Source of the DNA: Magallana gigas
Lineage: Eukaryota
Length of the DNA stretch: 64,000 nucleotides
Direction: 5' to 3'
NCBI RefSeq assembly: GCF_963853765.1
Contig: NC_088854.1
Span: 20,212,001 to 20,276,000, forward strand
Part shown: positions 1 to 64,000 of the stretch, one piece after another
Layout of the letters: every line of letters starts with the position of its first letter
Numbering within the stretch: the stretch's first letter is position 1
Program-made: the position numbers and the translations under genes
The notes under the pieces: model-generated
The model's input: only the letters and a program-made list of their open reading frames with translations
What the model was told of the DNA's origin: nothing
Databases searched by the model: none

Positions 1-105
1 CCTCAGCAGACGGTGGATACGACCAACGGGAAACTGTAGTCCGGCACGGGAAGATCGGCTCTTTGCCTTTCCCTTCACTTTGCCTCCTTTACCACGTCCT
101 GACAT
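1..105 (-). CDS. H2A: Histone H2A, 5' part (cut by window edge)
   Basis: Identical to 7557-7661; ATG at 105-103, [35 protein letters not shown]. Confidence 0.97.
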
Positions 106-372
106 TTTAGATTGGTGTGTGGGTTGGGCGCTGACAAAATTAAATCAACGAATAACACGCCATGCGCTGCGCCACTCTATTTAAACACTTCCACGGATTG
201 AGATGATCCACCAATCACAGCGCTCGTTTTAAACGCACCTCGGGCGTCCTGACCAATATGATGTTTACAAAGACGTCCGCAATTTACCTGTACGCTTCAA
301 TCCGCCTCGTGTTATATATAAATCTACCGAGAGCAATGCGCCATTCATTGTCTCAGTCTTCACACTGTAAAC
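106..372. promoter_or_regulatory. Divergent H2A/H2B promoter
   Basis: 267 bp between opposing ATGs; TATA-like ctctatttaaac (H2A side) and tatatataaat (H2B side), CCAAT boxes (ccaccaatcac, gaccaatatg). Confidence 0.85.
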
Positions 373-744
373 ATGCCACCCAAAGTTGGATCTAAAGGTT
401 CTAAGAAAGCTGCCACCAAGGCTAAGGCCCAGAGAACTGGGGACAAGAAGAAGCGCAGGAAGAGGAGGGAATCCTACGCTATCTACATCTACAAAGTCTT
501 GAAACAGGTGCACCCAGACACTGGAGTTTCCAGCAAGGCCATGAGCATCATGAATTCTTTCGTCAATGACATCTTCGAGAGAATTGCCGCTGAGGCCTCC
601 CGTCTGGCCCACTACAACAAACGCTCAACCATCACCAGCAGAGAAATCCAGACTGCAGTCCGCCTTCTCCTGCCAGGTGAATTGGCCAAGCATGCTGTCT
701 CTGAAGGTACCAAAGCTGTCACCAAGTACACCAGCAGCAAGTAA
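373..744 (+). CDS. H2B: Histone H2B, 123 aa
   Basis: Canonical histone fold ([23 protein letters not shown]...[10 protein letters not shown]), intronless, stem-loop follows. Confidence 0.99.
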
Positions 745-772
745 ACTGCAGGGATAGTTGACATAACCAAAC

Positions 773-788
773 GGCCCTTTTCAGGGCC
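773..788 (+). terminator. H2B 3' stem-loop GGCCCT-TTTC-AGGGCC
   Basis: 6-bp stem, 4-nt loop, followed by ACACA and GAAAAG at 802. Confidence 0.95.
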
Positions 789-1610
789 ACACAATTTTTT
801 CGAAAAGCTACCATCATTACAATACGCAGTTACTGGTACATTTAATTTGTGTTCAACAGTCATGATTGTTTCAAGACTATACATTCACTATCAAAATGAG
901 TATCCATCTTCACAGAAACTGAAATTACAACAGGCTGTCACATCTAAGAATAAAAAAGTTCTGTCTCTATTACTGTACACCAATTACTTATTGATCTTCA
1001 TTATTCAATATTATCGTACAATTTAATATATCAAAACAGTGCAATCTACAATATGGTCATAAAATAATGAGCTAAACATTATCAGTGTCTGCTTTTCAAT
1101 CATGATTAAAGTCAATTTCACTGCCCTATCTTTTAATAGTTTTAATCCTTTTCACCATAGCAATTTAATATCATTTCAACATGTAAGATAATAAAAATAC
1201 AATTCTGCAGTTTTCAATTAAAATTTCTGATTTCAATTACGTATTCTGTCACGTTTTAGACACGTACAAGAGAAATCAATGAGGGTTGGAGGATCAAATG
1301 ACATGAATATATTTCTTTACATTATCATTTAATCAATGCGCAATAACTGACCTATTTAAAATTAAACAATAGTCATTTTCTGACATGTGAAATGTGGCTT
1401 ACTTTAATATCATTCTTTGATTAGGCTAAGTGTAAAAGTGATTGTTCATAACTCATGTGACTTCCAACCACTCTTATTTCGAGTGCATGTGGCAGGGGAA
1501 ATGAATGCTAACTCATTACTAATGACAGGTAAAAGTGTAGTATGTCTCACAGAGTGTGTAGGTGTATTTCACAGCATTTGTGATAGAGGCATCTTTTCTA
1601 AAAGTTTGGT

Positions 1611-1626
1611 GGCCGTTAAAACGGCC
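1611..1626 (-). terminator. H4 3' stem-loop GGCCGT-TTTA-ACGGCC
   Basis: Followed on minus strand by ACCAA and GAAAAGATGCCT. Confidence 0.93.
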
Positions 1627-1668
1627 GTTTGTTTGTTGTCAGTGCTGCAAGCACACAGGAGTGGCAGT

Positions 1669-2049
<381 letters not shown>

Positions 2050-3004
2050 TTACGACCCGTGAGAAGCCACCATACCTTGAAAAGTTCGGCAGCACAAACA
2101 AGGCGATTAGTAAAGTCAACGCTGATTGGCTAAGGTATAAACCCGCCTCGGGCCTTATCTGTTTTACATGGAATCCACATACACACATCTTACATATTTA
2201 ACGTGTCGCTTTTCTTATCATAGTTTATACTTAATTTATATCATTAACTGTTACGAAATATTAAATATATATACATGTTTATATAAGTGTACTGCACACC
2301 TGTACAATTCATCGAAAAGAATTAAATTGGTAATAAATGAATGTGCAGTGTGTAAAAAAAAAAAAAAAAAACCAAAACAAACCAAAACAAAAAAAAGACA
2401 AAAAGAAAAAAAACCTGATAAACAGGATGTATCAAATGGTATGAGGCAAAAGATATGGTTAGAGCCAGTAGCTAAAATCTAAGAGACATTAACTGATTTC
2501 ACTAAATTAATGTAATTTATTCAAAAGACACAATATGATTCCTGTATTCCTTCTCCATAAAGGAACATACTCCTATTTTAATAATAATTAGCAGATTGAC
2601 CTTTAGGAACATCATGACTATGTTATAAATCCATAATATAAGAATGATAATGGTATTTACATTTTTGTTATAATTAAAGATATCTTCTTCTTTCTTTTTT
2701 TTAATGTACACATTTGTGTTAGCTTGAGTTTTGCTCGCAGTGGGACAGTTACCATTTATAGCAATAGTTTTGACAGTTTGTGATATATCAATTCACTGTT
2801 TCTCATGTTGTCCATTTGTTAAGAAAGTTTCCGCTGAAATATACCTGTATTGCTGTATTTATTTTATTCATGGGATATATATGTGTGTGTGTGTGTTTAT
2901 GCGAGCCATCTTACATATATTTATTATAGATGAATGCACGCTTATTCAATAATTAGAGTATCAATTGTATGTAATGTGAAGGCATCTTTTCTAAAGGTTT
3001 TGGT

Positions 3005-3020
3005 GGCCGTGAAAACGGCC
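3005..3020 (-). terminator. H3 3' stem-loop GGCCGT-TTTC-ACGGCC
   Basis: Followed by ACCAA and GAAAAGATGCCT. Confidence 0.93.
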
Positions 3021-3051
3021 GTTTTGAGTTTGTCAAGAGACAAAAGAGAAT

Positions 3052-3474
<423 letters not shown>

Positions 3475-4409
3475 TCAAATGAATGAATGAGCCAGACGGT
3501 CCTCTGTATACACTTTATACCGAGTCGACGATTACCTGTCTGCTCTTCGATATCACAGCACCCCCACTAACGACAATCGCCATTGGTGATCTTGACCGAG
3601 AGAGGTGGTCAGCGATTAGTCGATAATAACCCGTTCCGATTGGCCAGGTGAAAAAATCATTTCGATCCGGCTTTTGCACAGAATTTGTGTACTCCGAAAA
3701 ATATCGTCCGTGTACTTAGTGGAACAAAACTTTTATTCCAATTATAACTAAAACTTATTTGATTTACATAAAGTATTAAACACCATCTATATTCTACAGG
3801 ATGTAATTGATACTTTAAAAAAAGCAAAAACAAACTGATCAATTAAATAACAACCCATTAGAATATTGCACAACTTACATTCACTCAATATTTTAACCTA
3901 TTGATTCTCTGGCATTAAAATGGGAATAGTATATGCTGAATGATCATCTGATATCTCAATTCAATTACAATAAACCCAGCATCATAACCCCCCCCCTCCC
4001 CCCTCCCCTAATAAATAAATAAGTAAATAAAGATATAGATTTATCAAAGAGAAACATAAAAGATCTATAGTTCAGAAGATCTACGTCATATGCATTTATA
4101 TGTTTTATCATTCATGATTTAGCTAAGTAACAAAAGAACTTACTTTTATAGTTTGATTTGCACAGAAATATCCGGGCATGTAAGTCCAAAACACTAGTTG
4201 TAATTGTAAATACAGACACAATGAGAGCCACTTGATTCTGGAAAGAGAGGGGAAAAAAATCTCAGGAAGACTGTATGTTTCAAAGTTCATCATGCAAACT
4301 ATAAGGTGTAGCTATCCTGTTCAGTGTCAAAGAAAGAAGAAAGAAAGAAAGAATAATGTAACCAGAGTAGAATCATAATAAAATAATGTTAAAAAAAATG
4401 CATGTTTGT

Positions 4410-4412
<3 letters not shown>

Positions 4413-4462
<50 letters not shown>
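4413..4462. repeat. (CT)25 microsatellite in H3-H1 spacer
   Basis: Direct reading. Confidence 0.97.
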
Positions 4463-4467
<5 letters not shown>

Positions 4468-5148
4468 TGTTTCCTTTCAATCAGAATTCAGCATCACTAA
4501 TCTTATGATAATGTGTATCAACCCACTTTCTAGTTAGTCTACAACATATATGAATGATGTACATTATTTGTTGTACTCATATCGCTTAAGCCTTATAAAT
4601 GTTGGATTTGAATAATGTAAATGCATGTATTTTTTTTTAGTGTATTCACTAAACAGACCTCAATCAATATCATGCAGTTAGTTGCAGGAGCAAAATAAAA
4701 AACAAAAAACACATTCATAGCTACGTTTGGTGTTTGTTTTTTCCCTCATCTCACCCCCCACCCATAATTTTTCTTTCAAATCTTCATTACTACTCCTGTA
4801 AATTTTACTACTCGACTATTCATACTCTGGTCTGTAGCCGTGAACATTATGAAAAAAAGCATGCACCTTGCATTACAAACCCTTGCCATGTTACTCATTT
4901 ACAATTTGCTTATATCTCCTTTTTAATATCTTATTTGTGAGTTTGTGTTGTTAATGCCCCCCCCCCCCTTCCCCCTTCTGAACCATACCATAGTCAGATA
5001 TGAATTAATAATATGTAATAACACATTATCACAGAAAAACTAGAAGGGGCTTAATGTACCTGTATAAAGTGTATATGAATTCATTGTACTTGCATGTTTC
5101 TTTGCAACTTGCATTTGTAATTAAGACATCTTTTCGAAAAATATTGGT

Positions 5149-5164
5149 AGCCCTGAAAAGGGCT
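5149..5164 (-). terminator. H1 3' stem-loop AGCCCT-TTTC-AGGGCT
   Basis: Followed by ACCAA and GAAAAGATGTCT. Confidence 0.92.
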
Positions 5165-5204
5165 TTTGTTGAAGGTTTGCAATCTGCAATGATGCTATGA
5201 TTGC

Positions 5205-5804
5205 TTATTTTTTAGCTGCTGTCTTCTTGGGAGTCTTGGCTTTCTTTGGCTTGGCTGCTGCTGCTTTTTTCGGAGTCTTGGCCTTCTTTGGCTTGGCTGC
5301 TGCCTTCTTAGGGGATTTGGCTGCCGTCTTCTTCTTGGGTGTCTTAACTTTCTTAGGTCCAGCTGCTTTCTTGGGGGACTTCTTCTTCTTCTCAGCAGTC
5401 TTTTTCTCCCCTGCCGCCTTCCTGGGCTTAACAGCTGTGGCCTTCTTTGGTTTGGCTGCCTTGGGTTTGGTGACTTTCTTCGCCTTTGGTTTTTTCTCTG
5501 TCTTTGGCTTGTCTCCTAACTTGAAAGAGCCAGTGGCGCCTGTTCCTTTGGCTTGTTTCAGAGCGCCTTTCTTCACTCCGTTCTTGAGTGCCATTTTAAG
5601 GTGGACATTAATGGGGTTGACGTCGTTTCCCACTTTAAAGTTGGCCATTATGTACTTCAGAATGGCCTGTCTGGAAGATCCACCACGCTCTTTCAGGGAT
5701 TCCAAGGCGGCCCTGATCATATCAACGTACTTGGGGTGTGCTGCAGGTACCTTAGGCTTAGTAACCTTCTTCTTGACTGGGGTTGTGGTTGCTGTGTCTG
5801 CCAT
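5205..5804 (-). CDS. H1: Linker histone H1, 199 aa
   Basis: ATG at 5804-5802 ([10 protein letters not shown]); winged-helix core HPKYVDMI...[18 protein letters not shown]...[11 protein letters not shown]; K/A/P-rich tail. Confidence 0.97.
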
Positions 5805-5884
5805 GGCTTCGGACGAAACGAAAACGCTGTACAATTCACTGCGAACTAATACGAGGAAATAGTGAAGTCTCACGCTCTCGCTGC

Positions 5885-5967
5885 TTTTGTTTACAGCGGG
5901 CGCGGACGTCCTCGAAAACATCCCTTAAAATCGAAGCGCATATGCATAGTAGAATCGATGTGTGTTT
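5885..5967 (-). promoter_or_regulatory. H1 promoter: H1 box AAACACA and GC-rich element
   Basis: tgtgttt at 5961-5967 (AAACACA on minus), gggcgcggacgtc at 5898-5910; no clear TATA box. Confidence 0.65.
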
Positions 5968-7226
5968 TGATGCCGATGTTTACATCCTTGCTGCGCCGTT
6001 TAATGAGTACCGATTGCAGCTATTTTATGAAAATCACATTGTGTGGATATATCCCTACCATATCATCTGCATATTTTACGTAAATTCTCCGCTAAAGGAA
6101 CTCAAATGAAAGGAAAACGTAGGACAGAGTAGCAAATTCCAACTCCAAATGCCGATAAAGTCACGCAATGTCTTTAAAATTGATAATTATTCACAGAAAA
6201 TTACATTTTTTTAACGTCCAACATACAGACATAAGTGTATTTTATATCGTCTATTGTGTAGAAGGCCCATACATATCTTCTTTTAAGTGAAATTCACACC
6301 AGGTCCATACACCCAGAAACACACGATACACAGAACAAGAGCAAGAGAGAATTATAAATTTTTTAAGTTGTCAGAAAGAAAAACAAATAAATATAATAAA
6401 AAAAGAAAGAAAAAGTCGTCACTTTAATAATAATATCAAAATATTCAGTGGCAAAAGTCATAGGATTTTTTGAAAAATAAAGAAAATTGAATTACATTAT
6501 CTACTTTACGCGAAGTGCGATGTACAGTATAGTACGTGCAAGAAAACGGCGTTATGTTAACAAATGCACATACAGTCAAAAAGCATATCAACATAAATAT
6601 AGATATACTAAGGTAGTAGTTGATCATGAATTGGGAAAAAAACGGGTGATGAATGACGTGAATAAATAATTAGTTCATTTGTGCAATCATGATAACATTG
6701 CCAAAACTGCAGTTTTCACGTGTGCACATCTTACTTAGACCTTAATTTGTAATGCGCAGACCATGCATACGTAGGTGAATGTACATTCACCGTTTTGATA
6801 TCAATTCAAATAGAAAAAGAATAATAATAATAATAATAAAATAACGCACAAATGATCTCCCCCATGAAACACTGTATAAAATCAGAATCGGATGTCGCAA
6901 TTGTTCAAGTACATATCATTCTAACATTATGCGTGCATTTATATCACTAGTTTAACCAATGAGCATGATCGAGATTTGAGCTCAAATTTTAATTTTTTCA
7001 CACACTAATGTATTTTTGAGGGGTAACTGATATAAATTAAATTTGTGTTTAGCATTTGAGAGCGTTGGAACAACATCAAATTGGATATTAATTGAACATG
7101 AATAGAAATTTATGTAATAGGTTGACGGTGTGTGGCAATGCATTCAATAAACGTGTAATGGGTATCTGCATTGTATATGTGTGCTTAATTACATGCTATA
7201 GAGACATCTTTTCGAAAAATATGGGT

Positions 7227-7242
7227 GGCCGTGAAAACGGCC
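7227..7242 (-). terminator. H2A 3' stem-loop GGCCGT-TTTC-ACGGCC
   Basis: Followed by ACCCA and GAAAAGATGTCT. Confidence 0.93.
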
Positions 7243-7280
7243 GTTTGGTACAGACAAGTCAAGTCGACAGGGCTGACTTT

Positions 7281-7928
<648 letters not shown>

Positions 7929-8300
7929 ATGCCACCCAAAGTTGGATCTAAAGGTTCTAAGAAAGCTGCCACCAAGGCTAAGGCCCAGAGAACTGGGGAC
8001 AAGAAGAAGCGCAGGAAGAGGAGGGAATCCTACGCTATCTACATCTACAAAGTCTTGAAACAGGTGCACCCAGACACTGGAGTTTCCAGCAAGGCCATGA
8101 GCATCATGAATTCTTTCGTCAATGACATCTTCGAGAGAATTGCCGCTGAGGCCTCCCGTCTGGCCCACTACAACAAACGCTCAACCATCACCAGCAGAGA
8201 AATCCAGACTGCAGTCCGCCTTCTCCTGCCAGGTGAATTGGCCAAGCATGCTGTCTCTGAAGGTACCAAAGCTGTCACCAAGTACACCAGCAGCAAGTAA
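7929..8300 (+). CDS. H2B: Histone H2B, last gene of the array
   Basis: Identical to 373-744; stem-loop at 8329-8344. Confidence 0.99.
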
Positions 8301-8807
8301 ACTGCAGGGATAGTTGACATAACCAAACGGCCCTTTTCAGGGCCACACAATTTTTTCGAAAAGCTACCATCATTACAATACGCAGTTACTGGTACATTTA
8401 ATTTGTGTTCAACAGTCATGATTGTTTCAAGACTATACATTCACTATCAAAATGAGTATCCATCTTCACAGAAACTGAAATTACAACAGGCTGTCACATC
8501 TAAGAATAAAAAAGTTCTGTCTCTATTACTGTACACCAATTACTTATTGATCTTCATTATTCAATATTATCGTACAATTTAATATATCAAAACAGTGCAA
8601 TCTACAATATGGTCATAAAATAATGAGCTAAACATTATCAGTGTCTGCTTTTCAATCATGATTAAAGTCAATTTCACTGCCCTATCTTTTAATAAAATTA
8701 TTATTCTTATTATGGAAATATTTTTATGGCTAAACATACATGTATCGATAAGAATGCATGTAGCTTCAAATCAAAATTAAAACACTCATGCTAATTCTCT
8801 TTCTTAA

Positions 8808-9305
8808 AGGGGCATGGTCACGATTTTGGTCAAATTCTATTTTTCTGTTTTAATGATGTACAATGCTTTAGAAATACATTTCCGATGACAAAATGAAATT
8901 GGAGAGCCAGTAGTGAAGTTAATTATAAGCAAGATACAGGGCTCACAATTCTTTTTCATGTAAACAAGGCTCGTGCCCTGTTTTTGTTTACATTAGTTTA
9001 ATATACCGGTAAAAGTTCTTATTCAAGCTAATTTTCCCATCTTCTTATTCATTTTAAGCTTAAATAAACAGATCTTAACGTTTACCACATTCATTTTTGG
9101 TCTAAAACTGGAGTGTTCACTTTAACGTTCAAAATGTAAACAAAAGCTTTGTTTACATAGCAAAAAAATTGCAAGCTCTGTAACTCGCTTATAACTCAAC
9201 GAATGATACTTAAATTTTGGTTGCATATTTAAAATGCCTTACTGAAGCATTGTAAACATTAAAATCGGGAAAATAATTTTTGACCAAAATGGTGGCCATG
9301 CCCCT
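8808..9305. mobile_element. Non-autonomous Kolobok-like TIR element, 498 bp
   Basis: TIR AGGGGCATGGTCACGATTTTGGTCAAA vs reverse complement of right end AGGGGCATGGCCACCATTTTGGTCAAA; TTAA on both sides (8804-8807, 9306-9309). AG termini plus TTAA fit Kolobok rather than piggyBac. Confidence 0.8.
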
Positions 9306-10680
9306 TTAAACTCCCCCATGAGATAAAAAAAAACCGAAAAAAAAACCAGCCCTATCCTTTTCTTTCAACTTTTGGGTATGTTTTAGTCCCCGAAATTGAA
9401 TTTTGATCATATACAATTCTACATTTACAATACATACGGCTTATGAAAAAAAAAATCATTTATCATATTCACATGCCACTGTGTAAAAATATATATATAT
9501 TTTTATATTTATATAAAGAAATCAAAGTCATGTTTAACTTGTAACATTTTTACTTATTATCTACCGGTAAAGAATTTCTTCACCAATTAGAAGTACATAT
9601 TAAATTTTTTTCCGCGCACAACGTTGGGTATCAAACATGGATGCCACCTTAGCCGTGGGATTAACTCAAAACGTATTCCCATTAAAAATAGAATACTTGA
9701 AGCAGTTGTTATGTCATTTCACCCACTTAATTCCTTTGTCTCATTATATCAATTTATTACTACTGAGTAACATTTTTTACAAAGTTTAAAACTCTTAGGT
9801 CACTGGCAAGAAATATTTTACGTTGAAAATAAAATGACTTTGGACACTTCCTATGTATGCCTTAAACATTTGCCGCGGAATGGATAAATTATACGCGCGG
9901 GGATAGAAGATAGTATCATAGTACACGTTCCAATACACCCAGGTACTTCTCGCCAATTTATTATTTAGTATATTTCTACTCTATATTTACGATCTATCGT
10001 CAAAACCGTCATATCTCATTAAGCATTAATTAAGATAAACATTGTGTGTGTATATATCAGTTTATGTTATATTGTCACCCATGCTTCATTATTCACCACT
10101 GCACAAATCACTGTTGTAGGATCATATACATATACAGTCTGTATGTATGAACGTTATGCATTCTCTATATTGCATACAGTATGCTCTATACACCCTCTCT
10201 CTACACACACGCCCCCTCTGAGAATACACGTCCTCTCTATCTTTATTTTCTCAAATAACTGAAAAAGGGTGAACCATGTCTCAGATCTACTAGTTTTAAA
10301 CAGATTGGCCTTCTACTGGTATGATAATTGTGTCTTCAAGCGCCCTTAATTACGAATGTAAATTTCTAAAATTTTATTTCACTTTAGCTCATATTTCCCT
10401 TTTGACTCTATGACTTTACAATTTTTTTTCCTTTATACATGTATATCCAGCATTTCGTTTTAAAAGGAAGATACCATCCATGGCAAATTGAAAATTACAA
10501 AATTTCCAAAATTACAATTGTATCTGGAACAATAAAAGTTAAGCATGCTTTGAGTATTAAATGTTTGTACAACTGGACATAATACATGACAAGCTGTATG
10601 CATACTTTCATATACTTCTCAATATCTATATGAATTTTGTAGCGTTTTCTTATATTCCAAAACTCAAGTGGATTGTGAAA

Positions 10681-10713
<33 letters not shown>
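10681..10713. repeat. (GAT)11 microsatellite
   Basis: Direct reading; explains the poly-Asp in ORF 10561-10833. Confidence 0.97.
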
Positions 10714-10716
<3 letters not shown>

Positions 10717-11317
10717 AAGGTACTTTACTATGGTTCCAAGTTATTTCCTTTTTTATTAGTTGCTGGGAAAGGAAAATTATTTCTGTTCAATATGACCCTA
10801 TGTATGTTTACCAAATTGGCAAAAACTCTATAACATTCATGTGGTAAATTGTAGTAACTGTAGTTATTTGATTGCCCATAAACAAAGTAAAATATATGAT
10901 TCCACACTAGTTGATGCAATGTCTCCTTCAGGCTTGGAGTACTACTATCCAAAAATAAAAAGGTTTAGCCCGGCCTTTTCATACTTTTATCAATGCGACT
11001 ACCAGATTTCTATAATATTGTAAACTTCTTTTTAAACATCTTCAAAATAGGTGTTGGCAGTGCTTATGAACAAGTCACAATAATACCTACTACATCAAAA
11101 AAGTCAAAGAAAATTTTATGTCTTTGTAAAGGCACTTTAATAAATAAAACATACTGTATAAAAAAACAACAAATACAAACTTTCTCATACATTTCATCAA
11201 AAACAGATACACACCCACTTCTTTTATTCACTCATTCATCATTTATCAGATCACTGTAGTCAACACAAACACCACAACCATACAATGAACAACCGAAAAG
11301 TAAAATCGCACTTCAAT

Positions 11318-18251
<6,934 letters not shown>

Positions 18252-20089
18252 CAGGTGATAAAATACCTACAAGTCGAAGTGTTCTAGGCATTGAAATTTT
18301 TTCGACTTTTCATTCAGTGTCCCCAACACTGTCGTCCTAAGCATAAATTTTAAACATATTGGTAGTTTTCATTTATAATAAATCGACCTGCTTATCAACT
18401 CAACCTATAAAGTATGCATAATTCTTCACCTACCAATATCCCAGGTAGGTCATATATCACACTTTGTTAAATCAATCAATAATGCTGTCATTTATACTCA
18501 ATAAACTCATAAAATCCTAGCTGTTTCAAGCACAAAGTTACTTGGTTCTACAGATATTTATAAATTTATGCCGGTAAAAACCATCTCAGTCCTAACTTAA
18601 ATACTAGGTTTTTAATGCTGAAAATCAAACAGGCTCTGTATAAGCCTGAGATACAAGTTTTACATGCTATGCATTCACCACATTTAAAAGGTTTTGACGC
18701 TAAGTGTAAATAGTTTTTCTTGCTCTCAATAAACTAGCTAATCCATTATTCAAACAAACCATTCAATTCCCTATGTCCAGTACATTAGTTATTCATGTTG
18801 ACAATGACAAATCAACTGAGGTGTATTAGCATTTAGATATTTAGGATCCATTTCTTTTTTTTTCTGTAACTGCTTTGTAGAGAAACAAAATGACCTTTTC
18901 AATTGAATAAAATTTAGAATAGATACTTACATATCAATTTGTCATCAATCTCTTCATATTTCAAATGTTATGATCTCCAATTTGACTGCAAATTACATCA
19001 ACAGAAGCTTGGTGGCCCATAAAAACTACAAAATAAAGGGTTTCAAATTCATATGTAAATTATGCACATTCCTCTTACCTATAATATTCTCATAATTTCC
19101 ACACATCTATGTAAAATAAACAAACTGTGATATTTTATGAGTTTAATAACCATACTTAAACTCAATTATTATAGTGAACACAATAAAAACCTCAAATCAT
19201 ATGCTCTAAAAATGAATATTGCCAACTGTCAAAAACAGACTGTTATGAAAATTTATAGTAAAATTAAACATTTAAAAGGCATACAAATTATAATTAAATG
19301 TGTAAATTTCCATTCCTTTCTATTAATTAACTAATTAACACAGATTTCCAAAAAATGCTGCATTAAGAGATTTACAATCAACTGTTCTCAAGCTTAATAA
19401 TCATTATAATTATAAGCTAACAATAACTGAAAGTAGTACTTGTCAATGCACCAGTGTGTAAACAAACAATTGTTTTTTTGTATACAAGACATGATATGAT
19501 TCATACAATGTACATACGTATATGATTGAATGAAGCATCCTTATTAAAATGTCATGCACTGTATGTATGTAATATAGACACAACAAAAAATTACTTTTAA
19601 ATTCAAGATTAATACTCATTTCTCATCCAATTGTAGCAACAAGTTATAACGTTCTTATTCCATAGGCATAGTACATGTATTAGCTATAGGATACATCTTT
19701 TAACCCCCAAGGAACCCAATGGAACCCCAAGAAACTAATTTTCCTTGAGAAATATCTTGTTAAATTTCTTTGAAACAAACTTTAATACACAATGCATATA
19801 CCGGTACAACTTACTAAGTTCACTAGGATTGAATTTGATATCATTGGAGTATCCTTGGGATTCCTTGGAGTATCTTTGGGCCAGCTTGGGGTATATTAGG
19901 GGTTCTAGGGGTACCATTTTTATGGTTCCTGTGGTAACAAGGGGAGTCCTCTAGATTCTATTTATCTATATTTTATTTGTTATTTTATCAATAAAATATA
20001 TTCACTTTCCGTGCCTATTTTCAATTCTTGACAATTTCTAACATTATATATAAATGCTTGTACAATATACTGTAGTTAGTTATAATTTA

Positions 20090-20298
20090 CTGTGGAATCA
20101 TTTTAATTCGTGGGGGCCTATTTTGTGGATTATGACTTTTTTGCTCATTTGTGGGAATGTAATTTTGTGGATGCGTCGGTTCAGCAACAAAGATAACTCT
20201 TTCTAAAATTGTTTTCGTTGAGAATTTAAATTCGTGGGGAAGGGATACCCACAAATACCAGGAAAATCAAGCCACCACGAATTCTAATGATTCTGCAG
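20090..20298. mobile_element. ~209-bp TA-TSD MITE related to 12478-12695
   Basis: TA-CTGTGGAATCATT ... AATGATTCTGCAG-TA. Confidence 0.8.
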
Positions 20299-21232
20299 TA
20301 TACTCCATCCTCAAAATTAAAACTTTATCTGACTCTATCTTGTATGACACTTTTGAGCCAGGATTTTAAGTTTGTAGCAGAAAAGAATTAAATAATGCTC
20401 TCATCTATCACCAACAGTGTGGACAATCTCTCTGAGATTGCTTTGGTTTTATAAATATTTATTATTTTCAATTACCTCATATTTAAGATGCTTTACTTAA
20501 AAAAGTAATAAATTGTCAAACGTATCCCACAACTTCAAATATTGAAAACTCTAGCACATCTTTTTATTTTTCTTAAGAAAAGTATCAAAATAAGATAAGG
20601 AATAAGACATTGTGGTGAAAGTTGGTTTCTCCATTCTTATATTTCCTGCATTAAATTTAATATTAAGTGAATCTTGCATCTTTGATATATGTAATAAACT
20701 GTGGGTTATATGTACCTTGCTGTTTTAGTGTAAATCAACACTTTGCTGACATACAGATTTCATCTAACATTATGGAGATTATGGACATATTTAGACTGTG
20801 CAAGGCTGCTATAACATTTACACAATGTAAAGTTAACATATTATGCAAATGATACATGTATGTGCTAAAAGTGTTATAAATCAATCTCGTAATATATCAA
20901 CACAGATTTTGTGTGAATTCAAAGTTTCACTTGAACTTGTCAAAACTGTAAACAATTTGAAAATCTTCCCCACCTAACTACCAAAATATGAGGTAAAATG
21001 TTAAAACATGCAATGCTGTGTTTTATCGCCCGAGCTGGTATGAAAACATATACAGTATTGTCAGTCAATGAATTTTTACGTTTTCAACGTAACAAATGAC
21101 TACAGCTTAGAGCTGTTAAAACATTAAATGCTGTCTTCTTATGTCACTACTATTTCTCTTTATATTAAACACTTCGTGTTCACTGAGCAAGTGGAGAGAC
21201 CATATTAATTTGGCATAATTTCATTATTTTAC

Positions 21233-21455
21233 CTGTTTCTCACCATCTGTCGATGCAAAGAACATATAATATCCTTAAATTAATGACAGAAAAAATGGGA
21301 AAGACGATCTTAAACCAGTTTTAATCCACAACGTTGAAGACCACTTGTTGACATTCCAATGTTTTTAGCCAACTTGTACCGGAACCGGAAATGGGATTAA
21401 GGGAACGAACTCAGTTTTCTACGTTTCTTAAACAGTCTGTTGAAAGGGGTAAATT
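21233..21455. promoter_or_regulatory. Putative bidirectional promoter with two opposing non-coding first exons
   Basis: Tandem ETS-type CCGGAACCGGAAAT at 21379-21392; minus-strand donor CAG|GTAAAA at 21233/21232; plus-strand donor GGG|GTAAAT at 21448/21449. Inference without RNA data. Confidence 0.5.
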
Positions 21456-21839
21456 ATATTAACATTCGTGTATCTGGTTTAATAACATGTATACTAAACA
21501 TTGCGATGAAACACTATGCTTTCATAGTGAAATAACCCATAAAATTGGCTTCGTTAACTCTAAAAATTTTATAATTCCGTTTTTATCCGGATTTTGCAGA
21601 ATGGGATATGAAGCAAGATGTCAACAAATGATCTTGATCCACATGTGATGTGTCATTCATTGACCTTATCAATGGTCCTATTATCAATTTTAATGTAGTC
21701 AGAGCAAATGTAATGATTTCTTTTTTTATTCTTGGAAATGATTGATTAGACTGACACAACGTAAGGCACGATAAACGATGTAACATTATGATTACTCAAG
21801 TAACACTTGTAATGTTATACAATGAGTGAATGACTTTTT

Positions 21840-24800
21840 AAGGTCTTCCGTTGGAAACGGAAGACCTTTCTATTATTGTGCGGGTTAAGATTTTTCTTAT
21901 TTTTCTTTTTTTTTTTTGTTTCCTAGACGCGAACTTTGAGGCTTCATATCTTGCTCATTTCTGAACGGTTTTTGCTCAAATTTTCAGGGCTAGTGTACTT
22001 TACAAAACACTATCTTAAGCAATTCATAAAATTTAGAATTCCTTTTTCGTTAAAGAGTTATTCCCCTTTTAAATTTTTTTAGGGCCTTTTGTTTCCAGAC
22101 AAAGGCTCCGAGACTATGATAGCAGGGAATGGGAATCCAACGAATTTGAATAGCAGAGACATTGTAGTGGTGCACATAGGTTTTTGTTTTACGATTACTT
22201 TCCTTATTCAGAAAAAGGTAGGGGGTCAATAAACAGGATTCAAAAAATTGCAAAAATTTAGACATATTTTCCTTTATATCTTTTAAACGAAAAATAATTT
22301 GTTAAAACATGTAGAATAAAAGTTGTGCAGAATATCAAGGGCTTTCATTTGACACCAATAAAAAAGGGCTGGCCCCTTAAATTAAGGGCCAATAGCCCCT
22401 AAAAGTTTTTGCTTAATAACTCAAAAACGGTTAGGATTTTGATATGGCTGTCGCTGGAAAAGTTGTTTGTTGGGATCTCATAAAGGTCGTAACAATATTA
22501 TTTTGTAAGTGATTTGTGTAGTATGAGTGTAAAAAGCTTTACATGTTGACATGTACCTGGTTTCATTTGACAAGTAAACGAAAGTCTTTGTGCGAACAAC
22601 TGGCATAAAGTTGCCGCAGAAAGTATGCTGGTTTATACAGGAGGCAATAATTTATAAGAATATTTTTGTTTGTTGGAGTACATGCTTTTTTTTTAGGAGT
22701 TTAAGTCATTGTTGTTTAGTTCTTATAGTGCACAATCATTAAAAACGGCAATTGGAAAACAAAACATTCTTTTTCTTTTCTATTTAACCACAAAATATGG
22801 AATTAAAAAACTCTATGCATTACATTTTATTTATTAACTCCATGCATTTAAAATCTACCTTGAATCAGAGCTGTGTGTATGTGTACCATTACGTAAGTTC
22901 TCCCTCGCCCGCGGCCGAGAAAATCGGTCACCATGCTCGCGGCTGGACTACCTAGCGGTCAGCGGTTATCTAATACACGAGAGCTGTGTCTCTCATATAC
23001 ATGTATGAGTTTATTTAGCCGCGAACTCAAGAATTGGTTTCGTTTTGAATACACATAATTTGTTATGGATTAAACGATTGGGTGTCAATTAAGAAATCAT
23101 TCAGTTAATTAATAAAGGCAATGTCATTCTCAATCTAAAGCAATATAGACACCGATCAATTGTGGGTTTTAAGTTTAAAACAAATAACTTCTATTTGATA
23201 GAGTAATGTATGGTCATTATACTGCAAACTTTTCAAATCTTCCTGGGTTCTGAGCTGTGCCTGTCTGTGCGTTGTACATGTACCTTTACGTAATATATCC
23301 TTCGCCCACGGCCGATGAGATCAGCCACGGCTGCACTACCTAGCGGTAATTAAGCGGTTATCAAATAGACAAGATTTTCACACCGCGACGCAAACTTACA
23401 TGCATATGAACGTGTTTGAGTTAATATAGCCGTAAAAACGGGAACTCCATCTTGTATTTATTCAATTGAACATTTGAGTGTAAATGAATATTAATAAGCG
23501 ATATAACTCCAAATCGGAAACATCGTCAGACATAAATTAATGGTTAGTTTGTTTATGTAAAATATTTTAAAAACTGTACAAATAATGTTTTAAATCCCCC
23601 CCACACACACACACACACAAATAGTAAAGCTTTAAATGGTAATCATCCCTCGCACATGGCTGAGGAGAACCGGCGCGAGTGGACAAGTAATCCGCGGTCG
23701 GTTCGTGTTCTTCTACATGTACCTTATCACGCGTTCATGTTTCATATTTTGCACGGACACAACTATATTTTATTATGTTTTCAACTAGTATATTCGTTTA
23801 AGATGAAAAGATAAATTCATTAAACTTGTACAGTTGATTAAGCATTGATTTATAGATAGCGTACAAGGTAGTTTAAAAATCAAATTATAATCAAAGTTCT
23901 ATGTAACATGATTGCGGTAGGTGCTAGCACGATAAAAAAAATGTCCTGAATTGAGGCATTCAATTATCTTTTTTTTTAAATTTTCACATGAATTTTAAAC
24001 AACTTTAGATTAGATTCTATCGGTCACATATTAATCACTTCTGTAGTTTTTCTACATGGTCGTTCGTTTCTTTGTAGAAGCGAACTCATTGCTGCCCCCC
24101 CCCCCCCCCCCTCCCGTTCCGCTGACAGGAGCTCGCGCTGGAATTTTTTAATTGTCAAGATCTATCGAAAATAATTTTTGGTGGCTTCTTTTCATGCGTA
24201 ACATTTTGTTTCACCTTCCCACCCGTTTGTTTTTTCGGTCAGTCTGTGTAAATTAAATCGCCACGTGCGACCGAGAATCTTGTGTCGCTTCAGCGCACAC
24301 AGCTCTGAACATATATAGCCCCAGGTCATCAATTGTTATATAATTGAGTAACAGTTGAAATTGTGCTTTTACATAAAATAATAAATGATAAAATCATCCA
24401 GAAAAAAGTTACCGTAACTCAATAGTCAATACCAAAAATAAAATCCGTATGATTGCAAACTGAAATCGGTTTTTCAGTATTCGGTGGGATTTGATTTTTC
24501 TGCTAACATGGTTTCAGAGATTACGATGTAAAAACACAAACAGTAAATACACCTGATATTATTTACATTGATAATGTTGAAAAATATTTAAAATTAAATT
24601 AGTCACAATCGTAAGATTAAAATGTTCTACAAACAACCGATTATTTTTTTCCTATGTCGTATCATTCGTAAATAAGTATGTTCTGTACATATATATACAT
24701 GTACCTCAGAAAAAAATCAAATGATTACACAAAAAAGAAAGTTGTAATTAGTATTTCGGAATTTTTTTCTGAAAGTAATTTCACATTGTATTGAAAAGAA

Positions 24801-27800
24801 CAAGAAATAAAAATGATTTAATTTTTTGACTCAATTTTCGTATATATTACCGGCGCTTCGTACATGTTAAACGGCGTACAGTGTATAGATTATTATAATC
24901 TGTTCGAATTAAATAACATGCGTAAAGATTCCCATAATAATAACTAGTAATTGCATGACTGTGTACATTGTAGGCAAATCCCTGTGTGTTAATTACTTCT
25001 AAGACTCTTTGTTTTCCGTTAACAGTGGTTTAAATAATTTTCAGATAATTAATAAAATTTTTGTAATTTAAATTGTATGCTTCATCAAATACTGATTCCG
25101 ATTACCTTGAAGTCATTAATTTTCCATTGGCTATTGACAAAAAAAAAGAAACGCTTGACCATCCAATGAAAACAAATACACAGAGTTTGATTGACAGGTT
25201 CAGCCAGGTGCAGGAGACACCCGATGTCCGAGGTTATGTGTGCTGCTTGTACAAAGTCGAATGGTCTCAGTAAGAGTTATCGGTGTAAATAAATAAAAAA
25301 AATATATGCTTATCAAAACATGACCGTTTAAGTTACAGCGAAGTACGTTGAAGCGTTTATAGGGTTTTACTCCAGAAAAGTTTATACCTAATGTTTTGAC
25401 TGACCTTTGTCCAATCAGATCGTAGCTGGGCGGAGTTAAGACATTGCCGCTCGAGACTTGAATGAGAGAAAGAAAAGAGAGAGAGAGAGTGAATTGAGTA
25501 AATTATAAGTGGTGCCGATAAAGGAATAATCATTAGTTATAAACTTGCAAACAAATTAATTAAAGTCTGTATATAAAAATTACATGAATATCCTATATTG
25601 TATAACTTTAAAGCGTTTTAAAGAACGATTGTGAAAATTTCTTCGGCCGCGCGCCGTCGACAACATGCACATGGATAAGAATGACGTAGCTTATATCCAA
25701 CTAAATTTCCTAGCATGGAGTCCGAGAATACGGACATTAAATATTTTGAAATGCGAACGAATGATCACTTATGAACATGATGAATTTAGATGTAGTGTAA
25801 AGGAAAGGCAACGAAGGCGGATGCTTAGTGGAAAAGTAAAACGTCTAAGGTAAAGAATGTTTCACACTGAGTAACCATGAAGAAAGTTTTCATACAAAGT
25901 ATATTTACAACCTATGTTTAATTCAAGAAAGATTCGTCAAACTTTGATTTGATTATTAACGGTAACACTTGTAATAAAAACAATTTCTTAAATATTCGTA
26001 CAGTCTTCGATGTTTGACATTACCTTATCCTATTACTGATCTATATATAGACATCGTTGTTCCCTGGTTAAAGAATTTCAAAACACTTCAAAGTTTCATA
26101 AATTTATAAGATATACTATACTATGTCCCGAGTTTTTTCTTCCACCACTTTTTGCTTGATATTTCAATTATAGTAAATACCTTAGTGCTCAAACTACGTT
26201 CATCCACTTACATGTATATGGAAAATATCCAGATTATGTGTTGAAACGCCCCCTCTACCGCTTCAGGTTTCAATACACATCCCAATATTGAAAGTCTACG
26301 GGGATTTTGCATTGCATCAGCCATTAATAAGCCCGGATGATAACGTTAAAAAATTGCGCGAGGTATCCCGATTACTTTCGAATGAAGAAAAGATGTAAAC
26401 ATTTCCCATTATAAATATCCGTAAGAAAATTGTTTTCGTTCCTGTGAAATTTTATGAGTAAAATCTTGGATATATTCCCTTTCATCAATTTCAGTTGTGT
26501 TTCTTTCACAGGTATGTGTATTTTTATTAAAAATCATCAAAAATTGATGGAAGCAATAACTTGGGACATACTATAGACCGTGATTTGTCACTTTATACGA
26601 TGACTATTGTTGATAGATAGTTCACTCATCTGCGTCATCTATAATTTACTCCATTAACCAGTTAACCTTCTCTTTCTCTCTCTCTCTCTCTCTCTAAAAT
26701 TAAGTCACGACCAGTATTGTCTCAACCCCGCCTTCTACAATCTGATTGGACAAAAGTCAGTCAAAACACTACGTAACAACTTTTCTGGAGGAAATGCCTA
26801 TTAAAAGCTTCATCATTTCTTGTAGATTTTTTTTTCATGAAAATACCTACATGTACAAAAGAGTTTTGCCAATCACAAACAGTTTAAAGTAATGTAAAAC
26901 ACGGGCGCCATTTTGAAACAATTAAATTGTCAGAGAGTTCCGAATGAAATCTGATGAATGTTTCACGCGGTTCTCGCACGCTTTGCCCGAAACAGTAAAC
27001 GGTTTACACGAAACGTTTCACAATCACACGAAACGCTAAACGGTCTACACGAAACGTTTCTCGCACTTAAGTCGCACGTTTTTGGTGTATTAGTACGTTT
27101 CAGGGTCTGTAAATTTTGTCATCACACAACAATTCTAAACTTGCACATAGATTTAAAAAATTTAGAAATATTTTTAAATAAAGAAGTTATCTAAGAGAAA
27201 AGGTTACGTGTTTTGTAGGCGGGTTCGGTTTTTAAATCAAAGTACTGATGTACTGACGGGAGTTGATTATATCGAATATTATTTATTTTAAAATCAACGA
27301 TATGCTAGTTTGCTTGGCAAGTAGTTTATAATCTGCATTTGAATTATGCACATTTTTATAAATGTAATATGATTTCTCTGACTTTTCCGACAAGAATTTC
27401 GAGAAAACCTCTAATGAATCATGTTGTGTTATATTTTGAAATAGAATTGATTTCATCAAACTGTGTTTTGGTATTCCAAATATTTCAAAAATTGTATGGA
27501 TCCAACCAACAATGAACTCTAGTCTCGTTCAACTAGATGCTCGGCTGTCTCCGTTAATCTCCGACAAGTAAGAGATACCAGGTCACGTGATAGCTTGATG
27601 ATGCGACCTCTAAATATAGACTGACTCTCTACTTGCCGGAGATGTAAGGAGACAGCCGATGGTTGAACGAAACTATATATTGAACTCTGGCGTAGGAATA
27701 CACACGACTACAAAAAACTTCTAATTGTTCGTACCATTAAAAATCTGACTATTTCCAAGGTATTTATAAATAAGTTTCCTTTAAAAAAAATGCTTCAGCG

Positions 27801-28267
27801 TATATTACATCAAAGTTATTGATTATATTCAAGAACGAAGTCTTGTCAGCGGCGATGATTTGTGCTTAGGTGCAAACACAGTTTCAGTTTCGGTTTGCTA
27901 GAGTAACTGCATAGGAGAAATGATTAAAATCAACTCCCCAAAAACACAATTCCTGACATGAATCATGAGTACATGTAACAATGCTTGCTACCCTCTGAAA
28001 ATTTAACTCGCCATTAAACATCCCTTTTTTTAAAAAATGTTTGAAACGATTACATAAACTGTGTTCGACAGATAGTTTTCCTAAAACATTTTCTTTCTTT
28101 TTCAAAACACGTTTTATATACAGGCTTTCAATCACAACACATTTTTATAACAAAAGCAGAACTGAAAGTTTAGTCATTATAATTTATTGACACCATATCA
28201 CATACATTTTCAACTCGCAGCAACAACGGAAGACCTACTCGTGGCTTTGCCACGAGCTCTGCTCTAG
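21840..28267 (+). mobile_element. 6.4-kb non-autonomous Helentron-type element with nested cargo
   Basis: 5' hairpin AAGGTCTTCCGTT-GGA-AACGGAAGACCTT (21840-21868); matching 3' subTIR AACGGAAGACCT (28225-28236), hairpin CTCGTGGC-TTT-GCCACGAG (28238-28256), CTAG end, T-rich flanks. No RepHel ORF. That both ends belong to one copy is inferred. Confidence 0.7.
27522..27673. mobile_element. 152-bp foldback MITE with TA TSD
   Basis: GTCTCGTTCAAC..TCGGCTGTCTCC..ATCTCCGACAAGTA mirrored by TACTTGCCGGAGAT..GGAGACAGCCGA..GTTGAACGAAAC; TA both sides. Confidence 0.85.
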
Positions 28268-28366
28268 TTTAATCTGTCATTGTTAACTTATGCAAATGCA
28301 AGCTAAGCAAGGAAGTTAAATACGAATGGTCTCTTTCATCGATCGTCTGATAACAACAAATATAAT

Positions 28367-28441
28367 CACGTGGTTATAAATAGGATTTGCAGTACAATTA
28401 GAACAACAAGTCAACAGCAAATATCACAATCACAGGTAGGT
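28367..28441 (+). promoter_or_regulatory. Candidate TATA promoter and short non-coding exon of the ankyrin gene
   Basis: CACGTG 28367-28372, TATAAATAG 28375-28383, donor CAG|GTAGGT 28435/28436; matching acceptor ttttttcccag at 29463. Confidence 0.45.
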
Positions 28442-28699
28442 CTATGAACTACTGACAGCAGTTTTCCCCAATCTGTTATATGCATAGATATATGTGTAGT
28501 GGATGAATGTAGATAAAACTTTGTTTAAAATAGGCAGCAAATTTATTTATTTTTTCGAATTGAAATTTGCGCATAAATTAATACCATGATTACATAAACA
28601 TAGTTTTTGGTACAAATGATACTAATAGATTTTTAAGACTTTAAATTTATGGAAATGTTTACTTAATTAATGAATTTTAACAATGCATGTATATTTCTT

Positions 28700-29178
28700 C
28701 AATTTTTATGTCTAAAATTGTTAATTAACATAGATGTTTTCAATGCTTTGACAAAATTTGAAAGTCAAATATATAAAGTTACAAGCGAGTTACAGAGGTT
28801 AGAATTCTTTGTATTGTAAACAAAGCTCGAGTCCTGTTAAATATGTTCACATATTTGTTGTATTGATATAAGTTTCAATCTAATGTTGCTGTTTTTTGTG
28901 ATAAAAGTTTTTATGAACCCATTGAATCAGTCTATCTTGTTTCCACAAGTTATTTTTATAAAGAAATGGCAATTTCTTTACTTTACAGTATTTGTAAACA
29001 AATATAAGACTCAAGCTTTGTTGACATAACAACTTCTTTCCTCTGTATCTTGCTTGTAACGTGACTTAAATTCTGACATTTAAATTTTGATGAATCATTC
29101 AAAATACAAAAGTAAACTATTTTGTACATAAAAATCAAAAATAAAATTTTCATCTGGTGAAATGGTGTCCAGATCCCT
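28700..29178. mobile_element. Degenerate Kolobok-like element related to 8808-9305
   Basis: Right end ATGGTGTCCAGATCCCT+TTAA; shared internal motifs (acaagcgagttacagag, tgtaaacaaagctcg). Left TIR not found; left coordinate approximate. Confidence 0.55.
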
Positions 29179-29322
29179 TTAACTTGTTTTATTATAATTG
29201 TTTTTCAATCATATATTAAGTGAAGATGAACACATTTCATTCAAAAATGTCGACCTTAAAACTATGACCAGTTTGGAATATTCCCCCCTTCTGCTTTTCA
29301 AGTTATATATTATTGCACCATT

Positions 29323-29423
29323 CAATCTAATTAAAATTAGACTTGTAATTCCGCTCCTCTACGATACGCTTGTATAGCGTATCGTAGAGGAGCGGAATTA
29401 CAAGTCTAATTTTAATTAGATTG
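29323..29423. mobile_element. 101-bp perfect hairpin element with 10-bp TSD (MULE-like MITE)
   Basis: 48-bp arms with no mismatch, loop TGTAT; TTGCACCATT at 29313-29322 and 29424-29433. Confidence 0.88.
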
Positions 29424-29622
29424 TTGCACCATTCTAATAAAATTTCTTTCAATTTTTTCCCAGAAATTTGGAGTTTCTTATCCAGAGGATATGAACAAAG
29501 CTGATACATGAAACACACACACACAAAAAAGCATTGGGCCACCCATGAATTCAGTCCCTTAGTGTTTTTACAAAGATCATGCAGAGAAGTTGTATCAAAT
29601 TTAGACATCTTTTCTGTCAATC

Positions 29623-32600
29623 ATGGCTTCAGAAGACTATTTCTGTAAGTATTGTGCATTGGAGTCAGAAGGATTTGAGGATCCATTTGGATATCAGTTA
29701 GACCCTGGGAAAAAGAACTACAAAGAAATATTTCCTGAACTTCTTCATGACTTTCAATCTAAATCAGAATATATTTGTGCAAGACATCGACACGGGATAT
29801 CAGTCCATCAGTTTGGAACAGTGAAAAATTCAAACAAGTCTAAGGATGCTAATGTATCCAACTTCAAGTATAATATTGCTAATCCTATAGCAAGGGAGGA
29901 AAGGAAAAGGGTTGATGATAAAAAAGTTCAACAGCATGGAGAGAATGTGACATTCATCAACAAAAGCACCTCCTCTAAGCCAGCTTCACCAACGATGGAG
30001 AAGACAAAAAGTAAACCCTGTACAACTACTCAAGGGCAATTATCAAATCAACTAGGCCGGGGGTCAGAGAGATTGAACCCCTCCAACAACCAGTGTTGTT
30101 GCTGCTCGGAGTACCATCATCACACATTCGAATCTCCTGAATTTTACGTTCCTAGAGATGACTCTTGTTCAAAGTTGGAGGCATCCCTTTCACAAAACCA
30201 TCAGGATGTGGAGAAAGCAAATGAGACTTTCCTTAATATAAGCAATGCATTTTGGTACCCCAGCTTGTGTCTCAATCAGTTTTCCCCTGAGTTTCTGTAC
30301 ACTAACTTTGAATCCCTGTGGCCACAAGAGGACGTCTTGAGAGACATTTTAAGGGACAGCATTCAGAATACAGTATTACGCAGTGCCATACCTCAGCTGA
30401 CCAAAGTTGCTATAGTGTGTGGGCCAGTTGATATGTTAAAATCTCTCATCTCTTTGTCATTAGTCAGTAAGTATACCCCAAATGTACCATGATGGTAACT
30501 ACTCCACTTACATGTACTTAAAATGCGTGTTAACAAATTTTCTATTTTAATGTTTTGCAATTGATCCATGATTGGAATATAATGAAGATACACTCCTCTC
30601 AGTTTTATAATTTGGTTGGAAGACATTTAGTTGAAAAAAGAAAAATACTAGACAAGTATATCATGTATATATTATAATTACTTATTAAGTTGATTTAATG
30701 CTTCTCATAGGAAGCATTATGGAATTAATATTCCAGTAGAATTTGAACTTATTATTATTCTTTAAATATTGAGAGGTAAAAAACAGCATATATACTACTT
30801 CACTATCATGGTAAAACAAACCAGAAAAGATATGCTAAATTGCTATGTTAGTGTGATTGCCACCCAACTTTTGTGATGTTACAGGACTTGATACCTCTGT
30901 AGAGGAGGAGGCAGGTCTTCTCCATTATGCCTGTTTGTTCAGAAGACTGGATGTGATCACTTATTTAACCAGCATAGGCATTCCTGCAAAGCTGAAAGAT
31001 AAGCATGGTATAACCCTAATCATTCATTTATTGACTTTCTGTTTTAAACAGGTAGAAAACTTTAAAATATTGATGATTATTTTTGCTTGAAGATTAATAG
31101 AACAGAAATTGTTTTTATGTAGACGTGTATATTTCATTGTCATACTGTCACAATTTATGTTACATGGCATTGTATGCAAATTGTTTTAGATTCAACTAAT
31201 AAGATCCAATTTGTAAAAGACTAACTAAGATATATCAGTTTTAGCTTCAATTTCAATATGATGTTGAATTTGTTTTTATCACTCATTGTCAATTTATTAG
31301 TTACAATAGTTTAAGAGGCATAAATTTTTCTCTTTACAGGAAACTTTGCCAGTGCTTTGAGTTTCAGTTCTAAGGTGTATAAGCATCTCCCTCACAAATA
31401 CCAGCTGACTCAGGCCCCCCAGTCCGCCCCCAAACTTCCCAGTGCTCAGGACAGGAATGTCATCTTCTCTTTGGCAAAGTCCCCCAGATCACTCTATGAC
31501 ATACAGAGGAAGTTACAGGTACTTAAAATTTCCTAAAGATTTCCTTAAAATTTCTAATTGAACATGATGAATTAATGTACAAGTAATATCACAAGAAGCA
31601 TCTCTGCATAGATTTCAAAATCACACTTTCATTTTCCTGACGGTGCTAAATATATTAATTGTAACAAAAGTTCAGCACTTATGATTTTATGTTGTGATTT
31701 AACACAAAAAAGTGGAATCGTGGAATAAAGTACTTTCGTATAATAAGAATCTACTGTATTACATTTTTTTGAAAAATTAAGTACACAATATTTTTTAAAT
31801 GAAGGATGTTCACTGCATTGTTTTAATGTTATAACTTTGTTTTGATCAATATTTGAACTCTATATGTAGGTAAATAATATACATGTTTACTATCTTAGTG
31901 TCTATTTACATTTCAGTCATTTGAATTCAATGTCAACACTGAATGTGATGAAACTGGTAACTTCCTAATTCATCTGGCTACCCAGACAGGTATGTGTATA
32001 GTTTAAGAAATATTTTATTCAAAAATATACATATAAGTATATAAATGAATCTGGATTGAACAGCAGGCAAAAATAGCCTATATTAGTTCTCTCCATCTGA
32101 GAGGTACGTGTATATGATATCAATTATATATCAATAAATAATAGGAATCTGAAATGTGATTTGACAAAAACATATGTACAATGGAAAGATAAAAAATAAT
32201 GCAGGTGTAATTTGAAAAGATTTTATCTAAATAATCAGGCATATTTACAAATGCAGTGTTTATCAATTAGCAATGATAAACATGTGATAGAAAACAACTA
32301 CGGTAGGTATCTAATTGAATTCATCAGGAGTAGACAGGTGTCATCATTTAGGTTTAGAAAAGGGAACAAGTGGTTCTAAAGATTGACATTCAAACGCAGT
32401 AAATGTTTGAGTACTTGTTCAATGTCATGTACTATTACTTATGTATTAAACTTATCAAATATTGTTGTGTAAATAAGACCTTGATCCCTATACATTTTGA
32501 TAGGTAAAATGTATTTTACCTGTATTTATCTTCCTTGTGTGTTTGTCTGACTAAAACACTTGATATGCGTTCCGGGCTCAAATTTAGATATTATGATGAG

Positions 32601-58666: not shown

Positions 58667-59879
58667 ATTACATGTACTAGTGGAGCCTTAAAGTCTTATT
58701 CGAATTAAATTTTTTTCTTCTTTACGTTAAAAGATTAAAAATAATATTGACAGATATTTTTAATTTTATCTTGAGATACGTTAGAAGCAGTTATCAAAAT
58801 TGATTTATAGCTCTGATTAGAATACACTGCTAATCCAGGTGGTACTAAAATAGAAAAAAACGGTGACAGCCGCTTTTATGAGTCTACGTACTTCTAATAC
58901 TCCAAATGTTTTATCGATTTTAAATGAAATCTTGTGTATAAAAACATCGCAATAAATTGTCATTAGTGGGGACTCGAATTTTGTTAGTTTGTAATAAAAA
59001 AAATCACTCTTAAAGCCCAGAATATATACTTCCTTGTACTTTTGGTTAATGACATTCATTCTTTATATGCACAAGAGAAACATCTTTTGGCATAGGTTGT
59101 TACACATAATTAAGATACAATATTGCAGTAATGGTATGGTTTATGTACATATATAATATGTACATTGACAATGTAAATATAATATTTTTTTACTAACAGG
59201 TGAAAGATAACAACAAAAACCAAAAACAGAGAATTTTTCTTAATTATCATGATTTTGAAAAGCTTAGTGGAGATACTGTCCTAGATTATACAGTTCTTTA
59301 AAGTTTTCCGCACTTAAAAATTGTATAGATTTGTATGTTATACAGAAGGTTTTTTTGTCAATAATACTTCTTTATATATTATACTGTCGACATATCAAAA
59401 CAAAATGGAATTCATCTTCAATAATGGTTGTACTAGTTATTAGAAAAGGAGATCTAGATCGCTGTTTGCCCGTTATGACCATAACGATGATCAATTTTAA
59501 GAATTACCTTTAGACTGTATTGGTATGACTTGGCTTAAATTTTCATTTATTATGTATTAAATTATCTTGGCATGAATTTTTTCATCAATATTTATGAATA
59601 AGATTCGTCTGATTTCACAAGTTTGTAAATAAACAAAGTCATTTTTTGAATACACCGCAGATTTTAATATTCGTCAATTATGGCATGACTAGATATCTTC
59701 TTTTTTTTTTTACGGAAATTGATTGTAATTCATAAATGCATGACAAAACCGAAATCTAGCTATCCAAAGCACGACCTAGCTGTGGGCGTGAGAATTTACG
59801 CTTGAATTATTTCTTGATTGATCGAAAATAATGCTGCAATGAGAACACGAACTCCTCGAACCTCAGCAAGTAGACTGTA

Positions 59880-59893
59880 GTTACCATGGCAAC
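59880..59893. promoter_or_regulatory. RFX X-box GTTACCATGGCAAC
   Basis: Exact match to GTYNCY-AT-RGNAAC. Confidence 0.65.
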
Positions 59894-60057
59894 CTTCACA
59901 TGTATGGAAAATTGGTTGTTCCTTCTTTGCAAAGTTTAAATCGCCAATAATAATGATTTACGTACTTTTACTAACTTAGTATGAATAGCTGATTAAATAT
60001 TCAAAAGTAGATGTAAATATAAACAATAAATGCTTTTCTATGGAGCTTTATTCTTGA

Positions 60058-60126
60058 TATGAAGGTAGCTAGCATCGTTAAAAAAAATTATCATAACCTG
60101 CTAACGCGATGCTAGCTACCTACATA
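60058..60126. repeat. Inverted repeat, 20-bp arms with one mismatch (head of a palindromic element)
   Basis: TATGAAGGTAGCTAGCATCG ... CGATGCTAGCTACCTACATA. Confidence 0.8.
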
Positions 60127-60828
60127 CCAGCACGAAATTAAAAAGAAAGCAAATGCATTTTATTGTTTAAATGACTCTCGAAACTTACAAGATCATATGG
60201 ATGTGATAAAAAGAACAATTTTGTAAAAAAAAATTTCGAGCCTTTTGACTGATACAGATCGGTTTTAGTTTTGTAGTTGCGTACAACAAAAATATATCTT
60301 CAAGCCACTTGATGTAGAATTTAAAATGCCAGTATTTTTTTTAAAACATTTACTAAGTAATAATTAATCTTGAAAAATCCTAACAATGCAATTAAATGTG
60401 ATTTAATTAGTAGTAAATGTTGTTTATTTTTGTAAGAAATTAATGAGCAATACAATCTTAATTGCATTCATTTGAAATAACAAGCTACCGTACCCCTTAG
60501 ATAAAAGATACATGTAATATGGTTAACAATGTTGCCTACAACTTCACGTTATTTTTGGTACTCGTATCTAGTCTTGCATATAGTTATTAAACAAGATTAC
60601 TTTATGTTTTATATCTGTAACATAAATCTATTTTTATCAGCCTATAAAAAGTATGTCATTTTTTTTAATGTCAAATGTCTTCGGTACCTGCGTGTTAATG
60701 ATGAAGTAAACTTGAACTTCTGCCAATAAACTAGGACTGGTTTGTTGCTTTAGGTAAAATCAGGAAGTCTCTGTAGAGTTATCAAACGATGAGGTATACA
60801 AATTATATCATAACTGAGGTATACATTA

Positions 60829-62304
60829 TATAAATAGTAACTGTTTGGGTCGCGTCGGTTGACAATGGTTGTCTCGGGGTGTCAATTTCAACAGTTATCC
60901 TCCCAAACAGGCACTATTTATTTTATTATACTGAATGTCTTAATTTTAAAGAAAATTTTACTGCTTTTATATAGAAACGAAGGTAAAATCAACCGACGCG
61001 AAGCGGAGGTTGACAATGGTTTTCTCGGGGTGTCAATTTCAACTGTTATTGACACCCCGAGAAAACCATTGTCAACCGACGCGAAGCGGAGGTTGACAAT
61101 GGTTTTCTCGGGGTGTCAATTTCAACTGTTATCCTCCCAAACAGGCACTATTTATTTTGTTATACTGAATGTCTTAATTTTTAAGAAAATTTTATTGCTT
61201 TTATATAGGAATAACGTGAATTCTACAGCGAACCGTACGCGCATAATTTTCGCGCATGTAACATTTTTTAATGTTACCCGTTGCTAAGTGCGTTGCTAAC
61301 GCTGAGGGTAATAGAAAATATTATTAACTGCGTCTTAACCAATCAGATTTCAGTATTTAACATGAAAGTATAATAACAAAACAAAATAAATAGTGCCTGT
61401 TTGGGAGGGTAACAGTTGAAATTGACACCCCTCGAAAACCATTGTCAACCTCCGCTTCGCGTCGGTTGACAATGGTTTTCCCGGGGTGTCAATTTCAACT
61501 GTTACCCTCCCAAACAGGCACTATTTATATAGTGTTACCCGTTGCCAAGTGTGTTGCAAACGCTGAGGGTAATAGTATACAATTATTTAATGCTTGAGCA
61601 GTCAATAGACCAGAATATTTTTCCCGATGTGCAGGGAACAGCTCAGTATGATCTATTGCCCGAGGCCAACGGCCGAGGGCGATAGATAATAATGAGCTGT
61701 TCCCTGCACCAAGGGAAAAAAATTCTGGTCTATTGACTGTTCAAGCATTAACTACTTGTTTTATTACCTAATTGCTTTTTTAGTTTTCCGGGTTTACAAT
61801 TTGCTTATTGCAGATGGTTTTCGTGCCATTATGCAATATACTAAGATTTTTTTTCTCCATCTTTTACATGCACCAAACCTGTTCCATGCATTACAACATC
61901 TCAATTTAATATTAGTTTACACAAAAAGGAGAAGTCTTCAACCCATTAGATTTTAGATAGCTTTTTACCTTATATGAGGCTTTATTTGATACTCCATTTT
62001 GATAACATTAAATTTGGTTTCACCACGTACTGAAAATAGCGTCTATGTAAAGGAATATACATTCCCTGAGAAAGGATGTAACATTATAACATACACGCGT
62101 TCTGATATACGTTGCCGGTCCAATAGATCACAGTCTATTGACCGGCGGTCCAATAGATCGCAGTCTATTGACCGGCAGTTCAAAATAGAAGAAAATATTT
62201 AATTTGTAATAAAACAACAAAATCCCTTAGATTAGGTAATAAAACGGATTACCAACTGCGTCTAAACCAATCAGATTTCAGTATTTAACATGAAAGTATA
62301 ATAA
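60829..62304. mobile_element. Head-to-tail cluster of Crypton-like palindromic elements (three type A, one type B)
   Basis: A hairpin 61386-61528 (65-bp arms, 2 mismatches); further A loops at 60850-60856, 60995-61007, 61078-61090; B hairpin 61587-61751; 30-bp tandem hairpins 62114-62177; shared tail AACTGCGTC..AACCAATCAGATTTCAGTATTTAACATGAAAGTATAATAA at ~61326-61377 and ~62254-62304. Confidence 0.8.
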
Positions 62305-63456
62305 ATCTATTTATACCGTATAAGACAGAAAACTGAATGATGCCATTGGAGGTACGTGTAAATTATTCTACTATTCAATCGATAAGTTTATTTCAAATAA
62401 AAATTTCAAATCTGATCCGTGTCTGTTGTTGTCGTCCGTGACGATTACTTGTACTTTTGACTTTTCATCTTCTTCTATGTAACCAAGAAGCCAAACATGT
62501 AGCATTTGTCAAAGACTTTCGAGTTACTCAGTTGTAAAGACAGATGGCATGCAAGCTACAGCAGATATTTAATTCAAAATAGAAGTAAAATTGGCTGAAA
62601 TGGTCCTGGGGCCTGGTATTCTAAACCATGATAATCCTTATGTAAGGAGAATAAGCCATATTCATATCCTTTACCTTAGAAGGTTATAATTATTATACGC
62701 CTGTATTGTATTTTCTATTGTGACCGATGTCTGCAAACTTGTATCCTTGACCCAATAAGTACACGATTGGAAATAAACTCTATTTCATTCTGCATTTTCA
62801 TTATACATGTTCAGGTGTATAGTGCGTGCTGTTAATCAATGATGACGTTATTTTGATGACAACAACAGAAATAACTTACAAGAACATTGTAGCTAGCTTA
62901 CTGCTGCAACGGAACTACATCGATGCTGATAGACTCAACTCAGAACAAAAATGATTTATTTAAAAAAAAATTTACTTTTCATAAGATGTTGTTTTCAGTT
63001 ATTTCTGTACGTTTCCGTTTAATGCATCCTATATCTATACCTCTTGGGGAATATAAAATTACGCAACATGCATATGGCGTCCATCACGCTTTAGGAACCA
63101 CGAACTCGGCATTGTCGTCTAGGTGTTCTAGAGTCATTTGCAGTATTCTTTCCCCATAGTAATTCCGAATAGAGTAATTACACTTTACTAAAATGATTTT
63201 AAAAAGTTATTTTGAATAAGGCTCCGTTGTAAACATAAAACAGACTGCGAAGCCTTTTAGATATCAGGCACTTAAGGGTGTCATTATGCTGTCCAGGTTC
63301 TCATGACTTCTTTCATCTGACATTTCTCTGACCCCCAGTCCTTGTTACCTAGAGGACGCCAATTTCATGCGGGAAGTAGTTTTTGTACGTAATAATGATT
63401 TTAATCTTTTCGACTTTAAAAACAATGGTCGTAAACACACAGACTTTTTTAGTCGT

Positions 63457-63510
63457 TTTAGCTCACCTGAGCCTAAGAATTAAGTATTAGTCAGCCTTTC
63501 TGATAAAAAT
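63457..63510 (+). mobile_element. Truncated HINE 5' end
   Basis: TTTTAGCTCACCTGAGC as at 38131; rest of hairpin decayed. Confidence 0.5.
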
Positions 63511-64000
63511 TTGACTAGCGACAACTGTACTACTTAACTGGCATCTCGGCAATCACATCTCTTGAAAGCTATGATTTCTGAAATTAGAACCATTTTAACA
63601 AGACGTGGGACTGTCAGTAGGACGTAGCTATCTAATTCTTGCGTCAAAACAAGTTAAAAATGACGCGGTTTCAAGCGAAATATGCACCGATTGCGTAGTC
63701 TTAGCTCAAAATCAAGACAAACCTTGTTGATTTCAGAGAGCCATGCTGACAATGAAATAGACAGGCCTACGTCATATTGCTGTTTGACACAGCTACTTAA
63801 AGTGCAAGCTCTTGTTAAAATGGTTCTAATATGGAATCGGGATAGTCTGAAGACATTGAGTACCATGAATTTTGGACCATATAGAGAGCCTTGCAAACGG
63901 GTTCTGTAATGATACACCGACATTTATTATGCTTAAGTTTATCGTAAGGGTAAATTTAGATGTTCCCTTCATATTAAATCTTGGCAACGGAAGAAAAAGA

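What the first reader, a model, noticed from the sequence alone, without database searches (positions are those of the whole stretch)
60829..62304. Palindromic elements stacked head-to-tail with hairpin loops in flip and flop orientation
Seen: one 13-nt asymmetric loop occurs as TCCGCTTCGCGTC (61451-61463, and its 3' half at 60850-60856) and as its exact reverse complement GACGCGAAGCGGA (60995-61007, 61078-61090), each time followed by the same arm and body orientation. 60990-61119 is a zigzag of alternating 29-bp arms (loop, arm, spacer, arm', loop, arm). Copies sit end to end with TATAA-like junctions and no TIRs or TSDs. Known: flip/flop hairpin isomers mark rolling-hairpin replication (AAV/parvovirus ITRs, poxvirus telomeres) or recombinase inversion between inverted arms; Cryptons use tyrosine recombinases and short terminal direct repeats. 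Inference: these elements move or amplify through a hairpin-primed or folded-ssDNA intermediate and integrate preferentially next to their own kind. I do not know of flip/flop isomerism being described for them.
Basis: partly seen in the sequence, partly recalled or inferred. Interest (0 to 1): 0.78.

Follow-up and report, generated by a model that had tools for sequence, protein, structure and literature searches.

The report
Flipped hairpin tips in oyster transposon
The stretch is a pile-up of copies of a very abundant small oyster jumping gene that ends in a long DNA hairpin, and the "flipped" hairpin tips are real but are occasional copying slips at the hairpin (about 1 copy in 20), not a sign of virus-like hairpin replication.

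Summary
All four loop coordinates are exact, and copy 1 (loop half at 60850-60856) carries the tip inverted relative to the same arm and body as copy 2 (61078-61090). The loop at 61451-61463 is not a flip. It is a canonical copy lying on the other strand.

The element is a ~405-bp non-coding transposon with at least 2,000 copies in a 564-Mb oyster genome. It has no TSD and no terminal TIRs. It has 10-bp subterminal inverted repeats and a ~150-nt terminal palindrome. Its target is W|RTGTTA(C), often the same site in its own older copies. There are 141 precise head-to-tail junctions genome-wide. This fits a rolling-circle (Helitron/Helentron, HINE-like) element, but no autonomous partner was found.

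Genome-wide, 120 copies are flipped against 2,026 canonical (about 5%). Flips are scattered over the family tree, needing at least 18 origins for 23 flips. Their breakpoints vary, and 11 of 15 scorable flips show one-sided arm conversion. One flip differs from a 98%-identical paralogous segment.

This is the known signature of replication template switching between inverted-repeat arms (spacer inversion plus arm homogenisation). Rolling-hairpin replication and recombinase inversion are not supported. The "zigzag" is an 83-bp local duplication found at only two genomic sites.

The scan had already met this element family on other DNA (note s1-366424).

The parts
60827..60988 (+). Copy 1 of the element, palindrome end first. 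The terminus TATATAAATAG starts at 60827, after the flank ...ACAT. The left arm has an internal deletion. The remnant of the tip, TCGCGTC (60850-60856), is in FLIPPED orientation. The right arm (60857-~60927) has its inner bubble converted (GTCTCGGGG). The body is truncated near 60988.
   Evidence: (D1, D2, I7). Contig of run X1 spans 60668-60879 with 0 mismatches.
60989..61376 (+). Copy 2 (subfamily B), truncated in the left arm. It has canonical tips GACGCGAAGCGGA at 60995-61007 and 61078-61090, a right arm with a homogenised bubble (TTTTCTCGGGG), a full body, and the tail ...AACCAATCAGATTTCAGTATTTAACATGAAAGTATAATAA ending at 61376.
   Evidence: row W +61090: flop, Lb GA, Rb TC, subfamily B.
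60989..61132 (+). The 'zigzag': a tandem duplication with an 83-bp period (inner left arm + tip + part of right arm). 60989-61049 equals 61072-61132 at 100%. The junction ...CAACTGTTAT|TGACACCCCGAG lies at 61037-61061.
   Evidence: D2, I6, I8; the junction is found only here and at C10:4898545.
61377..61531 (-). Copy 3: only the terminal palindrome of a canonical copy, lying in the opposite orientation. Read on the + strand its tip is TCCGCTTCGCGTC (61451-61463). The terminus ...CACTATTTATATA ends at 61531, inserted exactly at the preferred target |GTGTTACCC of copy 4.
   Evidence: I3: 78-nt arms, 91%; 99% identical to more than 30 genomic copies.
61532..61575 (+). Copy 4 (older subfamily), first piece of its 3' part: GTGTTACCCGTTGCCAAGTGTGTTGCAAACGCTGAGGGTAATAG. 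This is the target hairpin region into which copy 3 is inserted.
   Evidence: D4: 61264-61314 vs 61525-61575, 88%. (empty sites AATTCGTT|GTGTTACCC).
62235..62304 (+). Copy 4, second piece: the tail GGTAATAAAACGGATTACCAACTGCGTCTAAACCAATCAG...GAAAGTATAATAA. It is separated from the first piece by about 660 bp of other inserted repeats.
   Evidence: D3: 61307-61376 vs 62235-62304, 90%; joint 61575->62243 in 111 reads from copies that lack the insert.
61579..61759 (.). An unrelated palindromic repeat (89-nt arms, 3-nt loop) inserted in copy 4. It is not part of the element family but belongs to the pile-up.
   Evidence: I2.

Best explanation
The window region 60827-62304 is a nest of four copies (one full-tailed, three partial) of a ~405-bp non-coding transposon present in at least 2,000 copies in this oyster genome.

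Read in Helitron convention (the reverse complement of the window's + strand for copies 1, 2 and 4), the element is: 5'-TTGTTATACTTTCATG...body...AGTATAACAA (partner of the 5' subterminal repeat), then a ~150-nt palindrome ending ...CACTATTTATATA-3'. It inserts without target duplication at W|RTGTTA(C). That motif mimics its own 5' end and occurs in a small hairpin of its own body, so copies pile into and next to each other. I infer, but have not shown, that a Helitron/Helentron-type HUH Rep-helicase mobilises it. Many such ORFs are intact in the genome.

In master copies the palindrome tip is asymmetric on one strand: a GCGAAGC mini-hairpin flanked by a GA/GA mismatch, plus a second CGAG/CGAG bubble 17 nt out.

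The 'flip' state is a secondary mutation. During chromosomal replication the nascent strand hops to the complementary template within the palindrome and hops back. This reverse-complements the tip and converts part of one arm to the perfect complement of the other (inverted-repeat spacer inversion plus arm homogenisation by template switching). It has happened many times independently and affects about 5% of copies.

The 83-bp 'zigzag' is a separate local slippage duplication at the same hairpin.
For: Element anatomy and copy number:
- A 159-nt query found at least 40 hits at 98-100% identity on all chromosomes.
- Consensus and ends come from 30 loci.
- Empty and occupied sites match exactly with zero overlap: AATTCGTT|GTGTTACCC and ACATTTTTTA|ATGTTACCC.
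- In the flank logo the 3' flank is T at +1 in 123/131 and R at +2 in 125/131. 24 of 131 termini are nested at RTGTTACC.
- There are 141 precise head-to-tail junctions, some arrays with a 373-bp period.
- At least 150 Helitron_like_N matches exist, many within 2,600-2,900-aa open frames.
- The HINE architecture of subTIRs plus a 3' palindrome, with no TSD, is described in PMC4067079 and PMC7492417.

Flip statistics:
- 2,026 canonical against 120 flipped copies. With a tail anchor the counts are 1,518 against 81.
- The youngest subfamily A makes up 20/81 flips but 54/100 sampled canonical copies (Fisher p = 7e-5).
- On an ML tree of the bodies, 23 flips need 18 changes (bootstrap range 16-20; shuffled labels 19.8).
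- All 26 scorable canonical copies carry GA/GA bubbles. The 15 scorable flips split into 7 GA/TC, 4 TC/GA, 4 TC/TC and 0 GA/GA, and the outer marker is usually unchanged.
- L031 (flip) and L070 (canonical) are 98% identical over about 1.5 kb including both flanks. Their only structural difference is the inverted tip, with a +1-nt junction GAC|CGCTTCGCGTC.
- Flips are not enriched for neighbouring copies (6/27 vs 4/33, p = 0.32).
- The mechanism, with spacer inversion, arm homogenisation, recurrence and reversibility, is described in PMC8604942, including GAA<->TTC triloop inversions.
Against: - The autonomous partner was not identified. The HUH assignment therefore rests on architecture only.
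- Two textbook Helentron/HINE features are not met: a TT target, and a short 5-10-bp palindrome 8-35 bp from the end.
- Within subfamilies, flipped copies are not more diverged than canonical ones (if anything slightly less; Wilcoxon p = 0.04, n = 21). Simple in-place accumulation with age does not predict this, so some flips may arise at or near transposition.
- Only one paralogous pair directly shows an in-place flip.
- Subfamily counts of flips and of 100 canonical copies were made by eye from tool listings.
Confidence: 0.68

Rival explanations
1. Flips arise during transposition itself. For example, template switching could occur while the rolling-circle machinery replicates through the 3' palindrome at the donor site, so each flipped copy was born flipped.
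For: Most flips are unique insertions. Flipped copies are not older than canonical ones within subfamilies. The very young subfamily A (0.8% divergence) already has about 2.4% flips.
Against: The L031/L070 paralogs share both flanks and differ in tip orientation, which is an in-place event. A free single-stranded intermediate offers no complementary template, so it could homogenise arms but not invert the tip (inference from the mechanism in PMC8604942). Flip frequency differs about 3-fold between subfamilies.
Confidence: 0.13
2. Flips come from ectopic gene conversion or recombination with another copy of the family aligned in the opposite orientation. This is possible because the arms read the same on both strands.
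For: There are thousands of near-identical palindromes, and copies are often nested in inverted orientation. The tract-like, variable-end pattern fits a conversion tract as well.
Against: Flips are not enriched for a second copy within 690 bp (6/27 vs 4/33). The +1-nt junction inside the CGCG of the tip looks like polymerase misalignment rather than conversion. This rival is mechanistically close to inter-molecular template switching and hard to separate from it.
Confidence: 0.1
3. One reading: flip/flop isomers show rolling-hairpin (parvovirus or poxvirus-like) replication, or site-specific recombinase inversion, as part of how the element amplifies.
For: Both tip orientations exist on the same arm and body. 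The palindrome is terminal.
Against: Flips are 5%, not about 50%. Tract ends vary and 11 of 15 are asymmetric. Outer arm markers and the terminal asymmetry (TATATA vs TTTTGTTATAC) are not inverted. The palindrome sits at one end only. No recombinase ORF is present. One junction is imprecise.
Confidence: 0.03
4. Assembly artefact: palindromes mis-assembled so that tips or the zigzag are chimeric.
For: Long palindromes are hard to assemble. The zigzag could not be confirmed with the short-read data available.
Against: 120 flips share a consistent internal structure. Flips are inherited in local duplicates, for example four tandem copies at C5:49.78 Mb. An independent contig confirms copy 1's flipped tip. 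The zigzag junction is also present at a second locus.
Confidence: 0.04

Closest known systems
Inverted-repeat spacer inversion and arm homogenisation by DNA polymerase template switching (Ripley-type quasi-palindrome mutation; yeast survey PMC8604942). I recall that small hairpin-loop inversions in chloroplast DNA are the classic homoplastic example; I did not read those papers.
   Same: The tip is exactly reverse-complemented. One arm is often converted to the perfect complement of the other. The events are recurrent and scattered on the tree, occur in place, and favour long arms with a very short spacer. Even the same GAA<->TTC triloop change is seen.
   Different: Here the substrate is the ~70-bp-stem terminal hairpin of a transposon present in thousands of near-identical copies. 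One genome therefore holds more than 100 independent events, with readable breakpoints marked by two built-in mismatch bubbles.
Helentron-associated interspersed elements (HINE / DINE-1-like; Cg_HINE of Crassostrea gigas), PMC4067079 and PMC7492417
   Same: Non-coding, with no TSD and no terminal TIR. A subterminal inverted repeat lies at the 5' end and just upstream of a 3' palindrome. Copy number is very high in an oyster genome, whole-element tandem arrays occur, and many Rep-helicase ORFs are present in the genome.
   Different: The palindrome has ~70-bp stems and reaches the very 3' end, instead of 5-10 bp placed 8-35 bp from the end. The subTIR is 10 bp. The target is W|RTGTTA(C) rather than TT. 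There is no microsatellite or central tandem repeat. The autonomous partner was not found.
Flip/flop terminal hairpins of parvoviruses (AAV ITR), recalled from my own knowledge
   Same: A terminal palindrome with an asymmetric tip is found in two orientations.
   Different: In AAV the two forms are equimolar, the whole terminal palindrome inverts at a fixed nick site, and both genome ends are hairpins. None of these holds here.
IS200/IS605 and IS91-type HUH elements of bacteria (my own knowledge)
   Same: No TSD and no TIR, imperfect subterminal hairpins with conserved mismatches, and insertion next to a short specific sequence that resembles the element's own end.
   Different: Those are bacterial families. 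No such transposase is known or was sought in this animal genome. This is a resemblance of mechanism only.

Membership tests
HINE / Helentron non-autonomous element | No target-site duplication | tested here: met
   Empty and occupied sites join with zero overlap and zero gap.
HINE / Helentron non-autonomous element | 12-15-bp subterminal inverted repeats: one 2-4 nt from the 5' end, the other upstream of the 3' palindrome | tested here: inconclusive
   A 10-bp perfect pair, TTGTTATACT (positions 1-10) and AGTATAACAA directly upstream of the palindrome, is present in the consensus. It is shorter than the published range.
HINE / Helentron non-autonomous element | Short (5-10 bp) palindrome 8-35 bp from the 3' end | tested here: not met
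   The palindrome has ~70-bp stems and ends at the terminus.
HINE / Helentron non-autonomous element | Insertion within a TT dinucleotide, with T runs at the boundaries | tested here: not met
   Insertion is at W|RTGTTA. The exact sites are T|G and A|A. The element itself starts with TT.
HINE / Helentron non-autonomous element | Autonomous Helentron with the same termini in the same genome | not tested
The one locus checked was negative.
Canonical Helitron | 5' TC, 3' CTRR, insertion between A and T, 16-20-nt hairpin about 11 bp from the 3' end | tested here: not met
   The ends are TTGTTATAC... and ...TTTATATA, and the target is W|R.
Rolling-hairpin flip/flop (parvovirus-type) | Roughly equal numbers of the two orientations | tested here: not met
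   120 against 2,026.
Rolling-hairpin flip/flop (parvovirus-type) | Inversion of the whole terminal palindrome from a fixed nick site | tested here: not met
   Tract ends are variable and mostly asymmetric, and outer markers are kept in 10 of 16 scorable flips.
Template-switch spacer inversion at inverted repeats | Spacer exactly reverse-complemented between otherwise unchanged arms, often with one arm converted to match the other | tested here: met
   11 of 15 scorable flips have one-sided arm conversion.
Template-switch spacer inversion at inverted repeats | Recurrent, independent, in-place events | tested here: met
   18 changes for 23 flips on the tree. The L031/L070 paralogs differ in tip orientation. 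Only one in-place pair was documented.
Crypton / tyrosine-recombinase element | Encodes, or is bounded like an element that encodes, a tyrosine recombinase, with short terminal direct repeats from site-specific recombination | tested here: not met
   The ~405-bp unit holds no transposase or recombinase gene; the only ORF of 80 aa or more over the pile-up, 60859-61287 (+, 142 aa, TTG start), runs through the repeats and was not examined further. The 5'-flank motif TAACAY resembles the end TAACAA but varies between copies while the end is constant. That pattern fits target preference, not a recombination core. No recombinase search of the genome was made.

The most novel reading that the evidence does not exclude
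The asymmetric features of the hairpin are the strand- and orientation-specific recognition code for the mobilising HUH enzyme. These features are the GCGAAGC mini-hairpin tip and two tandem GA/GA bubbles, kept intact in all 26 scorable canonical copies across subfamilies of 0.8-6% divergence, even though template switching readily erases them. Flipped or homogenised copies would then be transposition-dead. The more than 100 natural flips with mapped breakpoints would amount to a ready-made mutational scan of a eukaryotic rolling-circle terminator hairpin. A weaker variant is that some flips are made by the rolling-circle machinery itself at the donor site.
Probability: 0.2. Interest if true: 0.55.

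Novelty: new member of a known kind. Interest (0 to 1): 0.3.

Why it matters
As it stands, the finding is a clean natural example of a known mutational process, template switching at inverted repeats, acting on a known kind of transposon end.

Its practical value has three parts:
- It warns annotators that opposite tip orientations in palindromic repeats need not mean hairpin replication or an invertase.
- The family offers more than 100 independent inversion events with built-in breakpoint markers, which is useful for measuring template-switch tract lengths in an animal germ line.
- The element's target (W|RTGTTA, mimicking its own 5' end and lying at the foot of a hairpin in its own body) and its hypertrophied, mismatch-bearing 3' hairpin are concrete handles for working out how Helentron-like enzymes recognise ends and targets.

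Tried and rejected
- Autonomous partner. A Pfam PF14214 scan of the genome gave at least 150 Rep-like matches, but loci could no longer be fetched. The single 10-kb stretch downstream of one Rep ORF (L101) has no significant similarity to the element and no comparable palindrome. No listed Rep hit on chromosome 1 lies within 10 kb of a listed element copy (compared by eye).
- Read support. Short-read runs and Logan contigs are swamped by the roughly 2,000 copies, with depth up to 1,400x against about 1x in unique flanks. They neither confirm nor refute the zigzag and cannot show tip polymorphism at this locus.
- Strand-specific folding. Nearest-neighbour DNA energies differ by only about 2 kcal/mol between strands (-75.7 vs -73.7; tip alone -17.3 vs -16.8), so the model gives no basis for one-strand-only folding. 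The known extra stability of GCGNAGC mini-hairpins (PMC13037366, abstract) may not be captured by that model.
- Age test within subfamilies. Flips are not more diverged than canonical copies, so this test did not support simple accumulation with age.
- Neighbour-copy test. There is no enrichment of neighbouring copies at flips.
- Rfam. Only sub-threshold miRNA-precursor look-alikes appear on the hairpins, and I rejected them.
- ORFs. Nothing relevant lies in 58-64 kb.
- My first tree included flanking DNA and was discarded for the trimmed one.
Full report
**What is in the window**

The region 60827-62304 holds four copies of one repeat family plus unrelated inserts.

- Copy 1 (60827-60988) starts with the family's palindrome end (TATATAAATAG...). 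It has lost most of its left arm and keeps only TCGCGTC of the tip (60850-60856). Its right arm and body follow.
- Copy 2 (60989-61376) starts inside the left arm. It has the tip GACGCGAAGCGGA twice (60995-61007 and 61078-61090) because of an 83-bp tandem duplication: 60989-61049 is 100% identical to 61072-61132 (D2). It then runs through the complete body to the tail ...CATGAAAGTATAATAA (61376).
- Copy 3 (61377-61531) is only the palindrome of a canonical copy lying the other way round, which is why its tip reads TCCGCTTCGCGTC (61451-61463) on the + strand. It ends ...CACTATTTATATA at 61531, exactly in front of GTGTTACCC.
- Copy 4 is the 3' part of an older copy. It is split into 61532-61575 and 62235-62304 by about 660 bp of other repeats (D3 and D4, joint 61575->62243).

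Only copy 1 is therefore a true flip relative to arm and body. Its arm plus body (60852-60977) is 94% identical to that of copy 2 (61086-61211) (D1), yet the tip is reverse-complemented.

**The element**

The genome has 564 Mb in 29 contigs, and public runs that hold this stretch are labelled oyster. A search with the palindrome found copies at 98-100% identity on every chromosome.

Aligning 30 loci gives a consensus unit of about 405 bp with sharp boundaries. Older copies occur both empty and occupied by a younger copy. The comparison is exact: AATTCGTT|GTGTTACCC and ACATTTTTTA|ATGTTACCC become AATTCGTT-[TTGTTATAC...CACTATTTATATA]-GTGTTACCC, with no duplicated and no lost base.

Read in that orientation the element has the following features:
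- a 10-bp repeat at its 5' end (TTGTTATACT);
- the inverted partner of that repeat (AGTATAACAA) directly upstream of the palindrome;
- a ~150-nt palindrome that forms the 3' end;
- a predicted hairpin of about 70 bp on either strand, at about -75 kcal/mol and z = -20.7.

The flank logo over 131 ends gives the target W|RTGTTA(C). T is at +1 in 94% of ends and R at +2 in 95%. This motif resembles the element's own 5' end (TTGTTA). It also occurs at the foot of a small hairpin (TTACCC...GGGTAA) in the element's own body. In line with this, 24 of 131 ends are inserted at that very site of another copy.

Precise head-to-tail junctions (...GTATAACAA|TATATAAATAG...) occur 141 times in the genome, some in arrays with a 373-bp period.

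Several features are those described for non-autonomous Helentron/Helitron-type elements (HINEs), including in Crassostrea gigas (PMC4067079; PMC7492417): no TSD, no terminal TIRs, subterminal repeats, a 3' palindrome and whole-element tandems. The genome also carries at least 150 Helitron-like Rep matches, many in 2,600-2,900-aa open frames.

The fit is not perfect. The palindrome is about ten times longer than published ones and reaches the terminus. The target is not TT. Mobilisation by an HUH Rep-helicase is therefore inferred, not shown. I treat that as agreement, not as evidence.

**The tip is a structured stem, not a loop**

On one strand the 13 nt read GA-CGC-GAA-GCG-GA. That is a GCGAAGC mini-hairpin (GCGNAGC motifs are known as extraordinarily stable DNA mini-hairpins; PMC13037366) flanked by a 2x2 GA/GA mismatch. 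Seventeen nucleotides further out there is a second CGAG/CGAG bubble. About 43 nt out there is a single asymmetric position (TTACCC against TTATCC).

These asymmetries serve as markers of how far any inversion extends. All 26 canonical copies in an unbiased sample that could be scored carry GA/GA at the inner bubble on both arms.

**Genome-wide test of flip/flop**

I oriented copies by the non-palindromic body. The canonical tip followed by arm and body occurs 2,026 times and the flipped tip followed by the same arm and body 120 times (reversed-pattern controls 0). With an additional anchor in the tail the counts are 1,518 and 81. About 5% of copies are flipped.

It equally refutes an equilibrium of isomers.

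I assigned subfamilies by eye from the printed tails.

| Subfamily | Share of 81 flips | Share of 100 sampled canonical copies | Estimated flip fraction | Divergence from consensus |
|---|---|---|---|---|
| A (youngest) | 20 | 54 | about 2.4% | 0.8% |
| B | 8 | 6 | about 8% | 1.6% |
| C | 22 | 16 | about 8% | 3.8% |
| D (oldest) | 31 | 24 | about 8% | 6.4% |

The difference in subfamily A's share between flips and canonical copies is significant (Fisher p = 7e-5).

**Are flips one lineage or many events?**

I built an ML tree from the bodies of 106 copies, trimmed to the element (83 canonical, 23 flipped; palindrome excluded). It needs 18 changes of state for the 23 flips (bootstrap range 16-20). 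Randomly shuffled labels need 19.8, and well-supported branches alone force at least 7 changes. Flips occur in all subfamilies. The only flip pair that clusters is a local duplicate with identical flanks (L036/L037).

**Shape of the inverted tract**

Among the 15 flips scorable on both arms:
- 7 have the right arm's bubble converted and the left unchanged;
- 4 have the left converted and the right unchanged;
- 4 have both converted;
- none has neither converted.

The outer marker is unchanged in 10 of 16. In the 100 listed flips about two thirds carry the converted right-arm bubble (TTTTCTCGGGG), against 2-3% of listed canonical copies (counted by eye).

Hybrid tips also occur. L055 reads GACGCTTCGCGTC. 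L031 reads GAC|CGCTTCGCGTC with one extra base.

A reciprocal crossover between arms, a site-specific invertase, or terminal resolution at a fixed nick would give symmetric tracts with fixed ends. What is seen is tip inversion plus one-sided conversion of an arm to the perfect complement of the other. This is the two-hop polymerase template-switch product described for inverted repeats, in which spacer inversion and arm homogenisation are recurrent and reversible (PMC8604942).

The window's copy 2 shows a related product: a canonical tip with a homogenised bubble. Homogenisation alone or two successive switches could give that.

**In-place evidence**

L031 (flipped) and L070 (canonical) are 98% identical across the whole 1.5 kb fetched, including more than 1 kb of flanks on both sides. 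They differ structurally only at the tip. The flip there happened after the segment was duplicated, without transposition of the element.

Flips are stably inherited in local duplications, for example four tandem copies at C5:49.78 Mb. They are not enriched for a second copy nearby (6/27 vs 4/33, p = 0.32). That argues against a need for a neighbouring inverted copy as donor.

**What remains open**

Within subfamilies, flipped copies are not more diverged than canonical ones. I therefore cannot exclude that a share of flips arises at or near transposition. One possibility is that decay of the palindrome with age lowers the flip rate.

I found no flipped lineage that has amplified. That would fit the idea that the tip's orientation matters for mobility, but under a few-masters model it proves nothing.

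**The zigzag**

The zigzag junction (CAACTGTTAT|TGACACCCCGAG) exists only here and at one site on C10. It is a local slippage duplication at the hairpin and not a property of the family. I could not confirm it with reads, because short reads and contigs are dominated by other copies. One independent contig does confirm the left junction and flipped tip of copy 1 at single-copy depth.

**Verdict**

The head-to-tail stacking and self-targeting are genuine properties of a Helitron/Helentron-like non-autonomous element with an unusually long, mismatch-bearing terminal hairpin.

The flip/flop state is best explained by recurrent replication template switching within that hairpin, a known mutational process. 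It is not a replication or recombination mode of the element. Novelty is modest: a new, well-marked instance of known kinds.

Noticed in passing
window 61579-61759: A second, unrelated palindromic repeat (89-nt arms, 87% complementary, 3-nt loop). Its tip, CCCGAGGCC-AAC-GGCCGAGGG, has the same CGAG/CGAG tandem GA mismatch next to a triloop as the main element. Another first-reader note (s1-399420) covers this.
   Followed up: no
window 62116-62183: A 30-bp unit, CGGTCCAATAGATCACAGTCTATTGACCGG, repeated 2.3 times. Each unit is itself a small palindrome. It lies inside the DNA inserted in copy 4. There is a sub-threshold Rfam miRNA-like hit here.
   Followed up: no
G000 genome-wide: At least 150 Helitron_like_N (PF14214) matches, many inside uninterrupted open frames of 2,600-2,900 aa. 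This suggests numerous intact or recently active Helitron/Helentron elements in this oyster genome.
   Followed up: partly
G000 C6:54953938/54954311, C7:24923884/24924257, C5:53684603-53686942: Precise head-to-tail junctions of the element spaced 373 bp apart. These are tandem arrays of a unit shorter than the ~405-bp consensus. Whether they come from rolling-circle read-through or from repeated self-targeted insertion was not resolved.
   Followed up: no
G000 C10:4898545-4898569: The only other genomic occurrence of the zigzag duplication junction. It may be a segmental duplicate of the window locus or an independent identical slippage.
   Followed up: no
window 61366-61385: Copy 2's tail (..GAAAGTATAATAA) abuts the inverted copy 3 just where copy 3's subterminal repeat (AGTATAACAA) would lie. 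This suggests a deletion between two inverted copies through the shared 10-bp repeat.
   Followed up: no
L031-L060 and one search list, e.g. C5:49779881-49789635: Four flipped copies spaced about 3.2 kb apart in tandem: a segmental array that carried the flipped state along.
   Followed up: no
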